Shown: one piece after another, positions 1 through 64,000 of the stretch | How the letters are laid out: the number at the start of each line of letters is the position of its first letter | Numbering within the stretch: the first letter of the stretch is position 1 | The notes under the pieces: model-generated | Told to the model about the DNA's origin: nothing | The model's input: the letters and a program-made list of their open reading frames with translations, nothing else | Databases searched by the model: none | Source: a virus | Direction: 5' to 3' (one strand) | IMG/VR virus record: IMGVR_UViG_3300045988_118194 | Location: 1-64,000 of that record | Length of the DNA stretch: 64,000 bases | Translations under genes and position numbers: made by a program

Positions 1-99
1 GGCGCCTGCCCTGCCATGAGGTCGGCCTGGCTGTCTGTGGCCAGGACCGTACATTAGTCAGATAGTGAACGACGAAAACAATACAAATGTTTGTTGATT

Positions 100-417
100 A
101 TGAGAGTAGAAGATTTAACGAAGTTTGAAGGAGAATGTCCTAACATAGTCGTATTTGGTGCATATATGGATATTAGGGTTCCATTAACGAAGAAATGGAA
201 GAAAATTATTAACGAGAGAGGAATATCAGCCAGTTTAATGTTTGAATGTGTAATGATGTGGAACTACATCCTGGAAGAAGGTCTTGAAGACTGGGATGAG
301 GATGATTATAGATTTTACGGGCTACCTCTATTTAAAGCTACGGCTGTAAAATACGGATGGGATAATCCTATAGGGGAAGACAGCGGGAGAGAAAGAAAAT
401 ATGATTCACAGTATTAA
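100..417 (+). CDS. hypothetical protein. The track ORF 91..417 begins at TTG; the first ATG is at 100.
   Basis: Uninterrupted ORF in an AT-rich coding context. No recognisable motifs. Confidence 0.35.
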   Translation: MRVEDLTKFEGECPNIVVFGAYMDIRVPLTKKWKKIINERGISASLMFECVMMWNYILEEGLEDWDEDDYRFYGLPLFKATAVKYGWDNPIGEDSGRERKYDSQY

Positions 418-428
418 ATGGGCATATC

Positions 429-1283
429 ATGAGCACAAGTAAAGAATGCAAGGCAGTAAGGAACTGTATATTAAATGAACTTCACCTTACCAAAGAAGAT
501 ATAATCAAAAACATAGAGCCGTTATTGGAGAAACACGTAAAACGGTACATGGTTAATATATATGGAGGTGACAACCAGATAGAAAACTGGATCAGATGCA
601 TGGTGAATGATGAACTCAAACGAAGAGATCATGATTTTGTAAGAAAAGCGTGCGAGAGCGTCATCAGGGATCATGTATTAAATGAGTTGAATATAATCGT
701 AAGATCCAAAAGTGAGAAATGTACATGTGAAAACAGAGTACCATCCGAAGAGGATAAGAAAGAGTCAACTGACGGACTGTATATAATCTACAAAGACGGA
801 CATGCAGAGCCGTTTACCGGCGATAACTCCAAAGATTGTGTACGATACATTGGGTTGAAGCACAGATACATGTCATTTGCAATCTCACTGACGGAGCATG
901 ATATCATACAATTGCTTGACGATGATAGCCGTGAAGAATCCGGAAGTGGGACATATTACGAACGTGAATGTGATGCGCTGTTTGACATTGACGGACGCGG
1001 CAATACGGAACGCCTTGTAACCAGAAATCCAAAATTGAGAAATCTGCTGGAAGATGGCGAGTATATACCATCTCTTGGTCAATTAAATTTAATGGCCCAT
1101 TATATGGACGAACTAAACAAAGCATTCACTTATGTTTCGGCATCTCCCCTCTCCTCGACGTGGTATTGGTCCAGTACTGAGAGCAGCCAGGCCGTCGCGT
1201 GGTACGTGGTCTTCTCCAATGGCCTCACGGGCACTGGCAACAAGCACATCGGAGACATGGTTCGGGCGGTAATTGATTTTTAA
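429..1283 (+). CDS. hypothetical protein (284 aa)
   Basis: ATG start 11 nt after the previous stop. Long ORF. No motif recognised. The 3' third is locally GC-rich. Confidence 0.45.
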   Translation: MSTSKECKAVRNCILNELHLTKEDIIKNIEPLLEKHVKRYMVNIYGGDNQIENWIRCMVNDELKRRDHDFVRKACESVIRDHVLNELNIIVRSKSEKCTCENRVPSEEDKKESTDGLYIIYKDGHAEPFTGDNSKDCVRYIGLKHRYMSFAISLTEHDIIQLLDDDSREESGSGTYYERECDALFDIDGRGNTERLVTRNPKLRNLLEDGEYIPSLGQLNLMAHYMDELNKAFTYVSASPLSSTWYWSSTESSQAVAWYVVFSNGLTGTGNKHIGDMVRAVIDF

Positions 1284-1295
1284 AAAGGATTACAT

Positions 1296-2093
1296 ATGAT
1301 AACATCGGTAAAAATAAAAGACAATACAAAAACTCCATTTGAATATGTTTCGGATATAGAAGCATTTGAAAATGGCAGAGAATTTATTTTCAAGTCAGGA
1401 GTGAATGTAATTATAGGTAAAAACGGTAGTGGAAAATCAACCTTACTTAACATCATATCAATGTATGCGTTATGCGAGAAATCCATGTGCTCTGAAATGC
1501 CGACCGAGGCACTGGATTTTCCACCTATATTTGATGACGATGATAAGGTTTTTGATGGGATTGATATATCATCCGATTATGCAGGGAAAGTATTCCGTTT
1601 ATTGCCATCGGCGGAGATGAATCAAGATAGCGTATTGAAAAACATCAGCAACTTAGATTTGTATGTGAATAATATTCGAAGATCTTATGGAGAGAAAGTG
1701 GTGTTATCATTGGAATCGCTTTTCAATTTAATGTTCGGTCAAAAGGATTATACATTTCCAATACAAGATCTTGTAGAATACAAGAAAAAATCAAATGCGT
1801 TTTGGATTAAAAGAGTTGATAACCTGTTGAAGTATTATAAAAGAAACCGCATAACATTAACAGAAAGCAGTTTTGAATACACGGTTCTCATGGATGAGCC
1901 AGATAGGAATCTTGACATTGACAACATAATGCAAATTTATAATGTATTGTCATTCCATAAACCACAAACACAAATTATAGCCATAGTACACAATCCGGCG
2001 TTGATTTACAAGTTAAGCAAATTAGATTGTGTGAATTTCATAGAGATGACAGAAGGATATCTAAACAAAATTCGCATATTTGCATCTAATTAA
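1296..2093 (+). CDS. small P-loop NTPase, ABC/AAA_21-like (OLD/RecF-like ATPase fold)
   Basis: Walker A GKNGSGKSTLLN near the N-terminus. Walker B-like VLMDEPDRNLD and a following IIAIVHNP (H-loop-like) near the C-terminus. 265 aa with no fused effector domain. Confidence 0.6.
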   Translation: MITSVKIKDNTKTPFEYVSDIEAFENGREFIFKSGVNVIIGKNGSGKSTLLNIISMYALCEKSMCSEMPTEALDFPPIFDDDDKVFDGIDISSDYAGKVFRLLPSAEMNQDSVLKNISNLDLYVNNIRRSYGEKVVLSLESLFNLMFGQKDYTFPIQDLVEYKKKSNAFWIKRVDNLLKYYKRNRITLTESSFEYTVLMDEPDRNLDIDNIMQIYNVLSFHKPQTQIIAIVHNPALIYKLSKLDCVNFIEMTEGYLNKIRIFASN

Positions 2094-2133
2094 TTGAAGT
2101 AATTATATACCATTTTTTTATAAACTTATCACA

Positions 2134-2517
2134 ATGGCTTATTTCATATTAATGGGAAGAAGAATCCCCAAGCAAGCTATAACAGGCTTCAAGTTCCAAA
2201 ATGAAACAGATAACATTCGTCCTTTTCTGTCAATCAGGATAAGGGGAAAGGACGAAATTATACCTTTCAAAGATAAAAAGGAGATACAGTCTGTAAAAGC
2301 GCATCTGTGTTCTGTCTTCTCCGGATTTGTAAAAATAGGCGACTGGTATCTCAAGATGTCGGAAGTTAAGGAATATAAGCCGGTGACTGCCGAAGACATG
2401 AACCCCTACATCTTGTTTAAGACATCTAAGTTCGGAAACATAAAAGTTCGTTTCCCGAAAGATGAAGATATGGATGCCGAATTATTGGTGTTAGATCAAC
2501 TTTTTGATGTAGAATGA
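2134..2517 (+). CDS. hypothetical protein (127 aa), possible partner of the upstream ATPase
   Basis: ORF immediately downstream of the ATPase on the same strand. Confidence 0.4.
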   Translation: MAYFILMGRRIPKQAITGFKFQNETDNIRPFLSIRIRGKDEIIPFKDKKEIQSVKAHLCSVFSGFVKIGDWYLKMSEVKEYKPVTAEDMNPYILFKTSKFGNIKVRFPKDEDMDAELLVLDQLFDVE

Positions 2518-2541
2518 ATTATTGATCATATTTTAGAAATC

Positions 2542-2793
2542 ATGACCTGGAAAGAATTGAAAGACAAAATATCCCTTATGACAGAAGAAGAGCAACAGAA
2601 AGAAGTTGCAGTCTGGGGAGAAAATATGAATCTAATGAAAGATTGTTCCTTGGAGAAAACAGACGAGGATTTGTACTATAATACTGAATGGGATTATACT
2701 TGTGAAGAGAGTGAATTGGAACCGGAAGACAAGAATGACCCTGATGTACATAAGGTATATGAAGCAGGAATGCATTATATTTATTCAAATTGA
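2542..2793 (+). CDS. small highly acidic protein (83 aa)
   Basis: D/E-rich composition (EEEQQKE, DEDLYY, EESELEPEDKNDPD). ATG start. Confidence 0.35.
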   Translation: MTWKELKDKISLMTEEEQQKEVAVWGENMNLMKDCSLEKTDEDLYYNTEWDYTCEESELEPEDKNDPDVHKVYEAGMHYIYSN

Positions 2794-2811
2794 TTTAAAA
2801 AAGATCTGATT

Positions 2812-3210
2812 ATGGCAGTATTAACAACACTAAATATAACGGAAAAGAATGATAACAACAGTTTATCTGTAACTGTTAAAGTGAATATCACCAAAAAAGG
2901 AATGGTTACCACTACTTTATCAAAAGAAGATGTGGATAAGATTCGTTCTTATGGGATCAAATTACCTACAAACAGATTAGGTAACGAAGGATATTTCAAT
3001 AGCACATCATTTTCTGATCTGGTGAGTCAAATCAGGGAAGTTCTGAAGAGATGTTTGAGTTATAAAATAGTAGAAGAAGTACCTGTTATTAAGTATCAGT
3101 TAGAAACTCTCTGTTCATTTGCCTATGACAAAAACGGAGACATTGTCCCTAACCCCTCTAAGGAATGGACAGGAGGCGATGAAAATGGAGAGATGGAACT
3201 TCCCGTTTAG
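2812..3210 (+). CDS. hypothetical protein (132 aa)
   Basis: ORF with ATG. Followed by a hairpin (ttaaacac...gtgtttat) just after the stop. Confidence 0.4.
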   Translation: MAVLTTLNITEKNDNNSLSVTVKVNITKKGMVTTTLSKEDVDKIRSYGIKLPTNRLGNEGYFNSTSFSDLVSQIREVLKRCLSYKIVEEVPVIKYQLETLCSFAYDKNGDIVPNPSKEWTGGDENGEMELPV

Positions 3211-3704
3211 ATGCCTTAAACACCCAACCTTTCGGTTTTAGTGTTTATGCAAAACCATTTCTAAAAAGAGTAATTGAATATGGAAATGGAGAGACAAAAG
3301 TAGAATACGGCAGGTTAAATACAGAAAAAGGAACTTATGCGCACTGGCTGAATTGTGTAACGAGCATATCATACAATAGACATAAACAGGTAATGGAAGT
3401 GGAGTGTAACGAATGTACCTCGAAATTATTCGTTGATATGATCAAGTCCATTTGTAATATAAGCGAACAAGTTAAGAGTTTTGTCAATCCAGAACAAATA
3501 AAAGCAATTGCGGAGTCAAATGAACCGATTTTGCTTTTATCTAACAACTAAAAAATCATGAGGTATGTATGTGTTTTTATCTGCTTTCTGTTATGGCTTA
3601 TTTTTACATTGTTATTATCATCAACTGTCATAGGATTGGTTATAAGCGTGAGTGATGAATGACAGGAAATGGGTGACAAAATAATAGATAAACTTTAATA
3701 AAAT

Positions 3705-3950
3705 ATGAATAAGAATATAATCAACAACGCTCAACTTTTAGAGATTAAAACTAAGATTAGACAACTTGGAGCAATGATGAATGCATATCAATGCAGGTTT
3801 GTGGTTTCTTCGGGTCAATTGTTTTTTGTGGATGATGAATATGCTGGAACGGTTAAACTGACTAATCTTGATAATGGAGAATCTAACATATCATTCCCTT
3901 CATGTGACGATGGATTGATAATCAATCCAGCCGATAAGCATATTAAATAA
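3705..3950 (+). CDS. hypothetical protein (81 aa)
   Basis: ORF, ATG start. Confidence 0.3.
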   Translation: MNKNIINNAQLLEIKTKIRQLGAMMNAYQCRFVVSSGQLFFVDDEYAGTVKLTNLDNGESNISFPSCDDGLIINPADKHIK

Positions 3951-3994
3951 TTTCAAAACTAAAAATATTTAAATTAATTAAACAATAATAAGAT

Positions 3995-4261
3995 ATGAAA
4001 CAAGATATAGAATTTGCTGTTCCTCTTTTTAAAGCTGGTGCAGAATGGCGCATTAACAGCGTGTGGCATTCTATAACAGTAATTCCAGATTGCCACCGTT
4101 TTATTGTGTTTCTCCCTAAGAAATCAACAATAGGATCAAAGAATCCAATTATGGGTATATTGGAAGAGAACAGAACTTTTATATCCAGCCGTCCAGGATG
4201 TATTTTATGCAGATTAGATGAAATGGAATCATGGGCTTATTTGGATGATCTATTACCTTAG
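3995..4261 (+). CDS. hypothetical protein (88 aa)
   Basis: ORF, ATG start. Confidence 0.3.
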   Translation: MKQDIEFAVPLFKAGAEWRINSVWHSITVIPDCHRFIVFLPKKSTIGSKNPIMGILEENRTFISSRPGCILCRLDEMESWAYLDDLLP

Positions 4262-4294
4262 GTAATTATATACTCAATTTTAAAAGTTAGAATT

Positions 4295-4543
4295 ATGAAA
4301 AAAGATTTAACAGACAAAGAAAAAGAGGAAAGAATGAATTACCTTACCATTCATAAATGTAAAAACGAGGATGAACGTAAAGAGTTAAAAGAATTATGTG
4401 ATTGGTATTTTAAGGATACTCCTACATTAACTATGTCTTTTTCTTTAACAGAAGAAGATTTTCGGGTAACAATGGAAAGGGACGTGGAGTTGTCGGAGGT
4501 AGCCAGAGCGGTAAAGAATCAACACCATAAGAAGAAAATTTGA
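4295..4543 (+). CDS. hypothetical protein (82 aa)
   Basis: ORF, ATG start, charged composition. Confidence 0.3.
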   Translation: MKKDLTDKEKEERMNYLTIHKCKNEDERKELKELCDWYFKDTPTLTMSFSLTEEDFRVTMERDVELSEVARAVKNQHHKKKI

Positions 4544-4549
4544 AAGGTT

Positions 4550-4753
4550 ATGACCGACAGAGAACTTCTTGAAGAAAACAATAAGATGTTAAAGGAAATT
4601 CTAAGTTTTGTGAGAAAAGTTGATTCTGCTGAATACAGGGATCATCAAGACTTTATGGAATTTCTTAGAAATGTGGCAGCCGATATATGGGTAGAATATA
4701 CGGAGCCTGAACAAAGAGGTAGATTGTTTAATTTAATAAATAAAAAGAAATGA
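4550..4753 (+). CDS. hypothetical protein (67 aa)
   Basis: ORF 6 nt after the previous stop. ATGA overlap with the next ORF. Confidence 0.3.
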   Translation: MTDRELLEENNKMLKEILSFVRKVDSAEYRDHQDFMEFLRNVAADIWVEYTEPEQRGRLFNLINKKK

Positions 4754-4935
4754 AAACAGTTTTTGATTTAAGCAGAGATGAGATTGTGTCATTGACAGAC
4801 GAAGAGATAAGTCTGTATATAGACAAAGAGCTTGCTGGTAAAGGTATTCCAATTGAAGCTAAAAACTGGAATATAAAGAACGAAAAAGAAGTCGTGTATC
4901 CAAGAACAGGAGTTCCAGTATTTATGATTATTTAA
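4750..4935 (+). CDS. hypothetical protein (61 aa)
   Basis: ORF overlapping the previous stop (ATGA). Confidence 0.25.
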   Translation: MKTVFDLSRDEIVSLTDEEISLYIDKELAGKGIPIEAKNWNIKNEKEVVYPRTGVPVFMII

Positions 4936-5011
4936 CCAACAAAACCACCATACTTTAGAAGGTGGATGAATTGGTTTGATTAATTTTGAATCAAAATTAC
5001 AGATAAAAAAA

Positions 5012-6151
5012 ATGATTTCATACAAATACAACATCTATCATTCCAAGAAAACGAAGTATCTCGACAAAATGCTTCGAGAATGTTGTTTTGTATGGAATCA
5101 TGCTTTAGCTCTACAACGTAGATACTACAAACTGTTTGGAAAATATATCTCAGTTAGTAAAATGAAAAAGCATTTTGCAAAAAGGATAAAAAGAAATCTT
5201 CTTCATTCCCAAACAGTGCAAGAAATACTTGAACGTCTTGATGAATCTTATAATCGTTTCTTCAAGAAATTGGCTAAACGACCTCCTAAGTTTAAATCAC
5301 CGGAAAAATTCAATTCTTTTGTATTCAAACAAGGTGGGTTTACCCTGAATGGTAATTGTTTAACAATTAACAAAGGGAAGAAACGATTTAGATTTTCATA
5401 CAGTAGAGTCTACGAAGGTAATGTTAAACAAATTAGAATAGTTAGAGAAACATGCTATCGATATAGCCTGATAATTATTACAGATCATAATCTTATAAAC
5501 TCTTATAGAAAGACACATGATGGTGCATCTATAGGGTTGGATTTTGGCCTGAAAACTTATCTAACTAAAAGCGATGGTAGCAAAATTGATTCTCCACTAT
5601 TCTTCAAACAATATCAAAACAAGATTAGAAAACTAAACAAACGGATTTCTAATGCAAAGAAAGGATCCAACAATAGAAGAAGGAGACTGTTTGAACTCCA
5701 ACAAACGTATCGTAAAATAAACGATCTTCGATCGGATTTTCAATGGGGATTAGCACACCAGTTATGCAAACAATATGATTATATTTTTATTGAAGATCTA
5801 AACATTGAAGGAATGAAGCGTTTGTGGGGAAAGAAAGTTTCTGATCTCAGTCATTCTTCTTTTATTGACAAACTTACGTATGTTGCTTCAAAGTATGGAG
5901 TAACGATACACAAGATTGACAAATGGTATCCTTCTTCCAAAACTTGCGAATGTGGCTGCATTAATAAAGGACTGTCGTTACGCGACCGCACGTGGGTATG
6001 CCCGTCGTGCGGAGCGGTAAACGACCGTGATGTTCTTGCAGCCCGTAATATACTTCGGAAGGGCATTTCCGAATTGGAGAGCAAGAGTAATTCCAGCGAT
6101 ATTAATATCGGGGTTTCTTGCGTTTGTATCCAAGAATCCCATTTGCTTTAG
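5012..6151 (+). CDS. tnpB: TnpB (OMEGA RNA-guided RuvC endonuclease, IS200/IS605 OrfB family)
   Basis: N-terminal KYNIYHSKK...CCFVWNHAL resembles the TnpB N-terminus. RuvC-I GLDFGLKTY. RuvC-II IFIEDLNIEGMK. Zinc finger CECGC...CPSCG. RuvC-III NDRDVLAARNI. The track ORF starts at TTG 4976; the first ATG is at 5012. Confidence 0.8.
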   Translation: MISYKYNIYHSKKTKYLDKMLRECCFVWNHALALQRRYYKLFGKYISVSKMKKHFAKRIKRNLLHSQTVQEILERLDESYNRFFKKLAKRPPKFKSPEKFNSFVFKQGGFTLNGNCLTINKGKKRFRFSYSRVYEGNVKQIRIVRETCYRYSLIIITDHNLINSYRKTHDGASIGLDFGLKTYLTKSDGSKIDSPLFFKQYQNKIRKLNKRISNAKKGSNNRRRRLFELQQTYRKINDLRSDFQWGLAHQLCKQYDYIFIEDLNIEGMKRLWGKKVSDLSHSSFIDKLTYVASKYGVTIHKIDKWYPSSKTCECGCINKGLSLRDRTWVCPSCGAVNDRDVLAARNILRKGISELESKSNSSDINIGVSCVCIQESHLL

Positions 6152-6200
6152 CGATGGGAGTGTGTCAACGGCATCGGTTTTAGAACCATAGAAGGTGCAA
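6000..6200 (+). ncRNA. putative TnpB-associated omega RNA (3' end of tnpB plus the right-end region). The extent is a guess.
   Basis: Expected position for a TnpB omega RNA. A hairpin at 6138-6158 overlaps the tnpB stop, followed by a 55-nt non-coding stretch before the next gene. Confidence 0.3.
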
Positions 6201-6205
6201 CTGAG

Positions 6206-6649
6206 GTGGCTAATTTGCTTGTTAAATATAATGCATTTAAAATAGAATCAAGGTTTCTGACAGGATCGTATGAACAGTTTTGGATCATAAAAGAAAGTGT
6301 TTGCCCGGCTATTAAAGGGGAAGCGGGGTATAGCAAAGAAGAGTTTGATAAGGTAAACAAGGAAAACCAAGATCCAGAATTGGAAAGTATAAATTCCTTC
6401 AATAACACTTTGAAAAATGCCAATGAAATTAAAGACAGGGTGTTGAAATACGTGTACAACATAAAACAAGAGCGTTCATATAACAATGACCTGGTTGGTA
6501 TCTTTGAAAGGTATAAAGATATAGCAGACGGTGATATGGAGGTAGCTATGAATTTTATTAAGGAAGCCTATCCATTCAATGAAGAAACAGAGTCGTTTAT
6601 CAGAAAAAAGTTTGACATGCCTATACCGGACGAATCAAAAGAGCAGTAA
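6206..6649 (+). CDS. hypothetical protein (147 aa)
   Basis: ORF, ATG start. Confidence 0.4.
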   Translation: MANLLVKYNAFKIESRFLTGSYEQFWIIKESVCPAIKGEAGYSKEEFDKVNKENQDPELESINSFNNTLKNANEIKDRVLKYVYNIKQERSYNNDLVGIFERYKDIADGDMEVAMNFIKEAYPFNEETESFIRKKFDMPIPDESKEQ

Positions 6650-6668
6650 TTAAGCTAAATTAAATCAT

Positions 6669-6704
6669 TTTGAATCTTTTTTATTATCAAAAGACATATC
6701 TTTG
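6669..6704 (+). promoter_or_regulatory. candidate Bacteroidetes-type promoter (-33 TTTG ... -7 TAtcTTTG)
   Basis: TTTG at about 6669-6672 and TATCTTTG at about 6697-6704, upstream of ATG 6726. The 24-nt spacer is slightly long. Confidence 0.25.
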
Positions 6705-6725
6705 CCCCAAAAAAAAACAAACATA

Positions 6726-6980
6726 ATGGAAGAAAAAGAGATAAAAGAAGCTATGATTGAAGCCCTGACGCACTTAGAGGGGTGTAAGTATTTCGTGGCT
6801 ACGATAGTAAATGAAGAGGAAAGAAGATTTGATATGAGCCAAAGAATGTCACAGCATCAATTGGCGTTAGTTATAAAAGGTATCTTATCTAATAATGAGA
6901 TGATGATGATGGACGTTTTGCAGTGGTGTTCTGAAAGATTTAAAAATAGTATAGAGAAAGGAAAGAAATCAACTAATTAA
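6726..6980 (+). CDS. hypothetical protein (track ORF 6702..6980; first ATG 6726)
   Basis: ORF. Met-rich stretch NNEMMMMD. Confidence 0.35.
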   Translation: MEEKEIKEAMIEALTHLEGCKYFVATIVNEEERRFDMSQRMSQHQLALVIKGILSNNEMMMMDVLQWCSERFKNSIEKGKKSTN

Positions 6981-6991
6981 ATATTAATACA

Positions 6992-7462
6992 ATGAATCGC
7001 TGGTTTGAAATTACGGTAAAAGCCGAGATTGATAATATCGAGAACGGCAAAAAAAAGAAAGTAACTGAAAAGTATTTGGTGGATGCCTTGTCTTACACAG
7101 AGGCAGAATCAAGATCGTTGGAGATCTTCAAGGATTTGTACAAATCTTTCGAGGTTGTAAAAATTAATCCTATTAAAGTGTCGGAAATCTTCTTCAACGG
7201 AGAAGCTGAGTACTGGTATAAGTGTAAGGTGAATTACATTACACTGGATGAAAAGAAAGGTAAAGAAAAGAAAACTCCATGCTATATGTATATCCAGGCC
7301 GGCAATCCTAAGGATGCCGAAGCTGTGTTGACTAAAGGTATGCAGGGTACGTTAGGAGACTGGAATTGCGAGTCTATTGTGGAAACGAAAATCATTGAAG
7401 TGTTTAAATACGATCTGCAAAAAGGCGTAGAAAAATTGGGAGAAAAGAAAACTGATGAGTGA
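6992..7462 (+). CDS. hypothetical protein (156 aa)
   Basis: ORF, ATG start. Confidence 0.4.
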   Translation: MNRWFEITVKAEIDNIENGKKKKVTEKYLVDALSYTEAESRSLEIFKDLYKSFEVVKINPIKVSEIFFNGEAEYWYKCKVNYITLDEKKGKEKKTPCYMYIQAGNPKDAEAVLTKGMQGTLGDWNCESIVETKIIEVFKYDLQKGVEKLGEKKTDE

Positions 7463-7706
7463 TGTTGTTCCCCGTGTAGCACTTGCGACAGCAATTGTAT
7501 TATTGGTAGTGGCAGGTGCTACTTTACTGATAGTGATTAAGACAGAAGAAGTGCCAAGATGGTTAATGAACTTACCATATACGCTGTCTTTAACGGCGTT
7601 ATCTTTTTCAAGTATATCGCTTATATCTAAATACATATCGCTTGTATCGAAATATAAAAAGTGGAAAAGAAATTGTACGTCTGCGAAAAATGCGGACGAA
7701 AAGTAA
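7455..7706 (+). CDS. small membrane protein with two predicted TM helices and a basic C-tail (holin-like topology)
   Basis: Hydrophobic segments VALATAIVLLVVAGATLLIV and LPYTLSLTALSFSSISLI, then KYKKWKRN. Overlaps its neighbours. Confidence 0.3.
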   Translation: MSDVVPRVALATAIVLLVVAGATLLIVIKTEEVPRWLMNLPYTLSLTALSFSSISLISKYISLVSKYKKWKRNCTSAKNADEK

Positions 7707-8176
7707 TGATAAGAAGTCATGGCTTATGCCAGGCTTGCAGGAGCAAAGAGTTGACTCCGAAGAAAAAAGACAGAATTACATCCATTAAAAACAGCAGCAA
7801 GAAGAAAAAGTTAGAGAACCCGGATTTATCCGGGTTTTTTCGTCTTATGTTGGAGGAGTTGAGTACTATTCGAATGTCTATGACCGGTAAGGCTATTCAT
7901 TTTCCTACAGTATGTAACGTATGTCACATACTTCCGAAAAGGATATATAAGTCGGTTGCTACTTGCAGGGATAATATAGTTTTCCTTCATGAATCGGAGC
8001 ATACGGTATTCGACATGTATCTTGACCGGATGGAATTTGATAAACTTGAAACAGAATTTCCTTTTGTGTGGAAGTATGCGGTAAAGAAGGTACTGGATAT
8101 GGAAAGCAGGGGAATGATTAAAGAAAGAGGTAGATTAATTATTGAAATAATTGACAGATATGAGAAAACTTTATAA
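7661..8176 (+). CDS. zinc-ribbon plus HNH-like protein (possibly NinG/Rap-like)
   Basis: N-terminal CEKCG...CQAC. Later CNVCHILPK...NIVFLHESEH resembles an HNH-type His/Asn arrangement. Confidence 0.3.
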   Translation: MEKKLYVCEKCGRKVMIRSHGLCQACRSKELTPKKKDRITSIKNSSKKKKLENPDLSGFFRLMLEELSTIRMSMTGKAIHFPTVCNVCHILPKRIYKSVATCRDNIVFLHESEHTVFDMYLDRMEFDKLETEFPFVWKYAVKKVLDMESRGMIKERGRLIIEIIDRYEKTL

Positions 8177-8332
8177 AATAAGAATAGAAGCTGACGATGA
8201 AACTATCTTTTATGCTCACATACGAAGAGAGAGTTATGGCAAGGATATAGCTATCGCAGTGAAAGATAGAGATAAAGATGAAGTGGAAACAGTGTTACAT
8301 TGTATTAAAGAAGAATTGATTAGAGGAAGATC

Positions 8333-9649
8333 ATGAAAGAGAAAATAAAAATATTGACAGATTTAGGGTTTGCGCCTATGGTAGAAGGAGAAGGAAATAC
8401 GTTGTTTAGAATGAACGATGTTGTGATGTCGGTGTCAGATCCTAACCAAACACCAGAGCAGTTGAAGAAGGAGGTTATGTCTTTAATAAAGAACAGAGAC
8501 ATAGCGGAAAGAGGTGGACAGGTTCCAGTAGTTGAAGAGCCGGCGCCTGAGCCAGAGCAGGCCCAGGGAGAAGAACCGGAAGCTCCGGCAGAGGAAGCAG
8601 ATCCTAACCCTGGAGAGGAAGATTCGAATCCGTTTACAGAAAATCAGGAAACGTTAGAGCCGTTTTATATCTGTGATGAGTTAAAGAAGATTGAGACTCC
8701 CAAATTCGTAAGATTGACATTAGACGATAATCGTTTTTATGTAAGGAAGATGGATGATGGGACGGCCAAGATATATGCTTCAGTAACAACTTTAATCAAA
8801 GATGGGTATGTAGATGATAAGACCGCACTTCAGGAATGGAAGCAAGAGATGAAGATGCTTGGTCGCAATCCGGAAGAGGTGGCGCAGTATGAAGCTGATA
8901 AGGGAACGATCATGCACTACTTATACGGATTGTACCTAACAGGTAGAGATATGGTCTTAAATCGAAGTTTTATAGTTAAGACCGTACAAGAAGGTAAGCT
9001 GAAGATATCGAAGAAAAATCTTGACCGATTCTTTAATAGCATAGATGATCTTGATGATATGATTGTCAGAATTATGAAGTTTGCCAAATTTTGTTCAGAG
9101 TATAAGGTTAAGCCGATGATGATTGAAAGAATATTGTCATTAGAGGACTATTTGGTAGCTACGCCGATAGATGCGATGGTTAAAATGACATTCAAATACA
9201 AAGAAGAAGGTTATTTTGGAGCCGTGTATCAAAGGGCCACAGGGCAGTTCAAAAAAGGTGATCCGAAGAAGGAGGTAAGAGACGTGGAGAAGGAAGAAGT
9301 GGTTATTCTCGACTTTAAATCAGGGGGAATATGGGAATCATACGCATTTCAATTAGAAGCTGAAAGAAGAATGGTTAAAGCATGGTATGGGATTGATGCA
9401 CGTATTATGAACTTTTCTCCAAAAAGCACGAGCAGCAAAGGATATACGTTGAAAGAATGGACAGAAGACAGTATAGCACTTGAAAAGGCGGACTGCGTGT
9501 TCCAACAAGGAATGTTGAATCACCTTAGAAAAGATAAGAAGTTCAAAGTGAGAAAAGGAGTGCTGAATATCAATAAGCCGTACAATGAAGAGGATCATAC
9601 GGTCGTGTATGATATTGCAGAGGAAATGTCTAAAAGATTCATAATATGA
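8333..9649 (+). CDS. putative PD-(D/E)XK-family nuclease with an acidic Pro/Glu-rich linker
   Basis: PIDAMVKM (motif II-like Asp) followed about 50 aa later by VVILDFKSG (D-x-K motif III-like). Linker PAPEPEQAQGEEPEAPAEEADPNPGEE. Confidence 0.4.
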   Translation: MKEKIKILTDLGFAPMVEGEGNTLFRMNDVVMSVSDPNQTPEQLKKEVMSLIKNRDIAERGGQVPVVEEPAPEPEQAQGEEPEAPAEEADPNPGEEDSNPFTENQETLEPFYICDELKKIETPKFVRLTLDDNRFYVRKMDDGTAKIYASVTTLIKDGYVDDKTALQEWKQEMKMLGRNPEEVAQYEADKGTIMHYLYGLYLTGRDMVLNRSFIVKTVQEGKLKISKKNLDRFFNSIDDLDDMIVRIMKFAKFCSEYKVKPMMIERILSLEDYLVATPIDAMVKMTFKYKEEGYFGAVYQRATGQFKKGDPKKEVRDVEKEEVVILDFKSGGIWESYAFQLEAERRMVKAWYGIDARIMNFSPKSTSSKGYTLKEWTEDSIALEKADCVFQQGMLNHLRKDKKFKVRKGVLNINKPYNEEDHTVVYDIAEEMSKRFII

Positions 9650-9879
9650 ACGATATTGTTATTCCTGAAGGAGATTATATAGAAATCGTAAAACCGATAT
9701 GCATCAATCCTTTTGGTGATTATTTTATTAACATCAAAAGGGGTTCGAGATTAAGATTATCGAAAGATTTGAAAATAGGAGATAAATATGCAATATGTGT
9801 ACTTGCATCTCATAAGAAATATGGCAAGACCATCGAAATAATAATGCCTATATTGGTCAGAAATACAAGAAGAGTATGA
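9646..9879 (+). CDS. hypothetical protein (77 aa)
   Basis: ORF with ATGA overlap. Confidence 0.3.
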   Translation: MNDIVIPEGDYIEIVKPICINPFGDYFINIKRGSRLRLSKDLKIGDKYAICVLASHKKYGKTIEIIMPILVRNTRRV

Positions 9880-10226
9880 AAAGAAAAATTAGAAGAACAG
9901 GAGAGATAATAGACGTAATCACTTTCAGTAGCTCAACTACAAGAAGCGACCATGACAGAATACAGTTCTATGGTGATAATGGGAATGTGATAAGTGAGAG
10001 TTTAAATTTTTATCTCGATACCCTTCCTGTAAATGACGAAAACAAAGATGTAGACTGGGAGCAACGTAGATTCGATCTTATTAAGGCTTATTCTATTGAG
10101 TTTGTTAAAGCACAAAATAGAAAAGGTGAAATAGATTGCGGAGTATATGTACCAGATGTGGTGTCATGGTCTATAACTATAGCAGATAGAATCATAGAGG
10201 CAATGAGAGGAGTTAAAAATGCTTGA
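9876..10226 (+). CDS. hypothetical protein (116 aa)
   Basis: ORF with ATGA overlap. Confidence 0.35.
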   Translation: MKRKIRRTGEIIDVITFSSSTTRSDHDRIQFYGDNGNVISESLNFYLDTLPVNDENKDVDWEQRRFDLIKAYSIEFVKAQNRKGEIDCGVYVPDVVSWSITIADRIIEAMRGVKNA

Positions 10227-11232
10227 TTTTAGAAAATACGAAAACGTACCTCGGTTTCAACTTGACCGCAGACCTGGCAGGAGCCGACTGAAGCTAACCT
10301 GCCCGGCTTGTGGGAAAAGCCGGTGCCTCACTCCTTATATTGATGTGGCAACAGGTCAGGTTGTTGGAAACGAGTTCGGAAGATGCGATCATGAACGGAC
10401 TTGCGGTTATGATAAACGACCTACTGGTAAGGATGTAGGTGACAAAGATCTTTGGATTTCGGGAAATAAGTGTATAAGAGCTTATCGTCCTCCTGTAAAT
10501 CCTGATGTTGTAAATTACATACCTTTTAGCGAGTTTGAGAGGACTGTGGTTCCAGACGATAGAAACACCGTATTTAGATTTTTATCGTCTCTGTGGGGGA
10601 AAGAAAGGGTGTCTGATGTGTTCAGAAGGTACCATGTCGGAACAATGGATTTATGGGGATGGAAAGGGTGTTGTATATTCTGGCAGATAGACAAAGATTT
10701 TGTATGTAGAACCGGCAAGATCATGGACTTTTATATAAAGACCGACAGCCAGGGGAATGAGATTGATGTAAAAAGAGTGAAGGAAAAAGACGGTAACAAT
10801 GAGCGGCCTCATGTTATGTTTTATCACTCGTTGCATGCAAGAGACTTCTTGTTTAGGCAATGCCTGTTCGGAGAGCATCTTCTAAGCCAGTATCCGGATA
10901 AGGTGGTTAATCTGGTGGAATCAGAAAAGACGGCTATTATATGCGCTGTGAATAAACCGGATGAGTTATTTGTAGCTACCGGTGGGTTGCAGAATCTAAG
11001 GCCGGAAGTGATAGATGTTTTAAAAGATAGAAAGACTGTAGCTTTTCCGGACAAAGGACAAGCATTTGACACATGGAGTAAAAAGATAGATGGGATGATG
11101 ATGAAGTCAAGGATAAAAGTATCGGACTATCTTCAGAGTGTTGAGAATGTAGGGGACGGAGATGATGTGGCAGATTTGATAATTAGCAACAAGGTAAAAG
11201 AAAAACAGTATGAGCCTGGACGTTTATATTAA
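10219..11232 (+). CDS. putative DNA primase (CHC2-type zinc finger plus TOPRIM-like domain)
   Basis: CPACG-x-C...RCDHERTC zinc-binding region. LVESEKTAII (TOPRIM Glu) and VAFPDKGQAFD (degenerate DxD). Confidence 0.45.
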   Translation: MLDFRKYENVPRFQLDRRPGRSRLKLTCPACGKSRCLTPYIDVATGQVVGNEFGRCDHERTCGYDKRPTGKDVGDKDLWISGNKCIRAYRPPVNPDVVNYIPFSEFERTVVPDDRNTVFRFLSSLWGKERVSDVFRRYHVGTMDLWGWKGCCIFWQIDKDFVCRTGKIMDFYIKTDSQGNEIDVKRVKEKDGNNERPHVMFYHSLHARDFLFRQCLFGEHLLSQYPDKVVNLVESEKTAIICAVNKPDELFVATGGLQNLRPEVIDVLKDRKTVAFPDKGQAFDTWSKKIDGMMMKSRIKVSDYLQSVENVGDGDDVADLIISNKVKEKQYEPGRLY

Positions 11233-11563
11233 AAGTAAGAAGAAAGAAGAGGATCGTGAATGGGTTGCAAACATCACCCACAACATGAACAAGATGGTAC
11301 AAAGAATATTTGTATCAGAAAATAAAGAAACGCTGTACGATTATATTTGGAGACCAGAAGAATTGGGTAGGGAAATAGATACCGATGAGATGAAGAATGT
11401 ACTTACAAAAGGTATATGTATTATGATCTCTAAGAGAAAAAGTCTTTTGAGATACGAGCCGGAAAACGGATGGGGGTCTTATGATTCATTTCTTAAGTTT
11501 CTTATCAAATACAAAGAGGCGTGTGAAGATCATCCGGGTTATATAATTGAAGCAAGTAGATAA
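11210..11563 (+). CDS. hypothetical protein (117 aa)
   Basis: ORF. Confidence 0.3.
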   Translation: MSLDVYIKSKKKEEDREWVANITHNMNKMVQRIFVSENKETLYDYIWRPEELGREIDTDEMKNVLTKGICIMISKRKSLLRYEPENGWGSYDSFLKFLIKYKEACEDHPGYIIEASR

Positions 11564-11825
11564 CAACATGGAAAATTATAAAAATACTTTAAATGAGGTA
11601 GTGGTGATCGAATCGTCACCAGAAACGTATTTTGTTTACGCTATTCGTAATGCTATTCGTATCTCTAAATGTGCGTATCCGACAGCCAAGAAAGTAATTT
11701 TCAAAAGAGAGGACGTAGAGGTAGAGATCTCGGAAATGGAAACTGAAAACAGTTTGTATGAAAAGTTTAAAGAAAAACAAAAGAATAGGGTATGGAACTT
11801 AATGAGCGCCAACAACGGGTTTTAA
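11547..11825 (+). CDS. hypothetical protein (92 aa)
   Basis: ORF. Confidence 0.3.
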   Translation: MKQVDNNMENYKNTLNEVVVIESSPETYFVYAIRNAIRISKCAYPTAKKVIFKREDVEVEISEMETENSLYEKFKEKQKNRVWNLMSANNGF

Positions 11826-12358
11826 GAGGCGAAATTTGTCCTTATTGCGGAAAAGAAACCGAGCTGGTCAATGCCGATAAAATATATAGCAGAAAAGGCT
11901 TAGGGATGGTTATGATGTGTAAACCATGCAACGCTTATGTCGGTGTTCATGAATCAGGGCCGAATAAGGGAAAAGCTAAAGGCCGGCTTGCGGGGCCATC
12001 ACTGAGATCTCTTAAGATAAGAGTCCATGCCGAACTTGACAGACTATGGTCTACGCCAGAGGAACGGGAAAGGATGTATAAAGATTTATCTGAATTTCTC
12101 TCTATACCGGAAGAATACACACATATAGGTATGTTTGGCGAGAAGACGATGGGAAAAGTATTTCAATTCTGTCATGTAAACAAAGAGCGATCAGGTTCGA
12201 GAATAGAATGGCATAAACCTGGAGATAAGTGCCCTAATAAAAACAATCAAATAGTGTCAGGAAGTAGCGCATGTAGAGGATGTCCTGAGTATCTCCATGA
12301 TGAGAAAGACGGGTATGTCTGGTGTGATCCTGATATGAGTTACGGCAGGTTGAGATAG
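11792..12358 (+). CDS. zinc-ribbon protein (DUF3268-like phage zinc-finger domain)
   Basis: CPYCG...x17...CKPCNAYVGVHESG and C-terminal CRGCPEY...WCDPD. Confidence 0.4.
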   Translation: MELNERQQRVLRGEICPYCGKETELVNADKIYSRKGLGMVMMCKPCNAYVGVHESGPNKGKAKGRLAGPSLRSLKIRVHAELDRLWSTPEERERMYKDLSEFLSIPEEYTHIGMFGEKTMGKVFQFCHVNKERSGSRIEWHKPGDKCPNKNNQIVSGSSACRGCPEYLHDEKDGYVWCDPDMSYGRLR

Positions 12359-12376
12359 GGCGAGAATTGCCTATCT

Positions 12377-12688
12377 TTGTGCTATTATCAATCAAAAAAA
12401 TGTAAGAAGATGGGCAGATCAACAGAGTACTACAGGACTCATCCCGAAGCCAGGAAGAAAAAGGCTAAAAAAGACAAGGAGATAAATGCCAGACCGGAAC
12501 AGAAAGCCAAACGCCGGGAGCTTGGTCGTAAAAACTACGAAACGGACAAGAAGAAGGGCAAGGGCTGGAGGAAAGGCAAGGATTGTTCTCATACCAAGAA
12601 CGGTCTTAGGTATAAATCAGTAAAAGCTAATAGGGGATCCAAGTCGGATACGAAAGGTGACAAAAATGCAAGAGGAGATAGCAAATAG
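12377..12688 (+). CDS. very basic Lys/Arg-rich small protein (possible nucleic-acid-binding). Could be an AT-rich frame artefact.
   Basis: Fills an otherwise 300-bp gap. More than 35% K/R. Confidence 0.3.
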   Translation: MCYYQSKKCKKMGRSTEYYRTHPEARKKKAKKDKEINARPEQKAKRRELGRKNYETDKKKGKGWRKGKDCSHTKNGLRYKSVKANRGSKSDTKGDKNARGDSK

Positions 12689-13790
12689 GATAGATATAAG
12701 AAGGATATTCAAGACCTCTAAACAAGTTATGGAAGAGGCGTATGAGAATATCTTGAAATACAGGCGGGGAGAGCTTATCCCCGCTAAAACCGGATACGAT
12801 TATATTGATGAGGCTTTGCTTGGAGGTATTTTCCCTCAGCATGCTATTGCCATAGGAGCCCGGCCATCTGTAGGTAAATCGTATGTGGCCCAAAAGATAT
12901 TGGAAAATGTGATGAATCCGATGATCAACCCGCAAGCAGAAGATTATTTTCTTGTTAATTGCGAGTTCGAAATGAATCCTCAAGATCTTCTTCTTCGTAG
13001 AATGAGCCAGGATATGAAAAAGCGGGCTCCTGAAATATTAAGAAGGCAAGATTCTAATACAGTAGAAGAGATGAGGATGTTTGAAATCCTTCAAGGTGAA
13101 ATCAGGAATAATATAATATACATCGATGCTCCGTGTACGGTAAAAGAGTTTGAGGCGGCTGTGTATCATATAGCTACCAAACATAAAGACAAACGTCTTA
13201 TAATATTTAAAGTCGATCATATTGCTTTGATAAAAAGAATGGGGTTAGATCCTAAGTCGGCTATAGATGATTTGGTGGCGGTTATGAACGAAGCTAAATT
13301 AGTATATAAAAACATATTTTTCCTCATCATATCCCAATTCAACAGAGAGATAGAAGGAAGGATAAAAAGCCCACAAGAGCAGCCTCCGCGTCTTTCTGAT
13401 TTTTACCAGTCTGATACGCTGGGTCAGTTATGTACGTTAATGATAGGTTTGCACAATCCTCGTAGGTACGGGCTGGATAAGTATATGATATTTGGGAAAG
13501 ATTGGTATCAGACTCTTGATAGGTTTAAAACTGAAAACAAAACATCATTCAGGACAGCCGGACTGGTGTTTCATCATATACTGAAGGTAAGGCAAGTTAG
13601 TATGGAAGAGCTTACTAATACAATCCACCCGGAGATCCTGCCAGGGCATGGATGGATGTACGGGGAGGGCGGGACGAAGTTCGTGAACCCCAACCAGCCG
13701 CCGACTCCGCCCAAGCTCTATACTGTGGAAGACGTTACAGACAATCAGGAACAAGAACAAGAGACAAAGGAAGAACAGTCATTGTATTAA
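12657..13790 (+). CDS. replicative DNA helicase, DnaB-like (RecA-fold C-terminal domain)
   Basis: GYDYIDEALLGGIFPQHAIAIGARPSVGKSYVAQ matches the DnaB Walker A region. Walker B-like LIIFKVDHIALI. Pro-rich C-tail. Confidence 0.65.
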   Translation: MTKMQEEIANRIDIRRIFKTSKQVMEEAYENILKYRRGELIPAKTGYDYIDEALLGGIFPQHAIAIGARPSVGKSYVAQKILENVMNPMINPQAEDYFLVNCEFEMNPQDLLLRRMSQDMKKRAPEILRRQDSNTVEEMRMFEILQGEIRNNIIYIDAPCTVKEFEAAVYHIATKHKDKRLIIFKVDHIALIKRMGLDPKSAIDDLVAVMNEAKLVYKNIFFLIISQFNREIEGRIKSPQEQPPRLSDFYQSDTLGQLCTLMIGLHNPRRYGLDKYMIFGKDWYQTLDRFKTENKTSFRTAGLVFHHILKVRQVSMEELTNTIHPEILPGHGWMYGEGGTKFVNPNQPPTPPKLYTVEDVTDNQEQEQETKEEQSLY

Positions 13791-13804
13791 AAAAAATAAG
13801 AACC

Positions 13805-14407
13805 ATGAGACTAACAGTAGAAGAAAACGAATACCTGATAAGTAAGTTCCTTTTGGTTCTTACTGAGTTTGCAGGGGATGAAAGAGAGATGTTTTTAATC
13901 AACTCCATACATGATAAGGCGGTGGCGGATATGAATTATCGTCTTCCGTCTTTAATAAGCAGAGAACGTAAAAGACGAGTTATTGAGCTCCTTAAAGAAG
14001 GAACCAGAATAATCAAGGACTTTTCTGGTTATGCAGGTGATATGGGGATGATTAACGAATACGATCGTCTAAAGAAAGAAATAGGAACCGTCCAAGACCA
14101 GCTTGGTGACGTAGAAGGTCAACTTCGGGCAGCAGGAGAAGTTATTAAAAAAGAACTTGATATGATTGCTGACCGAATAAAAGAAGATCTTCTTGATCGG
14201 GAACTGGCTAAAAGTAATGCCGAGGCTGAAAGAAAAGCCAAAGTAGATCCGAGATACGAAGTAGCTTTAGGTGATTACAAGGAGATGCTGGAAGTAATTT
14301 TTACAACCAGAAACAAGTATTCTACGGTAGATTCTGTACATGACGATCTTCGACAGTCGGTATCTACCGGTAGAAATTCGATTATCAAAGAAGGATACAA
14401 CAGTTAA
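13805..14407 (+). CDS. hypothetical coiled-coil protein (track ORF 13652..14407 overlaps the helicase; first plausible ATG at 13805)
   Basis: ORF. Heptad-like charged region. Confidence 0.4.
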   Translation: MRLTVEENEYLISKFLLVLTEFAGDEREMFLINSIHDKAVADMNYRLPSLISRERKRRVIELLKEGTRIIKDFSGYAGDMGMINEYDRLKKEIGTVQDQLGDVEGQLRAAGEVIKKELDMIADRIKEDLLDRELAKSNAEAERKAKVDPRYEVALGDYKEMLEVIFTTRNKYSTVDSVHDDLRQSVSTGRNSIIKEGYNS

Positions 14408-14422
14408 AAACAAGGAGGGAAT

Positions 14423-14620
14423 ATGGAAAAGAAGGAATTTAAAGTAGGAGAAGTATTTGATGCCGGACTTGTAAGATTAAAATGTGTGGAAGGTGATACA
14501 TGCGATAGGTGTATATTCGAAGATTACGATTCTTGTTCATGTACAGACATAATTGTTGGTCTATGTGGACATGTTGATAGACAAGATAACAAGAATGTTA
14601 TTTTTATTAAAGCTGATTAG
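14423..14620 (+). CDS. small Cys-rich protein (65 aa)
   Basis: CVEGDTCDRC...CSC...C. AGGAGG-like sequence upstream. Confidence 0.35.
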   Translation: MEKKEFKVGEVFDAGLVRLKCVEGDTCDRCIFEDYDSCSCTDIIVGLCGHVDRQDNKNVIFIKAD

Positions 14621-14622
14621 GT

Positions 14623-15336
14623 ATGTACATCAATTTCAGACAACTTGCAGCATCAGACATGACTCCTAATGATCTTGCTAATCTTCTTGCCATAAGACAG
14701 AAGGATACGGTTATGATCGAAGCCATGCCGGAAGAAGATGCTGGGAGATATATAGAGCTTGGCCTGGTTGAGAAATTAAAATCAGGCGTGATGAGATTAA
14801 CCAACAAAGGAACGTCTTTTGTGAATTATATAGAGACACCGGAAATGACGGACGAGGTTCTGGAAACGTTGAAGATTATGATAGGAATGTACGAATCATA
14901 TTCAAAAGACATAGGTGTCAGCAGAAAAGAAGCGGAATCCAGATTGTGTTGGTTTATGGGTAACACCTCATTCAAGAAAAAGGTCATACTTCAGGTAACG
15001 GAATCTTATATAGCAGAGTCAGGAGATTATACAATGAGCTTATGTAACTTCATATGGAAACCGCCTTCTCAGGCTTTTTCAGTCCATATGAACCTTAAAA
15101 ATTCAAAGCTCTTTGACTTAATAGCTGAAAAATTTAAGATCGCTACCGAGCCTTATTTGGAGTCTAAGAAGAATAAGGAAATGGATTGGTTGTTTGCCGT
15201 ATCTAAATTGCCTACGCCGCCGGCTAAAGGAAATCCGGATTATTTGTTTACCGGAAGTTCGGAAACAGACAAAGAGCGATTGAAAAACATAAAAACGTAT
15301 TTATTTAACAAAATTAGAAAGCAATGGAAAAAGTAA
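14623..15336 (+). CDS. hypothetical protein (237 aa)
   Basis: ORF immediately upstream of the ACP homolog. Confidence 0.45.
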   Translation: MYINFRQLAASDMTPNDLANLLAIRQKDTVMIEAMPEEDAGRYIELGLVEKLKSGVMRLTNKGTSFVNYIETPEMTDEVLETLKIMIGMYESYSKDIGVSRKEAESRLCWFMGNTSFKKKVILQVTESYIAESGDYTMSLCNFIWKPPSQAFSVHMNLKNSKLFDLIAEKFKIATEPYLESKKNKEMDWLFAVSKLPTPPAKGNPDYLFTGSSETDKERLKNIKTYLFNKIRKQWKK

Positions 15337-15575
15337 GAATCAGAAAGATAATAGAGGATATAATTATTACTCAGTTTCTTAATTCGGAAATAGATATAGT
15401 TCATGAAGAAGATGTGACGTTTAAAGAACTTGGATTAGATTCTGTTGATCAAATTGAACTGGAAGTGATGGTGGAACAAAAATTCAATATTGTTATTATT
15501 GATTATGATATGGAGACCATCAAAGATATGACTGATCTTGTTTACAAAATAATAACAGAAGGGTATGGGAAGTGA
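15324..15575 (+). CDS. acyl carrier protein homolog
   Basis: 83-aa acidic protein. FKELGLDSVDQIELEVMVEQKFNI matches the ACP phosphopantetheine-attachment region (DSL/DSV serine). KIIED at the N-terminus also parallels ACP. Confidence 0.6.
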   Translation: MEKVRIRKIIEDIIITQFLNSEIDIVHEEDVTFKELGLDSVDQIELEVMVEQKFNIVIIDYDMETIKDMTDLVYKIITEGYGK

Positions 15576-16059
15576 CATAATTTTATGCATGGCTTTAATA
15601 GCGTCATTTGCTTTTGTTATACAGTTTTTGTTGTCGATATTAGGATCTGATCTGGATACGGATATTGACATTGACAGTGCTTCTGATTTAAGTATGTCTT
15701 TGTCGGACATCATATCATTCAAGGGCATAACACATTTTATTCTTGGATATAGCTGGACTACCTACTTTTCGGGTTCCCATTTAGTAGGGGTTGTGATAGG
15801 GTCGTTTTTCTTTATCGTTTTGTTTTACGTATATAAGTTACTTCTTAAGTTAAAACAAGAAATGGTGTACGAATGTCCGGAAGATTTAAATGGCAGAGAG
15901 GTGGAGATAGTATTTAGATCAGGGAAGAATCATTATATGGTAAATATTTCGAAAAATGGAAGACAAGAGCAAATGAGAGTAAGATGCTTGTCTGGAAAAA
16001 CCTACAAAAACGGCGACAAGGCGAATATAAAATATGAAGAAGGAGAATTAAGTATCTAA
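15565..16059 (+). CDS. NfeD-like membrane protein (short form: N-terminal TM helices plus a C-terminal soluble beta-domain)
   Basis: Two or three hydrophobic helices, then a soluble C-terminal region. Lies directly upstream of the flotillin gene, as in bacterial nfeD-flotillin operons. Confidence 0.45.
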   Translation: MGSDIILCMALIASFAFVIQFLLSILGSDLDTDIDIDSASDLSMSLSDIISFKGITHFILGYSWTTYFSGSHLVGVVIGSFFFIVLFYVYKLLLKLKQEMVYECPEDLNGREVEIVFRSGKNHYMVNISKNGRQEQMRVRCLSGKTYKNGDKANIKYEEGELSI

Positions 16060-16090
16060 TTTTTTTATCAACAATTAAATTTTAAAAGTT

Positions 16091-17791
16091 ATGACAACAA
16101 TCATGTACGTGTCAGCTATCTTAGCTGTAGTGATTATTTTGACAATCATCGGAGTCTTATCAAGGTATCGTAGATGTAAGCCTAATCAAGTCTTGGTCGT
16201 TTATGGTAAGACAGGTGGGGAAAAGAAATCGGCGAAATTATATCATGGTGGAGCGGCATTCGTCTTGCCTATTATTCAAAGCTATGATATTTTGTCTATG
16301 GAGCCTATGCAAATAGATTGTAGGCTCACCGGTGCTTTGTCGTCTCAAAATATCAGAGTGGATGTACCTACTACTATTACAGTAGCAATCAGCACAAATC
16401 CTGAAATTATGCAGAATGCAGCAGAAAGGCTTTTGGGGATGGATACTGAATCTACTGAAAATCTTATTACGGATATCGTTTATGGCCAAATGCGTTTGAT
16501 CATTGCTGAAATGACGATTGAAAAACTTAATTCTGACAGGGATGAGTTTTTGGATAAGGCAAGAAAAAACATTGATAACGAACTTAATAAGTTAGGCCTT
16601 TACCTCCTAAATATCAACATCAGTGACATCAGAGACGAAGCCGGCTATATCATGAATCTTGGCAAAGAAGCTGAAAGTAAGGCCCTGAACGAAGCACAGG
16701 CTAATATCGAAGAACAGGAAAAGCTGGGTGCTATTAAGATTGCTGTACAGCAAAAGGAAAAAGAAACGGCTGTAGCTAATACCCAAAAAGAGCAAGAGAT
16801 TCAAATTGCCTATACTGAAAAAGAAAAGGAAACGGTAGTAGCTGAAACAAAGAAAGAAAAAGAAGTAGCTTTGGCTTTAACCGATAAAGAAAAACAGATC
16901 GGTGTAGCTCAAGCCGATAGAGATAGGGCTGCGGTTATTGCAAAGACTTTGGCTGACAAAGAATCGGCGATTGCAAGATCTAAGGCAGAACTTGAGGTAA
17001 ACAAAGCTGAGGCTGAAAGAATGGAAGAAGTCGGAAAGAATAAGGCTGAAGCTGACAAGGAAGCGGCTATAGCAATACAAGACTCTGAAGCTCAGATTAA
17101 GAAGGCTGAGGCTGAGAAAAATGCGTCTATAGGATACAACAATGCCCAGAAGGAGGTTGCTGTGTCAGTATCAGAACTACAGATCATCAAAGCTCAATCA
17201 GAAAAGAAGGCCGGAGAAGAAAAAGTTAAATCGGAAGCGGCTGTAAAAACAGCAAAAGAGCTTGCCGACAAAGAAGTGGAAGAAGCTAAGGCTAAGAAAG
17301 TTCAGGCTGCGCTTAAGGCTGAAAAGATTGTGCCGGCTGAAACCCAGAAGGAAGAGGCTATCTTGCAAGCTGATGCTGAAGCAGAAAAGATTAAACGCCG
17401 GGCTGCCGCTGAAGCAGCAGCCAATTTGGCAAAAGCAGAAGCCGAAGCAAAGGCTATTAAGATGAAGTTGGAAGCAGAAGCCGAAGGTAAGAAAAAGTCG
17501 TTAATGGCAGAAGCCGACGGATTTAAGGCTATGGTGGAAGCAGCAGAATCCAATCCTCAGATAGCCATCCAGTACAAGATGGTTAATCAGTGGAAAGAAA
17601 TTGCTGGAGAACAGGTTAAGGCATTTGAGCACATTAACCTCGGAAATATCACGGTATTTGACGGCGGTCAGAACAGTACCGGTAATTTCCTTAACAATGT
17701 TGTTAAGACCGTCGCTCCGGCATTGGGAGTCATTGATCAGCTTCCGATTGCAGATACTTTAAAGAAGCTAAAAGGAGATGACAAAAAATAA
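16091..17791 (+). CDS. SPFH/band-7 flotillin-like protein (YqiK/FloA-like)
   Basis: N-terminal TM helix. SPFH-like CKPNQVLVVYGKTGG...GGAAFVLPIIQSYDILSMEPMQIDC. Long Ala/Glu/Lys coiled-coil repeat region typical of flotillins. Confidence 0.75.
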   Translation: MTTIMYVSAILAVVIILTIIGVLSRYRRCKPNQVLVVYGKTGGEKKSAKLYHGGAAFVLPIIQSYDILSMEPMQIDCRLTGALSSQNIRVDVPTTITVAISTNPEIMQNAAERLLGMDTESTENLITDIVYGQMRLIIAEMTIEKLNSDRDEFLDKARKNIDNELNKLGLYLLNINISDIRDEAGYIMNLGKEAESKALNEAQANIEEQEKLGAIKIAVQQKEKETAVANTQKEQEIQIAYTEKEKETVVAETKKEKEVALALTDKEKQIGVAQADRDRAAVIAKTLADKESAIARSKAELEVNKAEAERMEEVGKNKAEADKEAAIAIQDSEAQIKKAEAEKNASIGYNNAQKEVAVSVSELQIIKAQSEKKAGEEKVKSEAAVKTAKELADKEVEEAKAKKVQAALKAEKIVPAETQKEEAILQADAEAEKIKRRAAAEAAANLAKAEAEAKAIKMKLEAEAEGKKKSLMAEADGFKAMVEAAESNPQIAIQYKMVNQWKEIAGEQVKAFEHINLGNITVFDGGQNSTGNFLNNVVKTVAPALGVIDQLPIADTLKKLKGDDKK

Positions 17792-17798
17792 ATACAAT

Positions 17799-17820
17799 GG
17801 CCCAAGGTTACACTTGGGCC
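17799..17820 (+). terminator. GC-rich hairpin downstream of the flotillin gene (8-bp stem ggcccaag/cttgggcc) without a clear U-tract
   Basis: Perfect 8-bp stem with a 6-nt loop, 8 nt after the stop. Confidence 0.35.
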
Positions 17821-17852
17821 TAATTGAAGAAATAAAAGCAGCATTCATAGAT

Positions 17853-17868
17853 TTCCTGCCGGCAGGAA
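17853..17868. promoter_or_regulatory. 16-bp perfect palindrome TTCCTGCCGGCAGGAA (candidate protein-binding site)
   Basis: Seen directly in the intergenic region between the flotillin gene and the next ORF. Confidence 0.3.
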
Positions 17869-17998
17869 CAGTGCTTTACTAATTACGATATTTTTAACAT
17901 GGATTTTGGACAAGATTTAGAACCAGAAGAACTGACCAAGCATTATGATCAGTGTTATGGAATTGATTTTGAAACAGAAGAAGAGGAGGACGAAGAGT

Positions 17999-18304
17999 AT
18001 GACTGACGAGGAATTTGTATTGGATAATAAGAAAAAGGTTGTTGTAAGAAAAAGAATATCTTATTTAAACAAAGGAGATAAAGTATGGATTGTGTCTTCC
18101 GACGGGTATCTGCTACACACGGACGTAGTTAGAGCCGAACGCGGACGGTCTTATGTGGATATAGACGGGATTCTGTATTGGAAGCGAGGATTAGATGGTA
18201 AGCATCGTAATCGTAATAACTACATGCAGTTTGCCATGACACCAGAAGACGGTAAGAAGTATGTCGTATATTACCCGGAAGGATTTAAAGACAATGACTT
18301 ATGA
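17999..18304 (+). CDS. hypothetical protein (track ORF 17945..18304; first ATG 17999)
   Basis: ORF. Confidence 0.4.
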   Translation: MTDEEFVLDNKKKVVVRKRISYLNKGDKVWIVSSDGYLLHTDVVRAERGRSYVDIDGILYWKRGLDGKHRNRNNYMQFAMTPEDGKKYVVYYPEGFKDNDL

Positions 18305-19320
18305 TGGTCCCGGAAACACATTTGCTATATAAGGAGTTTAATGGTGTGAAACGTCTTGCCATATCTTATTCCCAGATAGATACGTTTCTTACTTGTCCAA
18401 TGAAATGGTATAAGACTTACGTAGAGGGCAAAAGGTCTACGGAAAAACAAGAAGCTACGTCTTATGGTACGGTTATCCATAAGACACTGGAATACTTCTT
18501 TAAGAACGGAAGACAGCCTTCTGGTAAAGACCTTGGAGAAGCGATAAGTTACTATTCCTATCAAGAAGACATACCTTGGCAATCACCAGAAAATATGATG
18601 ATAGCCATGAAACAATCTGGGGAGCTTCTTGCTTGGATTGTGGATCTGTTCAAAAAAGACGGCAATAGGTTTATGATAGCTGATAGTGATCTTAATCCCT
18701 GTGAGAAACTTATCAGACACGGTGCTATAGTTGGAGTAGAAGAAGATTTTGTGCTGCCGTATCGTCTTCCTAAGCCTGTTGATATAAATGGTGACGTTCA
18801 TACACATGTGTACATAGTAGGATCAGTAGACCTTCATCTGGCTATAAAGAGCAAAGGGGTGATCCATCATTATGTCATAGATTGGAAATCAGGTAATAAA
18901 ATTTTTGATTCTAAAAAGCTGGAAACAAATTTACAGCATCCTATATATTCGTTTTACATCTATAGAAGATATGGTGGGGTTCTACCAGATATGAACATCT
19001 ATTTCTTTACCAGGACCAGGCAGTACCAAAAGGTTAAGGTGGATGAGGAACGTAAAACAAAATCTATAGAAATGCTAAATGACACTTTATCTAAAATGTA
19101 TGATTTTGAAGATAATAGTGTAAAATCATTTCAAGCGTACATCCAGGGAGCAGAAGGAGCCAGGTATAGCAAGCGGCGTGCCACCCTAAGCCAGCCTGTT
19201 TCGCAAAACAAGCTACCCTGCCCGTCAGCACTGTGTTATTATTGCGACTTTGGATTACATAACAAAAACGAATGCCCTTTCTCTTCGGATTGGGATCCGT
19301 CTAAAAAGATAAAACGATGA
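18301..19320 (+). CDS. PD-(D/E)XK nuclease, Cas4/RecB-like, with Fe-S-type cysteines
   Basis: N-terminal Cys (TCPMKWY). GTVIHKTLE (motif I). GSVDLHLAI (motif II). VIDWKSG (motif III, D-x-K). QHPIY (QxxxY). C-terminal CPSALCYYCDFGLHNKNEC cysteine cluster. Confidence 0.6.
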   Translation: MMVPETHLLYKEFNGVKRLAISYSQIDTFLTCPMKWYKTYVEGKRSTEKQEATSYGTVIHKTLEYFFKNGRQPSGKDLGEAISYYSYQEDIPWQSPENMMIAMKQSGELLAWIVDLFKKDGNRFMIADSDLNPCEKLIRHGAIVGVEEDFVLPYRLPKPVDINGDVHTHVYIVGSVDLHLAIKSKGVIHHYVIDWKSGNKIFDSKKLETNLQHPIYSFYIYRRYGGVLPDMNIYFFTRTRQYQKVKVDEERKTKSIEMLNDTLSKMYDFEDNSVKSFQAYIQGAEGARYSKRRATLSQPVSQNKLPCPSALCYYCDFGLHNKNECPFSSDWDPSKKIKR

Positions 19321-19490
19321 AATACGATGATGTTCAAAAGTTAAGAACAAAATACCGGCAAGATCCGGAAGTTATAAACTTGACATACATGAGAGACGTT
19401 GCTGTACGATGCGGGAATTTCAAGAAAGCGTTTGAGCTTCAGGAGAAGCTGGAGGATATATGGTTTAACTACTTAAAGGGAGTCCAATGA
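19317..19490 (+). CDS. unlisted small ORF (57 aa), start/stop-coupled to both neighbours
   Basis: ATG at 19317 overlaps the upstream TGA as ATGA. Its TGA overlaps the next ATG (19487) as ATGA. Below the 60-aa track threshold. Confidence 0.3.
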   Translation: MKYDDVQKLRTKYRQDPEVINLTYMRDVAVRCGNFKKAFELQEKLEDIWFNYLKGVQ

Positions 19491-19816
19491 AAGAAGATCT
19501 AATATGTGGAGTAGCGATCCTTTTGTATTTAGTTTTATTATACTTGCTCACGACAGCTTTCATAAAAACAGGTAGAGCAGTAGATCGTTATAAGATGAAG
19601 AAGAAAACTGACAAAATCAAAGTAGGTCAAAGATACGAACATAAGAACTACTTTGAGGATCCATTTGAAAGAGGCAAGCATGTGATTAAGATATTAGACA
19701 TAAAAGAAGGGTACGCTCTATATGAGTACGAAGAAAAACTATATATACGTTCTTCTGTGAGTCTTGAAGATATTGTTAAAAGATATGTTTTAATTACTGA
19801 TGTTAAACACAAGTAA
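19487..19816 (+). CDS. small membrane protein (single N-terminal TM helix)
   Basis: VAILLYLVLLYLLTTAFI hydrophobic helix, then a basic region. Confidence 0.35.
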   Translation: MKEDLICGVAILLYLVLLYLLTTAFIKTGRAVDRYKMKKKTDKIKVGQRYEHKNYFEDPFERGKHVIKILDIKEGYALYEYEEKLYIRSSVSLEDIVKRYVLITDVKHK

Positions 19817-19819
19817 GTC

Positions 19820-20197
19820 ATGAAAAAAGAAGTTACAATCAAGGAAGATATGGTTGCGTTTTATAAAAATGCAGGAAAGGAACTATGGATTTATAACGGA
19901 CTTTTTAGAAACAAGGTATTGTCTATAAAAAAAGATAAAGCCATTATCATGTGTGAAACTGATGCTGAATATGCTGTACTGATAGAAGATAATCAGTTTA
20001 TTGCCGTAGCAAAAAACATGGATTATGATTACTGCTGCGCATTCACATTAGGTAATGCCGAGGCTTATGGGGATCGTATGGGCATATCGTGCAGTGTATG
20101 CTTGCTTGAAGATAACGAAGATAAAGCAAGGGAGATGTTGAAAGAGGCGATAATAGAACTTTCAAAAAACAGTAAAATAGATTGCGATGGGCTTTGA
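19820..20197 (+). CDS. hypothetical protein (125 aa)
   Basis: ORF. Confidence 0.4.
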   Translation: MKKEVTIKEDMVAFYKNAGKELWIYNGLFRNKVLSIKKDKAIIMCETDAEYAVLIEDNQFIAVAKNMDYDYCCAFTLGNAEAYGDRMGISCSVCLLEDNEDKAREMLKEAIIELSKNSKIDCDGL

Positions 20198-21608
20198 ACT
20201 TAGACCTTACCAAAAAGAGGCAGTAGATGCCGGGCTTAAGTTCCTTACAGGAAGATCTAAGAAGCCTGGCATAGAAGTCTTGCCGTGTGCAGCGGGGAAG
20301 TCTTTGATAATTAGCAAGATAGCTCATGAATTAAAAAGACCTATCCTTGTATTACAGCCATCTAAAGAGATTCTGGAGCAGAATTATGCGAAGGCTGTAT
20401 CATTCGGTTCTAAACCTACCATATATTCTGCTTCATGTAAAAAAAAAGAGTTATCGGCTATGACTTATGCTACACTTAAAAGCATAAAGAAAGACGTAGC
20501 AAGGTTGAAAGATATAGGGATAGACACATTATTGATAGATGAGGTGCATAGCGGGTATTCTCCTGAAGAAGGTTCTGAATTTATGGAGTTTATGAACAGG
20601 TTCCCAGAGGCGAAGGTGCTGGGCTTCACCGCCACTCCCTGCCGCCTCCGAACCTACAGTTCCATGCTGGAAGGAAACTACAGCAAGCTCAATATGCTGA
20701 CGAAAGACGAGCATAATTTCTTCAAGAAAATAGTTCATGTGACTCAAATACAAGAATTAACTTCTCAAGGGTTTTGGTGTCCACTTAAGTACGAACGATG
20801 GTCTTTTGATGAATCGGCTCTGATGTTGAACAGCACCGGAGCTGAATACACCAACGAATCTATTAAAGAAAGTATTGTACGAAATGGCTTAAACAACTCT
20901 ATCTACAAGCGCCTTCTTCAACTTATGAACGAACGTAAAGCCATTTTGGTTTGCATGGATTCTATTGAATCATGTAATAGAATATCAGAGTTCATGAATG
21001 CCAAGATGGGAGCCATAACCGGTGTCGTAACATCGCTAACAACCAAAAAGAAAAGAGAGCAAATTATATCCGATTTCAAAGAAGGAAAGTTGAAGGTGGT
21101 TTTTAATTATTCAACGCTTGCTACCGGATTTGATTTTCCTGAACTTGATTGTGTGATGTTTGGTCGCCCAACATTCTCATATTCAACATATTACCAAATA
21201 TTAGGCCGCGCCGTCCGCATCCATCCTGACAAGAAAGAGGCGCTGATAGTTGATTGCTGCGACAACATGAGGCGTTTCGGTCGGATAGAAGACTTGACAA
21301 TCGAACAATTCCCTTCTAAGGGCTGGTGTATGTTTGCCGGAGATCAACTTCTGTCCAATATAAGGATGGGTGATATTATTACCAAAGACGAGATCCTTCG
21401 CCGGGCAGCCTCGCTTAAATCTGTGAATGGAGATGGTAGGAGAGAAGACGATCTTGACAGTATAATAATGTGGTTTGGAAAATATGAAGGAATTAGATTC
21501 AAGGACATACCGGTGTCGTATTTTAGGTTCTTGGCTGAGAATATGGCAGTAAAACCAGGAGATAGAAAAGAAAAGATTATCGAATATTATAATAGAATAA
21601 AAGCATGA
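20187..21608 (+). CDS. SF2 DEAH-like DNA/RNA helicase (UvsW/Rad25-like)
   Basis: Q-motif-like RPYQ. Motif I PCAAGKSL. Motif II LLIDEVHS. Motif III FTATPCR. C-terminal helicase domain with QILGRAVR (motif VI-like). Confidence 0.7.
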   Translation: MGFELRPYQKEAVDAGLKFLTGRSKKPGIEVLPCAAGKSLIISKIAHELKRPILVLQPSKEILEQNYAKAVSFGSKPTIYSASCKKKELSAMTYATLKSIKKDVARLKDIGIDTLLIDEVHSGYSPEEGSEFMEFMNRFPEAKVLGFTATPCRLRTYSSMLEGNYSKLNMLTKDEHNFFKKIVHVTQIQELTSQGFWCPLKYERWSFDESALMLNSTGAEYTNESIKESIVRNGLNNSIYKRLLQLMNERKAILVCMDSIESCNRISEFMNAKMGAITGVVTSLTTKKKREQIISDFKEGKLKVVFNYSTLATGFDFPELDCVMFGRPTFSYSTYYQILGRAVRIHPDKKEALIVDCCDNMRRFGRIEDLTIEQFPSKGWCMFAGDQLLSNIRMGDIITKDEILRRAASLKSVNGDGRREDDLDSIIMWFGKYEGIRFKDIPVSYFRFLAENMAVKPGDRKEKIIEYYNRIKA

Positions 21609-21961
21609 ACGACAAGAGAAGAAAAAAAATATTGGGTGTTATTAAAAACGTAGATAAGTATAAAACAGATTTTGAATACATCAAATCAAAGTTATCGGAG
21701 TTGAAGTATAACATAAATTCAGCCAAAGATGATGTTGATATGATTTTAGACGAAGAGACTGAGGCGAGAGATAATATACCGGAATCGTTACAAGACTCAG
21801 AAAAATATTGGGAATCAGATCAGGCTGTAGCTGATATGGAAGAGGTGGTTGATGACATGGAAGGCATTATAAACGATTTAGATGATGTGATTTCAACCAT
21901 AGATGGGAGCATTAAAACTATAAATGGTTCTATTAAAGTAAATTTGGAAGGAATAATATAA
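21605..21961 (+). CDS. hypothetical acidic coiled-coil protein (118 aa)
   Basis: ORF with ATGA overlap. Confidence 0.35.
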   Translation: MNDKRRKKILGVIKNVDKYKTDFEYIKSKLSELKYNINSAKDDVDMILDEETEARDNIPESLQDSEKYWESDQAVADMEEVVDDMEGIINDLDDVISTIDGSIKTINGSIKVNLEGII

Positions 21962-22267
21962 ATGGAAACAAGTGAATTAAGGGAAATACTTAAATTGTAT
22001 GGTCTTCAACATGATGTTGTTATCAACAAAAGTTCAAGAAGGTATTCTATTATCTTAGATAATAACATAATAGGAACCGATCACGCTGAAGAGAGGGTGG
22101 TTGTGTTCCGTCCTATACCGGAAGGGAAAAACACATTCTGCATGGAGCGAGATAGGTTCTACACGGAGTTTGAAGAAGCTTTTGATGACGATAAAGCCAT
22201 AGAAGCCGTAAGACAATATTTTGAAAACAATAAAACAGAAAGTCATGAACGAAAACGAAATATTTAG
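21962..22267 (+). CDS. hypothetical protein (101 aa)
   Basis: ORF. Confidence 0.35.
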   Translation: METSELREILKLYGLQHDVVINKSSRRYSIILDNNIIGTDHAEERVVVFRPIPEGKNTFCMERDRFYTEFEEAFDDDKAIEAVRQYFENNKTESHERKRNI

Positions 22268-22592
22268 GTTGAAGGGCAGAATAGCCATATCTAACCTATC
22301 ACGTGAGGATAAGAACATGATAAATAGCATCCTTGATGGTGTCAACAAAAAGGATGAAGAGGAAAAAGGATATGTCTATACCGTGAGAGTAAAACTAAAC
22401 AACGGAAAGGTTGTATATGCTACTTTATTTTTTAAAAACAAGACAGGTTCCACATTTGAAGAATTAAAGAAGGAGCTTGATGATATGGGAGTTAAAGATG
22501 ATGATTATAGCAATAACGGCATAATTATCATTAACCGCATTGTTATGAGCGGAGAAGAATTTGATCGCTTTATAGGCGAAGAAGAAAAATAA
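22221..22592 (+). CDS. hypothetical protein (123 aa)
   Basis: ORF. Confidence 0.35.
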   Translation: MKTIKQKVMNENEIFRLKGRIAISNLSREDKNMINSILDGVNKKDEEEKGYVYTVRVKLNNGKVVYATLFFKNKTGSTFEELKKELDDMGVKDDDYSNNGIIIINRIVMSGEEFDRFIGEEEK

Positions 22593-22636
22593 TGGACTAT
22601 ATCATTATACTAATTGATTAAAACAACGATAAAACG

Positions 22637-23179
22637 ATGGAAAAAATGGACAATAATGCTAAAAACATCCTTTATCCAAAAGGATCTATTTTTCAAACAC
22701 TGAAAGATGATAAGATAGATAAAAACACTATAATATACAAAGGATCTTTAGTGACTTCAGCAACAAACATAAAAGAAAATGACAAGTTTGCTGAAGTTTA
22801 TTACAATGGAGACGCAATTATTATAGAAACAGACATTATGGAACTTATTCGTGTAGGAGATCCAGAAAAAAGTACTTCAATAAAATCAGTGAAAAATGAC
22901 ATCATTGACGACAAACTACGATGGGATTTGCTTCCGATGGAAGAAATTGAGGACATTGTAAAAGTCTATCATGCCGGAGCCAAAAAATATGGGTCTAATA
23001 ATTGGCAGAATCTTGACAACGGATTTGAGCGGTATCGAGCTGCAATGTTTCGACACCTGATGGAATACATGAAAGGGGAAAGAGTGGATAAAGAGACGAA
23101 TGTACACCATTTAGCTGCGGCTGCATGGAATGTGATAACTATGTTGTGGTATGATAAACACGGGAAAGGATTAATATAA
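22637..23179 (+). CDS. protein with a dATP/dGTP-diphosphohydrolase-like (DUF5664-like) domain
   Basis: RWDLLPMEEIEDIVKVYHAGAKKYGSNNWQNL...RYRAAMFRHL...HHLAAAAWNVITMLWY resembles the phage dATP/dGTP pyrophosphohydrolase N-domain pattern. Recalled from memory, not searched. Confidence 0.4.
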   Translation: MEKMDNNAKNILYPKGSIFQTLKDDKIDKNTIIYKGSLVTSATNIKENDKFAEVYYNGDAIIIETDIMELIRVGDPEKSTSIKSVKNDIIDDKLRWDLLPMEEIEDIVKVYHAGAKKYGSNNWQNLDNGFERYRAAMFRHLMEYMKGERVDKETNVHHLAAAAWNVITMLWYDKHGKGLI

Positions 23180-23193
23180 AAAGCGAAATAACA

Positions 23194-23823
23194 ATGGAAG
23201 AAAAATGGGCTGATATTGACGGATATGACGGATACCAAGTAAGCAATATGGGTAATATTAGAAGTCTGAAAAGCATGAAAATATTAAAACAGCAAGAAAA
23301 AGAAAATGGATATAATACTGTGTCTTTAAGAAGAGAGGGGGTGTTAAAACAACTCTATGTACATAGGCTTGTAGCATTGGCATTTTGTGAAAAAGAAGAA
23401 TGGAAAAATCATGTTGATCATATAAATTGCATAAGAAATGACAATCGAAGCGACAATTTAAGATGGTGCACTCCAAAAGAGAATTGTAATTTTCCACAAA
23501 CAAGAATAAACGCCTCTAAATCTTTAAAATTAGCAATGAATAGAGAGGATGTTAAAGAGAAACTTGCAAATTCGATGAAAGACGTTTTTAGCAGAAGAAA
23601 TGTAAAAGAAAAGATGTCGAAAGCATCAATATTGAATCATGAAAATGGATTATACGATCACTTAAAAAAAGAAGTTTTAAAATTAGATAAAGAGGGGAAT
23701 GTTTTAAAGAACTACGAATCGGTGTCATCTGTTGCAAATGACGGATATGATCCAAGTTTTGTATCAAAGGTATGTAGAGGCGATAAGTCCATAGCTTATG
23801 GATATATATGGAGATTTAAATAA
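23194..23823 (+). CDS. HNH homing endonuclease (NUMOD4 plus HNH_3 plus C-terminal NUMOD-like repeats)
   Basis: WADIDGYDGYQVSNMGNIRS (NUMOD4). YVHRLVALAF...HVDHINCIRNDNRSDNLRWCTPKENC (HNH). Repeated KEK-rich helix motifs at the C-terminus. Confidence 0.75.
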   Translation: MEEKWADIDGYDGYQVSNMGNIRSLKSMKILKQQEKENGYNTVSLRREGVLKQLYVHRLVALAFCEKEEWKNHVDHINCIRNDNRSDNLRWCTPKENCNFPQTRINASKSLKLAMNREDVKEKLANSMKDVFSRRNVKEKMSKASILNHENGLYDHLKKEVLKLDKEGNVLKNYESVSSVANDGYDPSFVSKVCRGDKSIAYGYIWRFK

Positions 23824-23907
23824 TAACATAATTAGGTGCTTGTCGTCAATAAGCACTTTGATGAATAACAAAACCATTCACATCATAAATTATAAGGAGG
23901 AAAAGAA

Positions 23908-24216
23908 ATGACAACAGAACAACTAAATTATTTATTAAGAGAAGAGCTTTATGCTATAAAAAACCATAAAGACAATATTGATAGAATCAAAAAAGAATAT
24001 TTTGATTCCAATTATGGGTTAAAAGAAGGAGATAAGATCCGTATTTTACACGAAACAGGAGATGAAATGATAGGCTTCTTGAAAAAAGTTGAAGTATGTG
24101 AAGACGGAGATCTGTACTTGACAATCCAAAAACAAAACGAAAAAGGTGACAGAGGCAGAAGAACATGGAATATGTATCTATCATCAAAATCAATTAAAAT
24201 TGAAAAATGTGTATAA
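23908..24216 (+). CDS. hypothetical protein (102 aa)
   Basis: ORF. RBS-like AGGAGG upstream. Confidence 0.35.
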   Translation: MTTEQLNYLLREELYAIKNHKDNIDRIKKEYFDSNYGLKEGDKIRILHETGDEMIGFLKKVEVCEDGDLYLTIQKQNEKGDRGRRTWNMYLSSKSIKIEKCV

Positions 24217-24220
24217 TGCC

Positions 24221-25420
24221 ATGAGAGTGTTAAGTTTATTTGACGGAATGTCATGTGGTCAAATAGCGTTAAAAGAAATAGGGATCACACCTGAAGTATA
24301 TTATGCATCAGAAATAGATAAGTTTGCTATTAAACAAACGCAATTAAATTTCCCTCAAACGCAATTAAATTTCCCTAATACTATACAAGTAGGAGATGTA
24401 AGGGATTTGAATGTAGAAGATCTTGGACACATAGATCTTATTTTAGCCGGCAGCCCATGTACGGATATGTCCTTTTCTGGAAAAAGAAAAGGGTTGTCTA
24501 CCGTAGAAGGAATAGAAATCAAATCACTTAATGAGTATCTTGAATTAAAAAAACAAGGATTTGAGTTTGCCGGTCAGTCTTACTTATTCTGGGAGTTTAT
24601 TCGTATTTTGAATGATGTAAGAAAAACTAATCCTGATGTGTTGTTTCTTCTTGAGAACGTTAAGATGGGAAAGAAATGGGAGCCGGTATTTGATGATGCT
24701 ATAGGGTGTAAAGGCAATCATATTAATTCAGCACTTGTTTCCGCTCAAGTCAGGAAACGTATTTATTGGACTAATATTCAAGGCGGCATTATCCCTCAAC
24801 CTAAAGACAAAGGTTTGACTATAAGTGATATAGCGGAATATGAAGTAGATGAAAAATATTACTTATCTGAAAAAGTTTTAAACAATTTAGCTTTTCACTT
24901 AAAAAGAAATCACGACAAGGGAAATTGTTATGGAGCTAATATTAAAACAAAAGATGAAAAATCCAATACTGTTACCGTAAAGGGTAAATACATGTACGAT
25001 CTTATTTGTGTAGCAATGAGAGGCAGGAATCCAGAAAAACCTACATGTAGAGAATCTGGTCTTAAAACAGTTCAGATGATTGAATTTAAAAACGATGGAA
25101 AATCCAATTGTCTCACAACAGTTCAGAAAGATAATCTTATTTTTCAAATACCAAGAGGATTTAACAAAAGTGGATTTCATGAAGATAAGGCTCCAACATT
25201 ATCTTGTAATTCATATGATAGAAACAATTTTATCATACAGAGAGCATTACATGGCGATTTCAGAATAAGAAGATTAACCCCTACAGAGTGCTCCAGGTTA
25301 CAGACTGTACCAAATTGGTATAAATGGGAATGCAGCGAAACCCAACAGTACAAGATGTTGGGAAACGGGTGGACTATTAAAGTTATTGAACATATACTTA
25401 AAAGAATAAAAGAATCATGA
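24221..25420 (+). CDS. C5-cytosine DNA methyltransferase (orphan; no adjacent restriction enzyme recognised)
   Basis: Motif I LSLFDGMSCG. Motif IV GSPCTDMS. Motif VI ENV (LLENVKMG). C-terminal target-recognition/motif IX-X region. The track ORF begins at 24146; the first ATG giving motif I near the N-terminus is at 24221. Confidence 0.8.
   Translation: MRVLSLFDGMSCGQIALKEIGITPEVYYASEIDKFAIKQTQLNFPQTQLNFPNTIQVGDVRDLNVEDLGHIDLILAGSPCTDMSFSGKRKGLSTVEGIEIKSLNEYLELKKQGFEFAGQSYLFWEFIRILNDVRKTNPDVLFLLENVKMGKKWEPVFDDAIGCKGNHINSALVSAQVRKRIYWTNIQGGIIPQPKDKGLTISDIAEYEVDEKYYLSEKVLNNLAFHLKRNHDKGNCYGANIKTKDEKSNTVTVKGKYMYDLICVAMRGRNPEKPTCRESGLKTVQMIEFKNDGKSNCLTTVQKDNLIFQIPRGFNKSGFHEDKAPTLSCNSYDRNNFIIQRALHGDFRIRRLTPTECSRLQTVPNWYKWECSETQQYKMLGNGWTIKVIEHILKRIKES
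24335..24376 (+). repeat. perfect 21-bp tandem duplication (caaacgcaattaaatttccct x2) inside the methyltransferase gene
   Basis: Direct inspection. It encodes an in-frame QTQLNFP-QTQLNFP duplication between MTase motifs I and IV. Confidence 0.9.
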
Positions 25421-25947
25421 TTAGAGCAAGATTTTACATTAAAAAATCCGACTGCGGTAACGACTACCGTCCAGTCAAATGGCCTATAAAATATCCATAT
25501 TGGTGTAGTGCAGAATCCAGTAATTCATTTGTATTGGTGGCGTATGCTGAAGATGAAGACAGCATAAAAGAACTGTGGCCGGAGGCGTATGATATTAATG
25601 TCTTAGAGAAAGATACCGAAATTAGATTCACATTAAGATTTCCTAAACCAGAATGGTATGAATTGTACGAAAGGGAATTAGAAGAATGTGATAGGTTTAT
25701 ATGGATTACAGATGCGTGCATGAGAGACGGTGTAATAAGAAAAGTAAAAGCTAAAATAGAAGAGTATGGTGGTCTTTTGTTAGCCGACATTCCTGATAGG
25801 ATCACTCCTTATGAAATAGGAAGGGATGCTTTTGAGAGCAAAGAAGAAGCTTTAAAACATGCAGAGAAACGGAGAACGTACCTGATCGAGTCTACTAAGA
25901 AACAATTGAATGAACTTGAAAATCTAAAATTTAAATGCGATGATTAA
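25417..25947 (+). CDS. hypothetical protein (176 aa)
   Basis: ORF with ATGA overlap. Confidence 0.4.
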   Translation: MIRARFYIKKSDCGNDYRPVKWPIKYPYWCSAESSNSFVLVAYAEDEDSIKELWPEAYDINVLEKDTEIRFTLRFPKPEWYELYERELEECDRFIWITDACMRDGVIRKVKAKIEEYGGLLLADIPDRITPYEIGRDAFESKEEALKHAEKRRTYLIESTKKQLNELENLKFKCDD

Positions 25948-26653
25948 CTACGCGGCAAAAGCCAGAAAAGCTTATTTGATAAACAATTTCGATAAGATTC
26001 TTAACAGTCTCAACACGCTTCATTCAACGGTTGAAACCATGACGTTGTTCGTAAACGACCAGGCTTATAATTACATTCTTAAGCTAAAGGAAGTAATTAA
26101 AACCAGTCCTATGTATAAGCACAATATCAAGCGTCTTTTAAATGATATGGACAAAGAGATAAAGAGGTACAATGCTTCTATCTACTACATAAATAAAGAG
26201 CGTAGTGAGGTTATAGCTGATATAACACAAGCGATGGAAGATTGCCTCATGCCATACATAGACGACCTGGCCGGCGCTATAAGGGCAGCCGTGTGGTCGA
26301 AGGGTGTGTCTGAGGAGCGGACGGAAGCGGCGGTACTGGCCCTTATCGTGTCTTCCTTGGCTCTGACATCCAGCAGACTTATTTCAGGTGGATATCAGAT
26401 TATGAAAGAAATGGGTGGAGGTCAAGGAGGTAACCCGTTTACGTTTATGAGCATTGATAAGATAAGATACTTATCTACATTATTATCTGATGCTATTACC
26501 GGTGGAGAAATAGCTCTTGAAGAAAAAGAAGCCAATGACATAACTAAGGCAATGGATGTTTTTATTGAGAAAATGTCTGATTCGGATATTGTTGACAAGG
26601 TGATCAGCATACTCGAAGAGGCAGAACCTAAAAACAAGGAGGAACGATCATGA
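25940..26653 (+). CDS. hypothetical protein (237 aa)
   Basis: ORF. Confidence 0.4.
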   Translation: MINYAAKARKAYLINNFDKILNSLNTLHSTVETMTLFVNDQAYNYILKLKEVIKTSPMYKHNIKRLLNDMDKEIKRYNASIYYINKERSEVIADITQAMEDCLMPYIDDLAGAIRAAVWSKGVSEERTEAAVLALIVSSLALTSSRLISGGYQIMKEMGGGQGGNPFTFMSIDKIRYLSTLLSDAITGGEIALEEKEANDITKAMDVFIEKMSDSDIVDKVISILEEAEPKNKEERS

Positions 26654-26841
26654 ATTACTTAGATGGGTACGTAGAAGAGGTTCTTTCTGAGCCGTACTAT
26701 GATGATTACGGCTCTGGGATTTTTAGGTGGTGGGTGAAAGTATCTTACGTTTGTGAAGGCATAGGAGCTGTCACTACCTTAATGTTTGATACGAGAGAAG
26801 AAGCAGAGGCCGTAAAACCAGGTTACAAATTTTTATGCTGA
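26650..26841 (+). CDS. small protein sharing a V-x-Y-x2-EGIG-x-V motif with the C-terminus of ORF 27084..27572
   Basis: VKVSYVCEGIGAVTTLMFDTREEAEAV versus VVGYIVEGIGLVFTDREGHEV. Confidence 0.35.
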   Translation: MNYLDGYVEEVLSEPYYDDYGSGIFRWWVKVSYVCEGIGAVTTLMFDTREEAEAVKPGYKFLC

Positions 26842-26848
26842 AAATAAT

Positions 26849-27082
26849 ATGAGGTATTTTGTTTTATTGATGGCACTTGTGTTATCATCATGTTCGCATG
26901 ATATTCGGGTTAATGACGGATGGGTTATATATGATCTACGTCCTTTAGATGGTGGATGTATAATGTATTATGGTGAAGACGGAAGATTTTCAATATTTAA
27001 CAGTAATAGATTTATAAAATTCGTTGGATACCAAGGGGAATACAATATCGGAGATTCTATTAAGATCGTAAAAGTGAAATAA
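26849..27082 (+). CDS. small predicted lipoprotein
   Basis: Signal peptide MRYFVLLMALVLSSC with a lipobox-like LSSC. Confidence 0.4.
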   Translation: MRYFVLLMALVLSSCSHDIRVNDGWVIYDLRPLDGGCIMYYGEDGRFSIFNSNRFIKFVGYQGEYNIGDSIKIVKVK

Positions 27083-27083
27083 T

Positions 27084-27572
27084 ATGGAAAAGAATTTAAA
27101 ACTCGTATGCCCAAAATGTGGCACCCCTCACCAGCCTCATTCTCCGCACACGATGGATGCAGATGGATTTGAAAGGTGTGAGATAAGAACTATCATGGAA
27201 GACAAGGGATGGTGCTACGAATGCTCTTTTTGGCAAAATATGTACGACAAGCACAAAGACGATCCTGGATGGATTAGGATAGACGGTGAAAGCTGGGTGC
27301 TTAAGCCTATGGTGGAAAACGTACCGAGCGGATGGAACAGCCTTGGATGTGGTGGAAGAAAGATGTATATCAATATCGAAGGGAAAGGCATTGTTGTATC
27401 AAATAACTGCTGGTGCCAAGGTGATGTTTCGGACGCATTCAAGGATCTTATGCCTGATAATGCTACTTGGGCTACGAAGGAGGAATTTGACAAAGCTCCT
27501 GTAGTAGGATATATTGTAGAAGGTATTGGTTTAGTTTTCACAGATAGGGAAGGTCATGAAGTTAATGCTTAG
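27084..27572 (+). CDS. Cys/His-rich protein (zinc-binding?) with a C-terminal EGIG motif domain
   Basis: CPKCGTPHQPHSPH...C...CYEC...C...CWC. Confidence 0.4.
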   Translation: MEKNLKLVCPKCGTPHQPHSPHTMDADGFERCEIRTIMEDKGWCYECSFWQNMYDKHKDDPGWIRIDGESWVLKPMVENVPSGWNSLGCGGRKMYINIEGKGIVVSNNCWCQGDVSDAFKDLMPDNATWATKEEFDKAPVVGYIVEGIGLVFTDREGHEVNA

Positions 27573-27813
27573 AAACTTGTTTCATATTCCTCTTAGAATA
27601 GTTGAAAGGAAATTAACTAATGGGGAAGTAGAATATTGGTGCCAATATCAAAACATTTTTGGGAAATGGAAAAACAGGATAAAATACGATATGTTTGGCA
27701 TGTCGTGTTATGCTGTTTTTTATTCATTCGAAGATGCGTATGAATTTAATTATGGTAAGAACAAAGAAGAAAAGGTAAAGGTAGTGGACTCTTGTTACAA
27801 GAAACGGTTTTAA
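27556..27813 (+). CDS. hypothetical protein (85 aa), last gene of the plus-strand block
   Basis: ORF. Confidence 0.35.
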   Translation: MKLMLRNLFHIPLRIVERKLTNGEVEYWCQYQNIFGKWKNRIKYDMFGMSCYAVFYSFEDAYEFNYGKNKEEKVKVVDSCYKKRF

Positions 27814-27818
27814 TAATT

Positions 27819-27860
27819 ATGGCACCAATAGTTCTTGGTGCCATAATTATTTTTTTATTT
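27819..27860. terminator. bidirectional factor-independent terminator at the convergent junction
   Basis: 8-bp stem atggcacc/ggtgccat with a 10-nt loop, followed by aattatttttttattt. It sits between the convergent stop codons at 27813 and 27855. Confidence 0.6.
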
Positions 27861-28586
27861 GAACTCATATCGCAATTGTTTGGTTATAGTATTATTATAT
27901 ACAGGGTTATATCTATCAGAAGGATCTATTAGATACAGGTTTACGTCAGCTTTAAATACTATGTAGCTATCATCTTGTATATTAGACTGAATATGTATTA
28001 TAGAAACAGTGTTTAACGATACTGTATTATTAAGTCTATCTTCTATATTGACATTGCTATCAACAACCCCCAGATTCCATTTTGAACCATCCTTGTAAAG
28101 AGCTTTATAGGTAGGGATGCCAGGTGTCCCTTCATCTGTCTCCTCTTTTATTTCGTAGGTGTAATTCAGGAACAACATTGTATCAGGAACAACATTGTAA
28201 ATAGACTCTGGAGCGTGATTATGATAAACTTTATATTTTCTGTAAGTAATAGGAGTAGAAACAAGAACAAAGTTAATGACAGGCAAACTAACGTGTAGAA
28301 TATTATAATCATTTCCATTTTGTGGAGAAACAATTATAGCTATTTTATCTAATCCTTGAATATCTGTACTATTTTCAGTATATGTATCTATCAATTCTCT
28401 ATTATCAGAGGGCAATCCCCCTGAGATACTAATAGAAGAGATGATTGGTTTTGGAGTAACGTAAATCAAAGGACTGGAGCTTACGACACCTACATTTTTT
28501 CCATCTACGAATATGGTTCCGCCTATACAGTTGCTATTTATTACATATTCGTATAGCTTAATATTATTTTCGTATCTTCTTCTCAT
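27855..28586 (-). CDS. hypothetical protein (243 aa), possibly virion-associated
   Basis: ORF. Ser/Thr/Asn/Tyr-rich beta-like composition. Confidence 0.4.
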   Translation of the reverse strand: MRRRYENNIKLYEYVINSNCIGGTIFVDGKNVGVVSSSPLIYVTPKPIISSISISGGLPSDNRELIDTYTENSTDIQGLDKIAIIVSPQNGNDYNILHVSLPVINFVLVSTPITYRKYKVYHNHAPESIYNVVPDTMLFLNYTYEIKEETDEGTPGIPTYKALYKDGSKWNLGVVDSNVNIEDRLNNTVSLNTVSIIHIQSNIQDDSYIVFKADVNLYLIDPSDRYNPVYNNTITKQLRYEFK

Positions 28587-28590
28587 AATT

Positions 28591-28797
28591 TCATAAAATT
28601 AATTCAGTAAAAGGACGAACATAATGTGAACTACCCCTTGAACCTATATCCAAATGATCTCCTTGGATGTTTATATCATAATACCACGAATAGGTAAATT
28701 TTTCATTTCGAGTGGATGTCCACATTCTATTACTCATTATCGTACCTCCTACCATTAAAAGACATTCGTTTATTTCATTCGCATACAATGATATCAA
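28591..28797 (-). CDS. hypothetical protein (68 aa)
   Basis: ORF. Confidence 0.3.
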   Translation of the reverse strand: MISLYANEINECLLMVGGTIMSNRMWTSTRNEKFTYSWYYDINIQGDHLDIGSRGSSHYVRPFTELIL

Positions 28798-29207
28798 AAA
28801 AACTCTCCGGCGCCACCTACATATCCATTTTGACCATTTTTAAATAAATAGCTATTAGCTTTATTAAAAGCGTAATCTGTATTACTGGTATCATATTCAA
28901 GATACGCATTCTGATTTTCACGCCCCCAATAATCCTTTTTAATAGTTCCCATATGAGAACTATCTTGTGCAAATATATTGTCTATTTCTCCATCCTTACC
29001 CCAACGAAATGTGCCAATATATTCGGTGGCTATAACAAAACACACTTTATCTACAAGAGCTATTCCATTGCATAGATCATTGGAATATCCTTTATTAGAC
29101 CAATTTTGTTTTGTATATAATCCTCCATCTACATGTTGGATGTATATGCCTTTATTGATTATAAGCGAGGGATTTACCCCCATCCCTATTTGAAATCTTC
29201 TTCTCAT
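28794..29207 (-). CDS. hypothetical protein (137 aa)
   Basis: ORF with ATGA-type overlap. Confidence 0.35.
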   Translation of the reverse strand: MRRRFQIGMGVNPSLIINKGIYIQHVDGGLYTKQNWSNKGYSNDLCNGIALVDKVCFVIATEYIGTFRWGKDGEIDNIFAQDSSHMGTIKKDYWGRENQNAYLEYDTSNTDYAFNKANSYLFKNGQNGYVGGAGEFF

Positions 29208-29248
29208 TTTTTTTTTGCAAGATACTATTTTTTTTCATAACAAAAGAA

Positions 29249-29282
29249 ACCGGTTCCCTATCATCTCTGACTGAGAACCGGT
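29249..29282 (-). terminator. hairpin plus U-rich tract downstream of the 2140-aa gene
   Basis: 8-bp stem accggttc/gaaccggt. On the minus strand it is followed by UUUCUUUUGUUAUG. Confidence 0.45.
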
Positions 29283-29416
29283 AAGAAAACAATTTCAAAA
29301 AAAATAAACCTACAAACTTTTCAAGTAAGAACAAAAAACGTACAATCTACTCTTTGACGATGCTAATATAACATATTGGAATCATACAAAAACAATGCAA
29401 GTCTGATATTCTTCGT

Positions 29417-32400
29417 CTATTTGTAGCTAACGTCATCGTCTCCTTCCGAATCAGGAGTGGCGCCGATGAAGAACATCATTGACTTGTTGTTCGTCTGCTG
29501 CCACCAGTTATAGGCGCGTGCTACGTCTTCCGGCGTCTTAATGTTATACCATTGTTTGATAAACGTCTGTTTGGCGAGTTGCCTAAATAACTTAGACTCT
29601 CCCTTGTATGTACCGGATGTTACTTTATCAAGTGAATAATTCCTAAGATCGGTAAGATCCTTCAGCTTCCGTCCCATAACAAACGGGTCATTAATGATAT
29701 CTACAACGTTAAGCTCCATAATAAACGGCATCTGTGAAGCTATTTCGTTTATGGTTCTGAATCCGACATAGGATCCGAATTGAGTAAGCCAACTTTCTTC
29801 GTTTTCATCATCATCACGCCATCCGGCAAGAAGCATAGATACGGCCTGCATGATAAGGAACGTGCCGGCATAGACACTGAGACGTTTGAGATTGGTTTTT
29901 TCTACCTCATTCATATTGTCTTTATTTTCATTCCAGGCATCTATGATGTTTTTCATACCAGACTCGGAAGCCAGGCTAAATGTTTTGGCTATCATATTCT
30001 TTAACGTAATTGACAACCCTTCCTCTTCTTGCATTGTCTGGAAATTGAAGCCACGTCTTTTCCACAGACGTTGAGCCGCCAGCACCAACCATCCTCGGTG
30101 GGCGGTCATGAACCTGGCTATCCAGTTGCGCGATGCGGCAGTTCGGTTTTCTTCATTCAAAGATCCGTTACATATCTGCGACAAGCTACGGACTTGATTC
30201 CTGGTTATAGCCATCTGGGTTTCAACTTCCTCAACAGTAACACCTGATCCGGGCTTTACAACCACCTTCCCATCCACGACGTCTACCATACTCCATAAAG
30301 TACGATCTTTTAATGCGTTCCATTCTCTTTTTATGGTACTCTGTTCTTTATTGCGTTCTTTTTCCATCTTGAAATCTTGGAACGTGTAGAACCGGCCTTT
30401 GTAATAACGAACATTGTCCATAGTAGCAATCATAACCTGCGGATCAAGAGGGTAGTTCAGGATTTCCATAAAAGCATACATAGGCGAACGCATTAAGGTC
30501 CTGGCCACTCTATTGTATCCGGCACCATACATACGATTTCGGATATTGAATATCCCCATTCTCTCACCTATGACATATAATTTGCTTTTCCTATCTATGT
30601 CTCCGGTTTCTGCTATACAAGATGGAGCAAGGCGTGAAAATTCAGCCGATGCGTATTTAAGGGAGTCTTTGCTTATATACTGTCCTACGGCAGATTCCAT
30701 GATGAGGTTGATATGACCTGTTAAGGCGCCGGTAGCTGCCACAAACGGAGACAGTGCCAAGTTCATGACCGACATAAATCTTTCAACAGCCATCATAATT
30801 CTTGTAAGGTCTACCGTATATCCTCCGATGTTCACCGTAAGTTTTTTGGTGTTCATCCTAATGCCATAATAATGATCGTTGAAGAAGTCCCTGAACATCT
30901 GATATGCTTGGGTTGCTTCAGCCTTTTTACCACCTTCAAATTGTTTATTCAGTAACATCTGCTCCAGTCCTTGAGCGAGCTCTATAGACTTCTGCTTTTC
31001 GTTGTATAACGATGACTGCATCATAAGCATCGAATAAGAGTAGCCAAAATCGTGAGATACATCATCTTGGTTCTCCAATTCATATATGTAGTATTTAGGT
31101 ATAGACCTAAGTCTGTCTTCCGGATCATACACTTCTCCTTGCCTGGTTTTACCGTATAAAGAATCGTCTACTCTGTCCAGGCACAGATCTGATACAAAAT
31201 TACGAACCGTATTTTTGAAGTTAATACCCAATCCTTCTATACGTTCTATATCTTGTTTTGATATCTGTGGAATAGCATACAGGTTCGGGCTCTGCTCTTT
31301 GTATAGATCAAGGGATTGTCTTTTTATTTCCTTGAGTTTTTGAATCATATTCCACTGCTCTACGTTTTTAGTAGCAACTTCATTACCGTCAGCATCATAC
31401 TTGATACCAAAGTCATTGAAATAAGATTCATCACGATACAGGCTTTTCTTAGGCATTCGATGACCATACCCATGATCTTTTACATAATCAGGATTACGGC
31501 CGTTATTTTCGGCTTCAGATTCAGCCACCCATGCCCTTGCAGGATCGAAAGACAGGTACGATATGTTCATGCCATAATCTTGGGTGGATGTACCGTTTTG
31601 CACGTCCTTAACCATCTGCGCCACATCTATCTCACCTCGACCTATTTTGTCGATCATAGCCGCATATCCGGTAGGCGCCATGCGTTTATAGTAGGAAAAG
31701 ACCTGGCCCCTGGCAAATTCATTAACAATAGCATTAGCTTCTTCTACACCCTCTTCTCTTGTATTATTTAAAAACAAGCTGGCCATCTTAGCATTAACAG
31801 CATTCCTGAAATCTCTACCGTCTAATTCTTTGCTTATACCAAGCTTTTCTGACAGGTAGTTGGTTTCAGATACGGTAAACAGATATCGGTTATCAGCAGC
31901 CTTAAACAGCTTATCCCTTAAAGCCTGAATCCTTTTTGCTTTCTTCGCCGTAGTATGACGTTGTACGAACTTCCATTCCACTTCCTTGGAGTCAGCAAGA
32001 GCATTTAAATAAGACTGATTTACTTCGTTTTCGGCCTTACTGCTTTTAGTAAGGTACTTATCAATATCTTCAAGACCCACCATCTTAGCATAATCTATTA
32101 AAATAGCGTAATCAGCTTCAATAGCTTCAGATGCGGCCCTAAAAGCATCTCTTTCAGATAAGGTAAATGTCGCTTCGTTAATTTCTCCGATATCAGCCAC
32201 ATCTCGGTTGTTTCCGATTATTTCCTTGATAATGGCCTTATTTTTTTCTATATCTTTCACAATCGAATCCACGTCAGTCGCATCTCTATCACTTGTCGTA
32301 GAACCAATGATATCATGCGCCATTTTAAGATACGAAGCCTTGTTATTTGATTCGGTACGCGCCGACTGTTCCGATTCTACTTCATTCCAAAACCGATCAT

Positions 32401-35400
32401 TGAACGACAGGTGACCTCCCAACATAAGTGTCTTCAGCGCAGCTTCTCCTCCCGACTCGCTCTGAATCGTTCTTAATTTTTGCAAAAACGATTCTGATAC
32501 GGCATTGGTAACATTATTTGATTCCTTTCTCCAAACTTCATTTATAGCTTGTATTTCTTTAGCCATCTTAAGTTGGTCGCCGGTTTTTTCCACTCTCCTG
32601 GTTCCTACATATATGTATTCTGAAGCTGCTTCCTTACGTTGTTTACGAAGCAGTCCTTCTTCTTCGTAATTGCTGCTTTTAAAATAGGCAACCTCATCAA
32701 AATTACCACCGCTATCAATAAAAGGCTGCCTCAATATCCGTTTTTGCCTGGATAGAGCATTAAGGTATTCTTTGGTTGTTTGAGAAACCGGATACCCTAA
32801 TTCTTCTTCAGCCTTTTTGTATATGGATTCCATTCTTGTGGCATAACTTTCGCTAAATTCCAGTTCCGAATTTTCAGCATCCCACTTTTCCATCTGTTCT
32901 GTATAAATCTTTTCCTGCTCGATGGTAAAAATATCGGTATTAACTCTATCAGACGATGGTTTGAATTTAGCGTTTTCAGTAACCGTATTTCCATCCTTGT
33001 CAACTACTTCTCTTTTAAATACGTAATTACGGTTATTGTCAACCACATCACCAATTTCTTCTTCTGATATCTCTATGTTCATGGCAGTCGCAAACGCTCG
33101 CATCTGCGCCAGCTTCTTATTACGATCGTATTTAGCCATATCAAGAGCACTACGAAGGTAATTAGAAGTTTTGCCGTCTACTTTCTGAAGCAGTTTTTCA
33201 AATTCAGATTTGTTAAAACCATGCTTTTTAGCATATGCCAGGAAGTCGGATATGGCGGGCTGGGCATTCACCATCGCATTGTAATTGTCTTTGGCAATCA
33301 TAGCTCCAAGAGCGTTATTGAACGGACTGGAAGAATGCTCTAATATACCAAACCACCTACTTATCCAAGAAACATCGTGTTGAACCTTGTCGAAAAATTC
33401 TTTTACTCTCTTTACCTTATCTGCCGGCACATGAAGTTCGTTCATTAACTTATCAAGCAACGTACTTTCATCAAGGTCTTGTACTGATTTAATATCAGAC
33501 TGAATACCGTTGATGTCGGCAATGACGGTATTGATCCTATTTGTATAATCCTGCTTTTCACGCTCATCAAATTCGGTACTTCTGTTACGGATATATCCTC
33601 GAAGATCGTTCATGATCGGAAGAACCTGGTTGTTGATAATATCTACGTTCTTTCGATCATTGGTATTGAAATGAAGCTTACCGTCTTTGGTATCACCATG
33701 AAGGATGGTGTTCACCACATTGCTTAAGTATCTGACCTGAGCTTCGGCTGTAGAGATCATGCTGTTCATGGCAGCCGCCATCTCATTCTTGTCTATTTCG
33801 GTCTCTACTTTATTTATCTTATCTTCTATGGTCTTAAGCTGCGCAAGGGTCATAGACGTAGTTACAGCCCTATCAGAGCTTATCTGACGTAAGTCTCTTA
33901 ATGTTTTCCTTAATGCCAGGATCTTAGACTCAAGAAACTTGTTCTTGTTCATAGAAGAAAGGGAGTATAATGTAAAGTCATTATCCTTTAACAGAGAGGT
34001 GTCAAATCCTTTATCTATGTCAGTAATGGCAAGATCACGAATGTTTTTAATAACGTTATTCAAATCTTGTCTTTGGGTTGATAAAGCTGATTTAAGCCAG
34101 CTTACGATTCCAGAGAAAAGCTGCCGGACGCGCCCCAGGAAGGAGGTGGGCTCTACCGGCGCCTGTGCTGTGCCGGTCTGCATCTCCCTTGCGAGGATCT
34201 TTCCAAGAATTTCTCTCCTAACAGCATTATCAAGCTCAGCTCCTTCATATACCTTACCGTATGTATTATAATACTGACCTGCATACTGGTTCCACTCTTC
34301 CGTACCTTCTACATCTTGCAGAACAGCCTCAACAGCATTCTGATCTCTGTATGCCTCTACAAGGAAGTGGGCTGTTTCTTCTACTAAATCAGATAAAGTA
34401 GCATCTTCACCAACTGCTATTACGTTATTAGCAATATCCGCCAATGCCTTAGCAGAAGGTTCGTGCCCGTATTTGGTTTGGTACTTCTCTATATAGTCGG
34501 TCATACCTATGACACTAACGCCAAGCGTTTTCAGTATCTCGACAATAGAATTTCGTTGGTCACGTTCCTGCCTGCTATAATCTGATACGATCTTAGCTTT
34601 AGTATCAGCATAAAGATCGTTATCTTCTAATATGAATGAAACTACAAGCGCATCAAAATGATCGTACTTGGCGTCCAATTCATTGTATCTTCCTGACTTA
34701 AGATCGTTCTTTATCTGTTCCCTACTAACCCTTTCCGTTCCTCCGGTGGCGAGTCTCATAGTTACCTTACTGTTATCCAACGAGCTTATGGTTATCATAC
34801 CTTGGTCGTTCATGGAAACATCGGAACCAAAATGATTACGGAGCTCGGTGTATGATAAGGCTGAATTGAAAAGTCTAATTTGTCCTGTATAACCTTCTCC
34901 TGTAAGATAATAGCTTCTTGTTTCAGAATCGAATATCTTAGATCCTGACAAAAGACCTTTCTTTATAAGGTAGTTAATTATCCCGCCTTTTGTTGATAAA
35001 GAAGTAGAAGCAGAAGCGGTCATGACCGGTATAAAAGACTTGGGATTATTAAGAACATACTTTCCAGCTTTGTAAGTAATGTCTGCCACGCCATCCACGG
35101 TAGATTCTTGAACGGTTCCTGATAAGAATCCTATTCTAATATCATTCCCGCCAGAGCGAAGAGCTTCTCCGTAATCTTCAAATAATTGACTACGATCGTT
35201 CATGAAAAACAAACGAGGCTCTCCAGTCTGATACGTTACACCCACAGGATTAGAATCTGTTTCTGGTAGCTCTTCTGGGCTAAATATCTTAAGACCGTCT
35301 TTTATAACCATATAATTAACACCCTTATCCTGTACCATAGATACGGGAGTGAAGTCTGAAGATATGGTATCTTGTAGATACTGCCCGGCGTCTATTCCAG

Positions 35401-35839
35401 GTCCTTCCGGTACGGAAATACTTGACGGGACCATAGCATCCACCAACATAATATTATCACCCAGATTTTGGCTGTAGAATCCAAAGCCCGATTCTTGGAT
35501 TTCATAAGGTGCATCTGATTTTGACACAAGAACAGGGTTACTCATCTTAGAAGCCTTATCCAGCACCCTTTCCCTATAGGCTTCCGGAATAAGATCGATG
35601 TTGGATTTCACCTTATTGTAGGCCTGTTTATTAACAGGTACATTCCTTCTCCAGTCGCCAAAAGCCTTTAAGAACTTATTAGAAAATACGGTTTTAAAAA
35701 CAGTAGTAGCCCGTTCCCTGTTCTCCATAAGAGGAATAGATGCTATTTTATCAAACAACATAGACCTGTCCCCTGATCTGGTAGAGACAGAAACAACTTT
35801 CTTTTTATTATCTCTTTTAATAATACACGTTGATGTCAT
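29417..35839 (-). CDS. giant protein (2140 aa), function unknown. Possibly a crAss-type ejected cargo protein.
   Basis: Uninterrupted 6.4-kb ORF. No DxDGD RNAP motif, P-loop or other motif recognised by eye. Confidence 0.7.
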   Translation of the reverse strand: MTSTCIIKRDNKKKVVSVSTRSGDRSMLFDKIASIPLMENRERATTVFKTVFSNKFLKAFGDWRRNVPVNKQAYNKVKSNIDLIPEAYRERVLDKASKMSNPVLVSKSDAPYEIQESGFGFYSQNLGDNIMLVDAMVPSSISVPEGPGIDAGQYLQDTISSDFTPVSMVQDKGVNYMVIKDGLKIFSPEELPETDSNPVGVTYQTGEPRLFFMNDRSQLFEDYGEALRSGGNDIRIGFLSGTVQESTVDGVADITYKAGKYVLNNPKSFIPVMTASASTSLSTKGGIINYLIKKGLLSGSKIFDSETRSYYLTGEGYTGQIRLFNSALSYTELRNHFGSDVSMNDQGMITISSLDNSKVTMRLATGGTERVSREQIKNDLKSGRYNELDAKYDHFDALVVSFILEDNDLYADTKAKIVSDYSRQERDQRNSIVEILKTLGVSVIGMTDYIEKYQTKYGHEPSAKALADIANNVIAVGEDATLSDLVEETAHFLVEAYRDQNAVEAVLQDVEGTEEWNQYAGQYYNTYGKVYEGAELDNAVRREILGKILAREMQTGTAQAPVEPTSFLGRVRQLFSGIVSWLKSALSTQRQDLNNVIKNIRDLAITDIDKGFDTSLLKDNDFTLYSLSSMNKNKFLESKILALRKTLRDLRQISSDRAVTTSMTLAQLKTIEDKINKVETEIDKNEMAAAMNSMISTAEAQVRYLSNVVNTILHGDTKDGKLHFNTNDRKNVDIINNQVLPIMNDLRGYIRNRSTEFDEREKQDYTNRINTVIADINGIQSDIKSVQDLDESTLLDKLMNELHVPADKVKRVKEFFDKVQHDVSWISRWFGILEHSSSPFNNALGAMIAKDNYNAMVNAQPAISDFLAYAKKHGFNKSEFEKLLQKVDGKTSNYLRSALDMAKYDRNKKLAQMRAFATAMNIEISEEEIGDVVDNNRNYVFKREVVDKDGNTVTENAKFKPSSDRVNTDIFTIEQEKIYTEQMEKWDAENSELEFSESYATRMESIYKKAEEELGYPVSQTTKEYLNALSRQKRILRQPFIDSGGNFDEVAYFKSSNYEEEGLLRKQRKEAASEYIYVGTRRVEKTGDQLKMAKEIQAINEVWRKESNNVTNAVSESFLQKLRTIQSESGGEAALKTLMLGGHLSFNDRFWNEVESEQSARTESNNKASYLKMAHDIIGSTTSDRDATDVDSIVKDIEKNKAIIKEIIGNNRDVADIGEINEATFTLSERDAFRAASEAIEADYAILIDYAKMVGLEDIDKYLTKSSKAENEVNQSYLNALADSKEVEWKFVQRHTTAKKAKRIQALRDKLFKAADNRYLFTVSETNYLSEKLGISKELDGRDFRNAVNAKMASLFLNNTREEGVEEANAIVNEFARGQVFSYYKRMAPTGYAAMIDKIGRGEIDVAQMVKDVQNGTSTQDYGMNISYLSFDPARAWVAESEAENNGRNPDYVKDHGYGHRMPKKSLYRDESYFNDFGIKYDADGNEVATKNVEQWNMIQKLKEIKRQSLDLYKEQSPNLYAIPQISKQDIERIEGLGINFKNTVRNFVSDLCLDRVDDSLYGKTRQGEVYDPEDRLRSIPKYYIYELENQDDVSHDFGYSYSMLMMQSSLYNEKQKSIELAQGLEQMLLNKQFEGGKKAEATQAYQMFRDFFNDHYYGIRMNTKKLTVNIGGYTVDLTRIMMAVERFMSVMNLALSPFVAATGALTGHINLIMESAVGQYISKDSLKYASAEFSRLAPSCIAETGDIDRKSKLYVIGERMGIFNIRNRMYGAGYNRVARTLMRSPMYAFMEILNYPLDPQVMIATMDNVRYYKGRFYTFQDFKMEKERNKEQSTIKREWNALKDRTLWSMVDVVDGKVVVKPGSGVTVEEVETQMAITRNQVRSLSQICNGSLNEENRTAASRNWIARFMTAHRGWLVLAAQRLWKRRGFNFQTMQEEEGLSITLKNMIAKTFSLASESGMKNIIDAWNENKDNMNEVEKTNLKRLSVYAGTFLIMQAVSMLLAGWRDDDENEESWLTQFGSYVGFRTINEIASQMPFIMELNVVDIINDPFVMGRKLKDLTDLRNYSLDKVTSGTYKGESKLFRQLAKQTFIKQWYNIKTPEDVARAYNWWQQTNNKSMMFFIGATPDSEGDDDVSYK

Positions 35840-35899
35840 AGTAAAACATTTTTGTTATGAGACAAAGGTAGTTAAAAATCAAGCATATCATAAAAAATA

Positions 35900-35929
35900 A
35901 AGCCACCTAACTTCTCAGTCTGATGGCTT
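35900..35929 (-). terminator. weak hairpin plus U-tract upstream of the giant gene
   Basis: 6-bp stem aagcca/tggctt. On the minus strand it is followed by UAUUUUUUAUG. Confidence 0.3.
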
Positions 35930-35980
35930 AAAATGATATGAAAAAAAATTATAATCTGACGAAAAATCGTCAAGTTCAGC

Positions 35981-36304
35981 TTATATGTAATGCATGTACC
36001 CATCTCGGTGAATAAACCTTCCCGATTCAAAGCGCTCAATATCTTCAGGGCAAATAGGGCCCGAATCCTCTCTCCTGGCTTCAAACCAAAGCCCCGGCTT
36101 ACGAAGTCGGCAAGTTATGATATAGTTAAAGCAATTGTGCGTAAAATGGAAAACAGATCCTACAGGGAAATACCTATCAGCTTGAAATACGATTCTTTTT
36201 CGTTTAGTATCAAACGTGATATCTCCTACTATCTTAGCCACGTAATAGCTTCTGCCATTTAACGTTTCATCTGTTTGTGGTATCCAATAATAACCTCTTG
36301 CCAT
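35981..36304 (-). CDS. hypothetical protein (107 aa)
   Basis: ORF. Confidence 0.35.
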   Translation of the reverse strand: MARGYYWIPQTDETLNGRSYYVAKIVGDITFDTKRKRIVFQADRYFPVGSVFHFTHNCFNYIITCRLRKPGLWFEARREDSGPICPEDIERFESGRFIHRDGYMHYI

Positions 36305-36342
36305 GCCACAAATATATGAAAAAGTCGGATAACTTACGTACC

Positions 36343-36654
36343 CTACTCTATTATTTGTTTAAATAGTCCAATTTCATCTATTTTGACATGACCGCTTTGC
36401 ATACGACCATTATTAGGATTATGTAGAAAATTGAAACCACTTTCTTTTTCCTGTCTTTCAAAAGAACTGATATCCTTTCCTCTACGGGCTCTTTCAAAAG
36501 CTTTCTTGAACAACTTGCCTCTAAAGGTCTTGACGAGGATCTTGGTAGCGTTATTGCCGGCTTTTACCATTGCTTTCCTTGCCTGGTCCTCCGAGACAAA
36601 ACTGCTTCGGAAAATATACGATGCTGCTGCTTGTATATCTTGTTTAGTAATCAT
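36343..36654 (-). CDS. hypothetical protein (103 aa)
   Basis: ORF. Confidence 0.35.
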   Translation of the reverse strand: MITKQDIQAAASYIFRSSFVSEDQARKAMVKAGNNATKILVKTFRGKLFKKAFERARRGKDISSFERQEKESGFNFLHNPNNGRMQSGHVKIDEIGLFKQIIE

Positions 36655-37001
36655 ATGACAAACATTTCTTTCAAGATACTATTTTGTATGCTATATATCA
36701 ATTTCATCCCATCTCTATCATATACGTCAAAAAAGGATTCACTTAAGTTCTTTGGATTTACATTCAGTTGAATTATGCAATTACCGGTATAAACCTTAAT
36801 TCCGTAATTATCAGAGTATATATCTTGCATAGTCTCAAATGTCTCAATTAAATTTTCAACAAGGACTCTGTTAAATGAAAAAGGTTCTTTACCATTACCT
36901 TTAAATGTGATATGATCTAAATTTATGTTGTCAAATTCATACTCTAACTGATTGCCGTCCATCATATTATAAATGATTGACTTTCTGATTATAAATCCCA
37001 T
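36651..37001 (-). CDS. hypothetical protein (116 aa)
   Basis: ORF with ATGA overlap. Confidence 0.35.
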   Translation of the reverse strand: MGFIIRKSIIYNMMDGNQLEYEFDNINLDHITFKGNGKEPFSFNRVLVENLIETFETMQDIYSDNYGIKVYTGNCIIQLNVNPKNLSESFFDVYDRDGMKLIYSIQNSILKEMFVI

Positions 37002-37018
37002 ATTGTTTTATTTTTTAG

Positions 37019-37324
37019 TTAATACAAATCTTCTGAATACAACTGTTCTCTAATGGCATTCCTATCTACCACCATCTCCTGATTATTGTTTCTAACAAGT
37101 TCAGACGCTTCCTCTCTTGTTAAAAACCGATTCTTGCTTGTCAAAAATCCTTGAACACTGCGGTTTTTATGGGCTATACCGTATGCCGCAAACTGAGAAA
37201 TGATAGAACAATGTCTCAATCCACAAAATACGGCGCCGGATGGTATATTGGTGGGCTGATGAGGACGCTTCTTGCCGTCCTGCACCCAGATGGCCGCGCA
37301 TATTACTATTTCTTTATTATACAT
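37019..37324 (-). CDS. hypothetical protein (101 aa)
   Basis: ORF 37 nt downstream of the iscB stop. Confidence 0.35.
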   Translation of the reverse strand: MYNKEIVICAAIWVQDGKKRPHQPTNIPSGAVFCGLRHCSIISQFAAYGIAHKNRSVQGFLTSKNRFLTREEASELVRNNNQEMVVDRNAIREQLYSEDLY

Positions 37325-37361
37325 GATACGTTTTTCTATTAAATTTATTAAATCCGTTCAT

Positions 37362-38582
37362 TTACTTTAATATAATCGGATGCCTCTTCCCTCTAATGAG
37401 TTTAAACTTTTTGCGTGAAACATCTTTTGAATTTTCTCCGTTGAAATCCCTGATATTGAAACTCCCTGATTTTCTCCTTCCATAAACAAAGAATATTTTA
37501 TTGTTATACAACACTTTATCAAACAACCTAAAACCGAAAACCTCAAAAGGAGCTTGATTGTTTTTCTTCTTCCCCCCTTTTAAAATTTTCATTTTATGTA
37601 TTTGTCTATTATGTCTACGAATTAAACGTTTTAAATATTGACGTTCGATTCGTTTCGCATTAATATTCTTAGAAATGACAAACGCGTCGGATGTATGGGA
37701 TTTTTCAATCCCATATTTAATCCGATTATGTTTCGTAATGTAACCAAACGTCATAAAAACTCTGTCGTATCTGGATTTTAACTCTTCATACAACCTCCAT
37801 TTCATAATTCCCATTACGGCTGCGTCGCGAAGCGACTTGCCTCTTCTGATCTTTAAATCTATATTACCTTTATGGTATTCTTTGTGACATGTTTCACATA
37901 AAGTTATAAGATTAGAAGGGGAATCCCCTCCGGTTTTTCGAGACTCAATATGATGAACATTCAGTATAGAATCTTTTGACTTGCCTTTACAATACTGGCA
38001 TTTATGTCCATCTCTTGCTAAAACATACTCCCTTGTGTTCCAAAACTCAAGTTGATCACCTTCCTGGTATTCTTTACCTGATATCTCAGGATTCTTAATC
38101 TTTTGAGTATCGAATTGAGCTACTTCAATAACAATACGAAATATTGGTAGTATAGAGCATACATTATCAATAACACGAATATGGGCGTCTATTTTGTACT
38201 TCACCGAAGGTGCTGTCCATCCTGGACGCTTGCTTTTTATTCTATTATTAAAACGAGGTTTTCTATATCTTAACCTGTTCCGTCTTGCTCTTCGTAGCTC
38301 CCTTCTGGTAGACAAAAGATCTACGATATCATTTCTAAGGATCACTTCACTACTGTAAAGTTCTTTGCTTTTCGTTGTAGCTGATAGACCAACATGCTTA
38401 GTTCCAGCATCAACGCCTAACACAATTTCTTGTTTGTAATCGGATGTGACGTACATTAATTTGATGGTAAACGGACATAGGTTCACAACGACTGCCTTTT
38501 TATCTTTAAGCAGTCTCCTAACCTTACCATGCCTCGTTGTTGGCATCATAGGTTTACCATTTATGTCTTGTACGTACACCAT
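37362..38582 (-). CDS. iscB: IscB (OMEGA RNA-guided nuclease; RuvC split by an HNH insertion; Cas9 ancestor family)
   Basis: N-terminal PLMP-like GKPMMPTTRHGKVRRLLK. RuvC-I VLGVDAGTKHVG. Arg-rich bridge helix RRELRRARRNRLRYRKPR. RuvC-II IVIEVAQFD. HNH HKCQYCKGKS...NVHHIESRKTGGDSPSNLITLCETCHKEYH. RuvC-III HTSDAFVI. Confidence 0.75.
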   Translation of the reverse strand: MVYVQDINGKPMMPTTRHGKVRRLLKDKKAVVVNLCPFTIKLMYVTSDYKQEIVLGVDAGTKHVGLSATTKSKELYSSEVILRNDIVDLLSTRRELRRARRNRLRYRKPRFNNRIKSKRPGWTAPSVKYKIDAHIRVIDNVCSILPIFRIVIEVAQFDTQKIKNPEISGKEYQEGDQLEFWNTREYVLARDGHKCQYCKGKSKDSILNVHHIESRKTGGDSPSNLITLCETCHKEYHKGNIDLKIRRGKSLRDAAVMGIMKWRLYEELKSRYDRVFMTFGYITKHNRIKYGIEKSHTSDAFVISKNINAKRIERQYLKRLIRRHNRQIHKMKILKGGKKKNNQAPFEVFGFRLFDKVLYNNKIFFVYGRRKSGSFNIRDFNGENSKDVSRKKFKLIRGKRHPIILK

Positions 38583-38930
38583 ATCTACAAACGTTTTTAA
38601 TGTTTATTCAACATAAATCAGGAATATTTCATCCTGTTAGTACCCATCGCCAATGTTATAAGAGGTTTACTTGCAGGCAACACTGTTTCACCAAATATAC
38701 TACTCCTGTTTAATCGCTTGCCTTAGGGCTACGGACTTGGGCAAACATCCGTAGGTAACTATCTATTCTCAAATAACGTAGCCTTCGTTTCAAGGCTTAG
38801 GCTAATATCCGGACCATTTATGGTACATTAAAACCTTATAATGAAATTATATTGTTTTAATGTTATTTCGGATATATATACTTTTTACCCCAATCGATTC
38901 TTTTTATCTTACGACCTAATTTAAGCCGTT
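38583..38930 (-). ncRNA. candidate IscB omega RNA scaffold (the guide is expected at its 5' end, the high-coordinate side)
   Basis: 358-bp non-coding gap immediately 5' of iscB, where IscB omega RNAs are encoded. Relatively GC-rich. Hairpin ctacgga-N12-tccgtag at 38719-38744 and gccttagg/aaggcttaggc complementary segments. Confidence 0.45.
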
Positions 38931-38940
38931 CTAAAGCCTG

Positions 38941-39627
38941 TTAGAATGTCATGCCACGACGAGGCAGTTTGAGATACTTTTTAAGTCTGTCGGCAGCTTC
39001 ATTTGGTGTATGGCCATCGTATTCGAAAGCGGTTTCTCTTTCAGGAACATCAAACAAATCCCAGTATTTGCTTTCATAGTGATTAGATACCTGACCGGTA
39101 GGTAGGATCGCCATCACAATAAACCAATCATCAGAACCGAAGCATTTTTCTCCGTCGCTGTGTCTCCTTGATTTGCAAACTTCAACCTGTCCGCTTCTGG
39201 CTAATAGATTAAAGAAGGCAGCGTTATACAACATGCTATACCGATACAATTCATTGAAAGTGTGGTATCCGTCAGAGACTTCTCCCACGTCTACAGGCTT
39301 CTTGTTTTGAATACTACCCAAAATGTTCTCTATATAGAGCTGTATTTTATACATACCCATTTCGGTGTGGCCGTATTTGTTCAAGATATTATTGACATCG
39401 TATTGTATATTAAAATCTTTTTCAAATTCTACTTCAGGATGATTAGGATAGTAGTAATCTACTGATGCTTCTAACACAGACTTGATATGCTCTACTATCC
39501 TCGCAACATCATCATGTTTAAAAAAATGCTTAAATCTTTCAACGAATTTAATATCTTCGTTGATTGCTGATTCGAACTCTTCTTTTGTCATTACTCTAGC
39601 CACATCTTTAAAATCTTTTAATTCCAT
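38941..39627 (-). CDS. hypothetical protein (228 aa)
   Basis: ORF. Confidence 0.45.
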   Translation of the reverse strand: MELKDFKDVARVMTKEEFESAINEDIKFVERFKHFFKHDDVARIVEHIKSVLEASVDYYYPNHPEVEFEKDFNIQYDVNNILNKYGHTEMGMYKIQLYIENILGSIQNKKPVDVGEVSDGYHTFNELYRYSMLYNAAFFNLLARSGQVEVCKSRRHSDGEKCFGSDDWFIVMAILPTGQVSNHYESKYWDLFDVPERETAFEYDGHTPNEAADRLKKYLKLPRRGMTF

Positions 39628-39650
39628 GATTTGTTTTAAATTAATTGTTA

Positions 39651-40319
39651 CTATACTTTCTTTATCCTACAATACAAACCCCACAAAAACTCAGCGGAGA
39701 AACTATCCCATACATTATTCTTCTGCCAAAGTTCTACTTTGTTAACAAACCAAGACCATATGGGACCATCATATGAAGAATCAGATGATGATCCCAATCC
39801 GATTTTCTCCATTTCATTCGCCACATCAGAATAAGGATCTAAATCGACTCCCCTAATCATGTTAATAATATCATCCTTGTCTAACGTAAATTGAAACCGC
39901 TCCTTGTTAGTAGGCGGATCTTGATTCAATTTACCAGTCGCAAGCCATTCTCCATCATGATACAATTCGGCAAGTTTCTTTACCTTATTTTTAAGAAAAG
40001 AATACTCTTGTATGACTTCCATAAAGTCAGCTTCGTTAGCTTTACCCTCTATGAAGATAACGGTTTTGCTTCCAGGTCTATGATCGTCTAAGCTTGCCGG
40101 GATTCCTAATATCGTCCATCCTTTAAACTCAGCTATCTTAAAACGCATAACGTCAAACACCTTATAGAAATCATCACAATCTATAGATTCTATTACCTTA
40201 ATATCCTCTTCCGTAAATTTACCTCGTATTGGAATAACGTGATGACCAGGACATCCATCGGTTCCGAAATATGCAATTCTAACCATATCATCTACAATTT
40301 TACGATTTTTGCAAAACAT
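39651..40319 (-). CDS. hypothetical protein (222 aa)
   Basis: ORF. Confidence 0.45.
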   Translation of the reverse strand: MFCKNRKIVDDMVRIAYFGTDGCPGHHVIPIRGKFTEEDIKVIESIDCDDFYKVFDVMRFKIAEFKGWTILGIPASLDDHRPGSKTVIFIEGKANEADFMEVIQEYSFLKNKVKKLAELYHDGEWLATGKLNQDPPTNKERFQFTLDKDDIINMIRGVDLDPYSDVANEMEKIGLGSSSDSSYDGPIWSWFVNKVELWQKNNVWDSFSAEFLWGLYCRIKKV

Positions 40320-40518
40320 TCATATAACACGGTACATCTACCACATCTCTTCTATGAAGTCCCTTTTCAAAATAGGAAACCATATAAGTGTTTTTACCTT
40401 CGTGATCAGGTCTGGGATCAAAGCATTCAAAAACGAATCTTGTTCTACCTTCAAGATGACCAAACATGAAAACAAATTCGCCACCGTATCTTTTATTAGC
40501 TAATTCTTCTACGGTCAT
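40300..40518 (-). CDS. hypothetical protein (72 aa)
   Basis: ORF. Confidence 0.3.
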   Translation of the reverse strand: MTVEELANKRYGGEFVFMFGHLEGRTRFVFECFDPRPDHEGKNTYMVSYFEKGLHRRDVVDVPCYMNVLQKS

Positions 40519-40742
40519 AACCTATCTCCTCCCAATCCTGAATTGATACTAACGTACTTAACACGGACACCATTTCCACGTCCAAGCTGACCCCAGCCGG
40601 GCGATGGGGTTCCCTTAGCCGGAGCAGGGACAGCCCTAAGCTGAGACCAGTCCTGCTTTTGCCTCATGGCTTCAGCCTCTTTGTAATACCGGTTACACAG
40701 TTCTTGATCTTCGTAACCAACGTAATCTTCCTTATTTTCCAT
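40515..40742 (-). CDS. hypothetical protein (75 aa) with a Pro/Gly-rich tail
   Basis: ORF with ATGA overlap. Confidence 0.3.
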   Translation of the reverse strand: MENKEDYVGYEDQELCNRYYKEAEAMRQKQDWSQLRAVPAPAKGTPSPGWGQLGRGNGVRVKYVSINSGLGGDRL

Positions 40743-40870
40743 ATAGAATACTTTTTCAACAAAAGTACGACATTCATGAATTAATTAGATTTAAAATAAA
40801 ACAATATGAATTAAAATAAAAACCCGATACGTTAAAATCGCATCGGGCCTGGTATTGAAAAAAAATAGGT

Positions 40871-41164
40871 TCAGATCTTGGGTAAAGATTCGAGCCAATT
40901 TTTAACATCTTTATATTTAGGGTCTTTGTCTATTCTATCTTTCAGTTCATGCAATGCTGAGTCCATAACCGTATTCGGTACGCCAATCAACTCTCCTATT
41001 AAATACAAGGGGGTTTTATTCGATTTAGATTCATGTGCTATATTCATATCCCAAAAAAAAGTTATGTGAAACAAACCGGCCACGGGTATTCTATTGCCCG
41101 CCGACCGGTATAATATTTTTATTCCTTTTTTTCCAAACGGGAAAAACGGGAATGCGGGAATCAT
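40871..41164 (-). CDS. hypothetical protein (97 aa)
   Basis: ORF. Confidence 0.3.
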   Translation of the reverse strand: MIPAFPFFPFGKKGIKILYRSAGNRIPVAGLFHITFFWDMNIAHESKSNKTPLYLIGELIGVPNTVMDSALHELKDRIDKDPKYKDVKNWLESLPKI

Positions 41165-41212
41165 ATTTTTTACTATGGCTCCCGCACCACCGGAAGGACC
41201 TGGATCTGGATC

Positions 41213-41506
41213 TCAGGTCAGATCCTTCCAGTTTATTTTTTCGCCGAGGTAATCTTGCACGGCAAGCCATCTTATAAAGGCTACTCCTTCGGGAGCATCC
41301 GGATCATCCAAATACATTAACGTAGCTTTCACCAACTCGTTCTCACATTTGAAGACCTTCGGAAAACCATCCGAATAGTACATTGCAAAGACATATTGGA
41401 CATCGCCCCATGTCGCTTTATCCGGCTTCTTCGCTCCGCACTTTTCAAAAATATCTTTTATTTCCGGCTGCTTCCAGATCCTCTTGGATCCATCGACGTT
41501 GACCAT
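41213..41506 (-). CDS. hypothetical protein (97 aa)
   Basis: ORF. Confidence 0.35.
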   Translation of the reverse strand: MVNVDGSKRIWKQPEIKDIFEKCGAKKPDKATWGDVQYVFAMYYSDGFPKVFKCENELVKATLMYLDDPDAPEGVAFIRWLAVQDYLGEKINWKDLT

Positions 41507-41599
41507 CTTCTTTACCGCCTCATCAGCAAGAGCATTAGAAAAATGGTAGCCGTAAGTATCTACATATTTCTGATAAGCTGGATCCTCTGCGTCTGCTCC

Positions 41600-41977
41600 T
41601 CAATAAGAACGACCTCTGCCACGTCCGCGACCTCTACGCATCTGAGGTCCGTCACCGTAGTATCTGTCGTCTCCATAGTAATCGGTCGGGTAGGATTCGT
41701 AACCCATCCTCCGGTATTCCCGGTCCTCCATTTCATGACGACGTTCGCGCTCCTCAAGCCTTCTTTCCCTTTCTTCCAGCTCGTTTTCGCGTTCTTCCAT
41801 TTCCTTCATCTTCTCATGCATACCGTAATGATCATAAGGAGGAAGGAACCCATGTCCGTACTCCATGTACGTCCCATCAGAACGACGGCTTCTGCCTCTG
41901 CCTCCACCTCGCCTATCTTCTATCTCATCATATCCAGGATATTCTCTGTGTCCTGAATTTAAATCATATACTATCAT
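41600..41977 (-). CDS. RGG/RG-rich and Arg-Glu repeat protein (candidate nucleic-acid-binding protein)
   Basis: RRGGGRGRSRRS, ERENELEERERRLEERERRHEMEDREYRR and a C-terminal RRGRGRGRGRSY. Confidence 0.4.
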   Translation of the reverse strand: MIVYDLNSGHREYPGYDEIEDRRGGGRGRSRRSDGTYMEYGHGFLPPYDHYGMHEKMKEMEERENELEERERRLEERERRHEMEDREYRRMGYESYPTDYYGDDRYYGDGPQMRRGRGRGRGRSY

Positions 41978-41984
41978 ATTATAC

Positions 41985-42479
41985 TTATTTCAAACGTTCT
42001 ACAATTAACTTCTTTAAATCTTCGAATGAATCAGTAAGGTCATTCACCTTATTTTCTATACCAGCTATTTTACGATCCTGCTCTCTCGTTTGTTTGAATG
42101 CCGGATTGATATCTTCTAATATAGATTCACAAGCCTCTATCTTGGCACGATGGGTATCTACGCTGTCTATTATGTCTTGACTGGTGCTTTTTATAGCATT
42201 CAGTTCGTTCATAATCGGATCTATGCTGGTAGATAATGTTATACCCATAGCCTTAGCCACATTCTGGGATTCCGGAACCGTATAGGTCTTGGTTTCGCCA
42301 GTGAGCTCTACCGTCAGATCCACCACGCGGGTCTGCATCGCCTGATACTGACCCGGCTGAGGAGGAAGATACCTGGGTTCGGATACGGCTACTACCTTTC
42401 CCAATTCGTATTTAGGTACTGTATTAGTATCAAGGGTATGTACCTGAAACCCTTTCTTCAAATCTGAAAACATGATCAA
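41985..42479 (-). CDS. hypothetical protein (164 aa)
   Basis: ORF. Confidence 0.4.
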   Translation of the reverse strand: MIMFSDLKKGFQVHTLDTNTVPKYELGKVVAVSEPRYLPPQPGQYQAMQTRVVDLTVELTGETKTYTVPESQNVAKAMGITLSTSIDPIMNELNAIKSTSQDIIDSVDTHRAKIEACESILEDINPAFKQTREQDRKIAGIENKVNDLTDSFEDLKKLIVERLK

Positions 42480-42529
42480 AATATTATTTAGGTGAAAATA
42501 GGGTGATGATCTCCATCACCCTACTGAAA

Positions 42530-42943
42530 TCATTTACCTGCTTTAACTTCAGACGCCTGGGCTGCCGCTACTGGAACACAGCAATCCATTAATCTTAACA
42601 CGCCACGAACTTTATTGAAGTACAGAAGGCGTTCTGTGCCATTTACCATAGCAGCACCCGTTACAGCTACGTTAATAGGGTTCACGACATTCACTCCCGT
42701 AACCGAGCAACAGGTGTCGGCTCCTACTGTTGAAACTGTGCTGTTTGCCGGGACCGCAATCTGTACCGGTAGAGCACTTCCGGCTGTGGGGACTACTTGC
42801 CTTATCTTAAGAAGGATAAGACCCTCACACGGAAGGGCGATCCAAGCCCGTGGGTTAATACCGAAGATTGTATTTGTCGTACTGACAATAACATTCTTCG
42901 TAACCACCTCATACAACGATCCTATTTTAGAAACACAAGCCAT
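42530..42943 (-). CDS. hypothetical protein (137 aa) with CC doublets
   Basis: ORF. DTCCSVTG and MDCCVPV. Confidence 0.4.
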   Translation of the reverse strand: MACVSKIGSLYEVVTKNVIVSTTNTIFGINPRAWIALPCEGLILLKIRQVVPTAGSALPVQIAVPANSTVSTVGADTCCSVTGVNVVNPINVAVTGAAMVNGTERLLYFNKVRGVLRLMDCCVPVAAAQASEVKAGK

Positions 42944-42966
42944 ATTAGCCTCCTTTCTTAATAAAA

Positions 42967-43974
42967 TCAGACAGCAGCGTTGTTATTGCAACATCCGTTG
43001 TTACATCCACATCCGTTATTGTAGCAACCTCCTCCGAATACCTGTCCCCAAGAATAAGCCTGGTAAGGAGAACAAGAGGGGTAGGCTGGGACGGCCGTCG
43101 GGCGTAATTGACCAACGATATTCTGGGTTTGTTGCTGAGATAATGCCGAAGCTGTCAAAGCCGCTTTTTCTTCACGAAGTTGAGCAATAGTGTTCTGCAT
43201 CTCCCTCATTTCCAACTGACAGAATTTGTCGTTGATCATAACGGTTTGAGCATCAAGTTTCGCAGACAAGATATTGAATTGGCTTGTAGCTTGCTCACGA
43301 TTGTTAGCCAGACCTTGGTTGAGACCGTTCTGCAAGATATTGGTTTGTTCCAACGTGCGAAGCTGGTTGTCAAAACCTTGCTGAGTAATCATTCCCTGAG
43401 TCTGGCAAGTGCTTTGATTGATCAACGAACTCAGATTGCAGCAGCAAGAGCTGATTTGATTTCCTATTTCACAACCTTGTTGTTGAACTGCGTTGATAAC
43501 AGCCTGAGAAGTCATACCTACCTGACCAGCTACTTTATCAATAGCACCCTGTACGTTGCAGATAGCACTCTGAAGTTGAGTAGTAGAACAGTTCAAAGCA
43601 GAAGCGATCTGATCTATAGCGCTACGATTACCTTGAATTGCCTGCATCAGAAGCTCACGACCGTAATCGTTATTCAACTGAGCGGGTAAACCATTGGCGC
43701 AACAATCACCACCATTTCCAAAACCGTTACCGAAGCCGCGTCCACCCCACAGCCAGAACAAAACAATTATCCAGAGCCACCAACCGTTAGCCCCACCGAA
43801 ACCGTCCTGGTTATTACGACCGTTCATCAAAGCCGCCACCAGATTCGGATCCATTTTATTACCACCTATCAAATTAGCAAACATGCCGGGAATCATTGAA
43901 AGAAGACCGTTAGTGGCTGCACCACCACCGTTAGCCCCGGCTCCATCTAAAAGGACGATTTTATCACCACCCAT
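42967..43974 (-). CDS. Gly-, Gln/Asn- and Cys-rich single-pass membrane protein
   Basis: Gly-rich N-terminus. Trp-rich TM WWLWIIVLFWLWGG. GFGNGFGNGGDCC. Long Q/N-rich helical region with spaced Cys. C-terminal GGGCYNNGCGCNNGCCNNN. Confidence 0.5.
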   Translation of the reverse strand: MGGDKIVLLDGAGANGGGAATNGLLSMIPGMFANLIGGNKMDPNLVAALMNGRNNQDGFGGANGWWLWIIVLFWLWGGRGFGNGFGNGGDCCANGLPAQLNNDYGRELLMQAIQGNRSAIDQIASALNCSTTQLQSAICNVQGAIDKVAGQVGMTSQAVINAVQQQGCEIGNQISSCCCNLSSLINQSTCQTQGMITQQGFDNQLRTLEQTNILQNGLNQGLANNREQATSQFNILSAKLDAQTVMINDKFCQLEMREMQNTIAQLREEKAALTASALSQQQTQNIVGQLRPTAVPAYPSCSPYQAYSWGQVFGGGCYNNGCGCNNGCCNNNAAV

Positions 43975-44718
43975 AATTTATAGTATTTAATTGTTAAACA
44001 TACGTGCATGAAGCACGTAACAAAGATCATGATTGTAGAGTGGAATACAGGTGTGTTTATTTCCTATAGAAGAGAAGTATTTTCAGCAAAAACGGAAGTA
44101 TAATACACAATAATTAATTTTCCCCATTTAAGGTGAAAAACTGATAATCAGAAACTTACGCTTTTCCCATTTTGGGTAAAGCGCTGTAAATCAAACCAGG
44201 GCCCGCATCACTGCGAGCCCTGATCTCTAAACTAATACCATGAAAAAACTTAAATCTAAAAACTAAAGAATACACAAATGTATGAAAATGTACGCTTTTC
44301 ACAAAGAATCTGTATCCTGTTCTTTTGTGTGATTCAAGACATGGGATATAGTTCTGATACTTAATCCGGTTTGATTTTGTATCAGATTATAAATATAGGA
44401 TTTTGAAACTACAGTTCTTAATTGACCTAAATCATTCATAATGTTTTATACATAAGATGAATGCTGTTGTTACGTTTGATGGTACTGATTCTCATTTCCT
44501 ACTGTTATTAGTTACGTCCGGTTCTTACTTTTTCCTATTTCTATAATCCCTTCCTGAAACTAATATTGCAAACTTAATAAAAATAATTCATAAACAATGA
44601 AAATCTAACTTTTCTTGTATGTTATTGATATACGTGCATATATGAGAAAAGTGAGACTTTCACAAGCCTCACTTCCCAAATTATAACTATGAAAAAACTA
44701 TATATATGTACACAAAAA

Positions 44719-46998
44719 TTACCTACATTCCAATTTATTAAGATCATCCAATTCAGGCTTGCTTACGGTCATGTCTTGCGTCAAGCCAGATCTGTTTTGG
44801 TATGGAGCGTAATCGGTTTCTACCGTCTTAGCCTTCTGAGTAGAATCGTATTTCACCTCTGATTCGGTTCCTGTCAGATTTTGGTAGATAGAGCCGGAAC
44901 TACTCTCGCTTACTTTAGACCATATCTTATTACCTACTCTTATAAAATTATCATAAATACCTTCGGCTGTTATAACACCATCTTGCTCTACGATATTAGG
45001 GCCCGATTTTTCTTTTAACAAATACGGGTGCCTGGTGTAAAAATAGTGTTCAAAATCATTCCCGGCATACGAAGGGTCATACTTCTCCAAATAAAACAAT
45101 TCTGATAAAGAAGGGTCGGTACTGGTCATGCTATAATCAAACAACATCAACCTGTCTTTTCCAGATAAAGATAATTCTATTGATTTCAAAATATCAGGAT
45201 CATCAGAAATAAGGCCCAAAGATGGACCAGGTTTGAAGTCAAGATACTTATAGGCATTATCATATAATTTTGTTTTATGGAGTTTGTTGTCAAGGTAAGA
45301 TTGGTATAAATCGAATAAGGATAATGGGTTTTCGCTATCTTGTTTTTTGTTCATGTATCGACTATACTCCCGATCCACATCCACGTAAGGAACGTCAAGT
45401 ACCGCCGGGTGTCCAAACGCCATCCTGGTCATTATCATGTCCTCCGTGTTCTGAGAATCCATGAACGATCTGACGTATTTTTTAATGGAAGCCATGAGCG
45501 TATTATTATCTACGTTCCGTACTTTCTCTTTATCCAAAACGCCGTTCTTAAAACAAGATTCAGGATATATTTTAGTAGAAAAATGAGTTAGGTTGTGCTT
45601 GGCTAACACTGTTGATATTTGATACATCTCGTTAATATCATCTTTGCTGATCCTTTGATATAGATTATCTCCTACCTTAAGCAATGAATGTTTCTCAAAC
45701 GCTTCTACTGGGTCTATATTGGATTCAGAATAAACGATATTCAAATTATCCATATACTCCGGCAATAATTCAGAATAATAATCTGTGCTATCACCAAGAA
45801 CATCATCTATAGAAGATGCCAGCGTTGGAGCATAATTTACATCATTATGCCTGGCCACATAAATATCAAGATCCAGCATCAAATTATCTATCTTATTCAA
45901 AGATTCTTCTGTGCCATCATAAGTTTCCGATGTCCCTATTATATCTATGCCAAACCACGTACAAGCCTCTTCTATATCCCATATCATGCTTCTTAAATCG
46001 GATTCGGTGTCGGCATTAGCCCTATGTAAATAAGCTGATATACGAGCTCTTAGGAACTCTATTTTGCCAGGATTGTAATAAGACAGATCTTGTAACTTAG
46101 ACAAGGATCTTCTCTTGCCTTCTACCACATCATCCCCTTCTATGTTTATTACCGGAATCTTATTCGTAGATGAGAACTCATCAAACATAGATTCGGCAAA
46201 TTCTTTATCAGAAACGAATTTCTCAACCAGTTCAGGATATGAATTTCTCAACGATTCAAAAGCAGATGAAAATTCAGAAAAGTTTTTTATGCCGGCTACT
46301 GTTTTACGCATAGCATAATAAAGCTCAGAAGGATTATATGGTACTTTTTTACCAAATTGGTTAAACACTCCCTCCTTGTAAACAATAGGACCATACTGAT
46401 AGTCAATAGACATAAAATAATTATCTTTTTCCCTATCATGTTCGTTAATAGAAGAATCTATTAACTTTCTCATGGAAGTCGAAACCTCGTTTAAAACAGA
46501 AGGATCGGATAAAATACGACTTATTTCTGTTTCATCATACAAACCGGATCTCCTTAATTTCTGCTCATTCAGTATCAAACTGCCATCTACATAAAAATCG
46601 AAGAGAATAGCATTAGACAATGAAGACGCATTGAAAAAATAATGAGTAGACAAAAGGAAATCCCTTACATCCTTAACATCCTGAGCCGTTAAAGGATCAG
46701 CAAAATAAGTCTGACGCTTCATATACGACAGCACATCTTCTAAAAGAGGTTCGCCATTGGGATCGGTATTAAATATCTCCCCTGGAGCCGGATTATTCCA
46801 ATGACCGTAATACGACAAAAAACCAGGAGTGTAAGCCTTAGCCCATACCTGAAGAGCCCGCTCGCTGTTTCCTAATACTTTTAAAGCACTTTCGTAAAGA
46901 ACGGAAGGCTCCCCGTTAGGAGCCTTAACCCGTTTTATTTCATTTTCCTTTTTTTCTATCTGACATTTGACACCCATAGTGATAAATATTTTAGACAA
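44719..46998 (-). CDS. large hypothetical protein (759 aa), probably a virion structural or morphogenesis protein
   Basis: Long uninterrupted ORF in the late block. Confidence 0.6.
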   Translation of the reverse strand: MSKIFITMGVKCQIEKKENEIKRVKAPNGEPSVLYESALKVLGNSERALQVWAKAYTPGFLSYYGHWNNPAPGEIFNTDPNGEPLLEDVLSYMKRQTYFADPLTAQDVKDVRDFLLSTHYFFNASSLSNAILFDFYVDGSLILNEQKLRRSGLYDETEISRILSDPSVLNEVSTSMRKLIDSSINEHDREKDNYFMSIDYQYGPIVYKEGVFNQFGKKVPYNPSELYYAMRKTVAGIKNFSEFSSAFESLRNSYPELVEKFVSDKEFAESMFDEFSSTNKIPVINIEGDDVVEGKRRSLSKLQDLSYYNPGKIEFLRARISAYLHRANADTESDLRSMIWDIEEACTWFGIDIIGTSETYDGTEESLNKIDNLMLDLDIYVARHNDVNYAPTLASSIDDVLGDSTDYYSELLPEYMDNLNIVYSESNIDPVEAFEKHSLLKVGDNLYQRISKDDINEMYQISTVLAKHNLTHFSTKIYPESCFKNGVLDKEKVRNVDNNTLMASIKKYVRSFMDSQNTEDMIMTRMAFGHPAVLDVPYVDVDREYSRYMNKKQDSENPLSLFDLYQSYLDNKLHKTKLYDNAYKYLDFKPGPSLGLISDDPDILKSIELSLSGKDRLMLFDYSMTSTDPSLSELFYLEKYDPSYAGNDFEHYFYTRHPYLLKEKSGPNIVEQDGVITAEGIYDNFIRVGNKIWSKVSESSSGSIYQNLTGTESEVKYDSTQKAKTVETDYAPYQNRSGLTQDMTVSKPELDDLNKLECR

Positions 46999-47018
46999 AG
47001 ATAGTATAAAAATAGAAA

Positions 47019-47432
47019 TTATGAAACTTCTATTTCATAATGCGAAGCCTCTGTCTCAACTATCAATCTTCCCTCTCCTTCGAACTCAACGCTATCATTT
47101 CCTGGACCAGTAACAAAAGGGAAATCAGATACGGATGTTACATAATCTCCAGAACCACCGGAGAAAGACTGACTTTTACTTTGTTTGTAATTGATAGTCA
47201 ATTGTGTTTTACCTATCTGAAGAGTTCCAGATAAATTTTTAGTATAAGTAGTGGTAGTTGTAATATCCCCATTTTTATAACAATACATTATAAAGGTGGT
47301 AACCGGACTCTTTTTTATATTACTATCCGGACCTGCATGATAAGATTCATTTCCTCCAAATATGCTATAAATGTGACAATAAGGACCGACTCTTTTACTT
47401 GAGGTTTTAGCCTTATCCTCGACTCCTTTCAA
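47019..47432 (-). CDS. hypothetical protein (137 aa)
   Basis: ORF. Confidence 0.4.
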   Translation of the reverse strand: MKGVEDKAKTSSKRVGPYCHIYSIFGGNESYHAGPDSNIKKSPVTTFIMYCYKNGDITTTTTYTKNLSGTLQIGKTQLTINYKQSKSQSFSGGSGDYVTSVSDFPFVTGPGNDSVEFEGEGRLIVETEASHYEIEVS

Positions 47433-47599
47433 AGATATAGTAACCTTACTCTTGTATTCAATATCCTTCCAATTACAGACTCCTTCACTTACGTTTCCAA
47501 CAAACCTGTCATCAACATAAACCTCTATATCCCCCTACTGATTGGTCTTCAACTGATACTGAACAAGATTTGAAACATCTTCGTATCTCCTTCTCATAC

Positions 47600-50500
47600 T
47601 CAACACTCCTTATTTAACTCATTTATCGAATCCGAATTATCAGAACCTTCTACGAGATTCTTATTCCTATCTATCTCTTCCTGGCTCATATTACTCATCA
47701 TATTTTGTATTTTTCTACCAGATTGAGATAAAGAGCGGATGAATGCACTGGAACTTATCTTAACTCCAAGATCCGGTTTTGCCCTAAACGCTTCACCGGT
47801 ACTGATATTATACAAATCATACACACCTGAGTTCATATAGAATTTATATATCCAGTTTCCACCAGCTTTTTTGTACCCTAATTTGGTTAACTCGACTACA
47901 CTCATACCAAATTTAATGCCATTACGACCCATTATCTTCTCTGGTATAGGTTCTACCTTAGCCGGAACAGATGAATATGCTTCGTCACCTCCGTACAGAA
48001 AATAAGGGGTTGTCACCCTTGATATGTGAGTAAGCGGTTCTTCGGATATACGAGGTTCGTCTTTTTCTATTTCTCCTTTTGTATATCCAGGTAATTCGAC
48101 ATTTCCTTTAACTTCGACATTTGTTCTGGATTGTCCTTTGCCTTCTCCATCTCCCTTTTTATCGCCATCTTCCTCAGTGCGTACTGCACCGCCTTCTGCA
48201 CTTCCTTCTTTTCCATCATTTAAAATATTATCTGATTCTGACTCTATAGACTCCACGACAGCATCATACTCTGGTATGCCGCTAAGGAAATCTGCTACGT
48301 TATTCAAAAACTCTATTTTTTCCTCGTTTGTCATATCAAGGCTTTCCACGGGCTCCCATATGGCAGGCAAGTTGTTTGATTTTATTGCAGTAGAAACATC
48401 TTCTACAGTTTTATTATCCACCGTAGGCAAAACTTTAGAAACCAAACTATTGATATCAGATTCCATTTTTTCTACTTCCTCTTTTGTGCCATATTCTTTT
48501 AGGGTATCCATGCCATTGACTCTAAGAGAATAATTTAAAGCCTTACTCGGAACAAAATTAATATATTTCAAAAAGTTTTTCAACTCTGATATAATTTGTT
48601 CGTCAGATCTTGGCCCAACATAATCAACCACCACCCGATCTGTTTGAGAACGAAGCCAAGAAACGTATTCTTCTAAAGTCTTACCACCTTTACTGGAAGG
48701 AGTGGATATTTTATCACCTACTGTTCCTTTAGGTTCTAATCCCATTTCCTCCTTAAGACTTTTAGGATTACCTCTCTCACGAAGAAATCTCAAATCACCT
48801 CCTACAATCTTCCTTGCTATAAAATCAAAAATATTAGCATAAGGCGGCAATCCTTCTTTTTCTATATGAGATTCTATTTCGTTTAACATAAGAGAGAAGT
48901 TTTTTCTGGAGGTGCGCTTCTTGCCATGTAAGGACTGCGTAGCTTGTGCCGCAGGAGCCGGCTGGGCTGGTGGCGCCGGCCGAGTCCCCCGGACAGGGCC
49001 TTCCTCTGGCATTTCATCTTCGTAAATATCCACATCTTCCTTGGAAGTAACGGTCTTACCCTCATCGGAGAAAGGGAGATCATCTTCTATAAGTGATTTA
49101 GGTCTGGAAGATGATTTACCAAACTGAATCCTGATCTTAGGAGCGACAAACATCTCACCTTCGAAATCTATTCCAGATTCTACTTCAGACATCACAATGT
49201 CTTTCACATTCCTGCTTTCATCTTCTACCCATTTAACAACATCAGGAACCGTAGATAATTTTTCTATAGCCTCACGAGCTTTTCTAAGCCCTGAAATAGG
49301 ATTCAAATACGATACTTGATACGAAGCCGGATCAAGGCCTAACTTGGTTAGATACGCATTAAGATCTTGTATATCATCTTGACCCATCTGTAACAATTCA
49401 GAGTCACCTGATTCAAGCAGCATATCTATAAAAGAAATCCATTTCTTTCCTTCCTCTGATTCCACAGAACGTAGACTAACCGGGAAAAGATAATTAAGAC
49501 CGTTTTTGCCTTTGATGACAACTACCGGAACTCTTACATTTTTGTAATTATTCCCCTTGTCATTTAATATAGAATAAGCAAATGGGAAGCCTGTGTATTT
49601 AGATCCGTTCTTAAGCACGACTTTGCCATTTAATACATATCCGACATCAGATACTTTTTCAGCACCTTTTTCGGTAATGGGGAGATTTTCTACCTGGCCA
49701 TATCCTTGACCGTTCACCTTCATGTTAAACACCGGTCTTCCAGGAAGGGTCTGGGCAACAACATGCGTGCCGACGTTGATGGTGGCCGACCGGCCGGCGT
49801 CCTTCTTCCACTTGTTAAAAGCCGTTCTTCTTATCTTACTTATACCATCTATGCCTCCTGTGTCAGCTTTTACAACAGAAACGAATCTGTTTCCACTCAT
49901 GACCTTGATAACCATATTGGATACCAGCTTATTTTCAGCAGATTCTATTCTTTTTTTATCACCGGACTGAACAGCATCATTGTATTCGGCAAAAAGAGAC
50001 TGATTATAGGTATCATTTGCATCTATCTCAAGATTAACCTTATCTCCTTTCTTCAAAGAAGATAATGCTTCCTGATCTATTTTATCTACTTCATTCTCTC
50101 CGAATCCAACACCTGTTCTGTACGGAACCAATTCGTCTGAATCAAGACGCTTATAAACCAAAGAATATGAATTACCCACGTCCTGAATAGACACATCTGT
50201 GTAACGGTTAAGAACACGAGCCGATTCTTTGTCTATAGACCATCTCGCATGATAAGGCAGTTCAATTATAGTAGCCGTTTCTCCACCTATGTTAAGAGAA
50301 TACCTTTTAGTACCATTAGCGTTCGTTTCAGAGCTTATTTGAATAGGAACCAATGATTTTATAGAAGATATAAATTTATCGGCTCTAAGACCTGCAATTT
50401 CATACCTTTCGTTGCCATCGTTGGATATTCTTCTAACCATCAACGTCTCTGGATTCTGGGCGCTATCTATATTGGCTCCCGGCGTATTATCAGATTCGTC

Positions 50501-53500
50501 TAATTCATTTACAAGAGAATCTATATTAGCATCATCCTCCCCAAAATTACTTAACGTAGATTCGGAAATACGACCTTTATCAATAATCCTGTTTTGTTCG
50601 ATATAAGGAAGGAGATCCGTGATGTTTCCAACCTGGCCAAGATCTTCTATGGTAAATACCGAATCGGCAAGCTTATCTTCGTCAACTTTCTCCCCTTTGT
50701 CCCGTCTGTTCATTATATCAACATACGAAGAAATAGCATCATCAAGTTCCTTCCTTTGATCTGGTTCCAAATTGGATTTAGCCATATCAATAATAGCTTT
50801 ATTATCCTCATACACAGATCTCGGACTTGTAAGCCTATCAGCCTTTTCAGATAATGATTTTATGAGATTAACGGGACTGTCACCCAAAGACGATACATAA
50901 TCATCAAAATCTTGTTTGTATTTATCATACACATCTTTTTCTCTCTCAGTAAGAAGATCGGCATTACCTGTATATAGTTTATCAATTATAGACTGCCTTA
51001 CGGCCGGAACCATAATAGGATTATCCATAGCAGCCTCATAATCTTCATCCGATACAGACTCCGTAAGCGGTGACTCTTTTATATCATCTTCTGCTTCCTT
51101 CATCCTATCTTCCCTTACTTTATCAAGAGCATGCATAAAAGCCTTGATAGTCCAAGCTTCGTCTTCCGAAATCTTACCTTCTGACACAGCTTGATCTACT
51201 ACCTCATCAGTGTCATATTCACCAACTTTATTAGACTCTGCAAAATCAGGAACCTTGTCATCCCCTTTATAAGGAGTAGACCATAGAGAAGACAGCGCTT
51301 TTGAAAACCCCCTGTTTTCCTCAGCTAAGAATCTTTTATCAAGCATCTTAGACAAGAAGTTATTCATATTCCTATAGTCCATCAAACTTCTTCGGTATTC
51401 ATTTACCAAGGATCTCATGGCTTTGTCTTTGGCTGTAAACTTCTTTTCCTGTCTTGATTTTACATTAAAATAATCATCAAAAGCCACAAGCGTATCATAG
51501 GCTTCTATCACATCTTGTGAACTTATGGGAGAAAGAGGAGATGATAAAACAGATTCGGTTTTACTTACCAGCTCTTCTATCGAAAACTCTTTTCCTATTA
51601 ACGTTGATAACTCAGACAACGAATTATTGTAATTGGTTCTAAGGCTTTCCAATTCTTTGGTTTTTCGTTGTATGGATTCAGCTTGTGGATCTTTCCCTTC
51701 TACGTTGCGAGGGCGGGTAGCAAGATCTTCTATTTCGGATTCAAGTTCTTCTATTCTTGACCGTATGCCACGGATAGCCATCGCCCGCTCCCTTGCCCTG
51801 TCCGACAGCCGGGAGAACGTACTTAGAGCATCCGCCACGCGAGGCTGCCCCGAAAGCGTTTCTATGACAGAAGCTATGTCTTTCATTCTTGATTCTGATT
51901 GAAGACCAAGGAAGGCATTACGAGCCACGTATTTCCTAAACTCAATCTTAGAATCATCACCTATAAGATCTTCGGCAAAACTCTGGGCAGATCTGAAATC
52001 CGAAAGACGATTGTTATAATTATCAATAATAGAATCCTTGTATTTCTTTGCCTCTTCCAAAGACATTCCATTAGCTTCGGCTATTTCCGAAATAGGCATC
52101 ATATCAATCATCTGCCTAAAATTTTCAGCCGAATCCTCTAAGGTTCCCATTTGGTTGTCAATAGACATCTTTTCAAACATAGCATCATCAAGCTCCTTGC
52201 CAGTCATAGACTGGGCATCGGAACGAACTTGAGGCCCTAAACTCATTGATTTTTTCAACGTATTCAAAGCCGCCGTGTTAAGATTAGAAGATGCTTTGTT
52301 GTATTCATTCACTTGCCTTTCCAGCAAGATCTGACTATTGCTATACTCTTTAACCCCAAAGAAGCCTTCCCTCATACCAAACAAAGAACCGATAATAGCA
52401 CCGATTCCTATTTCAGTCCATCCTTCTTTAGACGTATATTGCTTTTTAAATCCTTCAGAAATAGCATCAAGAACATCAACGGCTCCGTTCATGGCTACAT
52501 TATCATATCTTGACTTAACATATTCCTCAGCCGTATTCTGAACAGCACCTTGAGATCCTTCTTCCCATAAGCCTTCGGACACCGGCCTTTTCATGATATT
52601 GAAAACATTGCCTGCTATCTTTTGTCCTATATTGGGATTGGTTATTTTAATAGCCATCTCTCCCGGCTTCGCAACTTCCGTCCCTAATCCAAATAAATGC
52701 TTGTTGAACTTCTTTTCCAACCCTGGTATAGCCTTGCCTCCTAACCCTATATACTTACCAAAAAGAAGCCAGTTAGATAATCCTACTATACCCATATTGG
52801 CGGCAAATATAGCACTACCTACATCAGCATTAGAATTACGAAAAACAGCCATTTCCTCTGCATTGGGATCACGACCATAAATCTTACGATAATAATCCTT
52901 GAAATCAGACTCAGATTGCTTCATAAAAGAATTTGCTTCAACCGATGACTCGAATCCGGCACTGGTAGCCAACAACGTCATGGTTTTAGCCGCCTCCCCT
53001 ACATTTCTTCCGGTAGCAACTCCTTTTCTTACATAGTCATTAAACACGCTTTTAAGGCTTCCTATACCCCTATTTGCAGCTTGCCTTGCTGCTAACTTAG
53101 CTCCGATTCTTCCACCTAATTTAGCACCTATATTGCCCAATGATCCAACTCCAAGTCCTCCGGTCATGTACGCTGATATCATGGCTCCTACGGTAAAAGA
53201 CATTCCGTTACCAAGGACATCATTCCATAAGAAATTACCGGTATCCTTAAAAAGCTTCTGACCGAAATTATAATCTTCTACCTCTTTCTTGTAATAATGG
53301 GGAAGAAGCATGTCTATTTGCTGGTCAAGATCACCTACAAACTTATCCATGTTAGTGTTTAACGCAGCTTTATAACTTCCCTCAGATGCCATATTGATAA
53401 GTTTGTCAGGCAATGACACAACTCCTTGTGCACCGTACAATGCGGATTTTAAAGCGAATTTGCCTACACCATTCCAAAACTTACTCCATCCGCTCTGTCT

Positions 53501-53932
53501 CCTGGCATAATAATCTTCATTGTTTATACCCGGAATATAGTTAGAATATTTTGTACGCCATACCCCATCATTACCCATCTGATGACTTTCACGGATACTT
53601 ACCTTCGGTCCATAGGGATTAAGAGGCGGCGGGACAGGTGTAGCCCCCCTGTAGCTGTTACGAGCCAGTGCCTCCGAGTAGCTGTTGCTTATCTCCTTGG
53701 CTATATACGGTTCTTCGTATTCGGCAGCAGCTATCCTTGATGCGTAATCCGGAAATTTAGGTTGGGCATACACACCTTCACCAGGCATATAATTAGGAAC
53801 CAGAGGCGTTGTCGTCTCTGGTAGTGTAGCCGGAGTATAATTCTCTTCTTCGGCTAATTTTCTTTGCCTTGCCACATCTTCGTAAGTGGTTTTAGCAGCA
53901 GGATTATATCTATCTATATTATTGTCAGCCAT
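47600..53932 (-). CDS. giant protein (2110 aa), function unknown. Possibly a crAss-type cargo or tail protein.
   Basis: 6.3-kb ORF. Gly-zipper-like GGLGVGSLGNIGAKLGGRIGAKLA. Pro/Ala-rich linker PAPPAQPAPAAQ. No DxDGD motif found. Confidence 0.7.
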   Translation of the reverse strand: MADNNIDRYNPAAKTTYEDVARQRKLAEEENYTPATLPETTTPLVPNYMPGEGVYAQPKFPDYASRIAAAEYEEPYIAKEISNSYSEALARNSYRGATPVPPPLNPYGPKVSIRESHQMGNDGVWRTKYSNYIPGINNEDYYARRQSGWSKFWNGVGKFALKSALYGAQGVVSLPDKLINMASEGSYKAALNTNMDKFVGDLDQQIDMLLPHYYKKEVEDYNFGQKLFKDTGNFLWNDVLGNGMSFTVGAMISAYMTGGLGVGSLGNIGAKLGGRIGAKLAARQAANRGIGSLKSVFNDYVRKGVATGRNVGEAAKTMTLLATSAGFESSVEANSFMKQSESDFKDYYRKIYGRDPNAEEMAVFRNSNADVGSAIFAANMGIVGLSNWLLFGKYIGLGGKAIPGLEKKFNKHLFGLGTEVAKPGEMAIKITNPNIGQKIAGNVFNIMKRPVSEGLWEEGSQGAVQNTAEEYVKSRYDNVAMNGAVDVLDAISEGFKKQYTSKEGWTEIGIGAIIGSLFGMREGFFGVKEYSNSQILLERQVNEYNKASSNLNTAALNTLKKSMSLGPQVRSDAQSMTGKELDDAMFEKMSIDNQMGTLEDSAENFRQMIDMMPISEIAEANGMSLEEAKKYKDSIIDNYNNRLSDFRSAQSFAEDLIGDDSKIEFRKYVARNAFLGLQSESRMKDIASVIETLSGQPRVADALSTFSRLSDRARERAMAIRGIRSRIEELESEIEDLATRPRNVEGKDPQAESIQRKTKELESLRTNYNNSLSELSTLIGKEFSIEELVSKTESVLSSPLSPISSQDVIEAYDTLVAFDDYFNVKSRQEKKFTAKDKAMRSLVNEYRRSLMDYRNMNNFLSKMLDKRFLAEENRGFSKALSSLWSTPYKGDDKVPDFAESNKVGEYDTDEVVDQAVSEGKISEDEAWTIKAFMHALDKVREDRMKEAEDDIKESPLTESVSDEDYEAAMDNPIMVPAVRQSIIDKLYTGNADLLTEREKDVYDKYKQDFDDYVSSLGDSPVNLIKSLSEKADRLTSPRSVYEDNKAIIDMAKSNLEPDQRKELDDAISSYVDIMNRRDKGEKVDEDKLADSVFTIEDLGQVGNITDLLPYIEQNRIIDKGRISESTLSNFGEDDANIDSLVNELDESDNTPGANIDSAQNPETLMVRRISNDGNERYEIAGLRADKFISSIKSLVPIQISSETNANGTKRYSLNIGGETATIIELPYHARWSIDKESARVLNRYTDVSIQDVGNSYSLVYKRLDSDELVPYRTGVGFGENEVDKIDQEALSSLKKGDKVNLEIDANDTYNQSLFAEYNDAVQSGDKKRIESAENKLVSNMVIKVMSGNRFVSVVKADTGGIDGISKIRRTAFNKWKKDAGRSATINVGTHVVAQTLPGRPVFNMKVNGQGYGQVENLPITEKGAEKVSDVGYVLNGKVVLKNGSKYTGFPFAYSILNDKGNNYKNVRVPVVVIKGKNGLNYLFPVSLRSVESEEGKKWISFIDMLLESGDSELLQMGQDDIQDLNAYLTKLGLDPASYQVSYLNPISGLRKAREAIEKLSTVPDVVKWVEDESRNVKDIVMSEVESGIDFEGEMFVAPKIRIQFGKSSSRPKSLIEDDLPFSDEGKTVTSKEDVDIYEDEMPEEGPVRGTRPAPPAQPAPAAQATQSLHGKKRTSRKNFSLMLNEIESHIEKEGLPPYANIFDFIARKIVGGDLRFLRERGNPKSLKEEMGLEPKGTVGDKISTPSSKGGKTLEEYVSWLRSQTDRVVVDYVGPRSDEQIISELKNFLKYINFVPSKALNYSLRVNGMDTLKEYGTKEEVEKMESDINSLVSKVLPTVDNKTVEDVSTAIKSNNLPAIWEPVESLDMTNEEKIEFLNNVADFLSGIPEYDAVVESIESESDNILNDGKEGSAEGGAVRTEEDGDKKGDGEGKGQSRTNVEVKGNVELPGYTKGEIEKDEPRISEEPLTHISRVTTPYFLYGGDEAYSSVPAKVEPIPEKIMGRNGIKFGMSVVELTKLGYKKAGGNWIYKFYMNSGVYDLYNISTGEAFRAKPDLGVKISSSAFIRSLSQSGRKIQNMMSNMSQEEIDRNKNLVEGSDNSDSINELNKEC

Positions 53933-56900
53933 AAATTTTCTGCAAAAAATCGTTCAACTTACTAAACTTGTCATTCATGTTGGGCGTGATATTTATTCCT
54001 CTCATATACGGATCCCTCATCTGATCAAGACGTTCTTGAACAGCCTCCTTCACGTATTTTACAAAGAAATACTGAGGACACTTCTGGTGAATGCTATTCC
54101 AGTAATCCGCATATTCATCATTACCCGGATCCAAAGGAACAAAATCCGAGAACAACAATGCAGGATTTTTAGAATTTTTAGTCCTTTTGTCATAGAAATT
54201 GACCGCTACCTCTCTCGAACCCCTGTCATCCATTCCTTCCAACTGAACTGATATGTTGTCAGACATATCAATGAAATTATCGACAAGGGTTTTAACAACG
54301 TTCATTTCCTCAGGCTTAAGATAAGAACCATGTATCTTTACTATATCATAAAGATCATTCTTGACATCAGCCTTAGAAGCCAAACGGGGAAGACCATTGC
54401 GTATAAGATACTTATCATAAGAATAGCCTTCCTTCTTTCCGGTATCTACAAAATCACAAGTTCCAAAACTTGATTTGTAACCATCTACTGGATAATTGCG
54501 CTCCTCAACCGAAGGATCTATACCTGCCTTAAGAAGCTCATCATTTGCGATCTCCACCCTTTCTGTAACATAAGAGTTTTCACCGGACCCTACTTGAGCA
54601 GTCAAGAACCTTCTGATAGTACCATTATCTATCTCGGCATCCATATTGATGGAATTAATAGCAGTAGGATCCAGATTATTTACCTTTCCTGCCATGTAGC
54701 CAGACAATCTTCTAAACTGAGCCTTCTGCAAGGACTTTTCCGGTGAATCAGCATTCCAATTGTATCTTTTGTAAGAATCAAGATAATGATACTGAGACAA
54801 AATATCAGAAATCTGATCGGGAGATACAGACATTTTTATCTCGTCCTGCATCTGGCCCGCTATCATGTCAGACACCCTACTATTTTTCTCAGCATATCTT
54901 AACTGAGTAATAGTCAAAGGCTCCCCTTCTTGATAATCTTTTAGATCTATATCACCATCCTTATCTATAGTCATATAATCGGATATATTAAAATCGGGAT
55001 CACCATTGAGTTTCTTCATTCCATTAATAAGAGCCAACGTACCAGTAGAAGAACCATTATTCTCGCTTGCAATAGCATCAGATATGTTTTTCCCCAACTT
55101 GCCGGCACTCGCCTTAGCTCCTAATGACGGAGATATAGCACTAAGAATATCTATTCCTCTCGAAGGATCCATCATGTACTCTCTAAACCCTACAGCATCA
55201 GATACGCCAGTTGTTATGGCCGTGGCGAGTAGGAAAGCTCCAGCCTTATCATCTGTATCGGTAAGATTTATAAAAGAATTTCCTTTCATAAGCTTAGCAT
55301 TACGAACTTTCCTGATAATATCCTTATTTTTTTCAGTAACTATGTTATCGATTTGATAATCAGTTATGTTATTTATAGCCTTTGTGGCTCCATTTGCCTT
55401 AGAATCAGAAAGAAGTAAAGCATCATAAGCTTCAGATAATCTGTTATTTCCTTGTCCGAAATATCCGTTTTTCTGACCTCCATTGTTTTTCAAATAAGAA
55501 TATATCCGCTCTTCAGGAGTCATATTAGCATACAACCCTGGGTCAGTCTTTTCTTCTTCGTATGATGCTGCAACGATATTGCTTCTATCTGTAGGAGATA
55601 ATGAATTATACAATTTCAATAAATTGGCTTTACGATCTGTAGAATGAGATTTAAGTAACTCATAAGGAATATTAGCCAAGTTAATAGATCCTGTCTTACC
55701 CGTTCCAGAGTTAATAGCCGTAGGCCCGTCCATAGGAGCCATCGGTACTCTCATACCGCCTGCTCCTGTTGTGCCTGCGGATGAGCTTTCAGTTCCCATC
55801 TTGGAGCCGTAAGTGCGCATGTACTCGGTTTCAATCTTAGCCTGAGCAAGTTGCTCTTTTGCCAACGATATTTCAACCATAGACTTAGCATTGTCAGTCA
55901 AAAACTTTTGCTGAGCCCTATCCTCTGCCAACCTTGCAAAATAAAGATCGTCTTTCTTCCTTTCAAAACTTGTATTGTCGTATCTCCATGCATCAGTCAT
56001 CTTATCGAAAAGATTATTAGTAACAACAAAATTAGCAGCCGCTACCGGATCAGACGAAGCTATTATCATATCTGCCTCCCTCTTGGCTTCTGCTTTCTGA
56101 TTTTTAGCTTCCTGTATCTGGCTGTCAATACGATCAATAATATCTTTATTATCCCCCACTGATTTCTTTTTTGCTTCCAATGCTCCTATGTGCCTATCGT
56201 ATCTTTCGACATAAGACCCAATGTATTGACTAACCAAATCCGGATTACTGAACACCGGATTGGTGGCTGCCATGTACGATGCTTCTATTCTCATCTGATT
56301 CCTCATGTTTTCAGATAAGTTAGCAGACACAAAATTCCTTATCTGGGAATCTGTAAGTTCATCTACATTAACTTCTATAATACCACCAGTAGGATTACCT
56401 TTAACATCATATTCTGTTGTCTGAATCTTCTTGCCTTCGTTGTTTTTCCTAAAGTCACTAACCAGCTTATTTATCTCCTTGGTATAATCGACATAAGGAG
56501 AATAATGAAGACCTCCTAACCTTGATCCTGCTTTACCATCTGACCTCCATTTGTAATAAGGATCCAAAGCATGCCATTCATTAATAGGAGAATAAAGTTC
56601 AGGATGATTCTGTTTTATAGATTCTATTTCCTTCATAACCCTCTTGCCTTCTTTTGTGCCGGCAATCGCGTTAATGACCGTATCATCTAACACCGAACTT
56701 ATCTCTCCTTGTATGGCTCTCGTAACACCATCAGAAGAAAGATCCACGCCTTTGAATTTTTGATTGATGTTAGCAATCACACCTGACATCTTATCTTCCA
56801 TATAAGCGCGGGCTTCAGGCTTATCTATCTCTTGACCCATAAGATAATCTACCTGGGTATAGATCTTTTCACGAGCAGCATCAACCTTCTGCTGTTTGTA

Positions 56901-56984
56901 CATCATGACGTCCTTAACAAGATCTATGTTGTAAGGACTAACATACGGGGCATATTGCCTTAAAATACTATACTGTGAAGCCAC
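53925..56984 (-). CDS. large hypothetical protein (1019 aa; GTG start, 1-nt overlap with the upstream stop)
   Basis: Long ORF. Probable virion protein. Confidence 0.6.
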   Translation of the reverse strand: MASQYSILRQYAPYVSPYNIDLVKDVMMYKQQKVDAAREKIYTQVDYLMGQEIDKPEARAYMEDKMSGVIANINQKFKGVDLSSDGVTRAIQGEISSVLDDTVINAIAGTKEGKRVMKEIESIKQNHPELYSPINEWHALDPYYKWRSDGKAGSRLGGLHYSPYVDYTKEINKLVSDFRKNNEGKKIQTTEYDVKGNPTGGIIEVNVDELTDSQIRNFVSANLSENMRNQMRIEASYMAATNPVFSNPDLVSQYIGSYVERYDRHIGALEAKKKSVGDNKDIIDRIDSQIQEAKNQKAEAKREADMIIASSDPVAAANFVVTNNLFDKMTDAWRYDNTSFERKKDDLYFARLAEDRAQQKFLTDNAKSMVEISLAKEQLAQAKIETEYMRTYGSKMGTESSSAGTTGAGGMRVPMAPMDGPTAINSGTGKTGSINLANIPYELLKSHSTDRKANLLKLYNSLSPTDRSNIVAASYEEEKTDPGLYANMTPEERIYSYLKNNGGQKNGYFGQGNNRLSEAYDALLLSDSKANGATKAINNITDYQIDNIVTEKNKDIIRKVRNAKLMKGNSFINLTDTDDKAGAFLLATAITTGVSDAVGFREYMMDPSRGIDILSAISPSLGAKASAGKLGKNISDAIASENNGSSTGTLALINGMKKLNGDPDFNISDYMTIDKDGDIDLKDYQEGEPLTITQLRYAEKNSRVSDMIAGQMQDEIKMSVSPDQISDILSQYHYLDSYKRYNWNADSPEKSLQKAQFRRLSGYMAGKVNNLDPTAINSINMDAEIDNGTIRRFLTAQVGSGENSYVTERVEIANDELLKAGIDPSVEERNYPVDGYKSSFGTCDFVDTGKKEGYSYDKYLIRNGLPRLASKADVKNDLYDIVKIHGSYLKPEEMNVVKTLVDNFIDMSDNISVQLEGMDDRGSREVAVNFYDKRTKNSKNPALLFSDFVPLDPGNDEYADYWNSIHQKCPQYFFVKYVKEAVQERLDQMRDPYMRGINITPNMNDKFSKLNDFLQKIYG

Positions 56985-59839
56985 TATTTGGTCCTCCTTC
57001 TTCTTTTAGTTTCATCATCTTCTTCATTTAAACTTCTCAAGTAAGGTGTAGAATAATCACCCATATTCATCACATCCTGATTGCCTTGAACGTAAATAAT
57101 TTGACCACTTGGAAGCATTCTCATATTCGGGGCTATGGAAGCTATGGTATTCAACGATGTACGAACATTAAACTTATTCTGTATCTCGCTGTTTATACTA
57201 TCATAATAACGAGCAAGATTTTCATCCCTTATAGCCATAGCTTTCAACAACCCAGATTCATAACGTTGCCTTTCCGCTATGTTCTTATCGTCTGTCTGAA
57301 CATAAGCCATTTCATTGAATCTATCAGCTTCGTTTATTTGCCTTGCGTTACTGAAATTTACTTCATTAACGTACTTAGCTATATTGCTTCCAGCTATGGC
57401 GTTCATATTAGCCAGAATAGCAGCTCGCTGGGAGTCGGGCACGTCACCTACTGCGTCCAACTGAGCCGATGTCGCGCGGTTGAGCTCGTTGATATACTGA
57501 TCAGCAGATTGCAGAACCGGATCTATTCTCGGAGCCTGATGCCTTTCCAATCCCTCTATCTCCAAGCCTGTATCGAGCGTTCTCAGCATCTCCGGGAAGA
57601 TAGGACCGAACGCCGCCGGTCTGCCCTGTCCTTTAGGTCCGTTGTCTTCAACCACCTCCTCTGTATCGGTGTCGGTTGCAGTCGTAGGCGTACTTGCTTT
57701 CGGTTTTACCTCTATCCTTCCAGGAGATCCAATCTTAGGCGGTGTAAGGCCTGGTGCTATGGGACCGGCCTCAATAGGCTTCATTTCTGGTTTAACAGAC
57801 TCAAGAACGAAGTCTATTTCCGGCATTAACCCACTATCTCTTAAAGCAACAAACTTATTATAATCGGAGCCCAGAATCTTCTTAGCGGCATCAGATTTAT
57901 CACCAAATAAGTCAACATAATTCTTTATTCCTTTTTCGTTTAACAATCTTTTTTGCTCTGCCGAAACAACGTCCAACCCATAATAAGAACGAGTAGCTGT
58001 TGTCTGACCAAACTTATCATCTACGGCAAATGAATTATAAGCCTGATTCCCTCCGTAGCTTCCGGCGTCCTGGCCCCAGAATCCGTATTCATCTCTGAAT
58101 TTCTTGGCTGCATCAGCATTCGTAATAGCGCCTACATCAGCTAACGCCCACAATGCATTTAATTGCCTGTTGTATCCTTTCTGGAAACCTTCTGTATCAA
58201 AATCACCATCCGTATTGTACTTGTTAGCCCATCGGTTTATGTCGAGCAAATTAGATACCGCCTTATCATTTACCCTGCCGTATCCTAAATTGCTTCTATG
58301 TTGGAGATTCTGGTTGGCATTGACACTGGAATCAGGATTAAGGATCTGCTCACGACCACTAACATCAGATACAGTCATATTAAGAGTTCGTCCAAATAAC
58401 TGATTGATAAGCTTATTGTAGCCGATAGCATTCTTTCTAAGTTCCTCCAGCTCCTTCTGAGTAGGTCCACCTTCAGCCATTTTTCTGGTTTGCTTAACAT
58501 ACTCGTCATATATCCAGTTCTTAGCATCTGATTCTGCAATATTAAAAGCCTTAGCTTGTTTCTTTACCTGATTCAGATCAACAACCCCTCCATCCCTGAA
58601 AAAAGCATCCATCTTCTCGTTACGCTTAGATTCTTCCTGTTTGCCATAAACGATTTCAGCGAAAGAACGAAATTGTGCTTCAAGCTCGTCTATCTCTTTC
58701 TGGTTTTCATTGACGTACTTGGAAAGAATAGAAGCATTAAGATTAGATGTGTTTTTGTCTTTTACATCTTCATTTTTCTCTAATCTCTTATATACACGCT
58801 CCTGATCTTCGTACTTATCAGACAAACCAATCTTCTTCTTATATCGATCAAGGAGTGTAGCATACGTATCTTTTGACGTTGCCTTAATACCATAATTTTC
58901 TCTAACGTAAGAGGCAAACTCATCATCTATCTTACGATAATCGGAAACAATATAAGCCTCTGGCAAATCAACCGGAGTGCCACCATTTTCATGTCTGTTC
59001 CCTTTGGCTTCCATAGGCCCTACGGAGTCAGGAGTCAGCACGTACTCGCCTTTCTCTATCTCTACATTCGCAGCATCTTCCATAGACTTGGGAAGAGGAT
59101 AAATATATTCGCCGGTCATATCAGACGTATCTATCTTCTGACCGTTACCTAAATTCACGCCACCACCTTCACGTTCCCACTTGATGAATTGCTGCCGGCG
59201 CTCCTTGGCAAGTTTTTCCCTCGCTGCCTGCTCGTCTCTGCTGGCTGCATACGCAGCAGATGAAGCTCCCATGATATTACGGGTAAGACCTAATCCTAAA
59301 CTAACACCAGACAAGGCAGCTTGAGCCACATTAGCACCGACCTTATTACCGGCTCTTATCCGGCCAAGACTTGTACCGAACATTTGAGCTCTGCCGGTTA
59401 GATCGGGTGAATAATATGGGGTAGTCATAGGATCAAGAGGATTACCATCTTGGGAACGTTTTTCTTTAGAGGAATCAGCATCAACACCACCTACATTCAT
59501 TGCATTATCAACGACTGATTTCTCTACGTTTTTAACCATACCCCTATTATCAGCGAGATATCCTGCATATCCTGCATCATTGTTTTCAAAAAACGGATCG
59601 GATGTAGGCATACTACTAAATGGATTTTTCTCCCCCTCCTCTGTTTCTAAAATCACATCAGAAGGCATATATATATTCTGAATATCAGATTCACCCCATT
59701 TATTAACAGGCGTTCCATAATCAAGAATAGGCTGAGTAGAGGATACATTAATATCCTGTTTCTTATCCTGAACACTACCGCCAGGAGCGAATATCGGACG
59801 ATTTTTTATGATTCGTAATTTCATACTATCTTTTTTCAC
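56984..59839 (-). CDS. large hypothetical protein (951 aa; the track start is GTG, the first ATG is 5 codons downstream)
   Basis: Long ORF. Pro/Thr-rich linker region. Confidence 0.6.
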   Translation of the reverse strand: MKKDSMKLRIIKNRPIFAPGGSVQDKKQDINVSSTQPILDYGTPVNKWGESDIQNIYMPSDVILETEEGEKNPFSSMPTSDPFFENNDAGYAGYLADNRGMVKNVEKSVVDNAMNVGGVDADSSKEKRSQDGNPLDPMTTPYYSPDLTGRAQMFGTSLGRIRAGNKVGANVAQAALSGVSLGLGLTRNIMGASSAAYAASRDEQAAREKLAKERRQQFIKWEREGGGVNLGNGQKIDTSDMTGEYIYPLPKSMEDAANVEIEKGEYVLTPDSVGPMEAKGNRHENGGTPVDLPEAYIVSDYRKIDDEFASYVRENYGIKATSKDTYATLLDRYKKKIGLSDKYEDQERVYKRLEKNEDVKDKNTSNLNASILSKYVNENQKEIDELEAQFRSFAEIVYGKQEESKRNEKMDAFFRDGGVVDLNQVKKQAKAFNIAESDAKNWIYDEYVKQTRKMAEGGPTQKELEELRKNAIGYNKLINQLFGRTLNMTVSDVSGREQILNPDSSVNANQNLQHRSNLGYGRVNDKAVSNLLDINRWANKYNTDGDFDTEGFQKGYNRQLNALWALADVGAITNADAAKKFRDEYGFWGQDAGSYGGNQAYNSFAVDDKFGQTTATRSYYGLDVVSAEQKRLLNEKGIKNYVDLFGDKSDAAKKILGSDYNKFVALRDSGLMPEIDFVLESVKPEMKPIEAGPIAPGLTPPKIGSPGRIEVKPKASTPTTATDTDTEEVVEDNGPKGQGRPAAFGPIFPEMLRTLDTGLEIEGLERHQAPRIDPVLQSADQYINELNRATSAQLDAVGDVPDSQRAAILANMNAIAGSNIAKYVNEVNFSNARQINEADRFNEMAYVQTDDKNIAERQRYESGLLKAMAIRDENLARYYDSINSEIQNKFNVRTSLNTIASIAPNMRMLPSGQIIYVQGNQDVMNMGDYSTPYLRSLNEEDDETKRRRRTK

Positions 59840-59892
59840 AAAGATAAGAGAAACGAACGAGAAAATCCAACGTTATGGGATACGTTTAAAAA

Positions 59893-60912
59893 TCAATCAT
59901 GTACGGCAGACAAACCGCCCGAATCAGGATCATACTTAAGACCGCATGCCCGGCGATAGTTCTTAAGCGCTCTCTTGTACAAAAACAGCACTGTCTTGGA
60001 AACTATTTTCTTCATAGATTTGGTTAAAACCTCTTCTGTTGAAACAGACATCAGACAGCTATTCAAGAACGACCTGACATTGAAGCCAAACAAGATCTTC
60101 ACCATTTTTCTAAACGTTCTAAAAAGATATGATGCCGAAAGAGCCTTTAATCCATTGCGAGCCAATCTCTTATTTAAATACGAAACAGCCTTGTCGGATA
60201 GACATATCCTATTTTTTCCTTGACTGTCCACCTCTGACGAAAACCACGAATATAAAGTGGTAGGATGTTTCTTAAGGTGATTAATGAAAGAAGTCATTAT
60301 CCCTTCTTTTAAAGCCCTTTTATGGGCTACGCATGCAGCAATCTTCTCTTCTCTTTTCAAAGAGCTGTCAAGGCATCTAAACACCGTCCTATCGTCTCCG
60401 ATGAAATACTGAGGACGTTCTTCCTTGAACTTAGCCCGATAAGCGGCATATCCTTCCTTACGAAGCATATCTATCTGAGACCGGATATAGAACCTTACAC
60501 ACTTTTCTTCAGCCTCTTGCACGCTTTTAAGATAAGGAACTGACTTTCTTCCATATCGAAGATAGTCATAAACCATAGCCTCTATGAAGTCATTGTATGG
60601 GAAGAATCTTCCAAAACCAAAGTTCCAAACTATGAAACATCGCACTCTATCTTTCCAATAATCAGATATGAGAAAATTGCTACAATATCTCAACTTCCTG
60701 TCTTTCTGATAAAAATGATGAGTATGTTTGTCATAAAATAGATTAAAATATCTCAAATTGCCTAAACACTGACCGGCTGGACGGCGTACTACATTGTACC
60801 CTAAGTTGCTGAAGCTATTGTATATAACTTCTATCGGAGAGACCTGCTCTTTCTTAAAGAGCTTGTCGTGTAACTTGTGAGGATCTGTTATTTCTTTTAA
60901 CTTTGTGTCCAT
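59893..60912 (-). CDS. hypothetical basic protein (339 aa)
   Basis: ORF. K/R/Y/F-rich. Motifs HTHHFY and FIGDD noted, but not assignable. Confidence 0.5.
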   Translation of the reverse strand: MDTKLKEITDPHKLHDKLFKKEQVSPIEVIYNSFSNLGYNVVRRPAGQCLGNLRYFNLFYDKHTHHFYQKDRKLRYCSNFLISDYWKDRVRCFIVWNFGFGRFFPYNDFIEAMVYDYLRYGRKSVPYLKSVQEAEEKCVRFYIRSQIDMLRKEGYAAYRAKFKEERPQYFIGDDRTVFRCLDSSLKREEKIAACVAHKRALKEGIMTSFINHLKKHPTTLYSWFSSEVDSQGKNRICLSDKAVSYLNKRLARNGLKALSASYLFRTFRKMVKILFGFNVRSFLNSCLMSVSTEEVLTKSMKKIVSKTVLFLYKRALKNYRRACGLKYDPDSGGLSAVHD

Positions 60913-60976
60913 ATTAATGGGTTTTTAGTGCAAAGATATGGTTTTTCATCATACGCTCAAAGAAGAAAATGCACGG

Positions 60977-61024
60977 CCTTGTATCCGGTTTGAGAGAAAT
61001 AGGATACAAGGTTTTTTGTTTTAT
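60977..61024 (+). terminator. strong hairpin plus T-run (plus-strand orientation, possibly bidirectional)
   Basis: 10-bp stem ccttgtatcc/ggatacaagg, 15-nt loop, then ttttttgtttt. Confidence 0.5.
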
Positions 61025-61234
61025 GACGGTTTGGATAAGAGACGGGAAAACGACTCTGAACGTAACCTCCTGACCGTCAGTGGTGGGACAACAAATCTTG
61101 AATTAAAACTACGCCTATGAATAGTCTCCGTTTTCCTTAATATTAAGACCCTTTTAAATGATCTTACCCATTATATCATTTATATTATTTTATATACTTT
61201 ACCATTTATTCATATAATTGTTTACAGTGAATGA

Positions 61235-61409
61235 ACTTAACGACCGAAGGGAGTTAAGTGAGTGAACAGATTAACAAATTACTTTTTCCGTCTATTGTAT
61301 TGTTTGCCTAATTGTGTTAAAGGATTGAGTATCGTGACCGAAGGGAACGATGCGAAAGAACATATAACATTTAAAAAACGACTGAACCTATCGACTGAAA
61401 GGAGATAGG
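61235..61409. repeat. three 7-bp-stem hairpins with near-identical 11-nt loops (GACCGAAGGGA, GACCGAAGGGA, GACTGAAAGGA). Candidate structured RNA or protein-binding repeats.
   Basis: Hairpins at about 61235-61259, about 61329-61353 and about 61386-61410. The stems differ in sequence (covariation) while the loops are conserved. Confidence 0.55.
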
Positions 61410-61670
61410 TGATGGAGTGACGTTAATAGTTATATTAGGTAGCCAGTGGAGAATTAGGCAGGCTGGTAGGCGAGACGGGCTCCCATGCCCGTCAGGACAG
61501 TGGAGGTACGTAGGTCTGTTCTGTTAAACCAAGGCGATGATAGTTCCATCCTTCACGAAATCGCACAAAAAAGCCGGATTATCTTGATATCGTTCTTCAA
61601 CCTTCGGTATCCGCATAACGAGTCTCAAATCCGGCTTCGCTTTATTAATATGAGAAATAAAATAATTGTT

Positions 61671-63977
61671 CTAATTGTCAGTGACGCCTTTAATGCGAAG
61701 CTGAATATTGGGAAGCACGGCGTTAATCAAAGCCATTTTCTTATCCTCTTCGCTTTCTTTTTGATTCTGTCTATACATCATATTATAATCACTGTCATCA
61801 CCATCCTTTTTCCCGTCTAACGTCAGTAAATGATTTATGATGTCCTTACCATACGTTTCAGTCCATGTACGGAATCTCTCTTCCTCGGACTGTCCCTCCT
61901 GGGACGGGGCTTCTGGGTTAGGGAGGGCGGCTGCCACTTCTACCTCTGGAAGTGTTACCGATGCTGCTATTTCACCAGCATCTCCGAATCCCATTTGACC
62001 ATACAAAGATACTGAATTTTCTTCAATTTCCAAACCAAGATTTTTAGCAACTTCCATAGCATAGTTATAACGGTCATCATTTCTTATAACACTCTTATGA
62101 GGACGCCCTGCTCCTTGGTTCCAAGCTACTACAGCATCTTTAAGGTTATCGGCGTTCATAAAGTCCTGCCGGCTGTAATTGTAATACCCTGGTCCTTCTT
62201 TTCCTTTTCTTGTGTATAAGAAATTAGAATATCCGGTCTTTCCTTCGTATTCGTCAGCTAAGAACTCAAGTTGGTCTTTGAATGTGGGTGTAGAATGACC
62301 TTTCTTTTTGGCATGCTTGAATAGCTTATCCATGCGCTCATTATGCCATTGCTGTATGCCGTATGATGTTCTGTTGTCTCCGTATATGTCGTCTTTAAGA
62401 CCGGATTCAGCCATGAGATTACCTATGATGGCAAGCGCCTGTATTTTAGACATGCCTCGCTTTCCAGTAAAGTATTCATATGCTTCACGCTGTTTGCCAA
62501 TTACGCCACCTTCTTTTTTAATATTAGTATTGTACCTCTTTCCATTCCACGTAAATTCCTTAAGACCTCTTTTCATGGCTTCTTTAAAGGCTTCGCCTCT
62601 TGTAGTGGAAATAGGGTCTTGTAATTCAAGATCGTTTTTTATACCAAGAATGGCATTAATAATATTATCATCCTTTTTATCATCATCATCTAATTTATCA
62701 ACATTATTCGAAACGTAAGATTGGCTTATCAAGTTTGATACGCTCTTTCTGTTTTTATAAGTTCCTTCTTTATCTGATGGAGCTTCAAAAGCATATACAA
62801 GTGGATACGAATAATCCGTATCTGGATCTTCTGACATAAATTCGTTTACTGCATGAATAGCTTTTTTGTATTTAGTATCTTTTATACTATACTTCCCAGC
62901 ATCTTGAACATGATCATAAAATCTGTCTATCATGTAGTTGATATATCCACGCTTATCGCTCTTAAATCTTTCTTTATCTCTTTCAAACTCTTTTGGCGGA
63001 TATCTTTTATAATATTCTTGAAAAAGTCCCCTAAATTTTCCATCCTCAGATACAGCGTAGGGGTTTCCACCAGATTCTTCAATAATATTTCCAAGTACGG
63101 CTTCTATCTGGCGTTGATTAAAACCTTTGTCATATAAAGCATCATAGATCATATTCATCCCTTCTACGTCCATAGTGCGATGTTTACCTTTACCTACACG
63201 CTTCATATTCTCATATTTGGATTTAAATAAATCCCAATCTATTTCTGGCTTAGAAGACTCCCCTCCTTGTTTTTTGGATCTTATCTCCATCCTTTTATCC
63301 AAATCATTCTTGGAATCAATAATGGATCTAAACAGGATCTTGTTTGGATCGCTCTCTTCGTATGGGATTTTATCTTCCACATAATCCCTGATTTCAAAAG
63401 GATATCCTATTGCATCAAGAGTCTTAGTAACAATCCCTACTTTAATAGGTTGATCATTCCTATAAAAATCATACTTATCCTTTACGACCATCCTGCCTTT
63501 ATCATCACGGTACATGGTAAAACTTGATAAGCCTGACAAATCATTTAAATCGCCGTAAGCATCCGGTATAAAATTGTATTCGTTAAATACCTGATGTTCT
63601 CCGGTTCTGGCTTTTTTTAAAAGATCTATCCCCTCTTCCACCATTCCAAGTTTCCTGCTCGTTACATCCCTTAACTCCTCCAAATCAGATACGTCCTTGC
63701 CTGTAACTTTTCCATCAATTATCTTATTATCTAAGGAATCAAGTTCCTTTCCATATTTTTTAGCCATTTTTTCCCACCCACCATTTATCCTGTCAGATAT
63801 AATGGATTTGATATTATCTGGTATTCTAACAATCCCGTTTTCCTCTTTCAGGTTATTTGGTTGGTTTAAGAATCTAAACCAAAGATTTTGACTAAAATCA
63901 TCTACATTGGCTTTCGGAACATCTTGACCAAAAAATTCCATTATTTTGGTTTTTAATCCTCTTTCGTTAGCATACAC
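61671..63977 (-). CDS. large protein with two tail-lysozyme-like (peptidoglycan hydrolase) domains. Probably N-terminally truncated by the window edge.
   Basis: Two copies of a G-N-I/L-x-x-E-S-G...G-L/I-F/Q-Q motif: EAVLGNIIEESGGNP...RGLFQ and LAIIGNLMAESGL...YGIQQWHNER. The reading frame is open to position 64000. Confidence 0.5.
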   Translation of the reverse strand: MYANERGLKTKIMEFFGQDVPKANVDDFSQNLWFRFLNQPNNLKEENGIVRIPDNIKSIISDRINGGWEKMAKKYGKELDSLDNKIIDGKVTGKDVSDLEELRDVTSRKLGMVEEGIDLLKKARTGEHQVFNEYNFIPDAYGDLNDLSGLSSFTMYRDDKGRMVVKDKYDFYRNDQPIKVGIVTKTLDAIGYPFEIRDYVEDKIPYEESDPNKILFRSIIDSKNDLDKRMEIRSKKQGGESSKPEIDWDLFKSKYENMKRVGKGKHRTMDVEGMNMIYDALYDKGFNQRQIEAVLGNIIEESGGNPYAVSEDGKFRGLFQEYYKRYPPKEFERDKERFKSDKRGYINYMIDRFYDHVQDAGKYSIKDTKYKKAIHAVNEFMSEDPDTDYSYPLVYAFEAPSDKEGTYKNRKSVSNLISQSYVSNNVDKLDDDDKKDDNIINAILGIKNDLELQDPISTTRGEAFKEAMKRGLKEFTWNGKRYNTNIKKEGGVIGKQREAYEYFTGKRGMSKIQALAIIGNLMAESGLKDDIYGDNRTSYGIQQWHNERMDKLFKHAKKKGHSTPTFKDQLEFLADEYEGKTGYSNFLYTRKGKEGPGYYNYSRQDFMNADNLKDAVVAWNQGAGRPHKSVIRNDDRYNYAMEVAKNLGLEIEENSVSLYGQMGFGDAGEIAASVTLPEVEVAAALPNPEAPSQEGQSEEERFRTWTETYGKDIINHLLTLDGKKDGDDSDYNMMYRQNQKESEEDKKMALINAVLPNIQLRIKGVTDN

Positions 63978-64000
63978 ATCAGGTGTTATATTAGATGCCA

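Follow-up and report, generated by a model that had tools for sequence, protein, structure and literature searches.

The window, a 64,000 nt stretch of a gut crAss-like phage genome (IMG/VR record IMGVR_UViG_3300045988_118194, positions 1 to 64,000), carries a complete transposable element that interrupts a conserved 222-aa hypothetical gene of the early region. With its IS608-type ends, the element is a typical representative of the IS200/IS605 family. We read it, with a probability of roughly 0.88, as a non-autonomous, TnpB-only member that split the phage gene and retains an intact TnpB and ωRNA, and whose guide was later uncoupled from its transposon-adjacent motif (TAM). The initial annotation had likewise recognized a TnpB-only IS200/IS605 element here and assigned it to 4945-6210; the family assignment stands, and empty sites in related phages move the boundaries to those listed in Table 1.

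Ends, target site and the interrupted gene

Comparison with related phages, proposed earlier as the way to locate the empty site, fixes both ends exactly. crAssE-Sib and about 80 related phages have the empty site, filled alleles are longer than empty ones by precisely the element, and all 80 of the 80 uninterrupted alleles retrieved from relatives give an empty site with these ends, which are common to 165 related copies. One filled sequence (L007) has an empty, flank-identical counterpart (L166), and the window itself holds further empty sites, at 19699 and 47023. At least 80 relatives have the gene uninterrupted, so the inserted ORF is not, as the initial annotation had allowed, a core phage gene present at this position in all relatives. 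Beyond 6168 family conservation stops and flanks vary by insertion site.

Table 1. Coordinates of the element, its components and the flanking gene fragments in the window
Feature	Position	Strand	Basis or remark
N-terminal fragment of 222-aa gene	4750-4935	+	Alignment to WOZ57363.1 of crAssE-Sib
Target/putative TAM (C_L/TAM), TTAT	4922-4925	+	Directly 5' of left end
Complete TnpB-only IS608-like element, 1,243 nt	4926-6168	+	crAssE-Sib/wild-type homology ends at 4925, restarts at 6169
Left end	4926-5011	+	Sequence and DNA fold; geometry as in IS608
19-nt spacer, TTAT to left hairpin	4926-4944	+	Left end
Left guide G_L, AAAA	4941-4944	+	Pairs with TTAT under IS608 pairing rule
Imperfect palindrome IP_L, CCACC/GGTGG	4945-4965	+	Sequence and DNA fold
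Second small hairpin, TTGATT/AATCAA	within 4926-5011	+	Left end
tnpB CDS, 379 aa	5012-6151	+	ATG at 5012; ORF, profile matches, ISDra2 alignment
ωRNA scaffold, 116 nt, 5 helices	6053-6168	+	Covariation, mini-elements, low synonymous change
Right guide G_R, GAAT	6134-6137	+	5' of IP_R foot
Imperfect palindrome IP_R, CCCAT/ATGGG	6138-6158	+	Sequence and DNA fold
C_R, TCAA, right-end terminus	6165-6168	+	10 nt 3' of IP_R foot
Predicted 16-nt guide, CGGCATCGGTTTTAGA	6169-6184	+	Host-gene sequence abutting right end
C-terminal part of 222-aa gene	6169-6649	+	Alignment to uninterrupted alleles

TTAT terminates the left flank in 33/33 distinct flanks of type-1 copies, and the single G that follows TTAT in empty sites indicates that insertion produced no target duplication. 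The use of TTAT as a TAM by TnpB is putative, being read from the insertion sites of the copies. The two subterminal hairpins described previously are present at the positions then given, and a search for inverted repeats detected no pair marking the two element ends. The related tagaaggtgg and tagaaggtgc motifs that had been taken as terminal must be set aside, because the 6189-6198 copy lies beyond the element, within the host gene, and also occurs in empty-site alleles. As a target-selection signal the tagaaggtg pair is attributable to chance: when 9-mers shared by the element and a 40-nt flank were scored at random TTAT sites of the window, right flanks gave matches of at least 9 nt in about 20% of cases. 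An exact 12-nt repeat, TGTATCCAAGAA at both 4895 and 6125, was rejected in the same role, as matches of at least 12 nt occur in 0.8% of random left flanks, and neither kind of match is enriched at other insertion sites.

The N-terminal fragment of the interrupted gene retains 59 native residues, after which the left end supplies two residues (II) and a stop codon. The C-terminal part, whose first possible start is a GTG at 6206, is without four codons (GTTAAAAGATAT) beside the right end, and over 312 nt the right flank shows 100% identity with at least 10 alleles that have no insertion.

TnpB, its ωRNA and the spread of the lineage

The identification of the ORF as TnpB is confirmed by a 243-bit match to NCBIfam guided_TnpB (cut-off 100) and by a catalytic D-E-D that falls on the ISDra2 triad. 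The ORF also matches Pfam OrfB_IS605 (64 bits), Cas12f1-like_TNB (73 bits) and, weakly, HTH_OrfB_IS605, as well as the PHROG 506 transposase. Alignment to ISDra2 TnpB (8EXA/8BF8) covers residues 11-352 (E = 2.5e-29) and identifies the catalytic residues as D177 (GLDFG), E261 (IEDLN) and D338 (NDRDV). The RuvC-like motifs are thus intact and in order, neither absent nor scrambled, and every motif quoted previously is present, with the correction that the first zinc knuckle is not a plain CxxC: the finger reads CECGC...CPSC, and its first knuckle is CxCxC. An intact tnpB is found in 96 of 108 distinct copies, the triad is kept in all 95 copies of the same length, and the gene is under purifying selection as judged from a family-wide median pN/pS of 0.15. 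A TldR-type, nuclease-dead domesticated TnpB was considered and rejected, given the intact triad in 95/95 copies and the more than 25 different insertion sites; a Type V CRISPR-Cas (Cas12f-like) system was rejected as well, with no repeat array in 2000-9000 and NCBIfam type V models far under their cut-offs.

The ωRNA scaffold overlaps the last 33 codons and the stop codon of tnpB, contains G_R, IP_R and C_R, and terminates 17 nt past the stop codon, exactly at the right end. The initial annotation had placed an ωRNA at the 3' end of tnpB, with a guide beyond the right end, and this holds; the extent of about 50 nt downstream of the gene that it proposed does not. Covariance searching, also proposed there, returned no Rfam ωRNA family (gathering thresholds, and E<=1 over 4850-6300), and it is covariation within the lineage that supports the structure, with 96.8% of alignment cells paired and double-sided changes in 19 of 35 pairs, against at most 6 in slid controls. 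Synonymous divergence is 0.078 in the part of tnpB that overlaps the scaffold versus 0.30 upstream of it. The same phages contain TnpB-less mini-elements of about 200 nt, in which the left end is fused straight to the scaffold and the scaffold alone is kept. Their complete, covarying scaffold suggests that these minis may still be able to borrow TnpB in trans. Together, TnpB and ωRNA are predicted to form an RNA-guided, TAM-dependent nuclease.

Elsewhere in the window an IscB (RRXRR and HNH domains) is encoded at 37362-38582 on the minus strand, with a HEARO RNA at 38636-38875 on the same strand, which bears out the earlier observation of TnpB and IscB in one phage genome.

By database distribution, the lineage resides almost wholly in Epsilon crAss-like gut phages, with at least 120 matches in IMG/VR versus 4 contigs among 185,579 species genomes. 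Its 309 relatives occupy more than 25 sites, at most three copies to a contig, and include, in these phages, a sister sub-type with another left end and the target TTAC. In 13 loci related phage copies are adjoined by a Y1_Tnp gene (135 bits). The element of the window has no room for a Y1 TnpA gene, and a Y1 HUH motif screen of ORFs and tblastn with related TnpA detected no TnpA in the window; since related copies are accompanied by a Y1 transposase, the window copy is non-autonomous.

The element entered 3' of TTAT without target duplication, splitting the 222-aa gene. We propose that TnpB would process its own transcript into an ωRNA with a guide of about 16 nt, consisting of host sequence past the right end, and that the complex would cut TTAT followed by a guide match, which is the unoccupied allele in the genome of a sister or co-infecting phage. 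Homing would follow, as recombinational repair of the cut allele copies the element in, and new TTAT sites would be reached only with Y1 TnpA provided by autonomous relatives in trans. The processing, cutting, homing and TnpA-in-trans steps are drawn from the published TnpB and IS608 mechanisms. Subsequently the host DNA lost 12 nt at the right end, leaving the guide CGGCATCGGTTTTAGA. Homing between phages is only suggested by the identity between carriers, 98.9% in the element versus 88.8% in the right flank, as flank recombination could yield the same pattern. TAM polymorphism in unoccupied alleles, looked for as escape from homing, gave a weak, non-significant excess at position -2 (6/26 sites).

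The 12-nt loss and the state of the guide

The 12 nt that abut the right end (GTTAAAAGATAT) are kept in seven sister alleles and lost in the window copy. Sister copies read TTAT|GTTAAAAGATATCGGC, and this guide matches the wild-type allele directly 3' of the TAM. A comparison of the guide of the window copy with related phages had been proposed earlier, and the guide does match wild-type alleles; the match is never preceded by TTAT, since in the 82 wild-type alleles CGGCATCGGTTTTAGA follows ATAT (57) or ATGT (25). The loss has thus moved the guide match from TTAT to ATAT or ATGT. Within the window, the sole other match to the guide has 3 mismatches. The window copy is therefore probably no longer homing-competent at its original site, even though its nuclease gene is still intact; were ATAT an acceptable TAM for TnpB, as it might be, the copy would still be capable of homing. 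The deletion junction was not found in IMG/VR or JGI metagenomes, so that the window sequence is a singleton and an assembly artefact is formally possible.

Two origins of the loss were considered and discarded. Slippage is unlikely because the junction TCAA|GTTAAAAGATAT|CGGC lacks microhomology. A footprint of aberrant homing, in which donor-like sequence switches to recipient-like sequence at the right-end junction, is countered by L291, which has an identical right end and the same right-flank background (99.4% identical to the window) with the 12 nt retained.

Across the family it is common for DNA beside the right end to have been deleted up to a point exactly 3' of a further TTAT or TTAC; the left junction is fixed and the right end is joined to DNA 5-865 nt downstream. 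An endpoint 3' of TTAT or TTAC is the position at which Y1 TnpA cuts, and these deletions hence look like the product of a TnpA reaction. We tentatively suggest, at somewhat less than even odds, that resident elements repeatedly delete their right flank by an undescribed in-cis TnpA reaction (right-end 3'-OH joined to a nearby target) that would re-programme the guide and erode the gene, the 12-nt loss in the window being an off-target case at ATAT. Because the guide is the DNA that abuts the right end, each such deletion would re-programme TnpB to a new TAM-flanked target. In a literature search, no report was found in which IS200/IS605 elements delete adjacent DNA. If confirmed as a TnpA reaction, flank deletions would explain both guide change over time and erosion of the host gene.

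The state of the guide also admits the possibility, appreciable if less than probable, that the window copy is an evolutionary dead end, still coding and decaying, and able neither to home (guide off TAM) nor to transpose (no TnpA). The ATAT or ATGT beside the guide match in every wild-type allele seen, the lack of TnpA in the window and the singleton junction fit this, as do decayed remnants of an insertion at the same site that retain the last ~265 nt (L293) or ~43 nt (L294). Against it, the ORF is unbroken, shares 98.9% identity with sister copies and has its catalytic triad, co-infecting relatives can supply TnpA in trans, and the window TnpB may accept other TAMs; in any case the dead-end state overlaps with an uncoupled but intact element and does not exclude it.

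An improbable alternative is that TnpB is kept as a phage weapon whose RNA-guided cuts destroy or exclude co-infecting competitors with the uninterrupted allele, as has been described for phage homing endonucleases, a concept discussed in PMC13565253. The nearly phage-only distribution, the sister-copy guides that match the common wild-type allele beside TTAT, and purifying selection on tnpB would agree with such a role, but locations are highly variable, this site is unoccupied in most relatives, phage genes are disrupted and deleted by the insertions, as is typical of a selfish element, and the guide of the window copy has no TAM-flanked target.

Splicing of the insert like an intron or IStron (IStrons joining TnpB with group I introns are known; PMC10690162), or TAG read-through fusing TnpB to the C-terminal fragment, is very hard to credit, even though tnpB and that fragment lie in one frame parted only by the TAG at 6149-6151, because 4850-6300 contains no intron of group I or II and no other Rfam family even at E<=1, just 86 nt lie upstream of tnpB, a shared frame is a 1-in-3 accident, and TAG normally terminates 7 of 34 long ORFs, which together with the unbroken long ORFs indicates a standard genetic code.

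Comparison with known systems

Our preferred reading of a split gene, an intact TnpB and an uncoupled guide concerns a protein family already known from these phages. TnpB genes in crAssE-Sib and other Epsilonunovirus genomes have been listed only as transposases (PMC11054128), with no account of ends, TAM, ωRNA, empty sites or deletions in the flanks. In crAssE-Sib the copy (WOZ57285.1) belongs to the same phage clade and protein family as that of the window and is 76% identical to it in DNA; it occupies another locus, the 222-aa gene allele of crAssE-Sib being intact. The value of the present case lies in the filled, empty, deleted and decayed versions found across hundreds of gut-phage genomes, for these natural variants alone yield exact ends, a TTAT/TTAC target, a covariation-supported ωRNA of ~116 nt and a trans-acting TnpA. 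Related phages make up a population suited to direct tests of RNA-guided homing between co-infecting phages, and a 379-aa TnpB with a short scaffold and a 4-nt TAM could interest genome-editing groups.

The closest structural parallel in the ends is IS608 of Helicobacter pylori, whose geometry comprises 19-nt and 10-nt spacings and 4-nt guides 5' of each foot (PMC3201880, PMC5934647). Shared with it are the single-strand 'peel and paste' layout, in which imperfect palindromes lie subterminally, inverted repeats are lacking and the target is not duplicated, a tetranucleotide target 19 nt 5' of the IP_L foot, a right end of TCAA 10 nt 3' of the IP_R foot, and the right guide GAAT. The left guide and target are AAAG/TTAC in IS608 and AAAA/TTAT here, under the same pairing rule. 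Unlike IS608, the window copy is without tnpA, targets TTAT rather than TTAC and resides in a crAss-like phage, not a bacterial chromosome. IS1341-type TnpB-only elements and PATE/MITE derivatives are similarly non-autonomous and need TnpA in trans; the minis described here differ from PATEs and MITEs in that they retain a complete covarying ωRNA scaffold.

ISDra2 TnpB of Deinococcus radiodurans is a biochemically and structurally defined TnpB. The element of the window resembles ISDra2 in its D-E-D triad, in an ωRNA at the 3' end of tnpB that runs into the right end, and in a guide supplied by the flank. It differs in its putative TAM (TTAT versus TTGAT), in a shorter scaffold (~116 nt), in the CxCxC first zinc knuckle, and in being known from sequence alone. 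Finally, like the homing endonuclease genes of T4-like phages, both free-standing and intron-borne, it places a nuclease gene at a fixed site in some members of a phage population, and the predicted outcome is cleavage of the unoccupied allele in co-infecting relatives and copying of the gene by recombination; here, by contrast, an RNA guide and TAM rather than a protein would pick the target, the element can transpose as well, and the gene is interrupted without splicing.

Element boundaries, the split gene and its TnpB

The nearest deposited genome, that of the human-gut Epsilon crAss-like phage crAssE-Sib (csAssE-Sib in its GenBank record; OR575929, 151 kb), lacks the element in its syntenic region; window positions 4514-4926 and 6169-8000 align to stretches that meet inside one 222-aa crAssE-Sib gene, WOZ57363.1, which has no match in Pfam or PHROG. 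Because crAssE-Sib and the best 80 of 164 IMG/VR relatives carry this gene uninterrupted, the element evidently splits a conserved gene, and the possibility raised by the initial annotation, that the ORF is itself a core gene present in all relatives, does not hold among those 80. At the right boundary, conservation ends at ...GAGTRTGTCAA in all of the best 80 of 309 tnpB relatives in IMG/VR (protein-based scan; 89-99% identity, phage contigs up to ~160 kb, up to three copies per contig), and the sequence beyond varies by site. On the left, TTAT is followed by G in 33/33 distinct flanks of copies that share the window's left-end type, and a single G is present at empty sites (window 19699 and 47023, and L166, the flank-identical empty partner of filled locus L007), so the G is the element's first base and target duplication is zero. 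The element initially placed at 4945-6210 is thereby confirmed, with its ends moved by the empty sites to 4926 and 6168.

Coordinates of features in the window
Feature	Position (strand)	Remarks
Target motif TTAT	4922-4925 (+)	directly 5' of element
Element	4926-6168 (+)	1,243 nt
Spacer, TTAT to IP_L (left imperfect palindrome)	4926-4944	19 nt
Left guide tetranucleotide, G_L	4941-4944	AAAA
IP_L	4945-4965	CCACC/GGTGG
tnpB ORF	5012-6151 (+)	379 aa, within region 4700-6500
ωRNA scaffold	6053-6168 (+)	ends 17 nt past tnpB stop codon
Right guide tetranucleotide, G_R	6134-6137	GAAT
IP_R (right imperfect palindrome)	6138-6158 (+)	CCCAT/ATGGG; element terminates in TCAA, 10 nt past IP_R foot
Guide (predicted)	6169-6184	
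Split gene, N-terminal fragment	4750-4935 (+)	final two codons and stop supplied by element
Split gene, C-terminal part	from 6169 (+)	earliest possible start codon GTG 6206
IscB ORF	37362-38582 (-)	RRXRR (200 bits) and HNH
HEARO RNA	38636-38875 (-)	95.5 bits vs gathering score 83, full-length model; directly upstream of IscB, same strand
Unoccupied versions of sister-phage element sites	19699 (-), 47023 (+), 4104/4105 (+), 27067 (-), 44576 (-), 39830-40020 (-), 36788-36990 (-)	

By all family tests the predicted product of the ORF is TnpB: it matches Pfam OrfB_IS605 (64 bits) and Cas12f1-like TNB (73 bits), NCBIfam guided_TnpB (243 bits, cut-off 100) and PHROG 506, and in phmmer against PDB its residues 11-352 align to ISDra2 TnpB (8EXA/8BF8; E = 2.5e-29), whose catalytic D/E/D corresponds to D177 (GLDFG), E261 (IEDLN) and D338 (NDRDV). 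The zinc knuckles read C-E-C-G-C and C-P-S-C. These matches and the catalytic-residue alignment bear out the ORF call of the initial annotation, its two hairpins lie where it placed them, and its claim that one phage carries two OMEGA systems agrees with the IscB gene and HEARO RNA found elsewhere in the window; the finding is real and was correctly interpreted.

Other signals were set aside. The proposed end motif 'tagaaggtgc' (6189-6198) is host-gene sequence that empty alleles contain as well, and matches as long as this one fall within chance expectation at random TTAT sites. An exact 12-nt direct repeat, TGTATCCAAGAA (4895-4906 and 6125-6136), whose first copy lies in the host-gene left flank and whose second lies in the ωRNA region immediately before IP_R, is probably chance (0.8% per random TTAT site in controls). 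A longer, TTG-started ORF from 4976 finds no support among relatives. The tnpB gene and C-terminal gene fragment share one frame across a TAG stop; read-through or splicing into the fragment was rejected, TAG being a normal stop here (7/34 long ORFs) and no intron-like RNA being detected at the element. No CRISPR-like array was detected near it.

The ωRNA scaffold and the wider family

An alignment of 24 distinct versions contains five helices in the ωRNA scaffold. On a structure that we specified, 96.8% of cells are paired, both-sided changes occur in 19 of 35 pairs (at most 6 in slid controls), and covariation scores 0.291, a value that none of 500 shuffles reached (0.134 for shuffles). Synonymous divergence in tnpB drops from 0.30 to 0.078 within the 34 codons overlapping the scaffold, and the last helix, identical in sequence to IP_R, has the tnpB stop codon in its loop. 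The scaffold matches no Rfam family. It lies at the tnpB 3' end as first proposed, stopping well short of the ~50 nt downstream then expected.

Mini-elements without tnpB, ~170-210 nt in size, join the left end directly to the element's final ~116-122 nt, at CTTCGG, and account for 14 of the 140 distinct matches to the ωRNA motif. They occur in Parabacteroides phage PF672P1, MT835674 and several IMG/VR contigs; among the related loci compared with the window (L-numbers), type-1 left ends, the window's kind, are found in L198, L205, L246, L249 and L257 and type-2 left ends in L175, L180 and L187, with further examples at L006:2440-2613, L006:~4850-5030 and L005. The isolated phage PF672P1 holds two.

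The tnpB gene is intact in 96 of 108 distinct full-length sequences, D-E-D is kept in 95/95 same-length copies, and pN/pS, taken against the window copy, has a median of 0.15. At least 120 IMG/VR stretches contain the ωRNA motif, as against only 4 contigs in 185,579 species genomes of bacteria and archaea, each of the four from a metagenome-assembled genome; the lineage is essentially phage-borne.

Right-end deletions and possible exchange between alleles

The added interest lies in the population of related sites and in deletions adjoining the right end. The element, or what is left of it, occupies the window's TTAT in seven further sequences, and in 7/7 the terminal TCAA is followed by GTTAAAAGATATCGGCATCGG; in the window it is followed by CGGCATCGG. 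The 12 nt lost are present in 80/80 uninterrupted alleles (best 80 of 164 relatives) and are kept in L291, whose right end is identical to the window's and right flank 99.4% identical; the window allele is therefore an L291-type allele minus GTTAAAAGATAT. Microhomology is absent from the deletion junction and the right-end boundary is exactly preserved. The junction has no match in IMG/VR or JGI metagenomes, and the 12-nt loss therefore rests on one sequence. The guide of sister copies, GTTAAAAGATATCGGC, lies directly 3' of TTAT in the common wild-type (unoccupied) allele. The suggested search of related phages with the window guide, CGGCATCGGTTTTAGA, does find matches in wild-type alleles, beside ATAT (57 alleles) or ATGT (25 alleles) and not the TAM, TTAT; the window copy would thus be without a homing target, unless its TnpB tolerates ATAT/ATGT.

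For each copy in the family, the distance between left and right flanks was measured in unoccupied genomes. It is 0 at six sites and 5, 42, 87, 114, 189, 190, ~200, 256, 269, 296, 491 and 865 nt at others (examples, compared with window and wild-type loci, include L024/L032/L045, L015, L012, L035/L039/L055 and L009/L076), making deletion commoner than precise insertion (~13 sites vs 6). One left flank is paired with two or three distinct right flanks at seven sites, and one right flank with different left flanks in zero cases; since left flanks are constant and right flanks vary, the losses are on the right-end side. In 17-18 of 19 cases the new right junction directly follows what is, in the wild type, a TTAT or TTAC, against a background frequency for the two of 0.0136 per position. 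At the window's own unoccupied sites, TTAT or TTAC directly precedes the sequence that forms the right flank in sister copies, and 189-296 nt present there are missing from some of those copies.

The position just 3' of TTAT/TTAC is where Y1 TnpA cuts; ISDra2 TnpB reportedly cuts 15-21 bp from its TAM. We infer that the deletions may be a TnpA reaction in cis: acting on resident ends, TnpA would cut both at TCAA and at a target motif a short way downstream, the right-end 3'-OH would be joined to DNA past that motif, and the interval would be released, each event swapping the guide for a new TAM-flanked sequence. The window's 12-nt event would have stopped at the near-motif ATAT, and this would explain its guide's lack of a TAM-flanked target. 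Including guide reprogramming and this off-target case, the whole reading stands at slightly under an even chance (about 0.45); alternatively, such deletions would arise when two copies lying close together recombine. No description of adjacent deletions by this transposon family was found in the searchable literature. Separately, comparison of L084 with L081 shows that in one copy the terminal GTCAA is tandemly duplicated where the right end meets its flank (GTCAA followed by GTCAAGATCTC), a further small rearrangement precisely where TnpA cleaves.

The elements of the window and L007 are 98.9% identical and their right flanks 88.8% over 312 nt, with near-identical uninterrupted counterparts for each flank type. 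Both strands of the 64-kb window hold ~1,200 TTAT sites, extrapolating to ~2,800 per 150-kb genome, so that independent insertions at one site are unlikely. This suggests that the element has been copied between diverged alleles, i.e. homing; ordinary flank recombination would give the same picture. The split gene exists in sharply different allele families (88% vs 100% over 312 nt, window 6169-6480 vs L007/L008 and L143-type), shuffled among otherwise similar phages, which points to frequent recombination in the early region. Two decayed remnants of the same insertion were found: in L293 (ERZ1505083 contig) the final ~265 nt are all that survives, and in L294 (UMLQ01004356.1) ~43 nt from the right end, now fused to the equivalent of window ~4157 by a deletion of the equivalents of ~4160-6125, three small genes included. 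TTAT-to-TTGT variants recur at the TAM of ~7 unoccupied sites (loci L087-L166 and others); they might reflect sites escaping insertion or cutting, their excess over neighbouring positions being not significant.

Comparison with IS608 and autonomous relatives

TnpB genes in crAssE-Sib's phage clade were previously noted (PMC11054128); the element's ends, TAM, ωRNA and empty sites are not described there. A Y1 HUH motif screen and tblastn with related TnpA detected no TnpA-like ORF in the 64-kb window. In 13 fetched loci the same searches did find Y1 proteins, adjoining tnpB/ωRNA copies related to the window's, and one of them scores 135 bits on Pfam Y1_Tnp; these copies, in MT839900.1 (L003:300-760) and 12 other loci, are autonomous, with tnpA divergent from tnpB. 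The left end of these autonomous relatives has a CCCCTC...GAGGGG palindrome, G_L AAAG, a 14-nt spacer and TAM TTAC, and a second TnpB-only sub-type, whose left end differs from the window's and is related to theirs, also has TAM TTAC. We assign the element as a new, non-autonomous IS200/IS605 (IS608-like) member.

In IS608 19 nt separate the left cleavage site TTAC from the foot of IP_L on its 3' side, G_L reads AAAG and G_R GAAT, and the last base of G_L pairs with target position -1 (PMC3201880, PMC5934647). The window element has the same spacer length, an identical G_R and, like IS608, a TCAA terminus 10 nt past the IP_R foot; its G_L carries the change expected for target TTAT as against TTAC, and its two palindromes have a CTTTAG loop in common. 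Unlike IS608 it is without tnpA; in every other testable respect it is IS608-type.

Follow-up and report, generated by a model that had tools for sequence, protein, structure and literature searches.

What role an acyl carrier protein (ACP) could play in a phage that carries no recognizable acyl-handling enzymes is the question raised by a small gene in IMG/VR virus record IMGVR_UViG_3300045988_118194, of which positions 1 to 64,000 were analyzed (a stretch of 64,000 nucleotides, hereafter the window). The region is 96.9% identical to the crAss-like phage crAssE-Sib from the human gut (OR575929.1, 151,256 bp), which has been assigned to the proposed genus Epsilonunovirus of the epsilon crAss-like phages (PMC11054128). 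The crAssE-Sib genome annotation already labels the orthologue of this gene (WOZ57347.1) as 'acyl carrier protein', followed by a 'transmembrane protein' and a 'flotillin family protein'; the ACP call itself is thus not new. The crAssE-Sib paper makes no mention of ACP, flotillin, lipid or membrane (PMC11054128), and our literature search found no paper that links NfeD, flotillin and ACP, and nowhere a description of the present gene arrangement, which appears to be confined to the Epsilonunovirus crAss-like lineage. The four genes that define the locus are as follows.

14623..15336, + strand: gene for a 237-aa protein with a MarR-type winged-helix N-terminal domain and an unmatched helical C-terminal domain (AF2 model); left border of a variable slot
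15324..15575, + strand: gene for the ACP homologue (PP-binding), 83 aa (ORF; Pfam PF00550; PHROG 5934; PDB ACP matches; OR575929 annotation)
15565..16059, + strand: gene for a short NfeD-like membrane protein, 164 aa (predicted structure and gene order)
16091..17791, + strand: gene for a flotillin, 566 aa (SPFH/Band 7 and Flot domains)

The ACP gene has an ATG start and 83 codons, and its product is acidic (20 D + E vs. 9 K + R; pI 4.28). A search with the Pfam PP-binding model (PF00550), as suggested in the initial annotation, placed the ORF above the gathering cut-off (26.7 bits against 20.8; E 6.8e-6), and PHROG 5934 ('acyl carrier protein') matched it with an E value of 2e-8. When the protein was compared with PDB sequences using phmmer, 116 chains were returned at E<=1; among the 60 matches listed, every one was an ACP, with bacterial, plastid, and mitochondrial proteins represented and E values of ~1e-5. 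In three of these alignments, the GLDSVD of the phage protein is in register with the attachment-serine motif (GLDSLD or GADSLD), and the best-covered alignment with a solved ACP extends over residues 6-77. As scored by these searches, the similarity exceeds chance by far, and the ORF is predicted to encode a genuine four-helix carrier protein of the ACP family, which agrees with what had been proposed for this acidic 83-aa ORF. None of the 16 NCBIfam ACP models reached its cut-off (~13-30 bits vs. cut-offs of 65-146 or more), and the best AcpP-type scores were 30.3 bits against 71 and 28.5 bits against 70.45 (TIGR00517 and PRK00982 models). By these models the phage ACP is not a housekeeping FAS-II AcpP equivalog, and, given how far its scores lie under the cut-offs, it may not be accepted by host enzymes. 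A search of 1.84 billion representative proteins gave only 86 matches, comprising a phage clade at >=77% identity and then, after a sharp drop, generic carrier proteins at 28-48% identity (E 6.5e-10 to 1e-3); the nearest GenBank phage ACP shares 41% identity over 49 residues. In sequence space, the phage ACP is an isolated, phage-only island.

The two genes downstream of the ACP gene differ in how readily they can be assigned. The flotillin is solidly predicted from Pfam (Band_7, 2.5e-25, 90.0 bits vs. 23.6; Flot, 2.5e-9, 37.7 bits vs. 27) together with a partial match to NCBIfam FloT (1.7e-42). The 164-aa protein, whose start is overlapped by the ACP stop by 11 nt, had no Pfam or NCBIfam match to NfeD at E<=1 and no NfeD protein among its PDB sequence matches, and none of its 49 homologues carries a precomputed NfeD domain. 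Where the sequence searches failed, a structure search succeeded in identifying the likeness: the AF2 model (pLDDT 72) shows three TM helices, with an OB-like beta domain at the C terminus. The protein thus has the layout of a short NfeD (YuaF-like), with N-terminal TM helices, a C-terminal OB-like domain, and an adjoining SPFH gene. We therefore call it NfeD-like on predicted structure and gene order only, and on those grounds the name is supported. The initial annotation had placed the ACP gene immediately upstream of an NfeD-flotillin pair; the position and the flotillin were borne out, while the NfeD part found its support in structure and not in sequence. A scan of the region for promoters and terminators gave no more sites than shuffled sequence, and the sigma-70 model used is probably unsuited to the likely host.

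A functional carrier protein has to be activated and loaded, and we searched the phage for enzymes that could do so. Pfam scans of the 48 window ORFs found no phosphopantetheinyl transferase (PPTase), acyltransferase, ketosynthase, AMP-ligase or thioesterase; what they found were replication, recombination, methylase, HNH, and TnpB functions. The annotation of the whole 151 kb of OR575929 likewise lists no PPTase or acyl-handling enzyme. These results agree with the earlier remark that no acyltransferase, ketosynthase or PPTase lies nearby and with its corollary that the ACP would depend on the host: since no phage-encoded activating or loading enzyme was found, any modification or loading must be done by host enzymes.

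We then examined the predicted attachment site and the region around it, for which two features are defined.

15441..15443, + strand: codon 40 (TCT), the predicted 4'-phosphopantetheine attachment serine in DSVD (alignment with solved ACPs and with DSLD of E. coli AcpP; conservation)
15438..15476, + strand: codons 39-51, spanning the serine and what aligns with helix II of ACPs; no other part of the gene is as polymorphic (allele tally)

The helix II region is the partner-recognition surface of ACPs. Against the E. coli AcpP sequence, residues D39, S40, D42, E45, and E51 of the phage protein align with D35, S36, D38, E41, and E47, and the four acidic positions among them are reported to be AcpS contacts in the B. 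subtilis ACP-AcpS structure. D39, D42, and E51 are invariant in all cassette types, and E45 is present in the window protein and not in every type. Codon 40 was TCT in 118 of 119 IMG/VR contigs, retrieved with a search pattern that left this codon free, and the serine was kept in 58 of 60 window-clade ACP loci from a sample anchored on the 237-aa gene and hence unbiased as to the ACP. It is also retained (LELDSLD) in a diverged clade (L297, L298, and three further loci) whose 88-aa ACP is only 36% identical to that of the window and is likewise followed by NfeD-like and flotillin genes.

To see how the locus varies in nature, ~380 related loci were gathered from IMG/VR, ENA/JGI metagenomes, and Logan assemblies, and a comparison of 143 distinct loci defined one further feature.

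16063..17892, no strand: flotillin presence/absence segment, 1.83 kb, with recurrent identical junctions (143-locus comparison)

The ACP, NfeD-like, and flotillin genes occur together in 102 of the 143 loci. In another 31 (~22%), the ACP and NfeD-like genes are intact and flotillin is missing, nearly always with the same junction at ~16062|17893 (e.g., L208), and ~10 loci carry other deletions. Co-occurrence of ACP and flotillin, a check proposed earlier, is thus not general; the tight partner of the ACP gene is the NfeD-like gene, with which it is found in 136 of the 143. In the sample anchored on the 237-aa gene, moreover, an ACP with the serine is accompanied by the NfeD-like gene in 44 of 44 loci, and ACP-like genes with Asp or Tyr in its place lack that gene in 6 of 6, an association that comprises only ~3 independent cassette types. 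Taken together, these results indicate that the ACP gene opens an accessory cassette (ACP, short NfeD-like, flotillin) that can be deleted and that occupies a variable slot in the Epsilonunovirus replication module, between the winged-helix gene and a PD-(D/E)XK exonuclease gene; flotillin is optional, and the block as a whole is accessory and dispensable.

Our best reading of this cassette, to which we assign a probability of about 0.45, is that a host PPTase phosphopantetheinylates the ACP and that the ACP, together with the membrane pair, influences lipid supply or the organization of the membrane. It is backed by the family membership, the serine being both in register and constrained, the tight linkage to the NfeD-like gene, and the lack of PPTase and acyl enzymes among the phage genes searched. 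After infection, the ACP would probably be modified by a host AcpS-type PPTase, and the holo form may then enter, or compete in, ACP-dependent lipid pathways of the host. Its site of action would be the inner membrane, in concert with the NfeD-like protein and, where the phage has it, flotillin, and the outcome would be an adjusted membrane lipid supply or microdomain organization in the infected cell, a role that is presumably conditionally useful and not essential. Among the three functions considered in the initial annotation, manipulation of host lipids or membranes is therefore the best supported, and none is proven; delivery of an acyl group to a phage protein lost ground, as no candidate acyltransferase was found.

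A challenge to this carrier role comes from other phages that have a different cargo in the same slot. In one variant (L210, L370, and L372; flanks 93% identical), homology to the window stops at 15364 and restarts at 17891, and the cassette is replaced by another ACP-fold gene, 41% identical, with Tyr for Ser (LAFDYLD) and no membrane genes. In a sister clade, whose homologue of the 237-aa protein is 60% identical, the overlapping downstream gene encodes an 87-89-aa PP-binding protein with Asp for Ser (LGFDDLD), followed by a DNA methylase gene and, where the locus reaches far enough, radical SAM genes. The Asp is conserved in four diverged copies, all of which pass the PP-binding model with 33.9-36.7 bits. 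These genes without the serine look selected, and the conservation of Asp in four diverged PP-binding copies argues that a role independent of the prosthetic group exists in the family. Conservation of the serine, a check proposed in the initial annotation, thus holds among the true orthologues and fails among the slot genes of sister phages; homologues lacking the serine, which the same annotation had named as evidence against an ACP, do occur, as these slot genes and as rare Phe, Pro, Tyr, and Ala alleles.

The rare alleles were found when we tallied 111 near-identical cluster representatives. The 13 positions of residues 39-51 accounted for 38 minor amino-acid alleles, compared with 33 for the remaining 70, and 32 representatives had F, P, Y or A instead of Ser40. 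The replacements lie beside both I41 and L41, and some are on 140-150-kb contigs, indicating that they are real, recurrent mutations. Rare alleles are over-sampled in a list of representatives because most of the sequences fall into two clusters (486 and 518 members); in the unbiased samples, loss of Ser40 is rare (serine 97-99% conserved). Polymorphic sites were ~2.3 times denser in codons 39-51 than in the rest of the gene. Positive selection on this patch was nevertheless rejected, as the nonsynonymous:synonymous counts (10:6 in the patch vs. 29:9 in the rest) show no raised ratio, and the diversity of the ACP gene as a whole is below that of its surroundings (pi 0.022 vs. 0.054). The concentration of alleles at the serine and the recognition helix could reflect tuning of an interface, or selected inactivation that spares the overlapping downstream gene from polar effects; both are possibilities. 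A related phage has a DGR, and the serine region looked hypervariable among the cluster representatives. The gene as a DGR target was rejected, since the changes are not limited to certain nucleotide positions, 97-99% of copies in the unbiased samples keep the serine, and no template repeat was found: a blastn-short comparison of the ACP gene with the window and the full OR575929 gave only chance matches of <=18 nt. We also rejected a coupling between loss of the serine and loss of flotillin. In 4 of 5 distinct contexts, S40P accompanied a flotillin gene that was split or deleted; this is not significant, given that no intact flotillin is present in 48 of the 133 loci with Ser40 either and that the samples are not independent. 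Separately, we note two observations that run against the carrier role, the recurrent loss of the serine on different backgrounds and long contigs, and the natural deletions of the block.

Several of these data would also fit a protein that works without a prosthetic group. In this alternative, the ACP fold would serve as an acidic protein-binding module that titrates or inhibits host ACP-client enzymes, or as an adaptor, with the serine retained for reasons other than acyl carriage. The model for such inhibition would be apo-ACP, which is reported to be toxic in E. coli (Keating, Carey, and Cronan 1995). The Asp and Tyr slot homologues preserve both the fold and the acidic positions that correspond to helix II, loss of Ser40 recurs within the clade, and no acyl enzymes were found in the phage. 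Between the window clade and the L297 clade, moreover, the ACP has diverged far faster than its neighbours (36% identity vs. 63-84% for the surrounding genes), and fast divergence combined with a polymorphic recognition helix is the pattern expected of an interface that tracks host proteins. However, a serine present in 97-99% of copies and in an orthologue of only 36% identity is hard to explain if it is irrelevant, the substitution ratio of the patch is not raised, and the forms without the serine reside in different cassettes lacking NfeD-like and flotillin genes and may simply differ in function. On balance, we regard a decoy or binder as unlikely, though it is the main rival of the carrier role.

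A further, more novel reading would treat the ACP and the short NfeD-like protein as a previously unrecognized functional pair. Holo- or acyl-ACP would dock on the cytoplasmic OB-like domain of the NfeD-like protein and so couple host fatty-acid or phospholipid supply to SPFH/flotillin microdomains, by which the phage would remodel the host membrane; the Asp and Tyr forms would then be derived offshoots independent of the prosthetic group. In this full form the proposal is speculative and rather improbable.

Alternatively, the ACP gene might be a passenger that the phage can do without and that now does little or nothing, the decaying remnant of a captured cellular ACP carried along with NfeD-flotillin cargo. 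Natural deletions have left remnants of the gene (P0121, P0123, and P0124), of which P0124, found in three samples, is an in-frame fusion of ACP residues 1-65 with the last ~79 residues of flotillin. Nonsense or frameshift mutations occur in ~7% of IMG/VR copies, alleles without the serine exist, and one S40Y allele carries ~13 further changes while its neighbour genes are nearly unchanged. Decay is at odds with an ORF that is intact in more than 90% of copies, with a diversity lower than that of the flanking genes, and with the persistence of the serine and the acidic helix residues down to 36% identity. We thus consider a passenger quite improbable.

The remaining neighbour, the 237-aa gene, overlaps the ACP start by 13 nt. 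Its product had no Pfam or PHROG match, and its AF2 model (pLDDT 86.5) matched only MarR-type wHTH proteins, over ~85 residues; with no profile match and only this structural likeness, the gene was rejected as a PPTase or acyltransferase. Acyl-ACP is the co-repressor of the MarR-family regulator FabT, and by analogy the ACP-like protein might bind the 237-aa protein and modulate its DNA binding. The gene order would suit such a partnership: the 237-aa gene overlaps the start of the next ACP-like gene by 13-37 nt in the L297, L210, and L212 types as well as in the window clade, and in three different cassette types the cargo downstream of it begins with an ACP-fold gene. However, FabT was just one of ~50 generic MarR matches, and a wHTH match is silent on whether ACP is bound; in compact phage genomes adjacent genes commonly overlap, and synteny extends over the entire replication module. 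Moreover, homologues of the 237-aa gene occur with no ACP-like gene downstream (L295, L214, and L388/L389/L391), with unrelated small genes, or the exonuclease gene itself, coming next in the more distant ones, and the deletion variants remove the ACP gene and never the 237-aa gene. IMG/VR scans with two distant homologues (P0239 and P0251) found nothing. We give little credence to this analogy.

Finally, an acidic DNA mimic or anti-restriction protein, the third option of the initial annotation, is very improbable: the protein is indeed small and acidic (pI 4.3) and lies in a replication/recombination block near the PD-(D/E)XK exonuclease gene and a gene for a putative Lar-like zinc-finger protein, but such acidity is ordinary for ACPs and nothing beyond it speaks for a mimic, every significant similarity is to carrier proteins, PADLOC defence profiles gave nothing meaningful for six genes of the block including the ACP gene, and a mimic would account neither for the conservation of the serine nor for its gene being linked to that of a membrane protein.

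A phage ACP as such will not surprise a specialist, and if this one is merely a host-derived passenger, the result is an ordinary one. What makes its function unusually testable is the natural allelic series. The phage lineage is very abundant in the human gut, and its natural genetics are rich, with hundreds of variants, presence or absence of flotillin, cassette deletions, recurrent loss of the serine, and sister cassettes with Asp or Tyr. The locus is therefore a practical system for telling a carrier from a protein-binding module in the case of a phage ACP, and it could also show whether carrier proteins connect to NfeD/SPFH membrane scaffolds. Genes for stand-alone ACPs occur here and there in phage genomes, where they are known as annotations, and to our knowledge none has a tested function.

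Compared with known systems, the phage protein resembles the bacterial type II ACPs (AcpP; PF00550, TIGR00517/PRK00982) in its length (~80 aa), its pI of ~4, its DSx serine in register, and the acidic residues D39, D42, E45, and E51 aligned with helix II, whereas it is only ~27-40% identical to them and has no fab genes nearby. With the slot homologues of sister Epsilon crAss-like phages, it shares the slot, the overlap with the 237-aa gene, the fold family, and the invariant residues D39, D42, E51, and D60; those homologues differ by Asp or Tyr at the serine position, and what follows them is either a DNA methylase gene with radical SAM genes or nothing, and in no case NfeD or flotillin genes. 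The membrane genes recall the bacterial NfeD-flotillin operons of the B. subtilis yuaF-floT type, in which a short NfeD-like gene lies directly upstream of an SPFH/flotillin gene. In the phage, by contrast, an ACP gene stands in front, the NfeD-like protein does not match Pfam NfeD in sequence, and flotillin is optional while the ACP and NfeD-like genes persist; our genome scan for bacterial relatives of the flotillin yielded a single Planctomycetia (MAG) locus, with NfeD upstream of flotillin and no ACP. As a separate observation that counts against the carrier role, an ACP gene is absent from this bacterial operon and from two other phage flotillin loci (Vibrio phage KIT04, MT835492), where none is adjacent. 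The closest parallel among phages is with stand-alone ACPs (PHROG 5934; Yersinia phage fHe-Yen9-04 g153; PMC13573597), which are likewise small and without a cognate synthase. ACP modules have been reported in flavobacterial jumbophages (PMC13573597), and such genes are classed as auxiliary or moron genes (PHROG 5934; PMC13573597). The present ACP differs from these in that it resides in a ~151-kb crAss-like phage, not a jumbo myovirus, and in that its reading frame overlaps that of an NfeD-like gene, which is then followed by flotillin.

The flotillin gene of the phage lies in a discrete presence/absence segment of 1.83 kb (window 16063-17892). When the related loci were compared, flotillin was absent from 31 of the 143, and nearly all of these 31 share the same junctions, at approximately 16062|17893. 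Each junction falls within a short run rich in T: TTTTTTTATCAACA at the left one and ATTTTTAACA at the right one. The part that is missing in the flotillin-less variants also includes a hairpin, which lies 8 nt past the flotillin stop codon and might serve as a terminator or as a site of recombination:

17799-17820: GC-rich hairpin (stem of 8 bp, loop of 6 nt), GGCCCAAGGTTACACTTGGGCC

Natural deletion variants were also found in three related loci (L205-L207, 6001-6435), where they give rise to chimeric ORFs. In protein P0124, detected in three samples, residues 1-65 of the acyl carrier protein homologue (ACP) are fused in frame to the C-terminus of flotillin; P0121 joins ACP 1-80 to the C-terminus of the NfeD-like protein, and in P0123, ACP 1-68 runs into the 3′ end of flotillin out of frame. 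Fusions between the NfeD-like protein and flotillin are numerous as well (P0283, P0288, P0300, and P0301). Between TM1 and TM2 (residues 28-45), the NfeD-like protein (15565-16059) carries a DxDxD loop (LDTDIDIDSASD) that is conserved and strongly acidic; it is modelled at low confidence (pLDDT below 50) and could bind a cation.

We then examined the ACP alleles. Rare alleles cluster at the predicted attachment serine and in the region aligned with helix II (codons 39-51, window 15438-15476); they include S40F/P/Y/A, L46P, E45V/K/T, and changes of V41 to six different residues, and were found repeatedly on different haplotype backgrounds. The dN/dS ratio is not elevated in these codons, and a DGR was considered and rejected as the source of the variation. 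One contig (L139, reverse strand) combines S40Y with approximately 13 further substitutions in the ACP; unlike this ACP, the NfeD-like and flotillin genes of the contig hardly differ from those of the window. This pattern suggests either an allele swap or a constraint that relaxed once the serine had been lost.

The left edge of the cargo hot spot is marked by a gene (window 14623-15336) encoding a 237-aa protein that is conserved among epsilon crAss-like phages. Its N-terminal domain is predicted to be a MarR-like winged helix, and its helical C-terminal domain is well predicted without a structural match. In a distant clade, the homologue of this protein (sharing approximately 41% identity with the family member used as query) is directly followed by the PD-(D/E)XK exonuclease gene. 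A sister clade carries another cassette in the ACP slot:

L212/L213, 5675-8946 (also L215, L217, and L218): sister-clade cassette

It consists, in order, of an ACP-fold gene with Asp in place of the serine, a C5 DNA methylase gene, and two small ORFs, followed in the loci that reach far enough (L212 and L213) by two radical SAM genes (228 and 346 aa). The methylase is 635 aa long in L217 versus the usual 277-279 aa. This cassette may be a DNA-modification module.

The following genes are also present in the window:

4976-6148: IS605-type TnpB/Cas12f-like gene, with OrfB_IS605 and Cas12f1-like TNB domains
23194-23820: HNH endonuclease gene
37365-38582: HNH endonuclease gene

Both HNH genes are likely mobile homing elements; one, of the NUMOD4+HNH_3 type, is flanked by genes for a dATP/dGTP diphosphohydrolase and a cytosine methylase, and the other is of the RRXRR+HNH type. 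The TnpB/Cas12f-like gene is situated within the early/replication region. The published relative OR575929.1 is named 'csAssE-Sib' in GenBank, a spelling that gave no match in a full-text literature search, versus 'crAssE-Sib' in its paper; its transposase/TnpB annotations lie only at other positions (58986-60125 and 64190-65413).

Follow-up and report, generated by a model that had tools for sequence, protein, structure and literature searches.

Two adjacent genes in the window, the whole 64,000-nt stretch of viral DNA analyzed here (positions 1 to 64,000 of IMG/VR record IMGVR_UViG_3300045988_118194), raise the question of whether a phage carries a complete NfeD–flotillin gene pair and, if so, what such a pair would do during infection. 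Flotillin–NfeD operons are widespread in bacteria, and their physiological role is debated. A sequence-only reading had described ORFs of 164 aa and 566 aa in 15565–17791 and had taken them for an nfeD–flotillin pair. Both ORFs are present, at 15565–16059 and 16091–17791 and with these sizes (Table 1), and we assign a probability of roughly 0.7 to the interpretation that 15565–17791 encodes a functional, host-derived NfeD2/YuaF plus flotillin membrane-scaffold unit, located in the replication/accessory block of an epsilon crAss-like phage.

Table 1. Features of the NfeD-like/flotillin locus, in window coordinates.
Feature	Position	Strand	Basis or remark
ORF, 237 aa	14623..15336	+	First gene of the conserved block; 13-nt overlap with the start of the ACP-like ORF
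ACP-like ORF, 83 aa	15324..15575	+	LGLDSVD phosphopantetheine-attachment motif
NfeD2/YuaF-like membrane protein, 164 aa, ATG...TAA	15565..16059	+	Family profile against the YuaF group
Predicted membrane part, residues 1–100	15565..15864	+	AF2 helices 2–25, 52–69 and 72–100; acidic DLDTDIDIDSASD loop after helix 1
Predicted C-terminal OB-type beta barrel, residues 112–163	15898..16053	+	AF2 strands, pLDDT ~80–87
Spacer, 31 nt, AT-rich	16060..16090	+	Between the NfeD-like and flotillin genes; no overlap there
Flotillin, SPFH2-type, 566 aa	16091..17791	+	Pfam Band_7 plus Flot
N-terminal membrane anchor, residues 1–28, then basic RYRRCK	16091..16174	+	Hydropathy 2.83; AF2 helix 2–25
SPFH/Band 7 domain, residues 30–211	16178..16723	+	PF01145
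Ala/Glu/Lys-rich helical region	16724..17437	+	Composition, repeats, predicted helices 180–504
Flotillin C-terminal domain, residues 450–559	17438..17767	+	PF15975
Inverted repeat, perfect, 8-bp, GC-rich	17799..17820	.	GGCCCAAG-GTTACA-CTTGGGCC, starts 8 nt past the flotillin stop

[quoted passage not shown] The pair is flanked by a DnaB-like helicase gene on one side and by genes for a PD-(D/E)XK exonuclease and a helicase on the other, and it sits in the replication block, far from structural and lysis genes. The OR575929.1 match and these neighbours confirm the phage replication/accessory location that had been proposed. A prophage or a misassembly of host DNA was rejected on the basis of synteny across many phage contigs of 145–155 kb. 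The crAssE-Sib record labels the gene "flotillin family protein", its GenBank neighbour being a "transmembrane protein", and the flotillin gene goes without discussion in the paper on this phage (PMC11054128).

Two ORFs lead into the pair. The 237-aa ORF had no match in the Pfam or PHROG searches; it is 97–100% identical in the IMG/VR copies and 77% in a second epsilon lineage, with a dN/dS of 0.052. The ACP-like ORF, with a dN/dS of 0.37, matches Pfam PP-binding (E 6.8e-6) and PHROG 5934 "acyl carrier protein" (2.1e-8), and reaches about 1e-7 with NCBIfam ACP models, in every case below the cutoff. The 164-aa and flotillin ORFs had been described as overlapping by 10 nt, which is not the case: the TAA of the former ends at 16059 and the ATG of the latter is at 16091, and it is instead the end of the ACP-like ORF that runs 11 nt into the NfeD-like ORF (ATGGGAAGTGA). 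The inverted repeat that follows the flotillin gene possibly marks the end of a transcription unit or forms an RNA-stabilizing hairpin; no T-run lies downstream on the + strand, so that a terminator role lacks this mark. A scan for sigma-70 promoters and terminators gave counts equal to the shuffled expectation, using a consensus ill-suited to Bacteroidota.

The 566-aa protein proved to be a genuine member of the SPFH/flotillin family. The N-terminal transmembrane segment, SPFH core and Ala/Glu/Lys tail described in the sequence-only reading were all recovered: the hydropathy of the N-terminus is high, PF01145 matches with an E-value of 2.5e-25 (90 bits against a 23.6-bit cutoff), the domain aligning with residues 8–200 of flotillin-2, and residues 190–480 are 57% Ala+Glu+Lys and predicted to be nearly all helical. 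The C-terminal Flot domain is also significant (E 2.5e-9, 37.7 bits against a 27-bit cutoff), and is near-invariant across the phage copies and one aligned Bacteroides-type sequence. The closest solved sequences by phmmer are human flotillin-2 and flotillin-1 (1e-22 and 1e-17). An AF2 model built from an 8-sequence alignment (pLDDT 50.6) was used for assignment of the fold family only, not for geometry; its top 44 PDB matches in Foldseek are all SPFH proteins, ranks 1–4 being flotillin complexes (9l3g/9bq2, E ~1e-10). The profile and structure checks that had been suggested for this protein thus both point to flotillins. The phage protein scores 146 bits (1.7e-42) with the NCBIfam FloT equivalog NF058507; as this is far under the cutoff of 700, the protein is a relative of FloT rather than its orthologue, and the flotillin of Bacteroides thetaiotaomicron likewise falls under that cutoff (153 bits). 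Within the helical region, residues 216–300 form about seven 11-residue repeats, and this region is where flotillin length varies among the phage variants, with in-frame indels of 33–88 residues among relatives and lengths of 408 to 595 aa in the phage clade.

For the 164-aa protein, family profiles and structure prediction support an assignment as an NfeD2/YuaF-type flotillin partner. NfeD proteins are defined by N-terminal hydrophobic helices and a soluble, all-beta C-terminal domain of the OB type, within ~140–170 aa (PMC2636767). The 164-aa protein fits this architecture in its AF2 model and in its hydropathy, with strongly hydrophobic Kyte–Doolittle segments at residues 1–30 and 67–96 and a third predicted helix at 52–69. 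A word-indexed homologue search with this protein gave only close phage relatives and many truncated or fused fragments, and an exhaustive search of representatives gave a family of 414 representative clusters, across which the D/T/D/D/I/D and SFKG..HF motifs are invariant. Aligned with hhalign, the family profile matches the YuaF group with a probability of 92.5% (E 4.9e-7, 94 columns) over the last membrane helix and the OB domain, the YuaF-group profile being a shallow one of 7 proteins from a search with a 70-residue YuaF fragment (Neff 1.3). The best of 177,635 PDB sequences to the family profile is YuaF itself (2k14), at a marginal E-value of 0.03, a PDB search with a 4-sequence profile of the 164-aa protein having given no match; E. 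coli YbbJ aligns with the family profile at 1.1e-3. A few Bacteroidales homologues of the partner show weak, sub-threshold matches to holin families through their membrane helices.

Taken alone, the 164-aa protein reached no Pfam (E<=10), NCBIfam NfeD/YqiJ or PHROG model. Pfam NfeD (PF01957) is matched by 2 of 86 family members (6e-5), and a YuaF-group protein (P0311) that shares 93% identity with the soluble domain of YuaF also stays below the threshold of this model (18.8 against 29.1 bits), which indicates that the PF01957 threshold is insensitive for the NfeD proteins that accompany flotillins. The expectation that the upstream ORF would prove to be an NfeD protein therefore held for the transmembrane helices, the predicted OB barrel and the homology to YuaF, and failed for a direct match to a Pfam or NCBIfam NfeD model. 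The two findings that the sequence-only reading had named as fatal to an nfeD–flotillin pair, absence of an SPFH fold and absence of the beta-domain, were not obtained, the fold being real and the domain present in the model.

The chromosomes of Bacteroidales carry a corresponding pair, made of a 165-aa membrane protein and a flotillin of ~550 aa. The partner lies directly upstream of the flotillin gene, in the same order, in 79 of the 80 chromosomal loci retrieved, by a genome scan that recovered only sequences with two exact peptide patterns. Identity between phage and Bacteroidales proteins is 62–67% over the full length of the flotillin and 30–41% for the partner. In B. thetaiotaomicron (locus L021, 3471–3968 and 3989–5647), genes, order and orientation are as in the phage, with a spacer of 20 nt instead of 31; the flotillins are 65% identical over 561 residues and the partners 35% over their whole length. 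The motifs FxIQFxLS, DxDxDxD, SFKGxxHF and LVGRE are common to the Bacteroidales and phage pairs. Two features set the phage locus apart: the helical region of its flotillin is longer by 22 residues, which make up two 11-residue repeats, and an overlapping ACP gene, absent from the Bacteroidales loci, lies upstream of the pair. In neighbour-joining trees of the flotillin and of the partner, which have parallel topologies, the phage proteins branch as the sister group of every Bacteroidales sequence sampled; the bacterial genera are 84–94% identical among themselves and 65–70% to the phage. These comparisons support the view that the phage pair is a two-gene unit probably derived from Bacteroidales hosts, and a pair of this type offers a host-range clue, pointing to Bacteroidales, for uncultured epsilon crAss-like phages.

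A look for the same pair in related phages had been suggested, and the pair was found there. The gene trio was intact in all 80 IMG/VR contigs retrieved, from 171 relatives, with contigs of up to 154 kb, and a second epsilon lineage carries the same module, its flotillin being 83% identical compared with 81% for DnaB and 78% for the exonuclease. In a set of best full-length matches, which is biased toward intact copies, dN/dS was 0.036 for the flotillin, 0.060 for the NfeD-like partner and 0.046 for DnaB. Unique full-length alleles of the two genes were intact in 52/52 and 65/66 cases. Purifying selection on the pair thus matches in strength that acting on the helicase and exonuclease of the phage. 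Natural variants nevertheless exist: in two samples, otherwise syntenic phage contigs have an in-frame deletion of 1,631 bp (15900–17530), which takes out the OB domain of the partner and most of the flotillin. The phage can therefore do without the pair, under some conditions at least.

By analogy with other SPFH–NfeD systems (the flotillin and HflK/C cages, QmcA–YbbJ and Staphylococcus aureus FloA–NfeD), from which our cage model of the phage pair is inferred, the phage flotillin would insert into the host inner membrane through its N-terminal helix and oligomerize via its long helical region and C-terminal domain, forming a dome-shaped cage at the cytoplasmic side of that membrane. The OB domain of the NfeD-like protein may bind this cage and promote or stabilize the oligomer. 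The most likely role, which we put forward with low certainty, is that the pair supplements or replaces the flotillin scaffold of the host. Such a scaffold would maintain the organization and proteostasis of inner-membrane proteins, at no ATP cost, during a long or persistent infection of the crAss type, and might protect membrane-dependent steps that the phage needs until release. The crAss-like family concerned is globally abundant in the human gut. That an abundant gut phage family has long kept a diverged copy, under selection similar to that on replication genes, argues that the scaffold matters during infection.

Other roles can be envisaged. Those named in the sequence-only reading, a replication or assembly compartment, superinfection exclusion and control of lysis timing, are speculative. 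The 237-aa ORF, the ACP, the NfeD-like protein and the flotillin might together form a phage-specific membrane-remodelling module that builds a dedicated membrane microdomain, in which the flotillin cage would perhaps be combined with a lipid or acyl moiety via the phage ACP. This microdomain would organize replication or assembly of the crAss type, or would enable the long-term carrier-state infection that is typical of Crassvirales. We regard this as unlikely; if true, it would be the first SPFH compartment in bacteria to be built by a virus.

It is also doubtful that the pair serves to hijack the scaffold of the host, the phage flotillin co-assembling with the 65% identical host protein into mixed cages that re-programme or poison host functions. 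The functions affected would be client selection, envelope-stress signalling and access of membrane proteases. The full-length collinearity with host flotillins and the near-invariant SPFH core and C-terminal oligomerization domain are what co-assembly would predict, and the much greater divergence of the partner (30–41% identity) would fit a changed specificity, as would a helical region that is polymorphic in length and unlike that of the host. However, the phage supplies its own cognate NfeD partner and both genes are under purifying selection, properties more in keeping with a unit that works by itself than with a dominant-negative subunit.

A role in excluding superinfection or in defending the membrane has a still smaller probability. 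Here the cage would alter the inner membrane of the infected or carrier-state cell, so that DNA injection by rival phages is blocked or membrane-targeting abortive-infection effectors of the host are blunted. To our knowledge, no superinfection-exclusion protein is an SPFH protein. An accessory, membrane-located pair that some natural variants dispense with does resemble a conditionally useful competition gene, its position, with early/replication genes and not with those for structure or lysis, is compatible with such a role, and epsilon crAss-like phages are suspected to be persistent or pseudolysogenic (PMC11054128). On the other hand, conservation like that of core genes in both epsilon lineages is unusual for competition genes, which turn over fast, and neither protein matches any of the 5,027 defence-system models of PADLOC-DB 2.0 at E<=0.1, a result by which a known anti-phage defence system was also rejected.

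That the pair is a neutral passenger, a piece of host DNA with no function in the phage life cycle, is very unlikely. Deletion variants do propagate, and no phage-specific family (PHROG) includes either protein, but dN/dS values of 0.04–0.06 equal those of replication genes, almost all unique full-length alleles are intact, the pair has been retained in both epsilon lineages with a core-gene-like divergence, and the phage proteins form a deep sister branch instead of being nested inside the host clade. Finally, the idea of a virion or structural coiled-coil protein (566 aa) next to a small, unrelated membrane protein, for instance a holin (164 aa), which could appeal to the long Ala/Glu/Lys helical region and to the sub-threshold holin-family matches mentioned above, has a negligible probability, as it is excluded by the significant SPFH and Flot domains, by top fold matches that are all SPFH, by the orthology of the pair to a chromosomal bacterial operon and by its location far from structural and lysis genes.

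The functional, host-derived scaffold unit that we favour does not amount to a new kind of system: public records already annotate the flotillin, and SPFH genes had been reported from other phages and from giant viruses. What can now be read differently is the GenBank "transmembrane protein" beside the flotillin, as an NfeD partner. The locus also provides a natural experiment on SPFH function: its pair is complete although diverged in sequence, its helical region is polymorphic, and the fitness of its natural knock-out variants could be tracked through metagenomes.

Among cellular systems, the B. subtilis yuaF–yuaG pair (NfeD2–FloT), of the SPFH2/NfeD2 class, resembles the phage pair in that an NfeD2-type partner precedes the flotillin, although the phage partner is only ~15% identical to YuaF. 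SPFH2–NfeD2 genes co-evolve as an operon (Hinderhofer et al., 2009, PMC2636767). The E. coli yqiJ–yqiK operon follows the same logic, and YqiK (553 aa) aligns with the phage flotillin over its whole length (24% identity, E 3e-20). Its partner is of another kind: YqiJ matches YqiJ_N (PF21001) and YqiJ_OB (PF07290) at ~1e-15, whereas the phage 164-aa protein matches neither, and hhalign of the phage partner family against YqiJ gives an E-value of 0.035 and a probability of 1.5%.

QmcA–YbbJ and S. aureus FloA–NfeD set the precedent, in structure and in function, for SPFH oligomers to which an NfeD protein is bound, and the QmcA–YbbJ cage (SPFH1–NfeD1) comprises 26 heterodimers. QmcA, from this cage (PDB 8z5g), is among the fold matches of the phage flotillin, and E. 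coli YbbJ aligns to the phage partner family over membrane helices and OB domain. Both systems belong to another SPFH subfamily, stomatin-like, short and devoid of the Flot C-terminal domain that the phage flotillin has, and their biochemical roles were demonstrated in bacteria only. A mechanistic precedent for SPFH–NfeD systems has been described (PMC11222466).

Among viruses, SPFH proteins are annotated in Vibrio phage KIT04 ("flotillin family protein"), Rhizobium phage Pasto, Streptomyces phage StarPlatinum, Vibrio phage pVa5 and phages GIB1 and X1, and as Band 7 proteins in giant viruses; the literature found reports no function for them. Our literature searches found no characterized phage flotillin system, in agreement with the sequence-only reading. 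None of these viral proteins is related to the Bacteroidales-type pair. KIT04 alone among these viruses has the long, flotillin-type form (473 aa); the partner encoded upstream of it is membrane-only, 82 aa long and devoid of an OB domain, in contrast with the predicted OB barrel of the partner described here. In the viral searches, no clade other than the epsilon crAss-like one yielded the complete NfeD plus flotillin unit.

The 566-aa protein, read from sequence alone as an SPFH/flotillin, is confirmed as such by database comparison. Pfam Band_7/SPFH covers residues 30–211 (E 2.5e-25; 90 bits against a cutoff of 23.6 bits) and the flotillin-specific C-terminal domain PF15975 covers residues 450–559 (E 2.5e-9), while the closest solved relatives by sequence are human flotillin-2 (1e-22) and flotillin-1 (1e-17; cryo-EM cages 9bq2 and 9l3g). 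A strongly hydrophobic stretch (residues 1–28) precedes RYRRCK, Ala, Glu and Lys make up 57% of residues 190–480, and about seven 11-residue repeats occupy residues 216–300. A shallow alignment gave a poor AF2 model (pLDDT 50.6), which still has the expected secondary structure, with a helix at 2–25, an alpha/beta domain at 34–177 and then ~320 residues of helix; its top 44 Foldseek matches in the PDB are all SPFH proteins, flotillins first (E ~1e-10), with prohibitin, HflK/C, stomatin, erlin and QmcA ranking below them. A virion-protein reading of this sequence is refuted. With 146 bits against a cutoff of 700 on the NCBIfam equivalog model for FloT, the protein is a flotillin that does not count as a FloT orthologue; searches against the PHROG families and the PADLOC defence models gave no match.

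The 164-aa protein had been called NfeD-like, which holds for its architecture and profile homology and not for direct matches, as the protein itself has no match in NCBIfam, PHROGs, PADLOC or, even at E<=10, Pfam. An exhaustive search of 1.84 billion representative proteins with a four-sequence profile (E<=1e-3) yielded 414 clusters, mostly of 155–190 aa. The 86-member alignment of this family (A3) has conserved FxIQFxLS and SFKGxxHF motifs, an acidic DxDxDxD loop and, in the beta domain, LVGR at the start and GD.V near the end. AF2 (pLDDT 73) predicts helices at 2–25, 52–69 and 72–100 and a beta domain of five to six strands at 112–163 (pLDDT ~80–87). The best match of the A3 profile among 177,635 PDB sequences is YuaF (E 0.03), and hhalign pairs A3 with E. 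coli YbbJ across the membrane helices and the OB domain (E 1.1e-3), and with a small B. subtilis-group YuaF alignment across the last membrane helix and the whole OB domain (probability 92.5%, E 4.9e-7, 94 columns). Pfam NfeD is matched by two of the 86 members at 6e-5, and no other Pfam family recurs. Missing this threshold is normal for flotillin-associated NfeDs, because a YuaF-group protein that shares 93% identity with the soluble domain of YuaF scores only 18.8 bits on Pfam NfeD, below the 29.1-bit cutoff; such insensitivity agrees with the definition of NfeD2 through architecture, structure and operon context, sequence similarity being very weak (Hinderhofer et al., 2009; PMC2636767). 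These comparisons identify the 164-aa protein as a predicted NfeD2/YuaF-type partner, through remote homology rather than a direct model match. It does not belong to the YqiJ family in the Pfam sense.

Both ORFs lie on the + strand at the positions first claimed for them; the overlap claimed between them is wrong, since the stop codon of the first and the ATG of the second leave a 31-nt AT-rich spacer. Their placement in a phage replication block is borne out by the neighbouring helicase and exonuclease genes, the co-directional order being primase/helicase, DnaB-like helicase, 237-aa ORF, acyl-carrier-protein-like (ACP) ORF, NfeD-like gene, flotillin, PD-(D/E)XK exonuclease and helicase. The ACP ORF is translationally coupled to the NfeD-like gene through their overlap, and no phosphopantetheinyl transferase or acyl-transfer enzyme was identified near it. 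The 237-aa ORF, which has no match in Pfam or PHROG, may be part of one unit with ACP, the NfeD-like gene and flotillin. Beyond the hairpin past the flotillin gene, no long ORF occurs in the 124 nt before the next listed ORF, which begins at 17945. GenBank has an annotated CDS equivalent to the 251-aa ORF, whose true start may be a later ATG (compare the 200-aa product called in related contigs). Both GC skew and AT skew are positive over 1–28 kb and negative over 28–64 kb, and their reversal at ~28 kb coincides with the coding-strand switch between the replication block and the structural genes.

Coordinates of the pair, its neighbours and its variable regions in the window
Feature	Position	Strand	Remarks
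DnaB-like helicase ORF	12657-13790	+	~139-nt overlap with next ORF, different frames
251-aa ORF (length as listed)	13652-14407	+	
237-aa ORF	14623-15336	+	3' end overlaps ACP-like ORF by 13 nt
ACP-like ORF, 83 aa	15324-15575	+	LGLDSVD motif; 11-nt overlap with start of 164-aa ORF
NfeD-like ORF, 164 aa	15565-16059	+	TAA stop at 16059
Deletion in verified fusion	15900-17530		1,631 bp, in frame; 196-aa product
Flotillin ORF, 566 aa	16091-17791	+	ATG at 16091
Flotillin helical region	16724-17437		residues ~212-449
Hairpin	17799-17820		perfect 8-bp GC-rich stem GGCCCAAG/CTTGGGCC, 6-nt loop; 8 nt past flotillin stop codon

Over this region the window shares 96% identity with GenBank OR575929.1. That record is phage crAssE-Sib from the human gut, whose 151,256 bp encode a terminase, a portal, a major capsid protein, tail proteins and tRNAs and include a diversity-generating retroelement. 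It is classed as an epsilon crAss-like phage (Crassvirales), the host predictions cited for it from CRISPR spacers are Bacteroides, Parabacteroides and Porphyromonas, and its lifestyle has been considered as possibly persistent or pseudolysogenic (PMC11054128). In its record the ACP ORF and the pair are already named 'acyl carrier protein', 'transmembrane protein' and 'flotillin family protein'; the crAssE-Sib paper does not mention flotillin (PMC11054128), and this is the only phage among 50,697 GenBank records with the full-length pair.

The pair has been retained for long in these phages and is under purifying selection. In each of the best 80 of 171 IMG/VR relatives (contigs of up to 154 kb), ACP and the NfeD-like gene are present together with a flotillin of at least 97% identity. 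Another epsilon lineage, more divergent and occurring in at least 210 collection blocks (scaffolds to 150 kb), has the same pair; there the 237-aa ORF, ACP, a 166-aa NfeD-like protein and a 568-aa flotillin are followed further on by a PD-(D/E)XK nuclease. Between lineages flotillin is 83% identical, on par with DnaB (81%), exonuclease (78%) and helicase (81%), the partner 63% and the 237-aa ORF 77%; ACP keeps its position and DSL motif and is too diverged for a tblastn match. Pooled Nei-Gojobori dN/dS within the first lineage, from a set biased towards intact full-length copies, is 0.036 for flotillin and 0.060 for the partner (DnaB 0.046, exonuclease 0.051, ACP 0.37, 237-aa ORF 0.05). Outside this phage clade, an IMG/VR search with a B. 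thetaiotaomicron-type flotillin found only one 25-kb contig, 95% identical, which is probably host DNA.

One genome per GTDB species was scanned for bacterial relatives sharing two exact peptide patterns, and all 80 loci recovered are from Bacteroidales (Bacteroides, Phocaeicola, Parabacteroides, Prevotella, Leyella and Xylanibacter). Their flotillins are 62–67% identical to the phage protein and collinear over nearly the full length, and in 79 of the 80 a homologue of the 164-aa protein (30–41% identity, full length) lies directly upstream, the exception being a locus with only 50 nt of upstream sequence; none has an ACP. Neighbour-joining trees of the two proteins each place the phage sequences outside all sampled Bacteroidales, as their sister branch. 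Adjacency, homology and tree placement together show that both genes were acquired as one unit from a Bacteroidota genome. Flotillin identity is 84–94% between bacterial genera versus only 65–70% between bacteria and phage, and the transfer occurred either long ago or from a lineage outside those reached by the two peptide patterns. Some Bacteroidaceae/Phocaeicola genomes have two pairs (loci L056/L068 in MAG HGM04771, L029/L061 in MAG SRR15730521_bin.29), one copy belonging to a divergent 'P. vulgatus' type with a near-basal position in the bacterial clade. A 659-aa Bacteroides-type flotillin (P0299, ENA) has ~100 SPFH-domain residues duplicated internally, which could reflect either faulty assembly or a genuine tandem duplication.

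Natural variants of the phage pair also exist. In several metagenomic proteins the first ~112 NfeD-like residues are joined in frame to the last ~90 flotillin residues, and one such fusion was verified in two ENA samples (a 32-kb contig and a 76-kb scaffold; L166, L167 4001–4591) in otherwise syntenic phage surroundings, with short microhomology (GATTTAA...GGTGGA) at the deletion junction. Because these deletion variants exist in two samples, the pair is dispensable in at least some settings. Further fusion or frameshift variants occur among metagenomic homologues (P0009, P0013, P0028, P0031, P0033, P0046 and P0047). In-frame indels of 33–88 residues affect the flotillin helical region among phage copies, and phage-clade flotillins range from 408 to 595 aa, although part of this variation may be assembly artefact in repeats. 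The helical region forms the wall of SPFH cages, so cage height could differ between length variants.

By analogy with established SPFH biology, the phage flotillin would anchor in the inner membrane by its N-terminal helix and oligomerise via its helical region and its C-terminus, so as to build a dome-shaped cage on the cytoplasmic side, as in the flotillin cages 9bq2 and 9l3g; the cage would bind the OB domain of the partner, which would promote or stabilise oligomerisation. Precedents for an SPFH oligomer with an NfeD partner are the QmcA–YbbJ cage of 26 heterodimers (8z5g; Tan et al., 2024, as cited in PMC13086221) and S. aureus FloA–NfeD, which stabilises unfolded membrane-associated proteins without ATP (PMC11222466). 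Tentatively, the pair might supplement the host scaffold, so that the inner membrane stays organised and its proteostasis intact while a long crAss-type infection runs. It may instead serve superinfection exclusion or protection against membrane-targeting defences, or may co-assemble with host flotillin and re-programme it. That the genes are neutral passengers is disfavoured, as both the selection and the retention data speak against it.

The pair is a member of the known SPFH2–NfeD2 operon class, and its closest relatives are the Bacteroidales chromosomal pairs. Virus SPFH proteins on record include those of Vibrio phage KIT04 ('flotillin family protein'), Rhizobium phage Pasto, Streptomyces phage StarPlatinum, Vibrio phage pVa5, phages GIB1 and X1 and many giant viruses; all papers found on them only note these proteins and call their role unclear. 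No characterised phage flotillin was found in the literature, in agreement with the sequence-only reading. In KIT04, a T5-like phage, an 82-aa protein (L168 2680–2928) with membrane helices only, a DLDD motif and no OB domain directly precedes the 473-aa flotillin (2929–4350), and may represent a shortened NfeD-like partner, KIT04 being unrelated to the crAss-like phages. The flotillin annotation in OR575929.1, the operon class and the other virus SPFH proteins were thus already known; new here are the recognition of the NfeD partner, the Bacteroidales origin of the pair as a two-gene unit, its presence in both epsilon crAss lineages under constraint like that of core genes, and its natural knock-out and length variants.

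Follow-up and report, generated by a model that had tools for sequence, protein, structure and literature searches.

IscB is a nuclease that works with an omega RNA, and the OgeuIscB-omega RNA system (OMEGA; PDB 7UTN and 7XHT), whose catalytic residues are named in PMC9640706, is one of the systems closest to the locus described here. In the ISC elements of Geobacillus stearothermophilus, which are of the IS200/IS605 type, the omega RNA abuts one transposon end and its guide is flanking DNA, while the transposon-adjacent motif (TAM), shared by IscB and TnpA, lies at the other end. TnpA is absent from most copies, and the nuclease, which cuts donor joints and so restores the element, is proposed to drive the retention or copying of the element (Meers et al. 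2023). A third point of comparison is provided by the free-standing homing endonucleases Seg and Mob of phage T4 ("intronless homing", marker exclusion): nuclease genes that lie between conserved phage genes, are polymorphic for presence and absence, carry a short co-converted flank, and have their target in the element-free allele. A theoretical proposal of homing into co-infecting phages also exists (PMC13565253).

IscB itself has been met in phages before. Homologues are found in 36 GenBank phage records and are covered by PHROG 119; those of Staphylococcus Silviavirus and Kayvirus, of Ralstonia phages and of Clostridium phage c-st resemble the present one in that they are labelled HNH endonuclease and have a HEARO RNA where tested. 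HEARO has been reported in Silviavirus phages, and in c-st it scores 140 bits and a truncated TnpA adjoins the IscB copy. The novelty of a phage-borne IscB that a preliminary description of this DNA had implied is thus lost. IscB-omega RNA being a known system, and phage databases already containing IscB genes that go unrecognised under the name "HNH endonuclease", the mere presence of one here is not new in kind.

The element resides in a crAss-like gut phage of ~150 kb. The window, by which we mean the whole stretch of 64,000 nucleotides that was analysed, shares 95% identity with csAssE-Sib, a crAss-like gut phage that is without the element. A search of the literature on csAssE-Sib and on IscB in crAss-like phages returned nothing relevant. 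The whole element occupies positions 37325-38875 (1551 bp), and the features of the locus are as follows.

37322..37324, minus strand: ATG flanking the element, putative TAM and start codon of a 101-aa ORF (37019-37324).
37325..37361, minus strand: 37-nt 3' tail ATGAACGGATTTAATAAATTTAATAGAAAAACGTATC, presumed transposon left end, reaching the ATG of the next gene.
37362..38582, minus strand: iscB, 406 aa (coordinates including the stop), from the ORF list and NCBIfam, Pfam and PDB matches.
38600..38875, minus strand: omega RNA scaffold, made up of a HEARO match (38636-38875) and two terminal hairpins.
38876..38891, minus strand: predicted 16-nt guide GGGGTAAAAAGTATAT, flanking phage DNA and a remnant of the sequence coding for a Tad2-like domain.
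38941..39627, minus strand: truncated neighbour that retains the WDGH domain alone, the element having removed the Tad2-like (anti-Thoeris-like) one.

The preliminary description had called the 406-aa ORF an IscB with PLMP, RuvC-I, bridge helix, RuvC-II, HNH and RuvC-III segments in this order, and its coordinates (37362..38582, minus strand) proved exact. The ORF scores 355.8 bits against the NCBIfam equivalog NF040563 (guided_IscB; cut-off 175 bits), matches Pfam RRXRR over residues 2-175 (3.4e-59) and Pfam HNH over residues 195-238 (4.6e-11), and has IscB chains as its best PDB matches (1e-41 to 1e-43). Pfam, NCBIfam and motif positions agree on the proposed order, which is also that of OgeuIscB: a PLMP-type N-terminus, in which the motif reads PMMP (residues 11-14), RuvC-I, the Arg-rich bridge helix RRELRRARRNRLRYRK (residues 93-108), RuvC-II, HNH and RuvC-III. 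A putative beta-rich tail follows at the C-terminus. The HNH insert, between RuvC-II and RuvC-III, contains two CxxC pairs (Cys4; C195/C198 and C229/C232). When the ORF was aligned to solved IscB structures, its RuvC residues D58/E153/H296/D299 corresponded to the catalytic D61/E193/H340/D343 of OgeuIscB, and H211 to the HNH catalytic H247, with the H210/H211 pair aligned to H246/H247; all five catalytic residues are therefore present. Because RuvC-I, II and III surround the HNH insert, the ORF is not a plain HNH endonuclease; by profile and structure alignment it is a bona fide IscB.

The phage protein is smaller than OgeuIscB (406 versus 496 aa), and good alignment is limited to ~35-40% of the sequence. 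In the region of the TI domain, the last ~60 aa are without detectable sequence similarity to OgeuIscB, the last 84 aa gave no match to PDB sequences at E<=10, and the IscB profile alignment reaches only to about residue 348. An AlphaFold2 model, made from an input alignment of 24 sequences that form two clades and are 51-96% identical, had a mean pLDDT of 40, with low-confidence strands only at residues 351-378. Of 77 IscB copies, 67 are intact, and D58, E153, H211, H296 and D299 do not vary across 68 intact copies; five of the 77 ORFs are shortened by a premature stop or frameshift. The dN/dS of the family is 0.05-0.21. Alignments and substitution rates show that the window protein is, to judge by its sequence, a complete IscB under strong purifying selection.

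As in the OgeuIscB system, iscB is directly preceded by the gene for an omega RNA of the HEARO type with the guide at its 5' end. Such an RNA had been suspected there, and the covariance model located it: Rfam HEARO (RF02033, IscB omega RNA) matches 38636-38875 on the minus strand over the full model, with 95.5 bits (E=1e-19) against a curated gathering score of 83 bits, and is the sole Rfam match within the 64-kb window. HEARO also scored above the gathering threshold in 10/10 relatives tested. Past the match lie two terminal hairpins (38619-38636 and 38600-38614). Among 28 omega RNA variants, compensatory changes were observed in three helices and a terminal hairpin. The first 7 nt of the RNA pair with the 7 nt preceding TAGCC, with double compensatory changes between subfamilies, and the fold has a z-score of -2.6. 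The non-coding gap between iscB and the next ORF (38941..39627) is 358 bp long (38583-38940), exactly as first described; it is not GC-rich as had been stated, its GC content being 0.346 versus a window mean of 0.382 (23rd percentile). The 5' end of the HEARO match is also the end of flank homology with IscB-less relatives (38876/38875). Covariance model and flank alignment show that the predicted upstream RNA is a HEARO/omega RNA, the first base of which is the element boundary.

Alignment of relatives without the insertion, which had been put forward as a way of finding the ends and the guide, defined both the ends (37325-38875) and the guide flank. At each of several sites in the genome (L101, L104-107, L108 and others) the element keeps a conserved 37-nt tail, which always stops at an ATG. 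An imperfect AT-rich inverted repeat (37334-37352 and 37357-37375; 74% complementary) extends across the stop codon; no convincing left-end hairpin was apparent, the 37-nt tail folding no better than shuffled sequence. The right end is occupied by P1 and stems of the omega RNA, and its terminal TAT is similar to the CAT of the TAM, a likeness also known from IS200/IS605. Neither terminal inverted repeats nor a target-site duplication was found at the window site; a 17-nt flanking direct repeat is present in subfamily L104-107. When the tail was compared with the 3' end of the Cys-rich gene, as flank DNA that the element might have captured, the local alignment was marginal (p~0.02-0.24).

In the sampled contigs, ATG comes first in every independent downstream flank (13 distinct), so that about a dozen or more loci are occupied in the lineage, and all copies are co-oriented with the local genes and then followed by ATG. 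On the guide side, the distinct large junctions at the window locus abut ATG in naive genomes in 11/11 cases (P~9e-18, given an ATG density of 2.8%), a pattern that implies ATG as the TAM. From these junctions and flanks, we infer that the TAM of the phage IscB is ATG(D), unlike the NWRRNA of OgeuIscB.

In csAssE-Sib, 396 bp stand in place of the 1551-bp element and comprise a small Cys-rich ORF together with that end of a WDGH/Tad2-like gene which encodes the Tad2-like domain. Pfam finds both WDGH and Tad2-like domains in the csAssE-Sib orthologue and WDGH alone in the window, where TAA replaces GAA at 38941-38943 and a remnant of the lost domain remains at 38876-38940. TAA is limited to the IscB-truncated variants, GAA being present in 68/68 naive loci. 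The element had been described as embedded in a virion-gene block. It is indeed co-oriented within the structural arm of a genome 95% identical to csAssE-Sib, with a 2140-aa virion structural protein encoded 1.5 kb downstream in the same orientation; its immediate neighbours, however, are small accessory ORFs.

The guide was taken to be 16 nt long, an assumption from OgeuIscB. When it was searched for, as had been proposed, its own position was the only perfect match within the window, and the 16-mer was present in 70/80 related phage loci, where it is followed by CTGT ATG. The guide-scaffold junction of the window is private, being absent from IMG/VR; the parental junction occurs in three contigs. 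The parental guide is TAAAAAGTATATCTGT, and the naive allele reads ...GGGGTAAAAAGTATATCTGTATGTTT... The window copy would derive from the "...GTATATCTGT|" variant via a 4-nt deletion, which leaves its guide offset by 4 nt from the register set by the ATG. It may thus no longer drive, with its nuclease intact. Cleavage at the scaffold-initial ATA (self-cleavage) is a plausible cause of the junction deletions of 4-25 nt. Ectopic homing via similar guides at different sites was also considered and rejected, ~13 guides compared by eye having no convincing likeness.

Among phages that are otherwise nearly identical, the element is present in some and absent from others: csAssE-Sib and ~68 IMG/VR loci are without it, and the flanks are 97-100% identical. 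IMG/VR yielded 342 hits, with two copies on several contigs. Relatives in this phage group have 82-98% amino acid identity, unlike the deposited phages listed above, which are at 30-50% identity and most of which have a single tblastn hit each; for those phages, neither a multi-locus expansion nor a junction series is on record. Metagenomic IscB relatives (proteins) number in the thousands, all of them on contigs of 160 kb or less. Decayed copies exist, L089 and L091 having scaffold deletions. Three loci were mappable onto element-free sequence, and at all of them (3/3) the copy replaces DNA between two ATG-adjacent points; no clean insertion was seen among these mappable sites, unlike in the G. 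stearothermophilus ISC elements. The guide-side junction at the window locus, in a further difference, is highly variable between sibling genomes, and no two-copy intermediate was seen at this locus. IscB-containing and naive genomes differ only in the first 250 nt on the TAM side (94% versus 86%), and this short linkage tract could also stem from ordinary recombination in the phage population. The preliminary description had noted that tnpA is missing, and the absence extends well past this locus: phmmer and tblastn with a validated IS608 TnpA query found no TnpA in the window or in 160 related phage loci, csAssE-Sib has none annotated, and the flanks of 22 bacterial relatives, up to 4 kb, contained none.

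The element, which consists of iscB and the gene for its omega RNA, is probably a selfish, non-autonomous member of the IS200/IS605 type (ISC/OMEGA) that passes from phage to phage in co-infections by homing. IscB would bind the omega RNA, whose 5' ~16 nt would be transcribed from the flank (38891-38876), and would cut double-stranded DNA that matches the guide beside an ATG(D) TAM. During co-infection with a related element-free phage, the cut would be repaired from the IscB-containing genome, so that the element is copied in and the accessory genes between the target and the ATG of the next gene are overwritten, which would amount to homing (a gene drive). A new guide would come about through joining of the omega-RNA end to a different X|ATG site upstream, for which TnpA-type chemistry in trans, or deletion followed by selection for drive, could be responsible. 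The element shares with Seg and Mob of T4 a location between conserved phage genes, presence/absence polymorphism, a short co-converted flank and a target in the element-free allele. It differs in that its protein family is unrelated save for the HNH motif, and in that a guide RNA derived from the flank would recognise the target, so that specificity would shift with every junction change. The lytic-type crAss-like phage that carries it is also a replicon unlike those of OgeuIscB and of the G. stearothermophilus elements.

A conventional protein-guided HNH homing endonuclease, acting without an RNA guide, is what the "HNH endonuclease" label given to such proteins by PHROGs and GenBank would lead one to expect. 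RuvC-I, II and III, a bridge helix and a PLMP domain, together with a full-length covarying HEARO RNA directly upstream in the window and the relatives tested, make it exceedingly improbable, and it was rejected on the Pfam, NCBIfam and Rfam matches. The preliminary description had asked whether the system is a selfish passenger or a tool of the phage. As a weapon, IscB-omega RNA would cut competing related phages in co-infection (RNA-guided marker exclusion), and spread of the element would be a by-product. A guide that matches 70/80 related phage loci and no other place in the window, the strong purifying selection on the nuclease, and the competitive advantage that phage homing endonucleases are known to confer (as reviewed) all agree with such a role, but the same facts fit selfish homing. 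In addition, the element removes accessory genes of the phage, including the Tad2-like anti-defence domain, its guides always aim at its own empty site rather than at essential genes of competitors, and the window guide is out of register with the TAM. We consider the weapon unlikely; the population data favour selfish homing.

Another reading is classical transposition by a TnpA acting in trans, encoded by the host or by a different element, with peel-and-paste of a single strand 3' of CAT, which reads ATG on the iscB strand, IscB serving in donor-site restoration only, and the nested guide-side junctions arising by intramolecular right-end transfers or by a local hop and recombination between two copies. 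Specificity for ATG at both ends, singleton variants included, the likeness of the right-end TAT to the TAM CAT as in IS200/IS605, the lack of a target-site duplication, and the TAM that TnpA and IscB share (Meers et al.) would all be accounted for. Yet TnpA was detected neither in the window, nor in the related loci, nor beside the bacterial relatives, and is not annotated in csAssE-Sib; the left-end hairpin is not convincing, no two-copy intermediate is seen at the window locus, and the mappable occupied sites all replace DNA, none being a clean insertion. We regard TnpA in trans as less likely than not. A separate question is whether the window copy is a stranded relic, the 4-nt junction deletion having disabled its TAM-adjacent targeting, so that it would be inactive now and would decay. 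This possibility deserves serious weight, if somewhat short of even: naive genomes have CTG and not ATG after the guide match, the window junction is absent from IMG/VR and the parental one is found in three contigs, and decay is documented by the scaffold deletions of L089 and L091 and by 5/77 shortened ORFs. Against it, the ORF and all catalytic residues are intact, the scaffold is full-length, and the shifted guide could still find another site.

A bolder version of selfish homing, which we advance only tentatively and think rather doubtful, is that IscB elements in this lineage may be gene drives that retarget themselves and work without a transposase. Time and again the end of the omega RNA would become joined to a fresh X|ATG site upstream, and small losses would occur at the guide-scaffold junction as well. 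Each new guide would target, and overwrite by homing, a longer accessory stretch in sibling phages, including the Tad2-like anti-defence domain, and the ATG specificity would come from TAM recognition by IscB itself and not from TnpA.

The interest of the element centres on its population genetics. One abundant human-gut phage lineage, with hundreds of sibling genomes that have or lack the element, constitutes a natural experiment in which a single locus offers 11 different guides, each beside an ATG in the empty allele, with no transposase detected. The lineage makes testable what role the many TnpA-less IscB and TnpB copies play and how new guides are acquired. The very short TAM (ATG) predicted for a compact 406-aa IscB may be of practical interest for genome editing. 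In this lineage, an RNA-guided element is seen eroding a phage anti-defence gene, that of the Tad2-like domain.

The preliminary description had reported an IscB gene together with a candidate omega RNA in a phage window; this was correct, and the coordinates of both the ORF and the gap upstream of it were exact. The features of the locus are as follows.

37325-37361, minus: conserved 37-nt tail after the iscB stop codon, up to the next gene's ATG at 37324
37362..38582, minus: iscB ORF, 406 aa
38583-38940: 358-bp gap between iscB and the upstream ORF (38941..39627)
38891-38876, minus: predicted guide, the flank directly 5' of the omega RNA scaffold, GGGGTAAAAAGTATAT
38876-38943: remnant of the neighbour's Tad2-like domain, from the IscB junction to the TAA stop
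38941-39627: truncated neighbour gene, WDGH domain only, its Tad2-like domain destroyed by the IscB junction
L001 (a locus from a related contig) 5748-6503: WDGH and Tad2-like fusion as found in relatives

Analysis of the 406-aa product bore out the family assignment. Pfam matches to RRXRR (the IscB N-terminal half, 3.4e-59) and HNH (4.6e-11) were obtained, the NCBI equivalog model 'RNA-guided endonuclease IscB' scored 355.8 bits versus a cut-off of 175, and among solved structures the top matches were without exception IscB chains, namely OgeuIscB and engineered variants (1e-41 to 1e-43); after these came HfmIscB, TbaIscB, IsrB, and Cas9 relatives. In OgeuIscB, the catalytic residues are RuvC D61, E193, H340, and D343 and HNH H247, and the PLMP motif occupies residues 14-17 (Kato et al., PMC9640706). 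The catalytic residues were present, as had been supposed: D58, E153, H296, D299, and H211 of the window protein align with these five, respectively. Its PLMP-type motif is PMMP (residues 11-14), the Arg-rich helix is RRELRRARRNRLRYRK (residues 93-108), and CxxC pairs are located at 195/198 and 229/232.

Upstream of iscB, the Rfam HEARO model of IscB omega RNA (RF02033) matched 38636-38875 on the minus strand over all of its 211 positions (95.5 bits, E=1e-19; gathering score, 83), and this was the sole Rfam match in the 64-kb window. Contrary to the preliminary description, GC content there is not high (0.346 versus a window mean of 0.382), and the region folds better than shuffled sequence (z=-2.6). 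Similarity to element-free genomes stops at 38876, while position 1 of the HEARO match is 38875. Bases 1-7 of the scaffold pair with the heptamer just before a conserved TAGCC; between subfamilies, a helix of ATATCCG with CGGATAT is replaced by ATAATCG with CGATTAT, i.e., by two double compensatory changes. Across an alignment of 28 non-redundant variants, three other helices and a terminal hairpin 3' of the Rfam model also had compensatory pairs, and HEARO exceeded the gathering threshold in all 10 relatives tested (88.9-113 bits). Based on the match, the boundary, and the covariation, including that of the hairpin, the omega RNA extends from ca. 38875 to 38600. The HEARO start at one end and the end of the tail at the ATG at the other define an element of 1551 bp, 37325-38875. 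The 16-nt guide length is an assumption taken from OgeuIscB. As far as sequence can tell, the protein and RNA have all the defining features of IscB/OMEGA other than a TAM (target-adjacent motif)-interacting domain, for which the C-terminal 84 aa gave no PDB sequence match.

Over most of its length, the window is ca. 95% identical to phage csAssE-Sib (OR575929.1, human gut, 151 kb), whose annotation lists crAss-type 'ring' and 'muzzle' proteins, BACON-type carbohydrate-binding proteins, a diversity-generating retroelement, and two TnpB genes. Neither IscB nor TnpA is in that annotation, and a tblastn search for IscB homologues likewise did not pick out the record. The window itself has a second OMEGA-type element, a TnpB element at 5008-6168 (ORF 5012..6151, plus strand), with 78% amino acid identity to one of the csAssE-Sib TnpBs; its insertion point is contiguous in csAssE-Sib (131229/131220), and no Rfam RNA match at gathering threshold was found beside it. 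The placement of iscB within a virion-gene block was borne out in part: the structural arm is co-oriented, with the end of a 2140-aa virion structural protein (phrog_37651) 1.5 kb downstream, but the adjoining neighbours are small accessory ORFs.

Alignment with a genome lacking the insertion, which the preliminary description had proposed, revealed that window positions 37328-38875 stand in place of 396 bp of csAssE-Sib (blastn). The replaced DNA codes for the last 41 aa of a WDGH and Tad2-like protein (PF11195, Thoeris anti-defence 2-like) and for an entire 91-aa Cys-rich ORF. At the Tad2-like domain boundary (38941-38943), a GAA codon has become a TAA stop; GAA is found there in 68 of 68 element-free relatives, and TAA is confined to variants whose Tad2-like domain is truncated by IscB (L036, L055, L059, and the window). 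The 37-nt tail resembles the 3' end of a Cys-rich gene (ca. 6090-6138 of the element-free reference L003; AACGGA..AAATTTA.TAG) that precedes the same ATG in naive, i.e., element-free, genomes. Shuffling gave a p of ca. 0.02 for one allele, and for the others the likeness was not significant; if genuine, it would mean that the tail includes some flank DNA that travelled with the element. A search of the tail for a left-end hairpin yielded nothing convincing.

An IscB gene in a phage has precedents and is not by itself a surprise. The window protein belongs to PHROG 119, 'HNH endonuclease', and 36 GenBank phage records have homologues by tblastn, among them records of Ralstonia, Staphylococcus, Clostridium c-st, and Nodularia phages and of gut contigs. 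HEARO is among the listed non-coding RNAs of Silviavirus phages, and in Clostridium phage c-st it scores 140 bits beside IscB and a truncated TnpA. A literature search found no paper on IscB in crAss-like phages or on the junctions described here. The reported lack of tnpA was upheld in the window and in 160 loci with a validated IS608 TnpA query, which also detected none beside 22 bacterial relatives; like most ISC elements of the IS200/IS605 type, this one has no detectable TnpA in cis.

In IMG/VR, at least 342 relatives of the window IscB (82-98% identical) were found, all on contigs of about 80-160 kb from the same phage group, several with two copies. A large metagenomic protein collection contained thousands, none of them on a contig above 160 kb, and the sole name for them in any source was 'RRXRR protein [Bacteriophage sp.]'. 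Among the copies examined, 67 of 77 had an intact ORF of 400-410 aa, no variation was seen at the catalytic residues (five) or the zinc cysteines (four), and pairwise dN/dS against the window copy was 0.05-0.21 (dS up to 1.3). We therefore conclude that the nuclease is kept by selection; the window IscB is intact and under selection, and its omega RNA is structurally supported.

Some copies are altered. In-frame stops occur in L154 (codon 196), L128 (codon 5), and L152 (codon 41), the TAG and TAA at window Gln positions (CAG/CAA) and the TGA at a Lys position; TAG-to-Gln recoding occurs in some crAss-like phages, and these copies are most simply pseudogenes. In L089 and L091, which are probably decaying, a deletion enters the scaffold upstream of 5001, so that the omega RNA is partly or mostly gone while iscB is intact. 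L093 and L095 (4700-5000) have chimeric omega RNAs, with the 5' part from a second subfamily (ATAATTGTG...) and the 3' part of window type, together with a window-type IscB and the same locus and junction before ATG as L094; thus, elements recombine with each other. The closest match in a bacterial genome collection (L207, NZ_JBHMEP010000019.1, a 20-kb 'Vibrio olivae' contig; 88% amino acid identity) is a copy of an L104-type phage element; the assembly is of a marine Vibrio isolate, and gut-phage contamination is the probable explanation. A Candidatus Phocaeicola MAG had the next match, at 70%, consistent with a host among the Bacteroidales.

The element is present or absent among near-identical phages and occupies about a dozen or more genomic sites. 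An ATG comes straight after the tail at all 13 distinct downstream flanks in the sampled contigs, and in nearly every case a co-oriented phage gene starts with it. At the window's locus, this junction, at the ATG of a 101-aa gene, is common to all IscB+ (element-carrying) genomes, while the omega-RNA end adjoins many different upstream sequences, all of them segments of one phage region, colinear and successively farther away. Eleven distinct large junctions were mapped on L003.

Large junctions at the window's locus (the slash marks the junction point; the bases after it come next in naive sequence)
1: ...ATATATTG/ATGGTA
2: ...TATATCTGT/ATGTTT
3: ...TTTGTTTGT/ATGTTC
4: ...TTGCGGG/ATGAGT
5: ...GGTTCTG/ATGATT
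6: ...ACTTTCA/ATGAAT
7: ...TTGTTTTC/ATGTTT
8: ...GAAATC/ATGAAA
9: ...GATTGTG/ATGATT
10: ...TTGTATC/ATGATG
11: ...CCGAAC/ATGATA

ATG came next in all 11 cases, in a region where its density is 2.8% of positions (P~9e-18). When downstream flanks, large junctions, and mapped guide-side junctions at other loci were tallied, ATG was present at 26 of 26 sites and C was at position 4 in none; two additional ATG-adjacent junctions lie outside this tally. In IS200/IS605 elements, TnpA and IscB read the same transposon-adjacent motif (Meers et al.). On this reasoning, the predicted TAM of the window IscB is ATG(D). The scaffold starts with ATA, so that the third base would distinguish target from self.

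Clean insertion was observed at none of the three loci mappable onto element-free sequence. At each, the copy replaces DNA between two ATG-adjacent points, from 171 bp to about 2 kb. Related contigs (the L129 group, L130/154, and L101) have IscB elements at two sites that are empty in the window (plus strand, from 6809/ATG to 6992 and from 19316/ATG to 19487), and the occupied alleles lack the 171-270 bp between the junction point and the next gene's ATG. In L104-L107, L111, and L114, a ca. 17-nt imperfect direct repeat, TAACGCAAAAA(T)AAGGAA, flanks the element, lying 5' of the scaffold (about 4685-4709) and at the tail end before ATG; it could reflect insertion beside an older copy's tail or a duplicated target.

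On the TAM side, IscB+ genomes are closer to the window than naive ones over the first 250 nt (94% versus 86%) and over no other stretch; beyond this, and on the entire guide side, both groups are equally diverse. Thus, the element and a short adjoining tract moved between genetic backgrounds. We propose that, during co-infection, the RNP would cut a sibling phage's element-free allele at guide plus ATG, and that recombinational repair from an IscB+ genome would copy the element in and delete the DNA from the target up to the ATG of the following gene. Such homing would be functionally analogous to the intronless homing of T4 Seg/Mob endonucleases; it corresponds to the 'non-restorative homing' that a 2026 review (PMC13565253) raises for phages on theoretical grounds. 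For the origin of new junctions, one candidate is TnpA acting in trans, with intramolecular right-end transfer or a local hop plus inter-copy recombination; another is deletion followed by selection for drive-competent guides. Since every large junction is ATG-adjacent, even where one contig alone has it, the ATG rule is more likely to be mechanistic than purely selective.

Small deletions of 4, 4, 6, 10, and 25 nt remove the guide 3' end and stop exactly at the scaffold (L084/L085/L189, with junction ..GAGTTTGT/; L137; L143; L146; and the window, at 38876). Self-cleavage at the scaffold-start ATA, slippage, and selection are possible causes. The window junction, ...AAAAAGTATAT/ATATCC, was found in no IMG/VR contig and equals the ...AAAAAGTATATCTGT/ATATCC junction of three IMG/VR contigs minus CTGT. 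The window guide matches 70 of 80 related loci, where the match is followed by CTGT ATG, so that loss of CTGT puts the guide 4 nt out of register with the putative TAM. It is quite possible, if slightly on the doubtful side, that this makes the window copy a poor or dead drive, its intact nuclease notwithstanding.

The interest of the system stems from the natural data set that the lineage provides: many guides at one locus, a putative 3-nt TAM, no detectable transposase, and an anti-defence gene undergoing erosion. It makes the biological role and retargeting of TnpA-less OMEGA nucleases directly testable.
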